64,000 bases of DNA from positions 265,823-329,822 of the forward strand of contig NW_004797602.1 of the NCBI RefSeq assembly GCF_000002075.1, read 5' to 3'. Positions 1 through 64,000 of this stretch are shown one piece after another. The notes beneath the pieces are model-generated. The model was given only the letters and a program-made list of their open reading frames with translations, had not been told where the DNA came from and did not search any database. Each line of letters begins with the position of its first letter. The stretch's first letter is position 1. Position numbers and translations under genes: made by a program. Source of the DNA: Aplysia californica (Eukaryota).

Positions 1-888
1 GGGGGTTGTAATTTACTGTTATCCAAAATGCGTTATAAGAACGTCAATTGAGTTGGCGCATCTTGTAAAAACCTAATACCACACAATCTACAATGCGCCC
101 AATAGGCGTTCAATAGATTCGCCATATTATATTAATTCTTCGAAAAGGCGTAGCGGAGTATATAATATGTGGAGTACTGTAATCGGTTCTTTTCAGAGTG
201 AATAGTGTGAACTAGTGAGCGTATGGGTTTATAAGCTTTTCGAAACTGTTAGTGTTAGCGAGTGTAATGTAACAACCGTCTCCAATAGAGCCGGGCCAAG
301 GTTGAGTCTTGAAAACTCCACAAAACGACCTGACATTTAAAAAAAGGTACAGGTGAGATTTGAATCAGGACCATCCGCTTCATAGGAGAACTTGTGCAAT
401 GTAGTACACTAAATCTAAATGTATGTAACGCATTGGGGAGCATTTAGACGCCACAACTGTTTCTTTAATTGGTTGTCACTTTTCGGTTACAAGTTACAAT
501 GAATGAACTACATCTACAAACACTGAAACGTGAAGGCTTGGCCTATACGTTCCTCCTCTTTTCCCGAAAACTGTTTGAACCCACAAAACCGAACATTTAA
601 TGTCAATTACGACTACTGATTGGTGATGAGTGTTCTGATATGATGTTCATTTTTTTACTTCTCTACTTACAAAGCTAGGCCTGTTATGTAGCCTAGAGCT
701 ATCATCAGCTTGTTTTAGTAGAGAGCACGTGCGCGTTCATAATAATGATCTTATATATTTATGCTGTGCGAGCGCTGTAAAATGTTTACCAAACGCAACA
801 GAGAGCACCGCGACACAATAACTGGCATTTTAGTGTATGGGAGAAGTAGGGTGCAGACTGAGACAATAGAGCGGAAAAATTTACTATA

Positions 889-1830
889 CAGTAGTCTCCG
901 CCTAAGATCCCCCCGAATACGATCCCGGTTCGCTTAAGATCCCGCTGTTTTAAGAAAACAGAATTTTTACTGTACAAAAGTCACCCCTAAGATCCCGCTC
1001 TGATTCACTCTGAAGGTCTACATTCGGCTTAGATCCCGCATTTTGGATCATAATTTTCGGAACAAAAACCCGGGCGGGCACAGCCGATCAACCAAGTGTG
1101 AAAAGTTGAGATCAATGAACTGTCCGTAGCGTCCAAGATCAGCCCCTATCGTCAATGTGATCACATACATGATGTTGAAAAACTCGATGAAGCGATACAA
1201 TGTGTGCCCCAGACAGGATCACACCGAGGTGTGAACTGACCGACTCGTTTATTTCCCCCACACATCGCACTCACACCTGAGCTCTCCCCATAAACTTACA
1301 TCACTCGCTGGGTGGGTAGGGCCTTCACGTTCGCTCCAGGCGGGATCACATCGAACTGTGAATTCTCCTTGACCAGTGCAGCAGTTGTCTCTACTCCCGA
1401 ATTTGCGAGACAGACTGACTTTTAATTTGTGTGTTCACAACGCAATGGTATGTAACGACAAAGGCTGTTGGGGAGGGGGGACCGCGGTCAGAGATGGAAA
1501 GCTATACGTTTTCGACAGGTTAAGGGGAGGGGCAACTAGTTAAACGTAGATCTTGAGACTCACGAAAGGATAATAAGTGAAAATGGCACGCCCCATGCCA
1601 CTATGCGCTGTGATAGGTCATCAAGGTTAACCACTCTTTGCTCGCCATATGTCATAAACCCACCAAGGTTTCACGTCAGTTCATTTTAGAGTGGAGGGAG
1701 ACCATTTTACCGATTGTGAGCCTTAACATGGGTCATCGTGGATTCTTCAAAGGGTTCGTCCGTTAACATCCCGGTTCGCCTAAGATCCCGCATTTCCTTG
1801 CTCCCGAGCACCGGGATCTTAGGCGGAGTA
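889..1830 (+). mobile_element. Non-autonomous Tc1/mariner-superfamily MITE, family A, copy 1
   Basis: TA|CAGTAGTCTCCGCCTAAGATCCC ... GGGATCTTAGGCGGAG TIRs; subterminal AAGATCCCG repeats; colinear with the copies at ~11500 and 61922. Confidence 0.85.
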
Positions 1831-4667
1831 ATACACTAGGATCTTTCACGGGCGCCACCCAGCCACCCACTTTCGTGATCTGTGTCAGGAGAAAGTTACG
1901 ACGCCTAAAGACGCTTAGCAAAGACCACACAAAAGATGTGTTTTTAACATATCATAGTATTATACTCACTACATCTGGCATGTCAGTTGCTTCACTAGCC
2001 ACTTCAGCTTCGGTGATAAGACAAGCGTAGACCATTGTCAGAATACTAAAATAATATTGTCAGAAAAGATGAACAACTTCTTGAACGTGAACTGAGTAGG
2101 CGCATTGCGTAAAATCTAATACATGAACGATATCTTGTACAATAATAAAACGGACCGAATTTTACCAAATTTCACACATATAACAAGCATAGTAAGGAGT
2201 CTTAAAATCCGCAATCAAATTTGAGAAAAAAGTTTCGTTTACATGGATACGCCGCCATATTGGATTTTATTGACATGTCTTACGTAATGAATACCGCACT
2301 TATCGCTCATGGAAATTGATTGTTTATTTGCATGCGTGTTCACAAACATTAAATCTAAAAATTTTGCTGTTGTTTTTTTTCCTAATCGAATTAGAACATT
2401 TTTAATGAATATTTTCCTGAGGTAGCATTCAAGTTTGCGAAAAATCCGTGAAAATCCACACTCCAGACACTACCAACAGAAATCTATTCCATATATCAAA
2501 AATTCAACAGACACATTTTTAGTATTACCTCTTCTCTTCATTCGGTGAAAATTTCATGAAGATTGGACGACAAATGGTGGAGTTATTCAAAAAAGTATAG
2601 AGGAAAGTCGCATTTTGAGAAAACGGCCGATAAAGAAAAATAAATTACTGACTTTATGAGGAAATGGCGGTTACAAACATGCCCGGTACGGGGAAAAATA
2701 CGGTTTTGGGGGGTTCTTATGCCATGAAATAGTTGTAGGAGAGGCTGAGGAAGCTAAATATGCCTACAGCTCAAATGCTAAATATGCCTACAGCTCAAAT
2801 TCCATGATTTTGAGCCGAATTTTGATTTTTGGGGTAGCCCCCCCCCCCTCCCCCCCCCCCCCCCTTAATCATCCAGTGCCAGATCTGTGACAGACATCGG
2901 CGATCATGGAGCCAAATTGTTACTATTGAACATACATTGTATATTCTGTTCTTCGTTGAGCAAGTGATTCGAAATAGTAATCTAGATTATACACTAGACT
3001 AATCAGAAGGGAAAAGAAAACAGAGAACGTAACGCACGTTTTGATAGCGTTTCGATTGGTTCCATATATCGGAAAGTGATATTTGATTTTAAGATTGCCG
3101 CCGTTCGTGTTTTAAGTGTCATTATAGTAACACCACACCTCAGTAGGGGCCTATTCAATAGACTGATGCAAGTGCAATATAATATCTCAGGTCATCAACC
3201 TTAAGTAACAAGCAAGTCATGCCAGATGTAAAGTTTAAATGTTTTGGAAAAGGAGCGTTTTTCCATTCTGAGCCCAACGTTTGAAATACCATCCCACATA
3301 GAACCAGGCAAGCGGCAACTATGACCCAATTTAGAACGAGTCCGAAGAATTATCTTTGTAACAGCACATGTGATCTAAACCATTTGTGATCACATTTTAT
3401 TATTATTGTCATCTCCTATCACATACGTGTCCTAATATTTTTAACAATTATTTAATCTGGGGTGACTACTCATGATACATTTTTATTAATGTAATGACAT
3501 TTTGTAACCATAGATTCGAGCATTTTTATTCGCTTTAATCGGACGAATAGACCTTTTAAAAAAATAATAATCATGGGTTTCATGTTTTTTTAAAACATGT
3601 CGAACAGTATATTTATGTATGTGCTGATTTGAATTTAATGTCCATTTATGCCTGTTTTTTTGGGTTTTTTTATTCGTTGTGAATTTTCATCAATAGGCTG
3701 GATACAAATTACATCTCGAACCGTAGCGTATTTTTTTTTTCAGCGTAAAAAAATAATTCTCGATTGCACGCGTGTCTGCTTTGCTTATTTCATTGTAATG
3801 CTCATAAAGCACCCCGTCGAGATGAAAACAAGCAGTAGGCCTATAGGCCTACATGTAAATGCAGTTTATTGGCACAGTATTATAGTTTTGTCAGTCCCTG
3901 TCCGTATAACAGATACACCTATCTAAGATCACTATAAGATTAGAAAACTCGCATGGGACTGAATTGTATCATAATGGCAATTTATAGGTATTTCGTAAAA
4001 CTTGGTATTTTTATTACATCCCCATCGATACCATTCAGATCACGATCAGGAGGCGTGAGTTTGCTTTCCTGGCCAGGGATAGGCCTACAGTAGGTTCCAG
4101 GCAGACATATACATGTACTAGTAGATATTAAAAAATAAACAAAACAAAAACATGTAGATCTATATTCATCATCCAGGAATCAGACTCTCGCCTGCGACAT
4201 TTCAAGGAGTCTATACATCGCTTCTACACGGATACGCTGCAGGTATAACCAATGGCGTTATGTGGATTATAAAGAGAGTGGGGCTTGCCGTGGCCATTAA
4301 CTCTTACATGCGATCGCTCAGATAACAATAACAGTGGAGGGGAAATAACTGAAACGCCATCCAGACACGCATTCTATAAGAAAACAACATGTCAACATGA
4401 AAGAAAATGTAAATGATTCAAAAGTATAATAAATCGTCGGCGCCCCCCCCCCTCTCTCATTCCATTTTCAAGGAAGAAAACACACCTTACAAAAAATTTG
4501 TGATTTCCGCTAATTGTTATTTTAGTTGTTCTATCTTTTTCTCCCTCTCGCTTCGGTTGCCAAATTAAAAACACAAAGACCTCAAAGACTTAAAGCATAT
4601 AGGGCCTTTATTGGTCCCCAATGAGACTTAAATAGTACTAATTTTATAGCGTTACTGTTTGTCGTTT

Positions 4668-4935
4668 TAGAAGAGGTTTTACAGCGTTCGCAAATGCATA
4701 AGGTCGTATGAGCGCCACGGGAAATGTCAACAGAGAAGTCCTTACAGTTATATACAGACAGGGAGTCAGGCTTACTCTGCTTACCCATCTAGCTTCAACA
4801 GCACAAAGTCAGCTTCGACTACCAAGGCACCCCAGAAGTAGCGGGTCACAAGAGTGTGACAAACACACAAAAGAAGTAAAGGAAACATGACAATAGTAGT
4901 GATTAGGAAAGAAAAAGCAGCAGTTCCCTGTTGCA
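4668..4935 (-). mobile_element. Retroelement 3'-end fragment, family B (antisense to KSR, upstream of the gene)
   Basis: Reverse complement of the sequences at ~21040-21290 and ~44420-44615. Confidence 0.75.
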
Positions 4936-5192
4936 GGACATTGATGAATCGGCCCATTTACAATTACAATTCTAATGTGCATAAGAATATGCCTAAGACA
5001 CTTCAGTTCATCAGTAGCACCGCTTCGGGGGATAATAACATTATTGAGTCAAACAGAAATCTACCAAAACAAGTGCATGGTATTCTGTCCTGTAATCGTT
5101 TAAAAAGAAAGTTTTGCTTCGTTGTTTCTATACTTTACATAAATCAAAGAGCGCTGCTTCTCAATATCTATTATCAGTTTCACGGTCATCTA

Positions 5193-5875
5193 TAATGCGG
5201 TCAAAAATTCGTGGCGCAACTTATCCTCAAATATCTCTCTAACGATACTGTCACTCATGTTTTGCACAGCAGTTTGTATAATTTTGTATTCAGATTTTTC
5301 CATAACAACTGAGGCTAGATTAAAAAACTTTTCTTCATAAATCTATATTATATATTATAAAATACCATAAATCTCCATCATGCGGAAATTGCGCTCACAG
5401 CTTTTTTTCTCTCACGCATTTTACTTACGCATAGCATGGCAAACGCCATAGCCTAGAACTAGACCTTTTCAGTCTGAGAAAGCAGGCCATCTCATCAATG
5501 AGACTTTTTAGAGGGAAAACTATTTACAAGAAATTCATTTTACAATGAACACAATTTTAGCACGAAAGGTACTCAAACATGCGTTCAAAAAGCATAATTA
5601 TGTCGCGATTAGTAAAAAATGATGGACTTGTTTTTTTAAAACGCTATATTGCCACACCTGTAAACTTTTTTGAATCTGCAAAAACCATCGACTGGGTTTT
5701 TGTTAAAATTAGCATTTGTAATTGTCTAGAATACAGTGTGCAGGTGTTTAAATAAATATTCATCAGTTAAGACAAATTGATAGATATAAGTCACTGCGCA
5801 AAAGTTGGATACCTTCTATGTTCAATTGTTAAAGGAGATGACAATAAGTTGAGCCACGAATTTTTGACCGCACAA
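5193..5875. mobile_element. TA-flanked MITE with ~30-bp TIRs
   Basis: tgcggtcaaaaattcgtggcgcaacttat at ~5196 and its inverted copy ataagttgagccacgaatttttgaccgca at ~5844-5872; TA on both sides. Confidence 0.75.
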
Positions 5876-6319
5876 TAGATAGAGGCCAAAGTTGACGAAG
5901 CCGTTGTTGGGAACGCGTCCATTTCTCATGGAGAGGGGTAACCTAACGAAAGGTCCTGGATTAAATAACAAAGAATAAAAAAACCTACAAAAACCAATAA
6001 CAACAATTCTTGATCGTTTTTGCTCACAGTCACAATCACTCAAATGCAGTCAAACGTTATTTTCTAAACTGAAATTTATTGTCGCAAGGAAATATACAAG
6101 AATGACTTTTAAAGGATATATCGATATCAGAAGACAACAACGAACGAGCACATTTTTTCCGGAGGGCAGGGGGGGGGGCAGACTGTAATCCTGAAGTGCT
6201 TTGTCATTACATTTTAGGAAATTCGCTTTCGCAAGTGCGGGCTGGATTAATAATAAGCTTGCATTGTACTGGCCACCGAAGGCCTAGGCCTACATTATTA
6301 TGATTTGGAACCAACAAAG

Positions 6320-7107
6320 ATAAAACCGGAAATATAAAATCTTTGCTTTGATTTTGTTTGGCACTGCGCATGCGGCAATTAGGGAAGTTTTTGACAATAC
6401 TGAGAATCGAGTACAGAAAGAAATTATTTTTATGGCCAGTTTTGAAGTATCGAGTTTTATCGACTAAACAATATTTTGCTCGATTAATTTCCCTTTAAAA
6501 AAAATCCTATCATTGGTTTTCCTCTCATCCCGAAAACACACATAATATGTACATGTACATTGAATTGGACATGTTCCAGTATCAAACTTTATATGTTGGC
6601 AATTACCTGAAGAAGCTACAATTTCATTTTGTCTATAATTTACGATTGAAATTATTGTACTGCCTGCGGAATTTCAAGTCAGGAAATGTCAGCATTTTAA
6701 AGGAAAGGCGAAGAAAGCATTATTCTAATTTACACTTGTTTTATAAACGGAACTCACTTTTTTACTTTGATAAAACCCAAAATAGATACAATTAAAAATA
6801 CTAGCCTATGGTAAAAAAAAACACAACAAAAATACCCTCCCCCCCGAGAATGTGGGTGTTCGCGACAAAACTCGAACTTGAATGCATTAATGAAACTTCA
6901 TTTATAAGCTCGAATACACAGTATCGACAAACTCCGACACCACTACTACTGTGCGCTTTCAATATGGCGGAGCTCGGGAAGCTGCTAGTCTTGGACGATA
7001 TAAACAGACACTCAGTGGGCTTCCTTTTGTAAACCATGATACCGTAGTGTTGCTGCTGTTAGCTTAAAGCATGTATATACCTAGTTGTAGGTGTTGAGTA
7101 CTCCGAA
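6320..7107 (+). promoter_or_regulatory. Putative KSR promoter / 5' leader
   Basis: ACCGGAAAT (ETS-like, ~6325), TGCGCATGCG (NRF1-like, ~6365) and AATATGGCGG (YY1-like, 6961-6970) in CpG-containing sequence upstream of the ATG. The TSS cannot be determined from sequence. Confidence 0.45.
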
Positions 7108-7269
7108 ATGTCTTCAGAAGCAGACCTTGAGAAGGCTATTCGTGATGCTACGAAGACTTGCACAACCAATCAGTCAATGATAGTTTTCACGTCCAAACAT
7201 CTGGACGAATTGAGGACACAATGCGCATCAACGGATAAAATAACACAGATAGAAATAAAAGATGCGGAA
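7108..7269 (+). CDS. KSR: KSR exon 1 (CA1 coiled-coil: MSSEADLEK...[20 protein letters not shown])
   Basis: ATG at 7108; donor GTAAGT at 7270; phase 0. Confidence 0.93.
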
Positions 7270-8616
7270 GTAAGTATCAAGTTAACTCCCCATGTATTTT
7301 TGGAACAGCCAGGGTGTGAATTTCATTTTGTTTTACTTCAGATAAGTGATCTCTCTGAGCCTCCTGTGGGTCTGAAATCTAGATTACTACCTGATCTCTA
7401 AACTACTGACACTGTACTGTTGTTGGACCAGGAATGTGTACCACAGACTGAATTGGGGGAAGCCCAAGACTCATGTTCTTGTCTTTTTAGAATAAAAAAT
7501 GCATCTATATATCTAGATCTAGATTCTAGATTTCTCACTTCTTGAGTGATTACACAACTGATATATTTGAACTGAATGAATGGTAACCGGTCATTTTGTC
7601 ACACGTTCATCACGTCATCACGTAGCATGGTATAGATCTAGATCTAGATCTAGATTATTAGATCTACCTACTGAGTATCACTGATTATCATGGTAGCGTC
7701 AATTGCCACCGAGTGACGCGGTGGCAGTTGACAAAATTGACTTTTTGTCAATTGCCACCGAGTGAAGCGGCGTCAAGTCTGAAAACAACACTATCTTTAG
7801 CTTTATACATAATGTGTGTCTAATGGGTCAATTTGTTCTCAACTAATTTCATTGGAAGAGCATCTATTCTAGAGCTACGGTACCATCTTGGAGTGTTTTC
7901 AGTGAGACGTAGGCCTAGATCTAGGCTAGCCTTAGCCTACACATTGGTGGTGTAGAACCAACACAGGCAATTCTAGAAGTAGAAGGTCACAAACGCGCAC
8001 AAACTGAAGCAGAAATTCACGTTATATCGGGGAACAAAATCGGNNNNNNNNNNNNNNNNNNNNNNNNNNNNNNNNNNNNNNNNNNNNNNNNNNNNNNNNN
8101 NNNNNNNNNNNNNNNNNNNNNNNNNNNNNNNNNNNNNNNNNNNNNNNNNNNNNNNNNNNNNNNNNNNNNNNNNNNNNNNNNNNNNNNNNNNNNNNNNNNN
8201 NNNNNNNNNNNNNNNNNNNNNNNNNNNNNNNNNNNNNNNNNNNNNNNNNNNNNNNNNNNNNNNNNNNNNNNNNNNNNNNNNCCGAGCACTCGAGCATAAT
8301 AAGCTAGATCTACCCACCAACGCAAAAGAGCTCCAATTTACTCGGTGGCAATTGACAAAAAAGTCAATTTTTGTCAATTGCCACCGCGTCACTCGGTGGC
8401 AATTGACACTACCGATTATCATCGCATATCACTAAATATATCACCACACATCGCTTAGTCTCACAGCATACCGCTAAATATCACAGCTCATCACTAATAA
8501 ATATCACTGCATATCACCAATTATCTGGTGTGTGTGTGTGTCTGTCTGTCTCTTGACTCACTCTTTCTCTCTGTGTCTACACTGTGTGTGTTTCCCTCTG
8601 TCCCTGTCTCTCTCTG

Positions 8617-8676
<60 letters not shown>

Positions 8677-11600
8677 ACATTAGTAAATGAGGAAAGAAGA
8701 AGAAATGCCTTCCAAAAGCTATTTTTATAAAACGAACTTCCTTTAACGCTTGTCCTGTGTCTGTGCTGAGATGCGAATCTTATCAGTAACCGATTAAGTC
8801 AGACAGGCCGCTGGGGTCACTCAGTGTGTACTGTTACTGTTAGTGTACAGCGCGCACGCCGGGAAACGTGTGTTTTCCCCATGAATACCTTGGGAGTTTG
8901 TTAATCGATGATGAAAATAACACTCCTTTCATAGCTTTCTATTTATAAAGTGTTACAAACACATGAATAACCCCCTCTCACAAGCTGACAAGACATTACA
9001 AGTAGTTACGCCCATGCCATTCGAATAACCTTTCTAGACGCTCTTGTTGTTATGAACGACCTCAGGTTCGAAAGGGGATGAGGTCATTTTCCGAATGTTT
9101 TGCACTCAAATTGTTCTTTGTACCTGCACAATGGTATTCAAAACTATCAAACAAGCTTTTATTTTTTATCTGGTAGTATCATTTCATACAAAATCAAGCT
9201 CATTTGAAAGATTTTGTATAGAAAAAGGGAAGTCTTGTTTCCTGACTATCCTTTTGAGCTCCTCATGTCCAAGTATGTCGATTTCTTCTATAATTTCATT
9301 GGACGAACATCTAGAGCTACCAACTTGGCGTGTTTTGAATGAGATGTATGCCTCGCATAGGTTCTAGAAGAAGGCCACAAACGCACACAAACTCAAGCAG
9401 ACTGACGCACACACACTTGACCTGCGTTAATGGGGATCAGACTCGGGACCCGAATTTCTCGTAAGGTAATGCGTGGTGCGCGTGCGCTGAGCCAGGGGCT
9501 ACGCTGACTCGGGACCAGAACGAAGGCGAGGTGCCGAAATAGGCTTATCGGGCGACATAAACCCGGCCCCCGCAGGATGAGGGTTAAGATTTAGGAACAA
9601 ATTCTTTTATTCTAATAGAATTGCTCCTAGTTGGAACAAATTGACGCAAACAATCAAAAAAGCCATAAATTAAGCATTCACCCCGATATTTAGTGATATT
9701 TGGCACAATGTGCGGTGTTTAGTGATGTGCGGTAATTATATCATACGTCATCTCGTCACACCCCAATTATTTGTGATGAAACGACTTCGCTTATTTCTCT
9801 CCAAAATTGTTATGTAAGTAGATGAGCTTTGGAGGATCAGCCTAAAGCTTTTTTTGAAGTTTATATATATAAATTATTAATGTAAATTAAATCTTCTCGT
9901 CTAAACTGTTCTATAGAGCAGCTAGCTGAACAATAGTTTTTGAAATAAGGCAAAAACAATGTGTGGTAAAGAGTTAATAGTAAGGCTTTATTTTAAAGTA
10001 AGGATCTAGCTTTTAGCAAAATTGCAGTACCATACACTTTTATTAGCTATTTTATTTTTAACAAAACTAATATTATGATCTTGCCAATCACACCTTTCAT
10101 CAATAATACTTAAGAACTTTGTTGATCTGACTCGAACACAGGCCTACATATAAATTTTTGAGCGGTGTAGCTGATCAGGCAGGCTCGACGACTCGCACAG
10201 CCCCAACCCTCCTCCAAAAATCGTGATTTGCGATTGCCACGAAAATGCGCGCTTGATGTTTGCAAGTGTGCTACGAAATGGTAACCGGTCATTGACTTCG
10301 CTATAAATCTCCAATATTGTTATGCAAGTAGAGTTTTGGAGGATCAACCTAAAGCTTTTTTTGAAGTTATATATATATAATTAAGGAAGTGCCCATTTGC
10401 AACACGATTAGCGCCAGTGCTAAATAAAACGCTGGGTGTTATATAATATATAAATCTTAACCTACCTTTCGTTGTTGAAGTTCTGGTAGCCGAATGGACA
10501 GCGCGTCTGCGTTTGAAGACCAATATTTTATGAGCGTGGGAACGAATCCCGGTCCTGGAAGTTTTTTTGTTTTTTTTTATCGTCTCCTCTTCTCGACTGA
10601 CCAACAATTTTTTCCCATAATTATAACTTGTTGCTTTGTAGTTTTTTTATGTAGTGATGAAGCATGCGCATTCTGGTTTTGTCCCCATGAGGAGCATTTA
10701 CCTACAAAGTAGTCCTATACTTTTCTTTTTACTAATTTAGGCCTGATTAAAGTTCAATAGTGGCTTTCCTTGGTCTGTGAGTCTAATTTTTCTGTTTTAA
10801 TTTTAGGCTCAGGAGAAGAAAAAAAACCTTCTGGGACCGGGATTCGATGCCACACTTGGAAGCACTGAACATTGGAGAACGTAGACAGCTGTTTTGATTG
10901 TTGTGAAAATTTCCATTTGTCAAGCTTTACCTGTCAGCTTGTTTCACGGATCGAAGCGTGCGTTTAAGAGGAAGTGAACATGTGTTTGTGCTTCTATTTA
11001 TATAGTAAAAAAAAAAAATCAGTTTTGTGAAGAAAGCATGTGTTTGAGCGGAGCGTGCTTTGTAGGGCGTGAGTTTAGGCGGAGACTATATATGGCTCTT
11101 TTCATCTCAATGCAGACGGTCAATTTAGCTTGAGATGGTCTCAAGGTTGTCTTCATGCAGTTTCTTTCATGGCTAATTCCTCCTATGTTTGAAGGGCAGA
11201 TTCTGTCGCAGTGCTTGCATGTCAGTGAGGTGGATCGAAGCTCTGTATTTCCACTGTTTTCTTTTCGTCGTTGGCGCATCTCAGCTGTTTCTTCCCTGAT
11301 GCTAACATCCATCTGAGCTAGTTGTAACGGAGTACAAGTACTTGTACTTATGTTACAATTTTCGGTACTTTTTCTGTACTTTGGTACATTTTGAGAACCA
11401 GTACTTTTACTCTACTCCGATACTTTTTATAAAAGTACTTTTGAGTATTTTTAAAGTACATTTTGAGTACTTTTGAAGCTAATTGAAAGGGTAAGTGCCG
11501 GCATTTCTGATCATAATTTCCAGAACAAACATCCGGGCGGGCACAGCCGATCAACCGAGAGTAAAAAGTTGAGATCAAAGATCTGCCCGTCCCCTCAAGG

Positions 11601-14600
11601 ATCAGCCACTCTCGTGAATGTGATCACAAGCTTTGTAATACTCGATGAAACGGTACAATGTTTGGCCCAGACGGGATCATATGGAGGTGTGAACTAACCG
11701 ACGTGTTTGTTTTCCCCACACATCGCACTCGCATCTGAGCTCGCCACCTTAACTTACATCACTCACTGGGTGGGTAGGGCCTACAAGTTCGCTCCAGGCA
11801 GGGTCACATCGAACTGTGAACTCTTCCCCGACCATTGAAGGCAGTTTTTCTCTATTCCCGAATTTGCGAGATAGCCTGAATTTTAATTGGTGTGGTCACA
11901 ACGTAATGGTGCGTAACGACACAGGTGGGGGGACTCAATCAGAGATGGAAAGCAAGAATTTTTGAACAGGTAAAGGGGAGGGGCAACTGGATAATCGTAG
12001 ATTGAGATCTCGAGACTCACGATAGGCTAATGAGTTTATATAATATATATATGGCATGCCTCATGCCACTGTGATTGGTCATCAAGGTTGACCACTCTTT
12101 GCTCTCCATAATATGTCATAAACCCACCAAGGGGTCACGTCAGTTTATGGGACCCTGTAGCTTCTTCCTTGGCTTCATCGGCTAAGATCCCGTATTTTCC
12201 TTGCTCCCAAGCACTGGGATCTTAGGCGGAGACTAGTGTAGTAGAGAATCTGTGGTTACACTACACTTACTAGACTTTATGAAACTAATGTATTTTGGTT
12301 TGCCGTGAGTGCCGTGTACTACACAGTGGGACCAAAATCTGTCTTACCACTATGATCCAATTGAAACTGAAACTGAGTTCTCAATGTACAGGGTGATCCC
12401 AAAAAAACTTAACAACTTGTTTTGTAAATATCTTTCTCCATACCGAAGTTTTGCGTTTCAGATTTGAACGTAACGTTTGGAAGCCAAAAGGAATTTTTCT
12501 GATATGAGTTTTAGATAAGCCCATTGAATGGTTTTACTCTATATAGTGCATTAAAAAAACCCAACCCATTTTCCACCTTGTCACCATTTTCATAGCATGA
12601 CGCACCAATTCGCATTAGGCCTACCACTAACAGTTGCAGCAATCGCGCCATATTGCAAGCTACAGCAGTCTAACAAGTCAACAGAAGTCTGCAGATATTA
12701 TTTTTCCCAAATTTGGTTTGCCTGCTGAGATCATGGCTACGTTTAGTAAGAGCAGAGAGCTTTTTGTATTGAACATTACCTCTCCACAAACTCACCATCC
12801 CTAACATTTCTGCGCACGGCGTGGAGAGAATGCTTAGGTGCCCTCAAGACCTTTAGCGTCATGAGTAGAGACGTTCCGTCAGTTTGAATCTCTAGCGAAT
12901 CAGAACTAGAACGTTGTTTAAAAAAATGACCACTTCAGGTCGAACACGCACCATGCGCAGCCCCTTAAACGTCACCAGAGTGCAGATTTTAGTAGCCGAG
13001 TCCCATGAGACGTCTGTCTGTAGACGTTCTGCAGCTAGGACTTTTCTACACATCAACAGTCTGCATTGTCATGGCAGATCTTAACCTACGACTATACCAT
13101 GTTCATGTTCGCTAGGCCGGGCCGAGATGAAATGGATCCGAGCATGGCAATGTGTTCATGATTCCTTGATTGTCTTGTAAAGAGGGATCATTTCGTTGAT
13201 GGCATTTGGTTTAGTGCAAAGCCCATTTTCACCCTGTGGGATGTGTTGACTCCAAAAATGCTGTCTATTGGGTACCCCACTCAATTGTTTCTAGAAGCCA
13301 CTTCTAAGTAAACATGCACAGTGTATGTGGCTTTATAAACTCATGGGTTAGCAGGTCCTTGTGTTAGGGCGCCAATGAACATTTTGAACGACGCGTTAAA
13401 AATGTGTCGAGTCCAAAGGAGGGAATGTGGAACCACTGCTTCTAGGAATTTCAGAATTATATCATTAGGTTTTTAAAACTCTATAAAAGAAATTAAATAT
13501 TGTTTAAATGTCACAGGGATGGAAAATTAATGTCAAAGAGAAAATAAACAAAAAGGTCAACTAATCTTTTCACGACTTCCTGAACAAGATTTTTAAACAT
13601 TAGTGAACTTTGAGTTTTGGGGGTGCTTTTTTCTTTTAGCCGTTTCCGTTTTCAAAACATGTTTCTTCTTCGTGGATTTTTATATCAAACAAATTCCTTT
13701 TGAATGAATTATGTCTGTTCCAAATTACAGCATTCTAGAACAATTTTTGCGCGAGATATTCAGAACAAAAGTTGTAAAGTTTTTTTTGGATCACCCTGTA
13801 TATCTACATTTTATAGGCTACCTAAATTTCTTTTAAACTTTTTTGTGTGGTTTTTGCGGCTACATCGATTCCTTGAGGATTTGTTAATGAAGAATTCGGT
13901 GCACTTTTCCATTTCTTTGCTGGCCATTTTCATCAATGTTATGTTTTCTTAAGAGAAACTTTGTCTCTACATTTTCCAATTTGGATACTTTTCCTGTAGA
14001 ACTTTCCGACCTCTTGGACTGACTTACATTTGATCACAGTGTCTTGCTCAAGCAAGTTCTGTTCATAATATCACTTACTCACTAGTTGCGTCTGTTTGGT
14101 TTTTTTTCAATTTCATTGACCATTTGCACCTACGACTACGTTCAGTGCGTATATTCAAATGCTTTGTATACTGTTTACATTTTTAATAATAAATGGCCTA
14201 ATTTGTCGAATATATACTGGATCTGTGGCGTCGGTGCCATGTGGTTAGGCTCTCGGACTCGCAACCGTAAGGTCGTGGGTTCGAATCCCGTCAGGGGCCC
14301 GACGTTGTGTCCTTGGGAAAGGCACTTTACACGAATTTTCCTCACTTCACCCAGATGGGAATGGGTACCCGGCTTTAGACAGCGAACAATCTTGTCAGTT
14401 TGTTAGTGTTTGAGCGCTTAACCAGCTGCTTGCACTGTATGCTTCCCGGGAAGCTGAGAATGTTTCGGAGTGTTTTATGGTCTGCTGGGGTAATAATATA
14501 GTGTAAAGCGCATAGAGCCTGCTGTTGAGCGGGGATATGCGCTATACAAATGCTATTTATTATTTATTTTATTATTATCTGTTGTTCAAAATGATGTTTT

Positions 14601-17600
14601 GTATTAGCACTGAAGTGTTTTAACATATTAGCAGAAAGTACTCAAAATGTACACTCATAATTACTTTTTTAAAAAGTACTTGTACTCAAGTACCTTTTAC
14701 AGGAAAGTACTTTTACTGTTCTTAAGTACATTTTTTAGATTGTACTTAAATTTGTACTTAGTCTTAAGTACCTTTAAAAGTACTTTAACAGCTCTGCCAA
14801 CATCTACTCCAAACTTAGATAAGCTGTTTTTGCAGGTGACTTTATACCTTAATTTTGGTTTTCCTCTTGGTCTTTTCCCTGGGCAAGTTCTCCAGAGAGA
14901 AGTTGCTTCGGAATCCTTTGTCGTCCATTCTCTTAAAATGGCTCAGCCATCACAATCTTTTTAAACACAGGATAGTTGTCATGCTCTGGAGGTTTGCCAG
15001 TGCCAACACTTCAACATTTGTAACCTTGTCACGCCACAAAATGCGTAAGATCTTGTGGCAGCCTCTGAGATGGAAAATGTCGAGGCGCTTTTCTTGCCTG
15101 TTATACAACGTCCATGTTTCAGATCCATAAAGGAGTGTGCTGAGGACACATGGTTAATCTTTTGTTTTCCCAATCTCGTTTTGTCAGCCTTCCAAAAGTT
15201 GTTGCTGCTTCCCTATCCTGATGTTGACCTCATAATCAAGTGATGTAGTTGAGCTGATGGTAGACCCTAGGTAACAGAACTTTTCCACTGTCTCAAGTTC
15301 CTAGTCGTTCAGCCATATAAATATGGCTCTGCTCTGCACCTTCTTGAGTAAGGATGACTGTTTTCTTAACACTGATGACCAAGCTAAAGACGTTGCATGC
15401 TGTTGATAGGCGGTCCATCATTGTTTGAGGGTTGATTCACTGTAACAAGAGCAGCATCATCGGCGAAGAGAAGGTCTCATACTATTGTTTTGTTGATCTT
15501 GGTCTTGGCCTGGAGTCGAGCAAGATTGAAGAGCGACCCATCAGTTCTTTAGCGGAGGAAGACATTCCCTGGTGACTCTTTGAATGCGTGTTGTAGTAAG
15601 ACAGCAAAAATAAATGCTAAAAAGGGTTGATGCTAAGACACAACCTTGATTTACTCCGCTCTTGATGTTGAACCGTCAAACTGAATGGTGGCTTCCATAT
15701 CTTCATGGAATGAGATGATGAACTGTAGCAGTATTGGGGGACAGCCTATTTTTCTAAGCACTATGTACAGTCCTGATCTACTGACTGTATCGAAAGCCTT
15801 TGTCAGATTGATGAATGCAGTATGTAATGGCAGTTGTTCCCTGCATTTTTCTTGTAGCTCACGAATAGAAAAGATCATGTCCATTGTTGAGCAGTTTGAT
15901 CTGAAGTGTCCTCTCCATAGTCATATAAATGCTGTGCTGTAGCTGTGGGTCTGATCCGCTGTATTTGCTCTTTTGCAGCGTCCTCCCAGAAATCTTGAAA
16001 TCTTGACTAAGCTAAATGCCTGGGCCTGACTGTATGGAGAATGTGCCTTGCCCAATTTGCATGTACCCCCTCTCAACTTTGCTGATTTAGTCCAAAGGAG
16101 CGACGAGGTCAATACATTTGAACCATTAGAGTTGCAGGGGCTGCCAGAAGATAGTTCCTCCCTGTCGACTGCCTTAGGGGCCCTCCCTCCGGATTTGTTT
16201 AGGGTTTACTCCCTTAGCTTTTCATACTCCCGTATGCATCTACAAGGCAGTAGGAACAGCTGCAGGTAGTGCCATCTACTGTCATTATGGTAGCAGCACT
16301 AAGACTTGACCTGACATCAATCAATATGCGGAGACTACTGTACTGTTATCTTTGGTGTAATGATTAGGTGCTTTACTGCCATAGTGGTTCAGTGGAAGAT
16401 TTAAGTTCGATTCCTGACCAGGGAGAATTTTAATTGAGTATCTGCGTCTTTCTGCTAGGATGTCACTGTACACCTTTCAGCCAGGGTTTACCCTGAAAAG
16501 CATGGTGAAAACAGGTTGCCTCCTAGATGGTTTAAATTGTGTGGGAGGAGTGTAAAACAATTGATTATAATGATTACATTGCATAACCCCTTTTGTCACA
16601 GAGCAAGCTTATTCGGATGGTGGGTAACCAACTGGTGGCCAAGCAAAAATTGAATGTGGACAATGTGCCTGAAGCCTTGAAGGAGTACCCCAAGCTGGAG
16701 CTCTGGCTCAGGATTGTAGGCATTCCAGAGTCTGCGATCAAGGTGAGGTTATTCTTATATTCATCATCATTTCATAAGTTTCTAGTCCATGTTTTTTTTT
16801 TAAGGTTCGAAAAAATGAAAGAAAAAAAGGTTTTTCAAATCAGAACAATGACTTGGGCTCTTGTTATTTTTTCAATAAACGATTGTAAAAGAAGTATTGA
16901 AACAAAATGAAAGTGTATTGTATTTGTAAGCTCTCCCTTTGATGTCTTTATTTGATCAATGGCTTTATTTGGAAACTCCTGCAAATTCATTAGGGTCATT
17001 TTTGGATGATGCTGACTATGTACACGTTTGGTGTATAGAAGGTTGAAGGTAGTCAGGCCTGTGCTGGGGTCCTTAAAAGTTAAAAAGATTACGGTTTACT
17101 CTTACTTGGCTCTAACAGGGAAATGCAGAAAATGTAGAAATTAAAGAAGCTACTGCACTATTGATGACTTGGCAAATATTTAAGTTTGTCACTAGGGTAG
17201 GTCAATGGATTTTGCCACCAGACAATACACCTGAAAGTAGGTCTGGTTTTTGACTTGTCAAGCTTTGCAGATCTGCAGGGAATTTCTTATGACTTTTGGT
17301 TGAAAAAATTGGGAATTAAACTGTCTTTCTTGCTTTTTCCTCAGCACTAAATAGCTGTTGATGTGTTGATGTGTTTCTGTGTATTTGAACAAGAATTATT
17401 AATAAAATAGTCGTTGGGATTCAGTTTCCTCTTTTCTTTCTGTTCTCAACAAGACATTGTTGGTGATGGCTTGATGTTTGTTTTATTCTGTGTGAAGATG
17501 GTGAGATGCAAAAGTAATAAAAGATTACTGGACTCTGTATCCACTTTGTATTCTTTTTTCAACAGGAAATTCTTGATGAGGGCTTAATGTTCTCCGATCT

Positions 17601-20600
17601 CCTGAATATGGAGCGGGATCAGCTGACTTTGCTGCTCCAGAGGTTGAACTGTTCGGAGTTGGAAATCAGGACGCTACTCACGGCATTCAAAAACTTGAGA
17701 GCATGTACAGGTGAGATAGTGGATGGTTGGAGGGTACTACTAGAAGACCCTTCTCCACTGTGGTCTGATCTATCTACTTCTTTTCTGAGTTTCTATTATC
17801 TTCTTGGAAAAAAAAAAGTATGACCATGAACAATTCCACTTCTTTTTTTGTTGTGACCCTGCCCAATTCAATCATCTGGCTCTTTTGTTTTTAGTAATAA
17901 CAACAAACTGTGCAGCATTTTGGGTTTTGAAATTAGCTGTTAGTCTTCGAGTAAACACAATGGAAAATGTTTTTTATATAAATAAATACATGAGTAAATA
18001 AGTAAAACAAAAGGTTTCTTCACTCTTCTAATGTTTTTTTGGTAAGTTACTCATCTAAGTGTTGCCATAGCCCCAATTCGAGATGGCTACAACAACTGGT
18101 CAGTAGTTTGCTTAGATTGTGTTAGTCCTACATTCCTCAGCTCTTTCGAGTCACGAGGTGGGCGCCCTCTGTCCCGCTCCCTAGTGGAGTCATCTTTACT
18201 GTGTCACTGAAGGTTCCGAAAGTTTGCACGAAGTCTCATACTGTGGTGGTGGCTTTGTTAGTATTAGTATCTAAACTACTGGGCCAAGACGAGTTGGTAG
18301 TAGGGAACAGAAAGAGATACAAATTTTGCTTGTAAGGGGGGGGGGGGGGGTGTTTTAGTTTTGCATCTGTATGTTTAGTCTTTTCTTAATATGTGTGCAC
18401 TTACGTTGATTTTTGTCGGACATACCCTGTTTAGTATACTTTTATCGCACGGATTGTTTTCAACGGGATTGCTTACCGAATATAATAAGTACCATGACTT
18501 GTGGGTTGACCGTTGGATGACTCACCGTCCCGGGGCGAGTTGAGTCATCACAATACAATGAATCCACTTTACCCGGGGGAAGCCCCCCTACACTTCCTAT
18601 CAGTACAGCCCTCCCCAATGCTACCTTTAAAAACGTTTGATTTTTTGGGCACTTTAAAACATACACACACACCAGGCGTGTCAACCTTCCCGAGGTTTTT
18701 GGGAAATTCCCGAATTGCGTTCGTCGTTCCCGAACTTTTCCTGAAACGGTGTGGATGTTTTTATTTAGTAACTTTAGTAGCCTATCACAGAAGTGTGTGT
18801 CTGTGGCTCTCTGGCGCTGTCAAAATTCCAGAATTCAGTATCTCAAAAGTTGGCAAGCCTGACACACACACACTTCTTTTCTTTCCCTCTGTTGGTTCTG
18901 TTTGTCTTTCGAGATCACTTCTTCTCAGCAAAAAAAATGACTTCTGTCATGTTTGTTGTCATGTTGATTTACTCCTCTTTTCTTAAACTAAATTAGACAG
19001 GCGAGAGAACAGTTGGTTGTTGGGTGTTTCTAGTAGGTCCTACTTTTTATCTTTCCCTTATGTTTGTTACAGTACATGTAGTTGGTCTTGCCTTTTATTC
19101 TCACTACATGACTGTTATGTTGATGTGCTTCGTTTTTCTAAAACAAAATGAGGCTGGTGAGAGGGAAGGAAGTGGAAGGATTCAGAAGAGAGGAGATTAT
19201 CCTTGTGATTCCAATTCTGGCTTTTCCTTGTGAATAGAGCTTTCCATTGAGAAACAAAGAACAATCTTTCGTGGAAGATGATTTTATTCACTCTCAATGA
19301 TGTAATATATATCATTTGAAGGTTGCACAACATTTTTGTGAAATAGTTAACACTTTTAAAAATTGGGTGGACTTGATGATTTTGTTTTTTATGAATTTCA
19401 ACATCTGCTGTTCACATTTGACAAAAAATGGTCTGATGTTAGGGTAAGAGTTGGGCAAGAGTTAAAGAATATTTTTCATTGACCTGTGGAAAATTTTTCA
19501 CCAATACTAATTTTCTGTTGAGATATGTAGTATTTTAAAGTATAATGACCTTTTGTGTGTGAGATTGTAATTTGGTAATTTTCACTATTACATTATGTAT
19601 CGATTAATCTTATTGTTTGTTGACTATACTAAATATATAACTTATGAACTATTTTTGTTGCTTATTGACTGTTCTTATTAAGTAATCAACAATTGTAAAT
19701 TACTTATTGGCTATTGTAAATAACATGTCTGCAATGAGAGTTCTGAATAACTTAAATCACTATTCTTTATGATCTATTGATTAATTGGCATATGTCACAG
19801 AGAAACAGCTGTTGGGTCAGTCCACCTCAGAGCACGACTGGCACTTCACGGACCTGGCGTGCCTGCAGGCTGCGGCTGTTGCTGCCACAGCGGCCTCTCG
19901 TTCCACGACCAGCAGCCCAGCAGCCGGCAACTCCCCCAAACATCAGGGGGGTCGGATCTCCTCCTCCACCTCCTCCGCCACCTCCCTGTCCTCTGTAGAA
20001 ACTTCATCCACGCTCAAGACGGATGTAGCAGCGCCCCCTGGCTCAGGGCAGGGTGGGAAACCTCTGCAGCCGGCCTCCACTTCCGCAACCCCTGCCCCTT
20101 CGATCCTGTCCAACAGCATTGCGGAAATGCCCCCTCCTCGGAGCACGCCGTCCTCTCCCGTCCCTTCTCCGCACACATACAACGGGTCCCCCCCTGCCTC
20201 CCGCTCCAAGTCTGTGAGCAGCGCGGCTGTGAAGTACCCCATCACCCCTCCTCCCAAAAAAGGCTACATGCTCTTTCCTGAGTCGTCCATCACCAAGAGT
20301 AAAAGCCACGAGAGCCAACTGGCCAACAAGGTGGTGGACATCGACCCTGTCAAGTTAGTAGCTTTCTTCATTTCTGCTTTCTGTCATACAGGCGAAATTT
20401 TCTGAGATGGCCTCCCCGTTGCTGAGTAGAAAAACAACTGTTTTAGACAGGTGGACATCTTTGAGTTTTATTATGATTTAGAAAAAGGGCAAGGCTTTCT
20501 GTAAACATGGTTCTGTTTTGTCAGAGATGGATGTTAAGTTTGAAGGTCCCACCTCATAAAGTATTGAAAGGAGGGTTCAACATGTAAATTCAATCCTTAT

Positions 20601-23600
20601 TTGGTTTTTGGGAATAGCATTATTTTTTATGTCCATCAAATGACCATTTGTGTGTGTAAGTGTGAGACAGAGAAAGGGAGTTAATGAATGCCTTTGTGTG
20701 TAAGTATTTGCCATGCTGCAGCGAGTTTCTCTTTGTGGACATCAACAAATTTTCATATTTTGTCTTTTCCATACAATATGATTTTGCATTCCTTGATGCA
20801 TTAAGATATTGACTGCTCTGGGTAAGACTCTGTTATACGTCAGATATGGAAAGTTGTGCGATTTCACTGTGTACCCAGTACATTAATAGGGCATTGAAGG
20901 GCCTGCATACCCCCCGGGGCAGTACCACTGACTGAAGTGTCTTTAGGCCATTCCCAAAGGGGGGACATACATCGTTCAAGCATAGTAGAATTGTAAATGG
21001 GCTGACTCATGTCACACTCATAACTGTGCCTGATCTACAACAGGGAACTGCTGCTTTTTCTTTCCTGATCCTTACTATTTTCATTTACCTCTACTTCTTT
21101 TGTATGTTTGTCACTCCCTTGTGACCTGCTATTTTGGGGTGCCTTGATAGTCGAAGCAGACCTTGTGCTGTTGAAGCTAGAGAGGTGAGCAGTCTAGTCT
21201 GATTCCCGGTAAAAACTTCTCTGTTGACACCCACCCCTTGGCACTCATATGACCTTATGCAGTTGCGAGCGCCGTAAAACTCTCTACTATAAAAAGAAAA
21301 GAAGGGCCTGCACCTCCAAAATAATCTGAATCACATTAGTGTATGTGTGTGAGAGGGAGGGAGGGAGGGAGGGTGGTGGTGGGAGCTCTGGTGTGATTTG
21401 TTCCTTCTGTTGTATCAAACATCACTCACCCTTTTCTCTTCCTTCTTTTGTAGGTATGTTACTCTCTAGTTCACCTCTAATCATTGGCACTTAACTAAAT
21501 TTGTTTCCTCTTTCACACTGTGCGTAGGAGCAACAAGAGAAAGCCCCAGGGGATGAACATCAAGCTGAGCGGCAGCCACGAGGTTCTGTTCCGACGCAGG
21601 CTGTCCACGGACGGCTCGGAGACGGGCAGCCGAGGGCCCTCAGGTCACACCTCCCCTGTCATCTCCTCCCCGATCCGATCCCCTCCTTACAAGCATGACC
21701 CGAGTGCTGGCCAGATTGACGATCACTCCAAGTATTCCAGTAAGCATGCACTGGGACAGTTTGAACCTTCTTCCTCGCTATTCTTGTTTTTATCTTTTTT
21801 GTTTTGTTTTGAAAAAGTGAAAAAAAACAACTAATCAAAAATGTTTATTTGGGTTTTTTTTTTGGTCCTGAAGACATGTTGCCCTTTTGAATGGGGTCCT
21901 TTTTACTCTGTCTGTGAGCACAGGGGCATGTAAGCAAATAATGAAAATGGATAGAGAAAAATAAAAACGGAGAAGGGAAAGAACAGGGGGACAGCAGTGA
22001 ACACATTGTGAGGGAAAGAGTGTGTGTATGGGAGGAAGAGGGAATATTGGAGGAAAAGAGTGGATACTTAAGGGAATGCATGAGCAGTGCTTCCACTCTT
22101 CCGTATTTTTACGCAAATCCGTACTTTCTGCCAGTTCCGTACTTGCTCTTCCATCATTATCAACTCCCTCCTGAAAAATCTGCGACAGTGTTGGACTTTC
22201 GAAATTCCATAGCAAAAGATCCGTACTCGCCTTCGTATCGTCTTGTATAAGTTACAGATATTTACGGTAATTTTCTCGGCAATAAGTTAATGTTATAGAA
22301 ACCTGCCGGCAGTACATTTTTTACCTGCAGATTGATCAAAATCTAGCGAACTTTTGTATCACTTTCCTCCTTTCTATCGTTCCCTCATTCCGTCTGTCTA
22401 TCTTCGGCAGATTGTTGCCGCGGCTGGAAAATCTGCCTGTGGATCAAGTATATTGACTTGTGATCTTAGACAAAAAATTAATGTCAGAAAGAAACTTTTT
22501 TGCAAATTTATTGTCTAGATCTAGAGAAATTATCAGAGCAAAGATTCTACGGCGTGGGAACATGATAAGGGCCGCGATGAAAGAAATTTGTGCTACTAAA
22601 ATCAAGAATAATTTGAAGTGGTGTTCCGAGGTTGTGACATGAGACATTCAGACGTGGAAATTGAGGAAAATTAGGGTATAAGCTGGGTAACAGTATTGTG
22701 AAGGTACATATCTATTCATTATTCCAAGGTTTGCCTTCTATCAATGGTGCGATGACAAATTAATTGAATTACAGTAGCAATGGAAGGGGAACCTGCTTTT
22801 AAACATTGCCAGTAGTGGAAAGATATGTAGGTGAAGAAATCAAACGAGACAAAATCTCGTTAAAAAAAATTGGTAGTATGGGTTGTTGGCAATCTGTTCA
22901 AACAGGCTCCCAAATGCCATTTTGAACCCTCTAAAAGTACTACATTTCAATTTCTTCGGGGGCTTCGCCCCCCGAACCCCCAACGGGACGCTGTCCCTGG
23001 ACCCTGCTGGGGGCCTGTGCAGACCCCAGGCAGAATTTTTCTTACTTTTCAACTTCAGCTGGTGGAAGCACTGATGAGGGAAGGAGTGGAGATATCTTCT
23101 CAAAGGGTGTGGAAGGAAATTTTCTCTTGCTTCCAGCCAGCTCGTTTGCAAGAATTAACCCTTAGAGCGCTGACTTCTTTCCCCTTATATTTTCCCTCTG
23201 TGCTGAATTTATTTTGGAAAAACGCCAGATTTGCACATACGCTTTTTTTTTTGCTAATAACTTTTTTATTTGTCAAAATTTCTAATGAAGGTAAGAATAA
23301 AAGTTTTAGAATATTGAAAGTTCTTTATGAATATGTGAAGCAAAAAGTATTTTGTGAAGTTATTGTTTTAGTAATGACTGAATAAAAACTGCCGGTTCAT
23401 TAGATCTCTAGATCTAGACCAGAGTCTAGATGCTTCGTAAGCCAACGTTATATACCACAAAGTGTTAGCTCTAGCATCAAAACCCTCGAAATCATCTTCC
23501 GATTCAAGGAAAATACGCGGAACATCTTCATCTGAATCTCGACACTATTTTCATGTTTGTCGCGGGTCGCAATCGCGAATTTTCCAACGTCACTGTCACT

Positions 23601-26600
23601 CAACTTCAAAGTGAAACAAAAAACTCCTCGCAACTCGATCGATACCCGTGACAAGAAAAATGGCGGGCGAAATCAATTCTGCGTAGCCTACTAGCCAGCA
23701 GTATAAAAATTAGTTTTTCGTTCTTTTTGTATATCGTGTTATACTATGCCAATGTCTGTCGCGATCAGCACTCTACGGAAGTTCGGGCAGTCGCGACCGG
23801 TGGTCGCGATCAGCACTCTAAGGGTTAAAAGGTTGTTTGCTGGAGCTTCTCAAGAGTTTAAAGATTGCTTTCAATGTGAGGAAGTGTTCACGCTTTTCAA
23901 GACAATCGAGGAATCATGAACACATTGCTGTCCACTGATAGCTTCGCGAATGGGAAAATGATACGGTCGTAGATGAAGGTCTGCCTTGAGAATGCGGACC
24001 GTTGAGATGTAGGAAAGTCATTGCTGCAGACGTCGACTACGGACAGACGTATCATGGGGCTCATCTACTGAATTCTGCACCCTGGTGACATTTAAAGGGG
24101 TGCGAACAGTGTGTGTTTGACCTGAAGTAGTCGTTTTGTCTGAGAATTTGTAGTTCTGATTCTCTACAGGTCCTAACTGATGGACCATTTCCACCCTTGA
24201 CATCAAAGAAGGCCTTCAGGTCACTTTAACATTATTTCGTACCTTGGGTGAAAGTTATGAAATGAGTTCAATACAAAAAAGCTCTCTACTCTTTACTAAT
24301 CTTAACCATGATCTCAGCAGGCCAAGGAAACTTGAGAAAAGTTATCTGCAAACTTCTGTTGGCCTGTTAGACAACTGTATTTTGCAATATGACGCAATTG
24401 TTGGGAATTTTAGTGGTAGGCCTATCAGGTTTTTTTTTTTAATGCACTATGTAGAGAAAAACTATTCTGTGGATTTATCTAAAATGAATATCTGACAAAC
24501 TCCTTTTGACTTCCAAATGTTGTGTACACATTTGAAGCGCAAAACTTTTGCGCTCATATGACCTTATGCAGTTATGAGCGCCGTAATACTTCTACTAATA
24601 GTATAGTAGAAACGCAAAACTTCACTGTGGAGGAAAGTATTAACTTTTTTTGGGTCATTCTGTACTTTGATAACAATATTGGTGCTTAAAGATAGTTGGA
24701 ACTTCTAGATATTATTCTAAAAGGCAAATCTCATTTCCTAGAAGGAGACTAGTGCTTTTTTTTCAGATGAAAATGATTGTGAGTGGCAGAGTGATGGACA
24801 ATATCAGAGTCTTTGGATCAAATTGTGATACATAATAAGCTTATTTTGAGGTACCTACAGTGATGTTGAGATCAAGCGCAGTTTGGGCCATGGAATCTTA
24901 TTTTGTTAGGCAAATGGCATTGTTCGTTTCAAGATAAAAGTAGGCTTCTTTGTTTTATATGAAAGTGATATATTCAAACTTTTTTTATCGCTTGCTCACA
25001 TACCCTGCTTTATTGTTTTTGTTCTAACTTGTGCAAAATTAAAAATATCCCACTAAAAAAAAATCTTTATCATCACATCTGTAAGATAGGTGCATACTGC
25101 TTTAAGATTGCCTGTCAAATGCAAAAGGCCATTGTCAACTAAAAGAGAGTTAAAACTTAATAAATTGAGGCAGTATATACAATTAAAAAAAAATTGTTAT
25201 AGACTGCTTTTTTGTGGGTACAAAAGTTGTTTTTCTCTGGGTACAAAAGTTGAAAAGTAATTTGATTTTAGTAAGCAGTTGAAAAGAGAATAAATTTGAA
25301 AACTATGGTAAAGAAGTGCTTGTAGGATAACCGAAGAGAGGACTGGTGACATGTTTTTTTCCTATGTGTGTGTGTGTGTGTGTGTGTGACCTGTATTCTT
25401 TTTTTTTTCTTTTAGTGTTGCTTTCCTTGAAAAATTTGTGGATTCAATTTGCTTTGCACATAGCATAGTTCACTCTCTCACAACAATTTGATGTTAACTC
25501 CTGCTGAGCTGAGTGTTGATTGAAGATATTTGTTGAAGTAAATGCTTTTCTCATAACAGTTCCTTGTTGACTTTGACTCTAATAATGTTCAAGTGTGATT
25601 TATTTTACATGACTGAACAGCCGGACATTAACAGTCAACAACTGCTTTCACTAACTGCTTTTGACAACCCTTAAAAAAGGCACTGTAGAGAAAGATTTTT
25701 TTCATGGAGAGTAAAGTTTGTTGTTTGTCTACTTCAGTTTTTTGAGTCATCAAAAAAATAGTCTTATAGCAATGGTATAACATACTTTGTCGTTTCTGTC
25801 TTTCTTACTCCCCCCCCCCCCCCAGCAATTTAGTGTGTGTCATTGGGCTTCTCTTTACTCAAAACTCTCGTACACACTCACACACACTCAGTGAGAGGTT
25901 GGCGGGTGCTCTGGTGTGGTTTGTTCCTTCTTTCCTATCAAACATCAATCGTCCTTCTCTCCCCTTCTTTTTTTAATGTTTGTTACTCTCTTGTAGCACC
26001 TCTAATATTCTGGTGCTCATATGACCTTATGCTGTTGCGAGCTCCGTAAAACCTCTACTAAAACTAAAACTAAACACACTCTCAAAGAAACGTTTTTTTA
26101 ATATAGGATATAAACTAAACACACTCTCAAAGAAACGTTTTTTTAATATAGGATATAAACTAAACACACTCTCAAAGAAACGTTTTTTTAATATAGGATA
26201 TTCGCGTATGAGGATCAAATTGTCATTTTACCTTGTTTTTGACCAAGATTATTATTGACGCAAAATCTTGTGGCAGCAGTGTTCCAGATTATTTGAGGAA
26301 CTTTTTTGGGCCTGTGGCAGTTCATATCCCTTCTCGGAGACTACTCAATGTCAGAGGATATAACGTTTGGTCTGTAGTGCTTGTGGATGACGCAGGGTTT
26401 TTTTGGTTCTTTTCCTTAACACTCTTTCAAGTTTGCTGTTTCTTTTCTGAAGACGAATCTTTTTTTTTTCTTCTTGGCATGCCTTATTTTTCTTGTCAAG
26501 CTCCTCATGCTTTGATGCTTGCCAAATTTACACACTGCAGCCTTTTTTTGTAAGCCATTGAAATTTTGGTTTTAAAATTTGATCACTTAAGGTAAATAAC

Positions 26601-29600
26601 ATTTATTATGAGCTGCTTATTGCATTGGCTAAACACCAAAGTTCTTATAGTCTTTTAACAACTGGAAGTTCAGAATTAAGGAAAAATGGACCTCAGGAAA
26701 GTTAATGGGTGATATATCATTTCTATGTTTGTTTCCATTTGTTTACCTTTGATTTTACTTCCCCTGAAGAGGACTAATGGTAGTGTGCCACTGTTTTCTT
26801 GGTATTGCTCTAGAAAGTTGTGCTGCAAATCGTTCATGGAGTTGATAGTCTAGTGATTTGGCTATGGGTTTTGTAATCGTGAGATTATGAGTGTGGTGGT
26901 TTGAGGCTCAGCTCTGTCGAACCTTGTGTCCTTGGGAAAGGCATTTACACTAATTTTCCCAACTGGCTTTATCCTTTTGAAGATAGATGCTAAACTTGAA
27001 GGTCCTGCCTCTTTAAAGCCGCACAATTTTGCAAGGTCTGGGCTTTAATCCTATACAATTTCATTATTTTTTTTTCTTCACGAATTGTTCTTCTCGAGAA
27101 GCCCGTGTCATTTAAGTTTTTGTGTGTGTTTGTCTTGTGTTGTGAACCTCTCTTGCACTCTTTTGAGATGAGTTTTAAAAGGCATGCATTTTCTCTTGAT
27201 TCCAATTGTGTATTTTGTTGAGATTTTGTCACTTTTCAAATGACTTGTCGTGACAGAAATCTTTCTACTTTTGCAGATACACTTACAGTTCCCAAATCTC
27301 CAAAGACACCCCTAAAACTCCACCATCAGATATATCATAGGTAAGATATTTTTCTCACTTTGTCCTGTAATGTTCTGTTACTGGTTTATATTTTGTGTAC
27401 CATATATTTTTAAAAAGCGTATTATGAAAAAAAAGTTTGATGCTTGTGAACAGTGTTTGATCAAGTTAGACTCAACTGAGGTAAAATGAAACCCATGTCC
27501 AAGTTTTTCTGATGTGCTTTACTAGCCAAGAGGCAAAGAGAATAGCGGCCTTTGCTGGATTTCCATAGATGGAGTTTTAGTCAAGTCTTTCCTCTTTAGT
27601 CTCTCCGACCAGCATCTGTGGTTTTGCGGCAGTGGATTCACTGTTGCAGGCTGAAGAACATGAGTTCGAGTCCCATGTGGGATGTTATATATCTCTTAGC
27701 CCTTGTTGGCTCTGAATGGCAGGGTCGAAGAAGCTGGCCTCCTAAATGATCAGAATAGTGTTGGTAGGGGATGTAAAACACCTACAAACACATTATATAT
27801 TGTCTTTTAGTTCAGATTTTAAGGTTCATGATTACTAGTAGTGAACTTTGGGATTTGGATGGGAAGCCACAGAAATAAAATAAAAGTTCACCATTCCCCA
27901 GCTGACAGATTTATACTTAATCATCACCTTACATAGTATATCACTGGCAATATGCAGATAAGAATTAGGGTGAGGAGGTTAGGGTTATTTTGGAGTGTGT
28001 GAGAGGGACTAGTGGGCAGTATCTTGAGATATAGGGGAAAATAAGAGAAAAAAGGTATTGCTAGGTTTTTCTTTCAGCCGGCGAATTTAGCTGTGATGAG
28101 AAGGGTTGGGGCATTGGTCATTATGATGAGGAAGGTGTTGCTCAGATTTTTGCAGGTGACAAATTTGATTTCAGATTGGCTCTGTAAAGAACATATTTAA
28201 ATTTGTCATTAGTTAAATATAATTGCCAACCCTTACATAAAAACGTTTAATACCTTTTTGAGGGTCTGAGTATGGGAGTCTTGTTTTCATATTGGAAAAT
28301 ACATATTCTCTCTTTCAAGAAATGCTTTTCACAGACTTGCAGATGCTGAAGAAAAATTCTGAACTTTCAGGACTGGATTTGCAAATAATAATGACTAAAT
28401 AGCACACAAGTCAAATGGAGGTCTTTTCCTGCAGGTCTTTTTTGAACAGCTTGAATTTATTGAATTCAGAAAAGTGAGCGAAGGCTTTGGAGATGGGTTT
28501 ACATGGCTAGTGACCACCATCTTGATCCATCACTTGGGTAGAAATTTTTTAGTTTTTGAAAAGTTAGCAGCTATAGTTATGAATATGATCAGTTCTGTGG
28601 TATCAGGCTCGTGTTGCCTCACATCTTACTGCAGTCTGGGATTTCCCTGAGCTCACTATTTGTCCCCAGCCGCCCTCACATGGGGATTCCCTGTGTGAAG
28701 TGATGCTTTCAATAAACAAATAGGTGCATTGTATCCCAGTGTTTATCCTTAAAGAAATAATGGGGGTGGGGGAACAGAACTCTTAATAAGATCAAACACT
28801 CAGATCAGACCTTTTTTAGTGCTTATTCAAATATAGGTTAATTTGCTTGAATTGCTTGAACGATTGCAAGGCGATCATACATGACGGACAGATATTAAAT
28901 GAGCAAATTATGGTAAATTGTAGGTTAAAAGAAACTATTGAATATAGTGCTGCTTCTGATGACATTCATGCAAGTGAAATAGGAATGGTTCTCATTCAGA
29001 TGATAGTGACGGAATGAAAATTAGATCTATGTATTGATTCCAAGGCCAAGGGGATTTCTATTTCACTTTCACTGAAAACTGAGCGCTGTAAAAGTGCACT
29101 CATCAGTATTTTCTAACCAAATGACATTTGCACTTTGTAATGATTTTATAATGTGTCCAAACTCATTCACACTATATATGATGGCATGCTTGACGGATAA
29201 AGATTGATTCGCGCCACCTCCTTTCCATTCTTACAATAAATCAAGTTGCTTTTGCGCTTGACACCACGGCGACCCACACATGGCCCCACACAGCTAGTGG
29301 AGATCGCAGTGTGTGTAGTAGGTCAAGCTGGTTCTGAATGAAGGGCTCATGTAGACATATACTGCTTGAAGATGTATAGTGTAATAATTTCATGTAGTGC
29401 AGCTCTTGTACAGTTTTTATAGACGTGGTTTTTGAAAGACATGACATTTTCAGACTTGTAGTTTACAATATGGGTACAGTTCAGAGATAATGTACCAGTT
29501 GAAGAAATTTTTGTAGAAGAAGATTTTTTAAAAAGAAAGAACTTATCCATGCTTGTAGCAGGCTACAAATTATTGCAAGAAGAGTCACTTAGATGCAACT

Positions 29601-32009
29601 TTTGCCATATGTTATTTTGTCTTCAGCTATTTCATCTAGTCCTGCTTGAAAAATATTCTCGTTAAGCCTGCATCAAAATTGCAGGAATAATAGTGATTTG
29701 GGTTCTGTTAGGTCTGTCCCCAGTGGTTGCACGCTGGCAGCATTATGACCCTTTTTTCTTTATGATTATCGTGATAGTAATTGTTTGTTTACGATGACCA
29801 AATGATAAGCACTGGGTGTTTCTCTCTACTTCAAGAAGTGCTGGGTTTCAATGCTGTTGTGACATTCTAATAACAATTTTTAAGACAGATTTGTCAACAG
29901 TTTTTTTGTAGGGGCTTCTTCTGTTATGTCTTGTGTACTCGGGGAAACTATCCCGAGAGACGAAATAGAATTCTTTCTTGACAATTCAAATCAAAACAAA
30001 ACAAAAAAATGGTTCACATGTATGTCTTCTTCTTCACCTTTTAAAATAATACTAGGCTGATTGTTTTGAAGGCTTGGAAACGCAATTTAAAAGTATACAT
30101 TTATTTTTAGTTGTTCAATAATAATTTTGCATTGTACAGAGTTTAAAACCTTCAAGGGATTAGGCGCTGTATAAACTCACATTATTATTAAAGATGTTAT
30201 AATTAAAGCAAAAAAAAATCTTTTACACATGTGTATCATTCTTCTTTTTCACCTTTCTAATTAATGCTGGGCTTGTTGTTTTGAAGGTTTGCAAACACAT
30301 TTAAGATCACCACTTGCGACCACTGTCATAAGCAGATGATTCTGGGCTACAAATGCAAAGATTGCAAGTAAGCCGCTGCAGCAGCGCTGTGCATGTGTGC
30401 AGCAAAACCCGTACTGGCGCTACTGGTCCCTATAGCAACCCCTATGCTTGTGTTACCCACTCTTTAATTGTCATTTCCTGTGTGTGTGTGTGTGTGTATG
30501 TACATACACGTATATATGCATATTGACTGCTCTGTGTAAACCCTGTTATGTGTCATTTTTCAAAAAAAGCATATGGTGGAGTCTTACACTAAGCAANNNN
30601 NNNNNNNNNNNNNNNNNNNNNNNNNNNNNNNNNNNNNNNNNNNNNNNNNNNNNNNNNNNNNNNNNNNNNNNNNNNNNNNNNNNNNNNNNNNNNNNNNNNN
30701 NNNNNNNNNNNNNNNNNNNNNNNNNNNNNNNNNNNNNNNNNNNNNNNNTCCCATAGCAGTATTCACGTATATATCTTAGTAACATTGTTATTATATTCAC
30801 ATATTAACTCTGTGTTTGCATCGCTTTCAGCTTAGTTTGTACTTACCGAACAGTTGCACTAAGCAAAATCAGTTTAGCATGAGTCCTCGATCTCTGTGCA
30901 CTTATATAATAATCGACTTCCTGGCGGGGAATCATTCTGAGCAATGATATGTGAATACAGAGAGAGTACATAGATCTTAACAGAAAATTATTGTGATAGT
31001 AAGAAGGAAAAAAACCCCGTTGCTCAGTGAGTGTAGTGTTGTCTTCTTCTGGTAGGCTGTTGGGTGTTTTTTCATTACCTGGCAGTTGAGTGTGCAAACT
31101 GGAGTATTTTTTAGATTGTCAGTTTCCATTTTCATCGAGTTTGTAAATTCCAAATTCCAAGCTGAATTTTCCCGTTCAATCATTCGATAGCAAATCATGT
31201 AAGTCTGGTATATACGCATCCCAATGTTATAGATAAAGAATTTGAAGAAAAAAAAAGAATCTTTGTATAATTTCATGAAAGTTCGCTTTTTGGGATGCAA
31301 TGTTGAATGTTAAGGGAAATAAATGTATCGGATGGAAAGAGTCTGATGTGTGGGTTTATTTTAAAAATTGGTTTCTTTGAGAAACTGTTTATGACGGGCT
31401 ATGTTTAGGTCCAGGTTAGACTATTATAAACAGTCTTTTTGATGATAGCTTTTGGTATGATGAGTCGAACATGAAACTATGTGTTTCTATTGCTGGTCGG
31501 TGGTTTTGGGTTCTGAAGACTAACCTGCAGGCTGGCTGAGCTTTTGGCACTCATATCCGAATTATTCGATTTTTTCCCTTTTTTTTTTCTCCACTTCCTT
31601 CTTTTTCTAATAAGATGTAACAAGCTGCTTATATTTATGTAGATAATCAGCGTCTATTTATAGTATTACGATGATTTTTTTCGTAATAGAATCTGCTGTA
31701 TGGGAAGAAGCTTTTGAAGAATGGTAAATGTGTAGGTTCACCGTTCTACTTGGGCTGTAAGTCTCCTGTCGTAGGGTAGAGCTGCATGTGTGTTACTGGT
31801 GGTAAGTGGATCTTCATCACCACCATCATCATCATCATCATCATCCTCAATATCATTGTCACTGTTGTCACCATCTGAGCAGTGTGCGTTCCTCCTCCTC
31901 CTCCTTTTCCTCCTCCACTTTTTTCTTTTGGTTAGAGAGCACTCCCTCCTTTGGGGCTCGGCCTCTCTAACCCTCCCTCCACCCCCCTTGTACTCGCTGC
32001 CAGTAGCAC

Positions 32010-32076
<67 letters not shown>

Positions 32077-33931
32077 AACAGTCTCCCCTCCTTCCTCCTC
32101 TTCCTGTTTGATTGTATGCCCATACTCTATTATACGTGCTCTCCTCTCTCTCTCCTTTTGGTACATACACCACCACCTCCTCCCCTCCCCCCATCACCCT
32201 TCACCCACCCACCCCACCCACTGGCCGCTCTAGATGTACCTCGTCCATGTTTGTGCTTGCCCCCTGTGATCTGTGTCAGACCTTCGCCATTCGTGGGAGA
32301 ACGTGTAAAAACTGCAAGTAAGTGACCTGCTCATTTCTCTGTTGGCTGATTGGTTTTTACGGGCAGCCGGAGGATGCCTGCCACTGGTAGGTCCTGCTTC
32401 TGTTCTCTTATCACCTCTGTTGTTTCTGTCTGTCCGTCTCACTTTTTCCCCAGCACTAAATTACTGCGGGTGGGTGGAGGGTGCCAGTGGTAGGACCTAC
32501 CTTCTTTTTATTTCCTTCGCTCTATTTTTTCTCTTTGTCTGTCTGTCTCTATTTTTCCTCATCACAAAATGACTTTCATTTTGGGGGATGTTTCCTTGTA
32601 GCCAACCGTGGTCGTTTTTTCAAAATAGGCCTTTATTTTTCTCTTGGGTGAATCAATAAATGATTGTTTTCCCCCACACAAAATCCCCGTGTCTGTCCTC
32701 AAGGTTTTTTCTTTTCTTGCAGTACAGTCCGTGCCGGCTTTAAGCACGCCGGCCTTAAGCACGTTTCGGACTCAAGCACGCTAAACGGCTCTTACCGAAT
32801 TTTTGCTATATAAATTACACGCCTTTAAGCACGGTAACTTCGGCTTCAAGCACACTTCATTTACAAGACAGTCAATATTTTCATGATGACCCATTGAAGT
32901 TCGAACACAGTTTACACCGCAGCAGTGGAGTGTGTCAAGAGAAACCCAAAGAACGCAAGTGATGGATACACACACTCACACGGGCGGAGAGGAAGGCAGA
33001 GAGATGCACACAGCCGCGCGCGCGCGGACATAGGATCTAGCCTTGGCCTAGGGCAAAGCTACACATGACCAAAAAAAATACTAAGAGAGTCGGGGAGACG
33101 AGAAAGGGAGGCTGGCTGCGATTTCACCTTTGACCCTCGCTGTCCATTAATCCTGATTGTGTATCACGCGCGAGGTGGGATGAAGGCGGTGGTATGAGTG
33201 GCACAGCGGGCAGTGGTGCGCACAGGCAATGTGTTACAGTAGGCCTAGTGTGCTGTATCGTGACTGGCCGTCTAAATTAAGTTTTCATTTCCCATTCGAC
33301 CACAAAACAAAAACAAACAAGCGAACAAAAACTGCCATGGCGGGTGTCTAAATAACAGTGCACACTTTTGCGGGACCGCTATAGGCCTACTTACAAACAA
33401 AGGGAATAGCACGGGGAATTTTCTACATGAAAATCTCTGGATTATATCGACTTCGCACTTAAGCACGCTTCGGCTTTAAGCACGCTTAAGCTTTCTCCCG
33501 ATGACCGTGCTTAAAGCCGGCATGGACTGTACTCATTTCTATTTTTTTTCTGTGGACAGTTTGGTTTTCCCCACATTATGACTGTGTCTTTCTTCTAGGC
33601 CTTTAACTTTCGCTCAAACTTTTCTCTCACTTTTTTCGCTCCTCCCCTTGTTTGTCGTTGATGGAAGTCGAAGAACATGTATCTGCCTTGTTTATAAGCT
33701 GATGGTTAGAGGGCGTTGTGATAGGTCCTACGTTTTTTTTTCTTTCCCTCTGTTGTTGCTGTGTATCTGTCTGTCTGTCTGTCTGTCTGTCTTGCCTTTT
33801 CTCTGCTCTAAATGACGGTTATTGTGTCAATGTGCATCTCTGTACTGTTCCTCTGTGTTCCTGTCCTATTATTTTGGCTCACACAGAATCTCCTCTCTGT
33901 CTCTGTCTCTCTCTGTCTCTGTCTGTCTCTG

Positions 33932-33974
<43 letters not shown>

Positions 33975-36900
33975 CTCTGACTCTCTGACTCTCTTTTGGG
34001 ATATTGAATCACTTCCCATCATGCCCCTGTCTGTCCATCATTTCTAGCATTTTTCCTTCTCTTGAGGCTTCTCCACCGTTCCCGCATTATATTCCACTCC
34101 TTTTTGTCCTCTTCGTTGCTTCTTTTGTAGGGTGTATTGTTTTTCTTTCTTATTTTTTGTTTGCTTGTGGGTCTTTCACAAGCTGTGTTGTATGTTGTTA
34201 AAGCAAACCTCTCGATCATTCTTCATGTTTTTTAGACATATTAATTTTCCTACTTTTAGGTAATTACTTTAGAGTATGTTCACCCGTACGACTTCTGTGC
34301 TTGATTGAAAACACACTTTGACGCCCAGACTCCTGCCAGAAATATGCTATTAACAATATCTCTGCCTCTACATGTAATATTGTGTCTGTCTGGTGTCTCT
34401 ATACAATCAGTTGTGTATCATTAATTTGGCTGAATCGTTGGAGGACATTAATTGTTATGTCTCTGTAGCACTGTTAATGTTGATAAAAAAACTGTTCTAT
34501 TACTAATGGACAAGTAGCAACTTAAAATTACCTATACAGTCAGTGAAGCAAAAATGTGTTTTTTCAGGAGTTTGTAAAGCTCTGTTTGATTCTCTTGTAA
34601 ATCCAAGACTTAGAAATGTCATTTGATTTAGACTGCCAATGGACGACAATAAGTTTTGAAGTAAATGTAATTATAGTTAGGAGTTGATCATTTTTCACTT
34701 CACTATAAAATGATAATATATTTTGAAGTTAATATAGCAAGGAGTTTTTATTATTGTTTTTCCCCCTTTCTAACTTTTCAGAGGTAGGGGATACGTTTGA
34801 ATCAAAGGAATTTCTGTCATCGTAGCTTAGTCCCTGTGGTGTAGATGTAGTAGATTGGTATTTCATGATGTGTAGACACCGATTTCCCTGTGTATGCTGT
34901 AGCTAGTTCTCTGATGGAAATAGAAAAAAAAAATTAACTTATTGAATTTGCATGCCAGTGTGGGCATACTTTTATTTACTACTACATGGATTACTAAACA
35001 AGAACGTCATGTTCTTTGGTGATGCTTCAGTTTTAATTTCAAAGTCTCAGTGACTTTCTATTTTCTATGGAATATTGAAAGAATAGAGGACACTTCTGTT
35101 TCTGTTTTGAAGACTAAATAATTGTATCATATAAGAAATTAAGTAACAGCAAGTGTGTGTAATCATCTAGTAACAGTAACTTGATAAAAGCTTGATGAAG
35201 TCTTATTGGAGAGTTTTTCAAAATAAGAATCGTCTTTTGGGTTCAAGGGTGATAAAAAACTCTTGTTTACTCTGCCTATTATTGCAGTTGCCAGTTGAAT
35301 AAGTGGAGGATTTTTGTCCTTCCTGGTTTTACTTTGAGGGGTTTTTGAAGGTTTTCAAAGAACCTGAATATGTGTTTGAAGTTTTGATTGCTTGGAATAA
35401 ATATCTGAATTATTTAGAGAGTTGGTTTGATTTTTTATTTAAGTTTTATACTGTCTAGTTTAAGCTGTTGAGTACGCCACTTTTGCAGCAAATGTTAATT
35501 TTACCTCTGTGCATTAATAAGGAAGAATATTGTTAGCTTTCTTAGACCATTAGATTCTTTTTTTTTTAACATCTTCACTAAAATATCCAATTTTACTTTT
35601 AATGCAAAGCACGCGAGTGCAATGGAGTTGATCAGTCAGGTAGATTAATTCTTCAAAGAAATGTGAGTAGATCTAGCTTAAAGTTGCTATTTCTTTCCTG
35701 ACCCTGGCAGTTTGTAATCTTATTTCCTTTTTGAATCTAATTTCAGTTACAGTTTAGAATATGGATAAACCATTTTTGCATCCTTTTTTAATAATGTTGT
35801 ATGAAACCTCATAAATAGTAAAATATTTGTTATAAAATTCTTATTTGAATGTTTTATATATATGTTTATATCCATCTTTACAGGTCATAAGAATAATTTT
35901 TAAATATTTTTTTTATTCATTGTAAACAAATTCTGCAATATTTTTTTTATTGAAAAGAAAAACCAGACTGATTGCTTTATTTAGAATTAAGCAAATGGTA
36001 TACACCTGGAACTGAGTAATGCAAGATTATACCACAACCATGTCCAGGGGGCTTGTGAAAGGAATACAAATGTAAAAGTGAATTTCTATGGTAGCACTGT
36101 TTTTAATCTTATAATGCTATTTTTTTGCTTTAGCTTTTGACTTTATTTAGGTTGTTTCATATTTGTTCATGCTATACTATACTATGACATTAGACATTCC
36201 CTTTCTCATTCATTTCCCCTTTTTTGCTGTGACAGGAAAAAATTCCATAAAGACTGTGCCCAACGTGCCCCGCCTACCTGTGGTCTTTCAGATGCTACAG
36301 TCGATGCCCTGCTGGAGTGGAATGGTATGTCCAGCTTCGGTTAACCTGTCGGTCTTTGTGCGAGGCAGGGAGGGGCAGGGCAGGGGTGGAAGGGAGCAAG
36401 ACAATGATGTTTGTTTAAAAAAAAAAAAGAAGAAAAGTCACCAAATAGAAAAATGGCAAAAGAGATAAATGTACCATTTGTTTTTTTTAGTAGGGCTGAG
36501 GTGGAGGTTACTAAGTTATTAGAACAGCGTAGCAAGTTGTGAATTTGTTTTGTACTTAAAAATTTTTTTCTTAAAAAGAGAGATAAATGTATAATAGATA
36601 TTGCACGAATTGGTTAAGTTTTTGTGAAGCAGAAGTGAAATAAAGTGACGAAATGGTTTGTCCTTTAACAAAAGTATAAACAAGGAAGTTATCAGGGCTG
36701 AAAATTGTCCGCCTAAAGGCGGAATTCCACTCATTGCAACACAGCCGTCCGTTCATTCGAATGCCTCTTCCGCCTTTTTTCAGAGTTTTGTATTTTAATA
36801 ATATTGTAGTAAGAATAAAAAGACAATAATAGTTTTAGAAGTTTTTTAACTGCTCACTGGACGAAACGGAGGTGTGTGCGCATTCGTGTGTCGACCGATA

Positions 36901-39900
36901 CCATTCAATCGAGTACTTTTTATTCTTCTTCATTACTGGTAGAATCGCATTCAGTTGTGACAATTGAGTACCGGTTGTTATTTGGAGAACTGTGGCAATG
37001 ATGATGGTCCACTCCTCTCTTTGAGCCAATTAAAAAAGTGTCCTCAAAATTTAGTGGCGCCTTCTTCGCAAATGCGCACCTTTTGCGAACAGTTACCCTA
37101 CTTGTGTGAAAAAAATCAAATGAAACTTAACAATATTTTGAATAAATAAGAATTCAAATTTCGGAAAAACCCTTTTTTTAAATGGTTACGCTGACAAAAA
37201 AGAGGAAGAGGCAACTGTTTTATTTGTTTAATTTTACTTTAGAATGAGAGGAGAGAGGTCATTAAAATTTAAAAAACCTAAAACTCCGCACTGAACGAAC
37301 CCGAACAGCTGATGAACAGCATTCCATCTGTGCATGCAAGGAGGTGCTATTCCTATTCTTCTTCTGGAGAAACGAAAGAGAGCTTCAAAACAAAGACTGC
37401 AGCGCCATCTGAACTATTGCGCGGACTTCCGGCGGACACTTTTTTGGCTGAGTGGACCATCTTGTAATGTATCATCATTGACTGTGGTGACTTTGGCCCA
37501 CGCATTATATAGGTAGCGTAAACACTGCCTCACGGGCACTCGCAGCCTTCCGAGCACGTGATATCGTTGAAATCGGGGTAATTCAGATTGCTGTTTCTTT
37601 ACTCTTTCACTGTAAAAGACCAAATGCCATACACCTTGTAAAAGTTCAGATTTTCCTCGTTACAATGGTGTAAGTTGTTTAAATGTCCGCTTATTAGGAG
37701 CTGGAGAATCGCAGAGGAAAACGAAGCCCCACGCAGTTGGCCGGTTAAAAAATTGACTTGCGTGCATTCAAATGCTTCGCGGAAGGATTGATAATTAAAT
37801 ACTTTCTTTAAACTGGCTTTCCCGTGGTAAATTTTTGGCCTTTGGCTTTTAAATAGAAAGCGTTTAAAAATCCCGTCAAAATTTTCAAAGATCATTTTTT
37901 ACTCGAAATATGTAAAATACAGACTCAAAAAAGGTACCAATAGAAAGATCAGTTCATTTTCTATTAGAATAAAGTAACCATCTTGTAAATATTTTGCATC
38001 GATCATTCCGCGAAACTCGGAAAGCATGTGGCCCCCCCACGTGGGTACCCTACAGTACAGAGCCGACTCGCTCGCTGCTGGGGCCGATGCGGCGCTGCAG
38101 GGTCAACGCTCAGTGTTCTTGTCGAAATAACGACAGATCATTGTGTTTGAGACGATAAAATACTGATTTGTAATGAGCTCACAGTCTTGAACAAAATTAG
38201 GCTCCATACACGTTTTAGTGATTGTACTCTGTTAATGTGGAGATGTTTAGTGCACTTGGTACTCTTTTATTATCTGTCAAACATGGGGTTGCAGCCAGTG
38301 AGTGACTTTAACAAATTTGATCAAATTTTAAACTACTACCATTTGTTGTAAAGCTACTTTGAAAATTTAGTTTCTGGCACCTACGTTATATCACAACCCT
38401 GTAGCCTAAATCATTGAAAAAAAATTTTTGCTCCACAAAATCATTAAAACACTGAAAATGGCCTTTCGTGTGAACCCTGTTAATAATAATTTTTTTTTAT
38501 CTCAAGAATGATGTATTTGTACAAAGTACAATGTATAGTAATGGTTTATGTTCTTTTTGGCAGTATTTAGGTAGTTATTATTTTTCTCTAAAATTAGGGT
38601 AACAAGCCCTAGTTTTCAGCCTTATTTGTGGTATGCCATTCTCAGCCCCGAGTTATAGTGAGTACTATAGTTGTGTTTATGTGGTGTACAATTTTTTTCC
38701 CTATTGCCATGGGAAAATTGATCAGAGCCAATAGAAAGAAGAATCGATTTGATACATAATACTTGTCTCTTTGTTCTCCATTGTGCCATTGCACCTAGGA
38801 AAAAATTATCAGTCTTTGCAAAAATGGTGCTTTTAAACATGTCTTTTTTTTCCTCCCTTTCCTCCACCCCCTTTCACTCTCCCCCCTCTTCCCTCCTCCT
38901 CCTCCCCCTANNNNNNNNNNNNNNNNNNNNNNNNNNNNNNNNNNNNNNNNNNNNNNNNNNNNNNNNNNNNNNNNNNNNNNNNNNNNNNNNNNNNNNNNNN
39001 NNNNNNNNNNNNNNNNNNNNNNNNNNNNNNNNNNNNNNNNNNNNNNNNNNNNNNNNNNNNNNNNNNNNNNNNNNNNNNNNNNNNNNNNNNNNNNNNNNNN
39101 NNNNNNNNNNNNNNNNNNNNNNNNNNNNNNNNNNNNNNNNNNNNNNNNNNNNNNNNNNNNNNNNNNNNNNNNNNNNNNNNNNNNNNNNNNNNNNNNNNNN
39201 NNNNNNNNNNNNNNNNNNNNNNNNNNNNNNNNNNNNNNNNNNNNNNNNNNNNNNNNNNNNNNNNNNNNNNNNNNNNNNNNNNNNNNNNNNNNNNNNNNNN
39301 NNNNNNNNNNNNNNNNNNNNNNNNNNNNNNNNNNNNNNNNNNNNNNNNNNNNNNNNNNNNNNNNNNNNNNNNNNNNNNNNNNNNNNNNNNCTCCACAGAG
39401 TCCCCAATGTCCCAGCGACGCATGACCAAAGGCATCCTGTCCCCCAGCAGCTGGGAGGAGAGCCTCAAGCCCGTCAAGTCCATGCCAGCCTTCCCCGGCG
39501 GCCCGTTGCCCGACTCTGGCTCCAACACCTCCTCCTGCAACTCCTCCTCCCCCTCCTCTCCCGCCTACCACCAGACCTCCTCCGACACAATCACCTCCCC
39601 CTCCCCGGCCCCCTCCCCCTACAGTTCCTCTCGCACACAGTTCAACTTTCCTGGTAAGTTTGTCTGATCATGGTGTTTTGTGATTGAAGGTATGTTGGTG
39701 AATGGCATAAACTCATGAGGTTTTTCATTTGAGGTGGATCATTCTTAAACAGAATAAGCTGATGATGTTTGTCATTTGAGGTATATTTGTAAATGTGAGG
39801 CAGCATGGTGAAATCAGGCGTTTGTCAAAATAATGAAAGTCAAGAAACTGGCATTTTTCCGCAGGTTTGGGAATTTTTATGTAATTTTTATGGGGGGACT

Positions 39901-42900
39901 CATCACCTTTCTTGCCCTTCAAAGAACACATTTCTGTGTGGATTTGCCTGAGAAACGTTAACTAAAGGCATAAAAGATGTACACTTTCAGTTTCCACAGC
40001 CTCTCATGCTAAGGAAATATTTCAACTTTGGCGGCCATTTACTCGCTAATTTTACCTCTGAAACCAGGCGACCCCCATCTCCTTCAATCGCTAAAATCTT
40101 GACTTGCATCCAAGATAAATGGATAATTTTTTTCATCAAAAGCAAGACAAATGGACAGGCTTTAAGATGATACCAATAACTTTATATGCTTCAAAATTGA
40201 CAAGCGCCTGTTTCCACCGCGTCTTGACAAATGGAAAAAGCTGATGATTGATATTTCTCATTCGAGGAACATTTGTAAATGTAAAAAGCTGATGAAATTT
40301 CTCCTTTGAGGCACGTTTGTAAAATGCTGTTTCAGCTTTTAGGTAGTGGGTAAATGGAATAAGTTAATTAAAGGTGTTTCTGATTTGAGGTATCTTTGTA
40401 CATGAAAAAGTTGGTGATGTTTCTGAATTGAGGCATATCCTTATGTGGTATGAAATTAGAATTCCAAAATCACTAAAATGAAATGAAATATGAAATTAGT
40501 CATCGCCTCAGAACTATTTTGTCCAAAGTGTACTTAACCATAGAGTGCACTTTGGACAAAGTAGTTCTGAGGCGACATAGTGTAATTCAAAACAGCAGCA
40601 ATGAAATGTGTGCAGTAATACCGCGGAACTCGGATTCAACAAGAACTCGAATTGAACGAAAGTAGATGGATTCCCCGTCTTTTCTTTTTATTTAAAATCA
40701 ATAAAAATAACTCGGATTCAACGAACGCTTAACTCTATATCTCGGCAGAGGGTAAACCCACTATGCCGGGGCCCTTTTTTGGTGCTAATTCTAAAAATGA
40801 CAAAAACGTCATTAAATGGGTAATTAAATTGAAACAAGCGAACCTAAACCTATTTTCATAATTCTTCATCTAATGAATGAACTTCCGGTATTATGGGACC
40901 TGTTTTCGGCAATTAATTGGATGTCGAAGTCGTCGTAAAGGAATGTGCTAGAGTGGCTCACCGGCACAGTGGTTTTCTGTCCGCGAGCCGCCGGGAGCAG
41001 CTTGCCGGAGATAAATGAGGTCGCTTCCATGGTGAAAAGCCCCCTGCAGACGTGGCTTGGCCCATTTTTTCCCCACAACGAACTTTATTCTTGGAAACCA
41101 TCCTTTGCACCGGCATCGTGAACCATTATTCACCTACCCGATTGCATGCGACCGATCGGCGGCCTTCTTTCATACCGACATGTGTGTTGTTGGCATGCAC
41201 ACGTGTCTACATGTACTCTAGCATTTGTCGGGGTCGAATGGGGGGCCTGCACATGTGTGACTCTGTGTGCGTGTCGCGCGGGGGGGGGGGGGGGGGGGGG
41301 GGGACCAGCGGTCCAGGTGTGGAACGTCGCAGATACCAACACGTCACAGTTCTCCCTCCCCCCAGCAACTGATCATTAATACAGTGATAAGCTAGTTTTG
41401 ACATAGATCTACATAATGAATTGTGCACTGGTCTATGGAATCAAAAGTTGCCGTATGCTAGGCTCTATATAGCAACACAACTTTTTGGCAAACAGTCGAG
41501 ATGACACAGGCGTGCATTTGAACAATTTTTTTGTTTGTTGCACAGCTCATAATATGCGGGCTTTTCAGACACCACTTGTTACTTCTCTTTATACATTACT
41601 TGCTCAGTGCCTGTAATTATCCTTACAAAACCTCATGTTTGCTATAATGGAGACTTGGATTCAATGAGATTTTAGGCCCGGCCCGGCAGCCTCATTGAAT
41701 CGTAGTTCCACTGTATGAAAATTATATAGTTGTAGTTATTACTAGCGCTTATTTACTGTTTATATAGTACTCATTTTGTCTTGAGAAATTAGGTTGTGTA
41801 TTTTGTGAAATGAAATAGATTTATTATTTCGGGCTTATTGCTGTTATTTTGTACTCATTTCAACTTCAAGAAATGCCATTACATACATAGTGAAATGTGT
41901 GTAGGGTTGGTTGTAGGGACTGAGACGGGTGGTGAAGGGATGGACAGGCTGAGAGTCAGATGTGCTCTCATTCACTCTGTCATTTGATCATTTGTCATAT
42001 ATGTGTGGGAGTAGTGTTTTATGGATTTTACTTTTCATGTGATTTATCTTGTCTCTCCATTCCTTGATCATACGCGCATGTGCATGTGCACACGCACATG
42101 TGGGGAGTGTTTCATGGTGTATTTCTCCATCATTTTGATAAATGCTTATGTTGTGTAAGTGAGAAGCTTTTGATGGATTTCACCTTTCACTGTGTGGTGT
42201 CTCCACAGATGTTGCCTCAACGCTCCCAGCAGATTTTGGTGGGGGCACGACAGGGACTGATTCCCCTGACACGTGAGTGGTTTGTTTGTGCACTGTTTAT
42301 TAGTAATAAACTGACTTGTTGCAGGCTTGCCAGCTCTGCCTTAAGCTAACAAAGGGCCTTTTTTCTTTCTCTGCAGTTTCGAGATAAAGGTTTTTTTTGT
42401 CAGCGTAACGTTTGAAAACAGCATTCTTCCAAAATTTGAGTTCTAATTTATTCAGAAACTAGTCACAGTTTTGCTTTGATTTTTTATCACAAGTAGGGTA
42501 ACTGATCAGGCTTTCGATTTAGCAAATAAAAAAATTTGGTGCCAAAATGAAAAAAAGGTGATTTGTCAGCTTACGGCAGAGCTGTACTATGTTTCCCAGG
42601 AATGTCCCGGATTTGGCAGCTGGGAATTTTAGAGCCTTGTCACTTACTCTATCTCAAGACCAGTCCCACTGGGTGTAATTTACAGGTGGTTGGCGGTTGC
42701 TCTGGTCTGATTTGCTCTTTCTTTCCTATCAAACATCTTTTGTCTTTATCTCTCCTTCTTTTTTTGTGTTTGTCACTCTCCTATAACACCTCTAAGCTTC
42801 AGCTCTTATATGACCTTATTGTTTTGCAAGTCTTGGAAAACGCTTACTAGAACAAGGATTTAATTTGGTTAATTATTATGTAATCTGCTATAAAGCTGGG

Positions 42901-45900
42901 TGTCCCTGGTTGAGTTTTGAAAAAATTGGCAAACCTGTTGTCTCAGCTGGTGACCTTTGCTCCTTGTGGATGCTGCACTTTATGCATGGGTGGCTAGAGG
43001 ATGCCGCTGGAAAGTTTTGAGAATTTTCAGGGTTTCCAGCAAGGTCGTAAAGTTGTAGAAAAGTCCTAAATTCAGTGGCCTGGTCGTAAATGGTAGTAAA
43101 TGTGCCATGAAGGTTGTAATTTTATAAACCGTCGTAAATAAACATGTGTACAGAGTGATGAAGCCTGCAAGACTTTTCAGTTAAAGGAGTCATGGCTGCG
43201 GTACTTGGCGATTACCAAATCCCATTTTTGTCAATATAGTATTAGTATCGCGGAACTCGAATATTTTGAAAACCAAGTCCGATAAGGTCAGTAAGTTCCT
43301 TTTTGCCAGTCGCGATTGTGTAATAATATTATATCAAGGCTGCCTAATTCTACCGATTTTTCCGGTAGATACCGATTTTGGGCCTGTTCTACCGCCATAC
43401 CGGTAAGGTGTCAATACTACCGGATTTGCAATGGGTGCGGAAAAAAGAAAAAGAAAAAAAACCCATTCTGCTGTGCTTCCATTCTTCTTTGTTTTTGCGT
43501 AAATCCGTACGTTCCAAAAGTTCCGTACTTACCGCATCATCATATCAACTCTATTTGTTATAGAGAGAGTCAAAGAGATCAGCACTAGCTTTGTAACTTG
43601 TCAGATATTTACGGCAACTTTCGGCAATAAGTTGTACATGTATAAGAAACTGCCAGATTGCGCATTTCATACACTCAATCATTGTCTGTCTGTGCCGTTC
43701 GGTCGGCAATAGTTTTTCACGTGCATATTGGCTAAAATATGTCTACTCACGATATATAATCTTCCTCCTTCTTTTCATTTTTTCTTTCTCTCTGCCTACC
43801 TTCGGGTTTTTGCTATGGCAGGAAAATCTGTGCATTTAATTCATTTATCTAGAGAACAGAATTGTGAATGTAGAAAGAAAATCGGTATCGAAGCAAAACA
43901 TTCTAAAATCTGTCTTGGTCTAGAGAATTGGTCACAGTACCGAATGAGGATTCTACGCAAGGGGACTGCGGGAATTATTTCCTGGGAATCTGAAAAAAAA
44001 ATGGTTGAGACCCGAGAAAATGCGCAAAGTCCTCGAAATCAAGTCTATTTTACCGGTCACATTTGTGATATGACTTTCGGCTTTCCCCAGTCCGAGAGTA
44101 CGTTTCACAGGAATAAGCGGCTATGGCGGCAGGTGGAAGTGTAGGTGTAATACTGAGACTCCATCGGGAAAATAAAAATCTACTTTCGCTTTCGTTATCG
44201 CTCAGAATTGTCTGATGATGGTTTGTTAACGTTAGATTTACAGCTAATGAAAATTTGTAACGTGCAGTTTGTGCATAAAAAAACACAGTGACGTCATACA
44301 AATTAAATCGATATTCTCACTTTTGTCACTATATTGACAAAAAAAAAGGAAGAAAAAGAAAACAAGCGTACTCCGTTTTCTAGATTGTCGGGCCCGTCAT
44401 TGTGACCGGTCAGTGAACCTGTGAGAGTTCGTTTGTCACACTCTTGTGGCCCACTATTTCCGGGGTGCCTTGATAGCCGAAGCAGACTTTGAGCCGTTGA
44501 AGCTAGAGAGGTGAGCAGAGTAAGTCGGATTCCCTGTAAGAACTTCTCTGTTGACATCCACCCCTTGGCGCTCATATGACCTTATGCAGTTACGAGCGCC
44601 GTAAAACCTGTACTAAAAAAAAAAAGTTGTTGCTCTTGTCTCGTTCCTAAGGGTGGTCCGAGGGGGCGACTGGTAGGTCCTACTTCTTTTCTTTCTTTCT
44701 GTTGTTCCTGTCATTCCATCTGTCTTGCTGTTTTCCTTACAGTGAATGGCCGTTATTGTATTTATGTTCTTCTCTTTACTCTTAACTTTTTGTGTTGCAA
44801 ATGCTGTAAAACTCTTAACTAAAACTAAAACTGAAGTAGCCAGGCGATACAAATAAAGCAAATTCATTGTCAAACAAATTTTCCTAATTAATTTATCCTG
44901 ATTGAAATGAATACTCCTGTTGAATAAATCTGCCTCTTTGTCTCTTTGTTACAGCGATGTTGTGAGTACCGATGCATCCAACGACAGTGATAAAACGTTA
45001 ATTGATGTAAGTATAACAGAATTCTTAGAAATAATGGGGTGTGCAAAAAGTTGGGTTTTTTGTTGTCGTTGTGGTTGAATGTCGCCTGTTTGTTACTCAC
45101 ATTTACCCAATAGACCCAAGCACACACTTAAGTGTGACTACCTTTACCCGACTGTGCACAGTATGCGTACCTTAGTTTACAGAGGTGTAATCTTGTGGTT
45201 AATGTACAGGGGCTAGGTGCAAGGGTCCCTTAGGCTGAGGGGGGGGGGGGGGGAGGGTTAAAGAGTAAGCTATTCATTTTGTAATTTCTACGGTGTATAA
45301 TGGTTGATATGATAGTGCAGAATTTCACTCTCAGGTGTTTTGGGGTTTTGGCCTCTTTTTTAATTAAGGTAAAGAGGGTGGACGTAAAATAAAATATCCT
45401 ATAAATTCCTGTGACGGTCAACACAATAAGTGTTGTATATCAATGGAAAGGACTTTTGATTTGATACAATAATTATTTGTGTATGATTTTTCATTTGCAT
45501 ATGTGACTTACTTACTTGGTATCTAAAAATAGTTTAAAAAAAAAAGACTTTTCTGTTCTCATCTTTTCATAGGCAAAGAATGAAAAAACTTTGTTTTGAA
45601 CGAAATTGATTCCATTTCTAGTTTATATCAAGGAGCATTCAATTCTGCACAATATATTAAAAATTAGAGTAATTTCAGGCCAATTACTGGAGATGGCAGC
45701 CATTTAGTACCATGACCTAGTTGTTCAAATTTGAAATGCAAACGAATAGTCTGATTGCACGAAAAATTATTATAAATTTGTTAAGGCTCCTATGACTGCG
45801 GTACTTTACATAAAAGTAAGGCATTTTGGGTAGGTATTGATTTTAGACCCAAATCAGAGATTTGCCTCTACTAATTTTCATATTTGACCTATTTTGAGAT

Positions 45901-48900
45901 TTCTTTAAATAGAAATATAGAATATTTCACTAATATGGCTACTGGAGCCTCCCTTTGACTCTCAGACATGGCAATTCGAGCTGCATACATTTGTCTGTCC
46001 TCTGGGTCCACAAATATAGCCTATTTGTGTCTCTGCTGGTCAATATCAGTCATATGAAGGAAATTTCAAAACTGAGTTAACATTATTTTCAAAACCTATC
46101 ACCTTTTCCCTTCAATTTAAAACAAGAATGAAGTAAATATGACCATATTTGACGAATATACAGAACTTTTAATAGTGCGAGGTGAGGAATCACAAAAAGG
46201 AGAAAATGGCCTCCGAATATGAGCAACACGTTAAGATAGAGACTTGAAATTTAGCAGTTATCTTGGCTATGCCACTACAAGGTAACTTACAGAAGTAGGA
46301 AATTATTCATTTACAGAGAAAAAACTTATGGACAAAACAGAATTTCCACGAGAATGGACTTCACGTCAAATGCAACAAAATATTAGCATTATACTAGGTA
46401 CCAGATACTAAATTTTTAAAGTAGCTGTATGTCAAATTCATATGTTTCATATAAAAGGCCTATGTCTCCTGAGAATTTTGGTTCCGTACTCATACCTCCC
46501 AGTCAATGTTTAAGAGAATGGCGGCTGTTTCAATTGAACCTAAAAATCAAATATTGCTGAAGTCGCTAACTGGCTGCAACCCCATGTTTGACAGATAGTA
46601 AAAGAGTACCAAGTGCACCAAATATTTCTACGTTAACAGAGCACAATCTTTATAACAAAGAAATGAAGCATGATTTTTTCATGACTGTGAGATCATTACA
46701 TTTCAGTATTTTATTGCCTCATACACGATGATCTGTCGTTATTTTAATGAAAACTCTGAGCGTTGTCTCGGCCGGCGACACACCAGCACTCGCGGCGAGC
46801 AATTCGTCTCAATACTGTAGTGTTTTGAGCGCTCCCGGTAGTTTCGCGGAAGGATTCGTGCAAAATACTTCCAAACTGATGACTTTATTCTAATAGAAAA
46901 AGAACTGCATTCTTTTTTGTAGCCGTTTTTTAATTTTACACATTCCATGTTTTAAACGATCTTTGAAAGCTTACACCCTTTTTTTTTTTCAAGGTTTTCT
47001 ATCCAAACGCCAAATTCCAAAAATAATAACCACGGGAAACCACGCTCAAAGCTGTACAGTATTTAATCATCAATCTTTCTGCAAAGCATTCGAATGCATG
47101 GGTGTCTATTTTGAACCGGCCGTCCTCGCATTCCGACCGCGAAGGGCTTCCCTTTCCACGGCGATTCTCCAGTTCCAAATACTCGAATATACAAACAACT
47201 TACACTATTGTAACGAAAAAAAACCCTGAATTTTTTCAAAGTGTTCAGAATAATTTCATGTTTTTGAGCAAAATAGCAAAGAAACTGAGATCTGAATTGC
47301 CCGTATTTTACCGAAACCACGTGCTCGGTAGGCTGCGAGTCGGCTTACATGCTGTGTTTACGCTACCGAATTATACTTTTGCAATAGCCCCTCAAACACA
47401 CAGGAGCGGGGGGACACACATACACACAGGCACACACACACCCATACACACTTACAAACACACCAACACACATACACACACATGCTCATAGACCGCTTCG
47501 GTGGCCTCTTGGTAAGGACTCTGCTTTGAGATATCTAGAGGAAGGTTAATTTCTTTTAAACGCACTAAAATTCAATAAAACGAATTTTTAAAGTCGGTCC
47601 AAGAGTAAAACTGAAAGATCAACAGACGATAACAGCTAGCAGGGCACGCCCACACAGTCAGCTGTTTACGTAAACAAGCTAGAAGTGAGCTAGAAGTTAC
47701 CGTTTTTACTCCGTTTTACAAATCAGAATTGTCAGACCATTCATGTTCGAAAAGGGGTCAGAATCTAAAAATAATTGCGAATGAAGAACAGTGAAGCGAT
47801 TTATAATCATTGGTTGAAGCAAAGGTGGCCATGAGGTAATGGTTCTAAAAAAACTCTCACAGGTACACACTAGCAAGGTCCAAATCCCTTTATCTCGTCA
47901 CCCAAGCTCAGAACAAACCACACACACCTCCAAAGTAAATCAAAATAAAATATTTATAGTCTATTATAGTTGTTTATTTTTATCTTAAATGAAGCAGAAG
48001 ACATCAAACTTGTCCTTCGAGCCTCGTAGCTGATAATAGGTCACTGCGTCTTATGACTGATATTGAGCGGGGCAGACAGATATAGGTGAATTCTTTGTTC
48101 TTGCTTTGATCTTTGTATTTCAAGATGGCAGACAGATGAGAAATATTTAGGTAAAATGCAACACCCACTTTAGTATGAAAATATTTTTTTTTCAAAATTT
48201 TTATGGGTAATTCACCAGAATGAAGTGTGCACTCTATGTAGAAGCACCAAAATGGATAAATTAGACAAAAATATGAGATATATAGCCAGCCTTCCAGAAC
48301 GATCGAACATTTTTGTTGGGTTTTTAAAGGAAAAAACTGTTAAATGTTTAGGTCTCGGTTTGTATGCACTCTTCAAATCTAGAAGACAAGAAAGGTAAAA
48401 GTAGATGTAGCATAACTTTTAGTAAGAGAGTTTGAATATATTGATGGGAGGAAAAGACTGGGATTGTAATATTTTTGTAAAGCACGCATGCAAAGAAATG
48501 GTTGCTAATGTCTGTCAGATCTGACGTTTGAAACAGATCAGTCTTGACGTTTTCAAATTGTTTTGTTGTTGTTGTTTTTTCTCCTCCTGTCGTAGTAACA
48601 CTGAGCGAACTGTGCTTATCATTTTGTAATTTATCTTTGGATGACATTTGTAAGCAAGTGCACACACTACACCCTTCTGTGAAAAAGAAAAAATAGTTCC
48701 AGTTCTGTGTGACTAAATTTATTCACACTGTGAATTTTTAAGAATAATGATAAGGTTTCTAATGTTAACACTTTCTTTTTTTTCCCACCCCTCCGCCTTC
48801 CAGAGTAACACATCAGAGCGAACTCTGCCGGACAGAGTGGACTCTGTGGACAGTACAGACGACTATTCCTGGAACCGGCAGAACAGTGTAAGTTTGGGAT

Positions 48901-51900
48901 AGAGACTACTGAACAGCTTACTGTGCGTTATTCCCCAACACGATTTTTGACTTGTCATCCTAGGCCAGAGAGGGGAAAGTGATCAATCTTTTTATTGTAA
49001 AAATGCAATAACAGGTGGTCTTTATTTATTTATTTTTTCATCAGCCTGTGTGTTTAAGAATTTAATCAAAGGACTCGCAAGAAAGGTTGCTCCTTACGAA
49101 TTTGGGTAAATCTGAGGTTAAAAGTAGTAATTTTTATGTTGGACTAAGTTGCATTTTATGATTTGTGATAAATCTATAATATGGTATTTTAAAAATATTT
49201 TGTTGGTGGATGTATACAGACGAAAAGTACGGATAAATCTTGTCAAAGCAATATGGAGTTCGGTATCTTCTTAAATCATCTTTTGATGAAAAAAATACCC
49301 ATCTTTCTTGAATAGAAGTCAAGATATTTTCGATTGAATGAGGTGGGGGTAGCATGGTTTCAGAGGTAAAATTTCCAAGAAAATGGCCACCAAAGTTCGG
49401 TAACTTCTGTTGCTTGAGTCTTGAAAAATGAAAATTTACGTATTTTGTGCTATTAACTCTTTCAGTGCTACAGACGAGAATACTCGCGAAATCTGCGCCG
49501 CACCCACATATTAGCGACGAGTATTCTTGCATTTTGCCTCGCTATCTTTATAGAAAGAATTACTCAACCTAATCCATACCAAGTTATTTGAACTAATTGT
49601 GATGCATTATGGGTAAGGTCAAGGACACATTTTTTCTACTTGAACAGCTATTGAGCCCACTAGTTTTGATTGTTTTTCTTTGGTAGACCTTTCATGTTGC
49701 CATAACAAAACTGCCCAGTATATGAGGGGAGTACATTGCTGGAGCACTCCGCACTGAATGAATTAATCAACGTTTTTCAGTAAAATTCACATGTAAATGT
49801 GTTTTTTATATTATACACAAAAAAGGTGTTGAGCCAAAAAAACAAAAATTCGATAAAAAACTGGTGGCAAAATGCCCGTTTCTTCGATTTCATTATTATG
49901 ACGAGCGCCTGATTTTCCAACGATGCCACACATGTGAGGCATGCTGACAAAATTAGTTACTTTTTGGATTTTAGCCTGATGGAAATAGATACGTCAAATT
50001 TATAGGTTGACTTTTTACAATTTATTAGTATGAAATGATAAAAGACATGTTAAGCTTGAAGAGAATGTCATTGGTTTAGAATCATTTAATTTAACCTTTG
50101 CGTTGATTTTTAAGCTTGAAGAGAATGTCATTGGTTTAGAATCTATAAATATAACCTTTGTGTTGATTTTCAGCCGATATCTCCATTCATTGACTGCGAA
50201 AAGTAACTTATTTTGTTAGCACGCACTCCTCACATATAGTTTAGTGAAACCTTATGGAAAAGAGCTGTTGCTTATTCTAGTCTATTGTTATATTTATTAT
50301 TATTTGCCCCTCGCCCTGGTCATCAGAATATGAAACGTCTAATACTGGATATACACTAGAAATCATTTACAACTTTGTAAAACAAATTATTTCATAAAGA
50401 GAAAAAAACCACATCGTGAACGAGTTAAGAAGTCTGTATGATCTCTGGTCTCCACAGTTGGCTGCGACTATGAAAGAGTGGGATATTCCATACGAGGATC
50501 TCAATGTTGGAGATGCTATTGGGAAAGGAAGGATAGGAACAGTGTACAGGTATGTTTGCCGTGTTAAAAACTTTTGTTTTTCATAGACAAAAGAAAGGGA
50601 AAAAAATGTCTTCCAAATGATGAAGCTCAGATGTCAGTCTTTTTTTGATTTTGCTAAGTTTTCTTGCAGTTTTCTATTGAGGTGTCATTTAAGTAAAGGA
50701 GTTGCATTTTATATTGAAACTATCATCAGGAAAGGCAGAATAAGAACAGTGTTTGTGTACGGCTCAGTTTTACAATTGTAATTAGAAAAGCTAATCCCTT
50801 TAAATTTATAGGCTCAGGTGGCAATTTGTCATGATTTTATTGGGCTGTGTCATAGTTTTATAGTCAAATTATCAATAAAAGAGTTGCATTTCTTTTGGGA
50901 AATCAATTGGAGCTCAAATATAAGGTTTTTTACTCAGACTGGAGGAAACTATATCAGCTTAAAATTTTTGTATCTGTTGAAGTTTCTGCCGTTTCTTTTT
51001 TTTAGGTGCTTGAAACTTGTTATGGATAGGGAAAAATGATGTCTTAACGGTGCTGGTGTTTATACTGTAATGATAAAGTGCTTTAATGTAGCTCTGAATT
51101 GGGAAAATATGTGTGTCTTTAAAGTGCCTGTGTCAATATGTGCAATTTCCAGCATGCAGATGGAAGTTATCAACCCCCCCCTTTCCCACACACACAGAGA
51201 GAGAAATAAGAACGAAAACTTCCCCGTGCGGGAATAGAACTCACATCTTTAGCGTGCAGTGGCGTAGACCCTCACTGTTACACAACAGACGCTGGTAAAG
51301 TCTTGTTTTCTGTGTTCTCAGGGGCCAGTGGCATGGCGATGTGGCCATCAAATTGTTAGATACAGGGAACAGCACGGATAACGAGGCTCAGCTTGCGGCA
51401 TTCAAACTTGAGGTATGTCTCAACAACGCTGCCTTACATTTGATTTGAAATGTAGTATGATTTCTAACGTATTGGTTGCTGCGGGATTTTTACAGCTAAC
51501 TGGGTTTCTTTGAATTTTACAGAAGCAACTCTATAGTATTCATTTTTGTTGTTTAAAATCCAACGTTGTAAGGGCTATTTGGATTGGTATTCGGGATGAA
51601 AGTTATTTGTAAAATGTGTCGTGTGATGTCTTGTCAGAATCGTGGGTGAAAGTGTTCTGGAATTCCGGCTTTTGAAAATAAGCTTTCCAACTTTTCCTGT
51701 TTTGGACAAATTGTCGACTTCATAAAAGTTTTGGAAGTAGTCCTTCTCCCAATCCACAGTTTCTAGCTCTTTTCGTTTGGTTATGTTGTTGGTCTGTCTC
51801 AGCTTGCCCTACTGGCCAAAATGAGTGTTGCACGCGCAAAAATAATCCAATCTAATGTAGCGGTAAACACTACGACCTCGTTGATATTTATCTGGCAAGA

Positions 51901-54900
51901 CCAAACTGTGATTTGCCCAGGTTTAGCCGTACTTTACAAAATATGGCTGGTTTTGACATCTTTGGCTCGTGGGGGGACACTTGGACTAGGAGTCCTTGAC
52001 GTGATACTTCTGAATTTAAAAAAAAATAATGATAAAACACAGGTGGGCGTTCAGAGGGCCTATACATGGATATAATATATTTATGGACACTGTTGGAAAA
52101 TTTAAAAATCAGCTGACTAGTCACCTTGGTGATTTGTCGTGTCCCGATTTTTTTCCCCTGAGATCCTGATTTTTAGATTTCATAGGGTGACAGATTTGGT
52201 TTAGGGCCTAGACATACGAGCGGAGAGTCTGCTTATGAAGGCACGTAGCCGGTAGGGCCCTATTGTCGCTACGTGCATCAGCGCTTTCTCTTCAACAGAG
52301 ATTACGCACTATGCAGCAGCTTGCCATGTTCTGCACAGTTAGGTCTAGGTGAAGTTATTATAGTAGAGAGTGAACCTTAACGGAGCGATAGAAACGTACA
52401 AAGGTTTCTCGGTTGAGGATAAACGGCTGATCCTAGCAGAGGTGGATGAAAAATCAATTAAAAAAAAACAATCTGCAAAACGTTTGCAATTCCAAACTAA
52501 AGAAGAAAAAAAAACACAGCAAAATATTGAGCATAGTGGTGATCCGCGGACAGAAAGGCATAAACTGATAAAGTAAAGGGCAGTGGAACAAGCAGTATTT
52601 CATTTGTTTCAAAAGGTTCAGGGTATGGCTATTTCTATGTAAAACCAAATTAATTCGGTTAAGACTGAGGACTACAACATTCAAATTTAGAAGTGAAATT
52701 GCCATGAATTCATCACGAACACGGTTTTGCCTCAGGGGGCATAATTCATGTTAATTTTGGCTTATTGTCCAACTTGGTTATCTTCCTTGGTGCAGCCAAG
52801 AATTTGTCCATTTCAAAATTCGTCCATGACGAAAAGATTTCTATGTCCAGCCGATTCCACCATCAACTGCAACAGCCCAACCTATAGCCCCACACAATGT
52901 GTGCACAAGTGCCATTCACCATTGCTGAACTCTTATTTAGCAAGAAGCCACTAAGTACAAATGTGGACTGTGACAGTGACAGGACACTTTAAAAAAAAAA
53001 AGTGTGTCTCAATGGGGATTGTGATAAGACACACTTTTTAGTGTTAGTTAATTATACATCTGTGAAAAAAATTTAACATCCAGGAATAGCACATTGCAGT
53101 TTTGAGGACACAGACCCCAATTGAATGGATTGTTGTCAAAGGAATGCATTGATGAAAGTACCTGTACTGCTTGTATGTATCTTGAAGGAATGTGTGTATT
53201 TCATAATATTGTGTGTGTTTATATTTATCTGACGACGTTTCTCAACGAGGGAACGAGTGTAATTTTCAGGCGTAGGCATTTCTACTTATTCTGTTTTCTG
53301 GTTTTTGAACCTGTCAGTATTTTCCCCCGTGGTCAGAATTCAGAGGAAAAAAACCGAAAACTGCATTTTCACAGTCAGCTGTTTAGAATCCTGCAGTCAC
53401 GTGTGGTTTTGAAGCTTTCAGTATTCAGTCTTTAGGTAGGACTGGAAGCAATGCCTAATGTTTGACTCTGAAGAAGACTTCTTTTCTGTCTTTGTAACTT
53501 GTGGCATTTCAACTCAAAGAACTACTTGACTTCTTATTTCTTTTGTCTACAAAATCTCTTTATGTATCGTGTGTTTGTATTTTCTAATCATGCTAGATAT
53601 ATAGTATAATCAGTTATCTTTAGTTTGATGCATATCGATTGCCTTTGATTTGATGCATAATTTTTGTGTGTGAGATCATTTTTAGCCTTTTTATAAACGT
53701 TTTTCGTTCATAGCCGTTACATATTTCTTGGTATCTGGAAAAAATTCAAAATGGTGAAAATAATTCCTGGGTAACGAGTTCAGCCTTCGGGTATGACTCG
53801 AAACATGCCTAATGTTTGATACTGAAGAATGACTTCTATTGTGGCTTTGAAACTTGTGGCTTGCCAACTCAAGAACTACTTAAGTGGCGAGTGGCATTTG
53901 ATTTAATAGCATATTGATGGTGAAACACTTCATGACAGTCGTGTTGGTTTATTGAATTGTAAAAAGTTATAAAAGCCTATTTTATTGTGTAAAGAGTGGG
54001 TGCGACTCGCATTCATTTGTAGCGTTTGATTCACATACACACACAAACTTAGTGAATTTCGGGACCATACTTGTATTTGTTCCAAAGAGGAAAGAGCCCA
54101 TTCCCATGTAATAAAGAACATTTTTGGTTATTTTTGTTTTGCAAGAAAAGTAAATCTGGCTTTTGAAGTCTCATGTCAGGAATTAAACATTATATTACAG
54201 TACTGATGCTTTTGTCGTGTTTAGTTTGCTTGGGTTTAGATCTCCAGGGTCAACAGTGTTTACTTTTGTGGGTTCTGATTTGGTGTGAAATATTATTATA
54301 ATTATAGATACCATTTTAGCACGAATTCCCGCCCAGCAGCAAGTTCTGTGGGTTTTACAATCTATAGAGAGGGCTGGGTGATTGATTCTTGATTTTTGAA
54401 TTTGGAATTAAGATGGGACGAAGTCCCGTGTATTTTAAGATTTGATCATTCAAACTATTCAAGTCAGGGGTCACTAAACTATTTTAAGATTTGATCATTC
54501 AAACTATTCAAGTCAGGGGTCACTAAACTATGGTCGCAAGCCTGATTCGGCCCACAAAATAAATGTCTGGATTGCCACTATGTGGGGGAAAATATTTTTT
54601 TTGCAAAATGATTTTGCTTTGCTCTCAAGGTTTGGTCATGTTTGTTATGCACAAAGCTTCCCTTCATTTACTATGTCAATGTGCTTGTGCACGCTATACT
54701 CGCGAGAAAGGAGACAAGCTAACATAAATTTTGATATGTGATGTAAATGGATTGACTTTTATGTATGAGTGGTAAAAATCGTCTTCAGTGACAATGCTAG
54801 ATATTTCAAAGAGTGGCTTTGCTTTGTTCATGAAATGGAACTGGATACAAATGCGCAAAAACTCCTATTTTTTACTGTTTTGATACACACATGAGCAATT

Positions 54901-57900
54901 CGCTGATCGAGAGGTTAAAAAGCTGACCTAAATTTTGGTATGCAGTGTGATTGAAACTTGTTTTTATGAATGAGTTGAAGAGCAAAAGTTTCATGCAATT
55001 TTTATAACAAAAATGTCTTGTGTAATTTTCAAAAATACATTTTTAGATCAAAAGAAACACAAAGGCTGTGTATCAGGAGATTAATGGCTAAAGAATATTT
55101 TGCTTTAAAAAAATCTATTTTTGTCCTTTAATGCCCTGTCATTCAGTTCGAGCAAATGTGTCTTGTGGTACCTTTCTCCAGGAATGCACACAAATAGATA
55201 TCCAACTATGGTCTAAGGAGTTATATTTTTTTCCACTTTGTCTGTCTATTCTACGGACCTGGTTGACTCCTATCATTTACATTTTTTGTGTTTTATTTCA
55301 ATGCAGATTGCCATCTTGAGGAAGACTCGACATGAGAACTTAGTTTTATTCATGGGAGCCTGTATGAAACCCCCTCGCCTTGCTATAGTCACCAGGTAAG
55401 CTGAGCATTGTGTCGTTTGTGAGATGAATGGCCTCTGATCTTTCAGTTCTTTTTTGAAAATACGAGAGAAGAGGAAAAAGAGGGTTTTGATTTTGGTAGC
55501 TTGATTGCTGTCAAAGATGACTATAGTCAAGAGTTAAATCGTCATTCTCCTGATCAAAATAAGCAACTCCCGTGTTTTTTACCCATCGTGGGTTACATTT
55601 GGAATTGTTCAAAGTGACCACCCATTGTTGAGAAGAGTTTGTCTCAGACATGATCTTGATAGCAGGGAGAGTTTTGTCCTAATGCGATAGGTGGCTATAT
55701 ATTTGAACTCTATAATCTCAGACGATAATATTACACCGGGACTGGGATAGTCTTGTCCCACCGATTTTGTAGCAATTCACAACTGCTCGAGACTCAAATT
55801 GACAAGAATACCCCATCCCAGTAGGTGCAGTACATTACACTCTAATTCAAAGGTTTCAAACTCCAGACGGGTCTGTCCCGGTATGAACTGTCATAGTGGA
55901 GTAGAGGCTTTAAACTGAATTTACATTTTAAAAAAGGTGGGGGTTCTGGTATGGTCCCGCCGCAGCGGGTGCCGCTATAGTCATGTTCTACTGTATAGTA
56001 AACAAACGAAACCGAAAGAGAGAAAGTATACATGAGCCTTGATCAAAGCAGAGAACTTCGTGTTTTGGAAGTCATTGGCAGCAAAGACCAATGTTGCCCC
56101 AATCTGAGTGAAAAGTGCAGTTGCTCTAATTTCAACAGCCTTGGATGCCGATGCTCTCATATCGATGCGCAGGTCCTCTCTCTTTCCCGCTCAACGATGG
56201 TCCTGTGACTGCTCGTGCTGTATCGGTGCTGATCTTTGCAAGTTTGACACACCAAGGACAAATTTATTTTTTGGTCATTTTTCTATGCCAACTTCATGTT
56301 TGCCGAAATGCTCACGCTGCAATGCATTGTCTTCTTTTCTTCATTGTAGCTAAGCCAGTTGAACTCCTTCAGCCTCGCAGAATGAAAAAACATCGTGGCT
56401 AGTTGACTTTCTTTTTGTTACTTCTTCAACTTCTTGGTCCGGCTTCGCTTTTTTAAAATTCCGAACAATCGCTACAATCTGTGTCACTTTCTTTTCTTCG
56501 CTTTACCCTCGAATCAAGTGTTAGGCTCGCCATCTTTGATTCAGTCAGTTCTATTATTATATTTTTAGCATGGCTTTAGCGGTGTGGTGCTTTGACTATT
56601 ACCCCTGCCGTGAGGTTACTCACGTCCTTCTATAAGACTATGGGGGTAATCTTACGGCAGGGGTAAACTCAAGGCATGACACCGATGAATGTGAGCGACA
56701 ACAATGCGGGCGAAGCTTTTCTGCTGAAGCAAGCCGGTGTCGCGGGAAACTGCGTGCAGCTGATAAGTAGGTCGACTGCTTCCATCACAGACAAAAAGTG
56801 ACTGTCGTGTATGTGTGTGGGTGTGTTGTCATATCATTGAGTCGGCTTCGAGATAGATAATTGAGAAAATGATGCTTGCCAGACGCACACCACCTACATT
56901 TTAAAGCGTAAGCAAACCCCCGAAACGAAATTTTAAAGAGTAACGCTCACACACCACCAAAACTTAAAGGGGGTAGTCTGCAGGTTTAATGCTTAATATA
57001 CGCACATTTGTGCATAATGGGGAACGGGGAGGGGGATGAAAGGCATAAAATATTTTCATTACATTTTCTTTTGTCCCCAGTTTCTGTAAAGGCCAAACAT
57101 TGTACACAATGATCCATCTCAACAAGAACACCTTCAAGATCAATAAGGCCATCATCATAGCCTCACAGATCGCTCAGGTGAGTCTTGATTCTATCGCTGT
57201 GCATTTTCTTTCTCAATGTGGCAATGCCAATCGGCCCGAGGCGAAGTTTTGGTCCCCGTTTGCAGGTGAATTTTTGGACCGGATCAGAAGGTGACTATCT
57301 TAGTCAAACTCGTTCTGCACTATTTTTGTATCAACGTGAATGAAACCAGGCAACCGATCAGAAAATAGGGCCAACTAGTGGTATGTGGATGTTGAAGTTT
57401 GTGTACACATGAATTAATCTATATTTTTGGTGTCGGAAACACTTTCGTATCGAGTATACCGAAAGCCATAAATAGCTTTGTTTTCAAGGCATAGAATGTA
57501 ATAGATTTATATTTCTTCTATAGTGTCCTCAATTTTGTACGTTCTGTCTCAAGTAGTTTTTTAGAATTTATCATAAATGTACCGCTACTCCCCCTGTCCA
57601 AGGCGATTTTGTACAGAGACCGGCCATTTCCCCCTCTCTCCCTAGGCAAATGTATGTGATCTACAAATCCCTGCATGATTATTCCAAGCCCGTTCATTGG
57701 TCACTTGAAACAGGACAATGGCGGGCGCGCGCATCCGTTTTTTTTTTCTCCGTTACCCTATCACATCACAATGGGGATATTCCGAGGCGAGCTTATCGGA
57801 GTGTTCGCATCTCAATGGGGAAAAAAGGTTTTTAATCGTACGGCATGTTAGATTGAATTGAATTATTTTTTTATGGTTGGAATGGTCTAAAGTCAACAAA

Positions 57901-60900
57901 GAAAGTTTTGCCATTATTTGGTCACGCTGCCAACATATTCTGAAAAATCCCATGTTGTGATACGATTCTATAAATAAAATGCTTTCATCCGGAACTCTTT
58001 TTCTCAAAATCGTAATATCTACCCCAAGATTTTAATTATATAAAGATATCTATGAAATGGTTAGTGAATCTGACTGCAGAAATGATTTCTTCATCCAAAA
58101 ACACATTGGGTAGCCAAGTTTCTTTCTAACACTCAAATTAATTACTGAGATGTCATCGATTTTCTTACAGTCTGCTGTTGTGTGGTCCACTGTTTAGGAG
58201 TATTTTCCTATATATGTGGGTCATCCATATTTTGCAGACCATTACAACCATAGATAACTTTAAAAAAAATTAATGTACCGATTCTTTTCATTCAAAAAGC
58301 ATAATTCTTAGAATTGAAAACTTTCTTAGGTACCAAATAAAAATGGGCTAAAGCGAAAAATCAATTTTTCATTGGCATTGCTACTCTATGTTGCTTTTAT
58401 CTTCGTTTTCTGTTGACCATTTGGCTGTGCTTGGGTCAAATTGCTTTTCTTTATTCGAATTAAACTTGATAATAGCATCATTATCACTAACGAAAAGAGT
58501 TAGGGAGACTCAAATTCATTTCTTTGAACTCATGAATTATCTTTAAGGCTTTAAATCTTGACCTGATGGGAGACAGGAAAATGCAGCAACAGTACAGGTT
58601 TATTTTAGAGCTTCCAGGCAGAGGAATTTATGAGTGTAACAGATCTGGCATTTTTGAGGAGGAAAAAACAGAAGAAGACCTGTAGATGGAAAAAAAAAAA
58701 GAAGATTGTATGATGTGGTATTTCAATCCATGTATTATTTACGATCCTTCCCCCCAGGGCATGAGCTACCTCCACGCGCGAGCGATCATCCACAAAGACT
58801 TGAGGACAAAGAATATATTCATGGACAGTGGCAAGGTGGTCATCACTGACTTTGGCCTGTTCCACATGACCAAGTTGTGCAGAGGAACCAAGTAGGTTTT
58901 TCTGCTGGGTATTTTTGTCTTCAACCAAACGGATCAATAGAATTGATAATGGAAGATTTTCCTTCTTTTTTTTTTTTTTGTGTGCCTGTGAGGGGAGTTT
59001 GGGTATTTTTTGTCATTACATTGATAAAATGAAATATTGCTTTTTTTTTTCCAGCTAGTCTAGGGAATTTAGGATATTTTTGTCTCAAGACCTAGATAAT
59101 CCAAGATAATATCAATAGTAAGATATTACTATTATTGATTTTCCATAGAGAGAATTTATGCTGCTGTGCCTCTGTCTGTCTTACTCTTTCCTGTGGGTGG
59201 TTGGCGGGTGCTCTGATGTGGTTCGCTCCTTCTCTCCCATCAAACATCAATCGTCCTTAACTTTCTTCCCTTTTTTTGAGTTTGTTACTCTCTTGTAACA
59301 CCTCTAATCTTCGGCACTTACATGACATAATTGTTTTGCAAGTGCCATAAAACACTCGCTAAAACAAATTATTATATCCCTGCACTAAATGACAGTTCTT
59401 GAATAGATGTGCCTAACGAACAAGGCTTCATTGTTTGTCAATCTCCGGCAGATCTCAGTGCGTTTCCAACGAGAAAGACAACTGGCTGAGTGTGCCCAAG
59501 GGCTGGCTGTGTTATCTGGCACCAGAGATCATCCGCTCGCTCCAAGCTATGCAACAGTCTGACCTGCCTTTTACCAAGATGTCGGACCTCTATGCTTTTG
59601 GGTGCGTCACGCTATGTGTATTTGTTTAGTCTCTGAAGTATAGAATGTGAAATATTTTTGTTTTCCAGTTGTGACTTCATTGTATTTATTATCATGTTCA
59701 TATTATCAGCCTTGGTCTGTATTTTTTTAATTTTTAAATTGCACCCCCCCCCCCGCAAATGCCAATTATCGCGTCATGGTGTGTTTTGTTACTCAAACGA
59801 AAACTTTCTTTCTTTTGATGTGCTTCTCTTTCACCTCTCAAGGCGTCTTTTTTTTTCTCTTCCCCATTGCTATATGATTTAAAAAAATAGTTTGGGTGTT
59901 TCTAATTACCTCCAACATGCTGATGGTTTGGGCGTGCTACTGGTAAACCATACTTCTTTCATTCTGACATTTTAGTCTGCGTGTCTGACCCTTTTTCAGC
60001 ACCGAATGACCGTTGTCATGTCGATGTGCTTCTGTTTACTCAAACAAACAATCCCCCCCCCCCCCTCTACTCCAACATGTGTTTGTCGTTTTTCTCCAGG
60101 ACTGTGTGGTATGAACTGCTATGCAACGAGTGGCCATTCCGCAGCCAGCCCTGTGAGACGGTCATCTGGCAGGTGGGCAAAGGGATCAAACAGTCTCTGA
60201 GTACAGTGTCTGCTCCGCGAGAAGTAAAGGTGAGCTGTGCCCCCTTCTTGTTCTTGTTTTTTAAAATCTTTGTTCTTGTTGCTGTTCTTCTTGTGATTGG
60301 ATTGTAAATTTGCTCATTTGTGGGAGCTGATGATTGTAAGGTGTCACTGTTAGGTCCTACTTCCTTTTCTTTCCCCTCTGGTGTGTCTGTCTGTCTTGCT
60401 TTTTCCCTGTTGTAAATTACTTATTTATTCAATGCCCTTCTCTCTTACTTAAATTTTTTATGCTACAGTGTGGGCCATTGTTTGAATCAGCATTTATTCT
60501 TGTTTTGATTGAATGCTTCCCTTTGCTCAAATAAACAAACAGATGTTCCCTATCTCCCCCAGAGTTTCCAAAAACTTGCTAATGTAAGTCAAAAAGTGAA
60601 GTTTGCTGCCTTTTGAAAGTCATTTTGGAGCTTAAGTATTGAGAGAGCACGTGTTCATCCACAAGACTAGACCTGTGTTTATCCATTGCTATCAAGCCTG
60701 TGTGCTCAAATAAACATACAGTTCTTGAACCCAAAATTTATTCAGCTTTTAATTGGATGAGCATTCTAATAACACCTCTCATCATCTGCAGTTATATCAC
60801 CTATTTATGTTGCAAGAGCCGTAAAACTCTTACTTAACAAACTAAACGAACAAACATTTTCTTCCATCAGGAGATCCTTATGTCATGCTGGTCGTTTCGC

Positions 60901-61029
60901 TCCAACGACCGGCCGGACTTTGCCCAGATCGCCAAGGCTCTGGACCGCATCCCACGCACACGCCTCATCCGAAGCCCGTCCCACCCATGCCAGTTAAGCC
61001 GGAGCTCCGAGGCCATTTCCCTCTCCTGA
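7108..61029 (+). CDS. KSR: Kinase suppressor of Ras (KSR1/KSR2-like RAF-family scaffold kinase), full spliced gene span, 20 coding exons, about 947 aa (exon 7a) or 948 aa (exon 7b)
   Basis: All exons below have AG/GT boundaries with matching phases; summed CDS is 2844 nt using exon 7a. KSR-diagnostic motifs: LRTQC...TQ.EI CC-SAM start, [14 protein letters not shown]1 finger, [58 protein letters not shown]-terminal RSPSHP. Confidence 0.96.
7690..8418. mobile_element. Foldback/MITE with ~80-bp TIRs built from GTCAATTGCCACCG units (contains an N-gap)
   Basis: ggtagcgtcaattgccaccgagtgacgcggtggc... is mirrored at ~8340-8414; the interior resembles 9295-9400. Confidence 0.75.
8044..8281. other. 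Assembly gap
   Basis: N run. Confidence 1.
8528..8672. repeat. (GT)n/(CT)n microsatellite
   Basis: Seen directly. Confidence 0.95.
8747..9583. mobile_element. piggyBac-like non-autonomous element (degenerate)
   Basis: TTAA|cgcttgtcctg ... caggatgaggg|TTAA; imperfect TIR. Confidence 0.5.
11090..11309 (-). mobile_element. RTE-clade LINE, 3' fragment
   Basis: Minus-strand RQRRKE...[23 protein letters not shown] matches the C-terminal CxxC..R.C.S.IG..SH.R.C motif of RTE ORFs. Confidence 0.8.
11499..12238 (+). mobile_element. Family A MITE, copy 2 (left end missing)
   Basis: Body homologous to ~1036-1830; ends GGGATCTTAGGCGGAGACTAGTG|TA. Confidence 0.85.
12389..13798 (+). mobile_element. Tc1/mariner transposon, degenerate and internally deleted
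   Basis: TA|CAGGGTGATCC ... GGATCACCCTG|TA; frameshifted transposase remnants resembling [14 protein letters not shown] (~12734), IWFS..AHFH...V.SKNAVYW (~13200) and [15 protein letters not shown] (~13385). Confidence 0.85.
14227..14577 (+). mobile_element. tRNA-derived CORE-type SINE with an L2-like tail
   Basis: A-box-like GTGCCATGTGG, B-box GGTTCGAATCCC, CORE-like TGTGTCCTTGGGAAAGGCACTT, tail GTAAAGCGC...GCGCTATACAAAT followed by (TTA)n. Confidence 0.8.
14797..16290 (-). mobile_element. RTE-clade LINE, degenerate reverse-transcriptase fragment
   Basis: Minus-strand [16 protein letters not shown]...[42 protein letters not shown]; contains stops and frameshifts. Confidence 0.9.
16602..16742 (+). 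CDS. KSR: KSR exon 2 ([17 protein letters not shown]...[24 protein letters not shown])
   Basis: ttttgtcacAG acceptor, GTGAGG donor at 16743; the YP.L..WL.IV motif is typical of the KSR SAM domain. Confidence 0.94.
17566..17710 (+). CDS. KSR: KSR exon 3 ([16 protein letters not shown]...[13 protein letters not shown]-terminal part)
   Basis: ttttttcaacAG acceptor, GTGAGA donor at 17711; phase 0 to 1. Confidence 0.92.
18673..18861. mobile_element. Small hAT-like MITE
   Basis: CAGGCGTGTCAAC ... GTTGGCAAGCCTG TIRs; 8-bp flanks acacacac on both sides. Confidence 0.7.
19801..20353 (+). CDS. KSR: KSR exon 4 (Ser/Pro-rich CA2 region, [23 protein letters not shown])
   Basis: cacAG acceptor, GTTAGT donor at 20354; GC-rich open frame; SKSHESQL matches the conserved KSR 14-3-3 site region; phase 1 to 2. 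Confidence 0.92.
21040..21292 (+). mobile_element. Retroelement 3'-end fragment, family B
   Basis: ggtgccttgatag...GGCACTCATATGACCTTATGCAGTTGCGAGCGCCGTAAAAC terminal stem-loop and tail. Confidence 0.75.
21528..21739 (+). CDS. KSR: KSR exon 5 ([12 protein letters not shown]...RRRLSTDGS...HSKYS)
   Basis: gcgtAG acceptor, GTAAGC donor at 21740; phase 2 to 1; GC-rich coding composition. Confidence 0.88.
22090..22897 (+). mobile_element. Interspersed repeat family F, copy 1 (hAT-like)
   Basis: aaatccgtac...agttccgtactt and cagatatttacgg...tcggcaataagtt are shared with ~43480-43970; candidate end GTTGGCAATCTG. Confidence 0.55.
23159..23824. mobile_element. piggyBac-like MITE
   Basis: TTAA|CCCTTAGAGCGCTGA ... 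TCAGCACTCTAAGGG|TTAA (14/15 TIR match); internal direct repeat gtcgcgatcagcactcta. Confidence 0.85.
23829..24662 (-). mobile_element. Second, truncated and inverted copy of the 12389-13798 Tc1/mariner family
   Basis: The reverse complement of ~24490-24664 matches ~12387-12505 (aagttttgcg...tttggaag.caaaagga); interior matches include TTCAGGTC and CACCAG.GTGCAGA. Confidence 0.75.
24548..24608 (+). mobile_element. 61-bp 5'-truncated family B tail with 14-bp TSD
   Basis: Flanked by gaagcgcaaaactt (24534-24547) and gaaacgcaaaactt (24609-24622). Confidence 0.75.
25874..26072 (+). mobile_element. Retroelement 3'-end fragment, family B variant (related copies at ~21372-21490, ~42686-42850, ~59194-59365)
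   Basis: ggttggcgggtgctctggtgtggtttgttcc...atcaaacatc...cacctctaa followed by the same stem-loop and (AAAACT)n tail. Confidence 0.7.
26066..26201. repeat. 45-bp tandem repeat, 3 copies
   Basis: aaactaaacacactctcaaagaaacgtttttttaatataggatat repeated three times. Confidence 0.9.
27277..27340 (+). CDS. KSR: KSR exon 6 ([22 protein letters not shown]; supplies the first zinc-ligand His of C1)
   Basis: ttttgcAG acceptor, GTAAGA donor at 27341; TL..P.SP motif precedes C1; phase 1 to 2. Confidence 0.9.
30013..30095 (+). pseudogene. Decayed partial duplicate of the exon 7a acceptor and exon start
   Basis: cacatg...ttcacctttt...ggctgattgttttgaAGgcttggaaacgcaatttaa aligns with 30226-30305 (cacatg...ttcacctttc...ggcttgttgttttgaAGgtttgcaaacacatttaa); in-frame TAA at 30088-30090. 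Confidence 0.7.
30287..30367 (+). CDS. KSR: KSR exon 7a, C1 N-terminal half ([28 protein letters not shown])
   Basis: gttttgaAG acceptor, GTAAGC donor at 30368; CxxC-x9-CxxC; 81 nt; phase 2 to 2. Confidence 0.93.
30597..30748. other. Assembly gap between exons 7a and 7b
   Basis: N run. Confidence 1.
31815..32076. repeat. (CAT)n, (CCT)n and (TA)n simple repeats upstream of exon 7b
   Basis: Seen directly. Confidence 0.9.
32234..32317 (+). CDS. KSR: KSR exon 7b, alternative C1 N-terminal half ([29 protein letters not shown])
   Basis: ctctAG acceptor after a long AG-free pyrimidine-rich tract; GTAAGT donor at 32318; same CxxC-x9-CxxC spacing, same TGCAA|GTAAG ending and same phases as 7a; 84 nt. 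Confidence 0.85.
32725..33529. mobile_element. Tigger/pogo-like MITE
   Basis: TA|CAGTCCGTGCCGGCTTTAAGCACG ... CGTGCTTAAAGCCGGCATGGACTG|TA (23/24 TIR match); repeated TAAGCAC subterminal motif. Confidence 0.9.
36236..36324 (+). CDS. KSR: KSR exon 8, C1 C-terminal half ([29 protein letters not shown])
   Basis: gtgacAG acceptor, GTATGT donor at 36325; HxxC...C completes the zinc finger; phase 2 to 1. Confidence 0.92.
37505..38395 (+). mobile_element. Interspersed repeat family D, copy 1 (may extend further left)
   Basis: Inverted homology to ~46388-47378, e.g. caaacatggggttgcagccagt vs actggctgcaaccccatgtttg. Confidence 0.75.
38911..39390. other. Assembly gap ending 8 nt before exon 9
   Basis: N run. 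Confidence 1.
39399..39653 (+). CDS. KSR: KSR exon 9 (CA4 Ser/Thr-rich: [17 protein letters not shown]...QFNFP, FxFP ERK-docking motif)
   Basis: ctccacAG immediately after an assembly gap; GTAAGT donor at 39654; phase 1 to 1. Confidence 0.9.
40621..41713. mobile_element. Tigger/pogo-like non-autonomous element
   Basis: TA|ccgcggaactcggattcaac ... cattgaatcgtagttccactg|TA; repeated ggattcaa subterminal motif. Confidence 0.7.
42209..42272 (+). CDS. KSR: KSR exon 10 ([22 protein letters not shown])
   Basis: ctccacAG / GTGAGT; its phase 1 to 2 is needed to bridge exons 9 and 11. Confidence 0.8.
43336..43975 (+). mobile_element. Interspersed repeat family F, copy 2
   Basis: Homologous to ~22090-22570; begins CAAGGCTGCC with TACCG subterminal repeats. 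Confidence 0.55.
44420..44832 (+). mobile_element. Two adjacent retroelement 3'-end fragments (family B, then a taggtcctactt variant)
   Basis: GGCGCTCATATGACCTTATGCAGTTACGAGCGCCGTAAAAC at ~44567-44607; the second unit ends gctgtaaaactcttaactaaaactaaaact. Confidence 0.7.
44955..45006 (+). CDS. KSR: KSR exon 11 ([17 protein letters not shown])
   Basis: tttgttacAG / GTAAGT; phase 2 to 0. Confidence 0.83.
46388..47378 (-). mobile_element. Interspersed repeat family D, copy 2 (inverted)
   Basis: Colinear inverted matches to copy 1, including cacgtgctcgg.aggctgcgagt and gtgtttacgctacc. Confidence 0.75.
48804..48887 (+). CDS. KSR: KSR exon 12 ([28 protein letters not shown])
   Basis: ttccAG / GTAAGT; W.RQNS motif preceding the kinase domain, as in invertebrate KSRs; phase 0 to 0. 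Confidence 0.9.
49457..50424. mobile_element. Possible piggyBac-like element ending just upstream of exon 13
   Basis: TTAA|ctctttca ... tgaacgag|TTAA; internal inverted gacgagaatactc/gacgagtattct; the TIR is short and imperfect. Confidence 0.4.
50048..50170. repeat. 60-bp tandem duplication
   Basis: taagcttgaagagaatgtcattggtttagaatc...taacctttg.gttgatttt twice. Confidence 0.85.
50458..50549 (+). CDS. KSR: KSR exon 13 ([31 protein letters not shown], Gly-rich loop)
   Basis: tccacAG / GTATGT; EWDIP and GxGxxG. Confidence 0.95.
51322..51412 (+). CDS. KSR: KSR exon 14 ([30 protein letters not shown])
   Basis: ttctcAG / GTATGT; WHGDVAIK. Confidence 0.95.
52370..52862 (+). mobile_element. Tigger/pogo transposase remnant (CENP-B-type HTH)
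   Basis: [17 protein letters not shown] and [11 protein letters not shown] resemble the Tigger HTH regions; ...gattccac TIR-like end. Confidence 0.55.
54431..54530. repeat. ~49-bp exact tandem duplication
   Basis: tattttaagatttgatcattcaaactattcaagtcaggggtcactaaac twice. Confidence 0.85.
55307..55395 (+). CDS. KSR: KSR exon 15 ([30 protein letters not shown])
   Basis: atgcAG / GTAAGC; RAF-family dimer motif RKTRH. Confidence 0.95.
56195..56392 (-). mobile_element. hAT transposase remnant, TTF-type zinc finger
   Basis: Minus strand [25 protein letters not shown], then (frameshifted) [24 protein letters not shown]. Confidence 0.65.
56580..56684. mobile_element. 105-bp hairpin / mini-MITE
   Basis: cggtgtggtgctttgactattacccctgccgtgaggttac pairs with gtaatcttacggcaggggtaaactcaaggcatgacaccg. 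Confidence 0.7.
57081..57177 (+). CDS. KSR: KSR exon 16 ([32 protein letters not shown])
   Basis: tccccAG / GTGAGT; phase 2 to 0. Confidence 0.95.
58758..58891 (+). CDS. KSR: KSR exon 17 ([44 protein letters not shown])
   Basis: ccccAG / GTAGGT; HKD catalytic loop and DFG. Confidence 0.96.
59452..59601 (+). CDS. KSR: KSR exon 18 ([27 protein letters not shown]...DLYAFG)
   Basis: ccggcAG / GTGCGT; WLCYLAPE is KSR-diagnostic; phase 2 to 2. Confidence 0.93.
60100..60229 (+). CDS. KSR: KSR exon 19 ([13 protein letters not shown]...IWQVGKG...REVK)
   Basis: ttctccAG / GTGAGC; phase 2 to 0. Confidence 0.95.
60871..61029 (+). CDS. KSR: KSR exon 20, last coding exon ([17 protein letters not shown]...[19 protein letters not shown])
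   Basis: ttccatcAG acceptor; CW....RP.F subdomain XI; RSPSHP C-terminal motif; TGA at 61027-61029. Confidence 0.94.
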   Translation, partial: EILMSCWSFRSNDRPDFAQIAKALDRIPRTRLIRSPSHPCQLSRSSEAISLS

Positions 61030-61263
61030 CCTCTGACCTTGGGTTCGTTATTGCAGAGTTTGTGGTGGAAAAGAAGACAACAGAGTCTGATGAGGTTCGT
61101 TACTGTGGAGTTTGTGATGGAAAGGAGGATGATAAAGCCAGGCTGCGTCGGGCCTGGGGCCTGCTGCTTATTGGGATCGCTGACTCGCTCCCGGCTGTTG
61201 AGCTCAGTTTTGTGGGGGAGTTGACTGGAAGAAGGATTAAAAATTCAGCTGTTTAGGATTCTG

Positions 61264-61299
<36 letters not shown>

Positions 61300-61427
61300 T
61301 TGTGTCACTCCTGATGTCTGACCTTGGATTCAACGTGAGGGTGGATAGAAGGATAACAGACCTAGGCTGTGTTGCCAGGGCAGATAAATTGCAGGGTGTA
61401 GTGTGAGGATCTTGGGGGGGGGGGGAA

Positions 61428-61542
61428 AGTGTGAAGCTCTGACTCTCTGGGGCTTTGTTTTCACTTTTTCCTGGGTAGGGTACAGTGGAGTGTGAAGCTC
61501 TGACTCTCTGGGGCTTTGTTTTCACTTTTTCCTGGGTAGGGT
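61428..61542. repeat. ~61-bp tandem duplication in the presumed 3' UTR
   Basis: gtgtgaagctctgactctctggggctttgttttcactttttcctgggtagggt twice. Confidence 0.85.
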
Positions 61543-61777
61543 TAAGTATCTGCTGCACTGTTTGGCTGAATGTTTGAGCTCCTGTTTTTCCTTTTTTGGT
61601 CTCCTCAGGGTGTTCTTGCTTCTTCCACCTGTGTGAATAACAAACGGTTTGGCTGATGTTTTTGAGTTGTTGTTTTTTTCTTCCCTTTTTAGGAAGGGGG
61701 GTTGTGGGCTGGGGAGCCATATGCCATTGGTTTTATAGAGGCCTATTCATCAGTGCGTTGTTTTTGTTATTGAAAAG

Positions 61778-62895
61778 TGGGTACTCATTTGGCTTTTTGC
61801 TAGTGGGTATACTTTGTGTTATATACGAATGCCCATTTGGCATTATGCTGGTGGGTATATATGTTTCATTATATACGAGTGCTCATCTGGTATTCTGCCA
61901 GTGGTTACACGGTACACTATACAGTAGTCTCCTCCTAAGATCCCACTGCTTAACATCCCGGTTCGCTTAATATCCCACTGTTTTAAGAAAACAGATTTTT
62001 TACTAAACAAAATTCACCCCTAAGATCCAGCTCTGATTCACTCGGAATGTCTACATTCAGCTAAGATCCCACATTTCTGACCATAATTTACGCAATAAAA
62101 ACCCAGGCGAGCACTGCCAATCAACCGAGAGGGAAAAGTTGAGATCAATAAAAATGCCCGTCATGTCAGAGATCAGCCACTCTCGTGAATGTGATCACAT
62201 AAGCGTTGTAAAACTCGATAAAACGGTACAATGTTTGCCCCAGACAGGATCACACCGATGTGTGAACTGACAGGCGCGTTTGTTTTCCCCAAACATCGCA
62301 CTCGCATCTGAGGTCTCCATCTAAACTTACATCACCTCGCTCCAGGCAGGATCACATTGAACTGTGAACTGTTCCCTTACCATTGCAGCAGTTTTCTCTA
62401 TTCCCGAATTTGCAAAACAGACTGAATTTTGACTGGTATGGTCACAACGTAATGGTGCGTAACAGCAAAGTGTCACAAAGGCAGGGCAACTTGGTCAGAG
62501 ATGGAAAGCTATAAATTTTCAACAGGTAAAGCGGAGGAGCAACTGGATAAGCATAGACCTTGAGACTTAAAATAGGATAATAAGTGAAAATAGCACACCT
62601 CATGCCACTATGCACTGTGATAGGTCACCAAGGTGAACCAGTCTTTGCTTGCCATATGTCATAAACCCACCCAGGGGTCACGTCAGTTCATTTTTGAGTG
62701 GAGGGAGACCATTTTACAGGTTGTGGGCCTTAAAATGGGTCACCATAGATTCTTCCCTGGGTTCGTCGGCTAAGATCCCGGTTCGTCTAAGAGCACCGGG
62801 ATCTTGGGCGGAGACTACTGTATACGAATGCTCATTTGGTATTTTGCTAGTGGGTATACGTTAATTTATATACAAGTGCTCATTTGGCATTCTGC
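61778..62895. repeat. Degenerate ~50-bp minisatellite interrupted by family A MITE copy 3
   Basis: tatacgaatgctcatttggcatt.tgctagtgggtatac units at ~61778-61920 and ~62821-62895. Confidence 0.75.
61922..62820 (+). mobile_element. Family A MITE, copy 3 (complete, TA TSD), downstream of the KSR stop codon
   Basis: TA|CAGTAGTCTCC ... GGAGACTACTG|TA. Confidence 0.9.
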
Positions 62896-64000
62896 AAACT
62901 ATTGTTCTGTTCTGACTGTTGTTGGTATCCCTTCAGTTTGGGGGGGGGGGGGGGGGGGGGCTTGTGTGATATTGCGAAGGCATGATGTTTTATGATGGTT
63001 CAAATTATGACAACTGTTGTAATCAGAAAAAATTTAGGGAGAATTTTTTGCCCACACGTGGTCGATCATATTGATGGTCATGGTACATTGTAATAAATAT
63101 TGTAGGTTTTAACACATCTCTCTTCTTTTTTTTTTTTAGTGTTGGGGGTGGGGAACATTTAGTGAAAGAGAATTGGACTACATTTTTTGTTTTGAAGACT
63201 GCATAATTGATGCTAATTTGCTTTTAAAAGTTAACAAGGAAGAGGGAAACAGGACTAGGGACATTTTCTATATTGATTTTCTTTATTTAATTTAAAACAA
63301 ATGTGTTTTTAGAACAGAGACAACAAAGGAGTAGAGGCAAACATGTTTCATACTGCTTTTCTCTCTGTCCCATAATCTAACGTTCCTTTTAATGCTAGTG
63401 GTCACTTTGTTGTGGATGAAAAGGAGGCACATAGCTTTTTTGTTGTTTTTTAAAAAGTGTGTTCAACTTTTACTGAGGACTGGTGGCGCCTGGCTGCGCT
63501 TGGTTTTTAAAAAGTGTTTGGTTCACACTAAACTTACTTGCTGCCACACCCGAAAAGCATCGGGAAAAAATCTATAGACTGGGCATTGTCGTTTATGTTT
63601 TGAGTTTCCTGTCTATTTTCTACTATTGCCCAATGGGGCTGGTCTTCATGGGTATGAAACTGCTGTCCTTTATGAGTGGACTGAGCATTGTTGCAGCTTT
63701 CCTCCCTCCCTCCCCAACCCTATGCTCTTCAACTGGGTTGCTTTCTTTATTTCATTTACGAAAAGGTTCTTCAGTCCCTCCGTATCTAGTAAAAGTGGCT
63801 GGTTGGAGGGTGCCACTGATAGGTCTTACTTCTTTTCCCCTTCTTTCTCTCTTCTGTTTCTGTTTGTCTCTCTTACTGTTCTCCCCAGCACTAAATATCA
63901 CTATTGTGAGGGTGTGCTCTTTTCTCAAACAAAACATCCAGTAGTAAGTGATGTCATTCACAATAGGCACTGGGCTCTGTTTCTTAAATGTTAGGTACAA

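Follow-up and report, generated by a model that had tools for sequence, protein, structure and literature searches.

A conserved tandem pair of exons in the KSR gene of Aplysia californica that very probably swaps half of the atypical C1 domain by mutually exclusive splicing

In the Aplysia californica gene for KSR, the protein that scaffolds Ras-ERK growth signaling, two neighboring exons (7a and 7b) very probably constitute a conserved, mutually exclusive pair generated by tandem duplication of the exon for the N-terminal half of the atypical C1 (CA3) domain. Each KSR mRNA would carry exon 6, then either 7a or 7b, and then exon 8, and the two products would retain the full zinc-ligand pattern while differing in two exposed loops. 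An old, selected duplication whose copies are used one at a time was considered the best reading because the corresponding junctions exist in RNA and because 7b is conserved while the introns have diverged.

The window analyzed, a 64,000-nucleotide stretch of a single contig, contained a KSR gene spanning approximately positions 7063 to 61026 on the plus strand, in which stop-free segments and Pfam matches revealed CC-SAM, Pro/Ser-rich, C1, putative CA4, and kinase exons. An N-terminal CC-SAM (CA1) domain characteristic of KSR was identified by PF20406 (SAM_KSR1_N; 34.5 bits against a cutoff of 23.1), with a weak match to PF13543 (SAM_KSR1; 17.7 bits), and a C-terminal kinase-like domain was identified in a single exon (Pkinase, 38.9 bits; PK_Tyr_Ser-Thr, 38.5 bits). 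Additional kinase exons were visible among the stop-free segments, as was a Ser-rich exon near 48.8 kb. Pfam scoring was performed exon by exon, with the two C1 halves scored separately. RBD matches in the Aplysia genome sat on contigs other than the one bearing KSR.

The C1 domain was encoded across exon 6, one of the two alternative exons, and exon 8, all on the plus strand. Exon 6 (27277 to 27340), read from the sequence and from RNA contigs that extend upstream into exon 5 and end or branch exactly at 27340, closed with cat ag|gtaag, that is, with the codon of the first zinc-ligand His followed by the bases ag, which open an Arg codon; the first base of 7a (agg) or of 7b (aga) completed that codon. 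Exon 7a (30287 to 30367; 81 nt; acceptor gaag|, donor |gtaagc) encoded a canonical KSR-type N-terminal C1 half, as seen in sequence, PDB and Pfam matches, RNA, and relatives, and exon 7b (32234 to 32317; 84 nt; acceptor ctag|, donor |gtaagt) encoded a divergent alternative version of the same half, as seen in sequence, RNA, and relatives. Both exons had the same phase, and each covered the residues that follow the first His, up to and including the fourth Cys. Exon 8 (36236 to 36324), recognized from sequence, Pfam, and RNA, supplied the shared C-terminal half (x4-H-x2-C-x7-C); its 3' end likely lies at 36324 rather than 36327, as judged from the G|GTATGT donor alone. Our rereading of the sequence bore out all of the coordinates and sequence claims that the initial sequence-only reading had made for these four exons.

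Read over exon 6, either 7a or 7b, and exon 8, the atypical C1 pattern was complete, H-x10 (7a) or x11 (7b)-C-x2-C-x9-C-x2-C-x4-H-x2-C-x7-C, with the short x9 loop that is the hallmark of the Raf/KSR class rather than a loop of x13-14. The CxxC-x9-CxxC core and a Gly three residues ahead of the third Cys were present in both alternative exons, and a pattern scan in six frames of the 64-kb window found the x9 motif at 7a and 7b only. The Pfam C1_1 profile matched 7a over profile positions 7 to 35 (20.1 bits; E value, 5.7e-4) and exon 8 over positions 37 to 52 (15 bits); in the half-domain profile search, 7b alone gave no Pfam C1 match. The two exons showed the features of a tandem duplicate, being adjacent, homologous, nearly equal in length (81 versus 84 nt), identical in phase, and bounded by AG/GTAAG sites. 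A search with 7b of its own genome returned the exon itself as the sole match, with no second copy elsewhere.

Evidence for one-of-two splicing came from assembled contigs, which drop rare variants, of four runs from four studies (X2, X5, X9, and X12); the RNA label of these runs is presumed, and they can be taken to carry spliced RNA because the joints are GT..AG. The contigs were aligned to exons 6, 7a, and 7b, so that exon 8 appeared as loose ends only. The joint from exon 6 to 7b (27340>32234), with its GT..AG intron, was found in all four runs, and that from exon 6 to 7a (27340>30287) in two of the four (X9 and X12). Exon 7a continued into exon 8 in X2, X9, and X12, and 7b did so in X5, X9, and X12, the loose ends past 30367 and past 32317 being identical and reading the first 24 to 30 bases of exon 8. 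All of these joins had been predicted from sequence. X9 and X12 each yielded one pair of contigs, 136 and 139 nt long, that differed solely by 7a versus 7b, so that the two forms co-occurred within single runs; 7b was the only form assembled in X5. Within the pairs of X9 and X12 depth was similar, that of 7b being at least that of 7a, though contig depths are unreliable. Paths 6>7a>8 and 6>7b>8 were therefore both assembled, each with exactly one of the two exons. Neither a 7a>7b joint (30367>32234) nor an exon 6>exon 8 read-on was present among the contigs of the four runs, from which rare variants may drop out, in keeping with the one-of-two use that the sequence-only reading had expected. 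Words of 7b were more widespread still: 20 listed runs, drawn from at least five studies, contained them, and the contig totals of these runs (about 30 to 140 Mb) fell far under the 927 Mb of the genome. The sampled 7b words were absent from three Aplysia runs of larger size.

Both exons were also found in two related species (loci L037 and L038), in the same order and with the same lengths and splice sites, and no third copy was present at either locus. Among the three species, only exons could be aligned, the introns having diverged beyond alignment. Nucleotide identity to the relatives was 88 to 92% for 7a and 76 to 79% for 7b, the latter comparable to that of constitutive KSR exons (68 to 80%). 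The length, phase, splice sites, and all four Cys of 7b were kept across species, and dN/dS was about 0.02 to 0.06 for 7a and 0.10 to 0.13 for 7b; both exons are under purifying selection in the three species. The comparison left out Mytilus coruscus (L044), whose locus falls short of the C1 exons, and Logan contigs L039 to L043, which stop before C1. The suggestion of an old, selected exon duplication, for which conservation in relatives and the dN/dS of 7b had been proposed as checks, is thus supported, since two other species have kept 7b with its splice sites intact and at a dN/dS of about 0.1.

Three other explanations were weighed against mutually exclusive use. That 7a and 7b are independent cassette exons, with both-included and both-skipped forms also being made, is unlikely. 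Such forms would be permitted by frame and NMD, since the lengths of 81 and 84 nt are each divisible by three and all junction codons are open, and they might be among the rare variants that contigs drop; yet both single-exon paths were assembled while neither a doubly included nor a doubly skipped joint appeared in the four runs, and the finger would gain four extra Cys with both exons and lose four zinc ligands with neither. Less likely still, and largely refuted, is the proposal that 7b is a neutral pseudo-exon, occasionally included as splicing noise, with 7a as the sole meaningful form. This would fit the lack of a Pfam C1 score for 7b alone, a protein sequence that evolves about five times faster than that of 7a, and the three larger runs devoid of sampled 7b words. 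Noise of this kind does not sit well, however, with an exon whose joints to exons 6 and 8 are correct in four studies, that is the only form in X5 and at least as deep as 7a in X9 and X12, and that has kept its length, phase, splice sites, and four Cys at a dN/dS of about 0.1 in species whose introns can no longer be aligned.

An assembly artefact, in which two haplotypes or a misjoin had been set in tandem, had to be considered in view of the gap of Ns (30597 to 30748) that falls between the two exons, within the 7a-7b intron. The gap starts 230 nt after the end of 7a and stops 1.5 kb short of 7b, touching neither. The order of the exons is independent of it because RNA contigs connect exon 6 with 7a and with 7b, and both of these with exon 8, and because two gap-free related genomes show the same two exons. 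With a protein identity of only about 43%, 7a and 7b are not alleles; the same runs express both; and two independent assemblies from other species have them in the same order, separated by 3.0 and 4.1 kb of intron. The RNA contigs and the related genomes refute an artefact.

Sequence comparisons within the genome related the two exons most closely to each other. Their pairwise score was 56, above that of either exon against the Raf C1 of this genome (49 for 7a and 46 for 7b) or against other C1 exons sampled (at most 40), and they were mutual best matches among the sampled C1 exons. An origin of 7b as a copy of the resident Raf C1 was accordingly rejected (46 versus 56 against 7a). Elsewhere, Capitella had a separate tandem pair of the KSR C1 half-exon, with its copies adjacent, and Argonauta had one copy of the exon; the Capitella copies were compared with 7a and 7b over about 27 residues, too few to assign orthology. 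A speculative extension, to which we give rather less than even odds, is that the half-exon was duplicated very early (before the annelid/mollusc split) or repeatedly, and that splicing in lophotrochozoans gives a single KSR two modes of membrane or partner targeting, with the more hydrophobic, RAF1-CRD-like loop of 7b sending the scaffold into another lipid environment or to another contact.

In Raf-family proteins, the C1/CRD senses the membrane and keeps the kinase restrained, and KSR needs this domain for its own recruitment to the membrane as a scaffold. Two exposed loops of the domain, one preceding the first Cys and the other made up of the nine residues that separate the CxxC pairs, are both replaced when 7a is exchanged for 7b. 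The 7b segments SMFVLAP and TFAIRG were invariant in the three species, and the Kyte-Doolittle sum over the six residues that lead up to the first Cys was 12.9 in 7b versus 1.3 in 7a. CA3 helps to localize KSR to the membrane through phospholipids (PMC5583734), and a putative lipid pocket of KSR1 CA3 consists of L342, V345, M353, I354, and F355 (PMC10932182). When aligned through the PDB match 1kbe, all five of these positions mapped inside the swapped segment, and four of the five differed between 7a and 7b. The two isoforms may differ in the affinity of KSR for membranes, lipids, or partners, and the invariant, much more hydrophobic first loop of 7b would be the predicted source of such a change.

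Several of the known means of enforcing mutually exclusive splicing did not apply. All four introns were GT-AG, with GTAAG or GTATG donors and no U12-type donor, which dismissed U2/U12 incompatibility. Steric hindrance was rejected on the length of the 7a-7b intron, which measures about 1866 nt in Aplysia and 4128 and 3036 nt in the two related species. Elimination of double or skipped forms by frame shift or NMD was likewise rejected, and exclusivity is not enforced in that way because those forms stay in frame. A scan for docking/selector pairing returned many duplexes of -26 to -31 kcal/mol, none of which stood out; for the conserved intron blocks in L037 and L038, pairing was no better than that of shuffles in L037 and reached a z of about -2.4 in L038, and no counterpart of the block was found in the Aplysia window. 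Immediately upstream of 7b, a sequence scan delimited an AG-free tract (32082 to 32233, plus strand; 150 nt; 79% pyrimidine) whose AG spacing ranked in the top 0.3% of the window, and AG-free zones of 151 and 160 nt preceded 7b in L037 and L038, respectively. This tract probably contains a distant branch point or acts as regulatory sequence, and regulated splicing around 7b by way of it could set the choice of exon.

The pair can be placed among known systems with respect to both domain and splicing. Vertebrate KSR1 and KSR2 have the atypical C1/CA3 (1kbe and 1kbf) with a zinc-ligand pattern and short x9 loop in common with both exons, and the C1 domain of KSR1 (1kbe) was the best PDB match of 7a (E value, 0.007). 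Vertebrates vary the KSR C1 by means of two paralogous genes, whereas here the variation lies in alternative exons inside one gene. The RAF1 cysteine-rich domain (1faq, and RAS-RBD-CRD complexes such as 6xgu) belongs to the same atypical C1 class as 7b and was its best solved match (E value, 0.008), KSR1 being absent up to an E value of 10, with weak statistics for a query of about 28 residues; unlike the RAF1 CRD, 7b is spliced into KSR, and it is not a copy of the organism's own Raf C1. In FGFR2, the mutually exclusive exons IIIb and IIIc swap half a domain, with specificity shown experimentally. The likeness lies in a tandemly duplicated exon for one half of a small domain, so that the swap alters a binding surface while the shared half stays; the protein and the domain are different, and for KSR a difference in specificity is only suggested. 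Mouse KSR1 reportedly has a brain-specific splice isoform, B-KSR1, which would be similar in that alternative splicing of a KSR gene gives functionally distinct scaffolds (a presumption for 7a and 7b); its variation is not known to touch the C1 finger or to involve a duplicated-exon switch. The sequence-only reading knew of no C1 switch in vertebrate, fly, or worm KSR, and our literature search likewise found no report of one in any KSR, nor of this pair. A protein library search with 7b (31 amino acids) gave 0 matches, for a short query against a library in which isoforms are merged in 50% identity clusters, and a word-index search with the 7b open frame gave no candidate within a length window that leaves out full-length KSR.

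Together, these analyses indicate that evolution has fitted a common zinc-finger core with two versions of its exposed loops and that both have been kept under selection. As a case of splicing, the pair would be a clean example whose one-of-two use is explained by neither frame, intron size, nor spliceosome type and is accompanied by a conserved AG-free tract of 150 to 160 nt. In Aplysia, where neuronal ERK signaling is intensively studied, the two isoforms are suited to asking what the C1 loops of KSR recognize and how placement of the scaffold shapes ERK output.

The KSR gene lies on the plus strand of the window, where one exon matched the KSR-specific N-terminal hairpin (Pfam PF20406, 34.5 bits, above the cut-off) and further exons the protein-kinase fold and, weakly, the KSR SAM domain. 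Exon 6 (27277-27340) ends in cat ag/gtaag (slash, splice site), exon 7a (30287-30367, 81 nt) is bounded by the acceptor gaag/ and the donor /gtaagc, exon 7b (32234-32317, 84 nt) by ctag/ and /gtaagt, and exon 8, which encodes the rest of the C1 finger, starts at 36236, all on the plus strand. The sequence-only reading had described these exons correctly in all details open to checking, and its boundaries stood overall, the exception being the end of exon 8, which is probably at 36324. The split Arg codon left by exon 6 is completed by 7a or 7b alike, and the 3' aa shared by both belongs to a Lys codon that exon 8 completes; across these junctions, both versions read H-x10 or x11-C-x2-C-x9-C-x2-C-x4-H-x2-C-x7-C, the atypical Raf/KSR-type pattern. 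When the whole window was scanned in six frames for CxxC-x9-CxxC, this motif occurred at 7a and 7b only. An intronic assembly gap (30597-30748) begins 230 nt past the 7a donor and lies 1.5 kb ahead of 7b; it is unlikely to hide a third copy, since none was found in the 7a-7b intron of the KSR loci of two related species (L037 and L038, from ENA assemblies). A second gap (38911-39390) lies directly 5' of a Pro-rich open frame (39426-39680; 74.7% identity with L038) that is probably the next KSR exon and whose 5' end may fall inside that gap. The 7b-exon 8 intron also carries a 28-nt inverted repeat (32721-32748 and 33506-33533; 96% complementary, arms 757 nt apart) resembling the termini of a small transposable element.

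At least five studies contributed the 20 listed public runs that contained words of 7b; by their contig totals (about 30 to 140 Mb versus 927 Mb for the genome), these runs look like transcriptomes. Contigs of four runs, each from a different study (X2, X5, X9, and X12), were aligned to 27200-32400. The predicted exon 6-7b junction (27340>32234) was borne out as a GT..AG joint in 4/4 runs, and the predicted exon 6-7a junction (27340>30287) in X9 and X12; the runs had been labelled RNA by guess, and these spliced joints confirm the label. Loose contig ends past 30367 (X2, X9, and X12) and past 32317 (X5, X9, and X12) carried identical letters, those of the exon 8 start, as expected if both exons run on into exon 8. 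X9 and X12 each yielded one pair of short contigs, 136 and 139 nt, composed of the exon 6 end, then 7a or 7b, then the exon 8 start, which is the shape of a one-of-two choice in a de Bruijn graph. Depths within the pairs were alike (6.5 and 7.8; 8.3 and 14.8), but these are contigs, from which true ratios are not readable; in X5, the 7b path alone was assembled. Neither a 7a-7b joint nor exon 6 running directly into exon 8 was found in the contigs of the four runs, which may miss rare forms. The assembled paths thus agree with the one-of-two use that had been expected. Separately, a 3,052-nt minus-strand contig (X9 record 14) touched 22 nt of intron 6 (27729-27750) joined to 32379; the joint is noncanonical (CA..CC) and most likely does not represent KSR splicing but comes from a repeat or unrelated transcript.

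When 7b alone served as the protein query, no match was returned, a blank expected from the query length and length filters. The large Pro/Ser-rich KSR exon, used as query, retrieved fragments in other species, and their contigs were then compared. Both 7a and 7b were present in L037 and L038 in identical order, with lengths of 81 and 84 nt, AG acceptors, and GTAAG donors. When the window was compared with these loci, the exons alone aligned, and the introns did not align anywhere. Identity was 88 to 92% for 7a and 76 to 79% for 7b, the latter falling inside the range of constitutive KSR exons (68 to 80%). By the Nei-Gojobori method, dN/dS was 0.02 to 0.06 for 7a and 0.10 to 0.13 for 7b, with synonymous divergence from the window near saturation. 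Because of this exon identity, the unalignable introns, and its low dN/dS, 7b is a coding exon held by purifying selection and evolving faster than 7a.

The two exons are about 43% identical and score higher with each other than either does with the Raf C1 exon of this genome or other sampled C1 exons, and no second copy of 7b was found elsewhere in the genome. An old tandem duplication inside KSR fits these scores and the copy number, in keeping with the old, selected duplication previously claimed, as is the purifying selection on 7b. The best solved relative of 7a was the KSR1 C1 domain and that of 7b the RAF1 CRD, with KSR1 missing from the 7b list; with E values near 0.01 over about 28 residues, this apparent split is a lead only. 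Elsewhere in the Aplysia genome, long open frames (up to about 1,500 amino acids) belong to a repeated family of at least nine near-identical copies with a Cys-rich motif and a weak C1-profile match, probably a transposon-borne zinc finger.

Among other lophotrochozoans, the cephalopod Argonauta hians had only one such exon (81 nt), placed after the N-terminal exons and before exon 8, and the annelid Capitella teleta had a tandem pair of C1 half-exons separated by 203 nt (KB300180.1, L045:7887-7955 and L045:8159-8239). The downstream copy is canonical (81 nt); the upstream copy, unannotated between two separate current gene models, is apparently 69 nt and keeps CxxC-x9-CxxC and the phase. The upstream copy and 7b are unlike in position and length, and scores over about 27 residues do not settle orthology; the duplication may be ancient and later remodelled, or the same half-exon may have been duplicated more than once. 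Capitella exon 6 apparently needs a GC donor (cacag/gcatcg). In Mytilus coruscus, C. teleta, and A. hians, KSR is annotated as two genes (a CC-SAM part and a C1 plus kinase part), and an adjoining Rad17/RFC-like AAA gene suggests conserved microsynteny. Mutually exclusive exons arising through tandem duplication are a well-known device, to which the KSR C1 pair adds one more case. Searches of open-access full texts and preprints found no KSR described as switching C1 exons; both isoforms may already be recorded in gene catalogues.

How one exon comes to exclude the other was considered next to several known constraints. Reading frame is not the enforcer, as both exon lengths (81 and 84 nt) are divisible by three and every junction codon reads through; nor is intron size (between 7a and 7b, 1.9 kb here versus 3.0 and 4.1 kb in the two related species) or U2/U12 incompatibility (all sites GT-AG, donors U2-type). 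Scans for competing RNA pairings gave no signal above background. An AG-free, pyrimidine-rich tract precedes the 7b acceptor in all three species (150 nt in the window, 151 and 160 nt in L037 and L038), although that of the window is not alignable with the other two. Such zones usually indicate that the branch point is distant, and regulated exons often have them. The 7a acceptor is weak (AAG/G) in 3/3 species. Exclusivity may thus be set by regulated splice-site competition at 7a and 7b. L037 and L038 also share intron blocks 110 to 330 nt 3' of 7a (L037:15845-15992 and L038:14252-14439) and across the whole AG-free zone 5' of 7b (L037:19694-19856 and L038:16977-17148); the two blocks are partly complementary where the first ends and the second begins, with weak significance, and the motif is not in the window.

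The swapped segment begins just past the first His and ends at the fourth Cys, so both exposed C1 loops are exchanged. Loops are conserved inside each exon type (1/27 positions vary in 7a among the three species; SMFVLAP and TFAIRG are invariant in 7b) and unlike between them: summed over the six residues ahead of the first Cys, hydropathy is 1.3 in 7a versus 12.9 in 7b, at equal net charge. CA3 contributes to the membrane localization of KSR through phospholipids (PMC5583734), and L342, V345, M353, I354, and F355 of KSR1 form a shallow putative lipid pocket (PMC10932182). In the structure-match alignment, extended by hand, 5/5 of these pocket positions fall inside the swapped exon, and 4/5 differ between 7a and 7b. 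It is reasonable to infer that specificity for membranes, lipids, or partners would differ between the two KSR isoforms.
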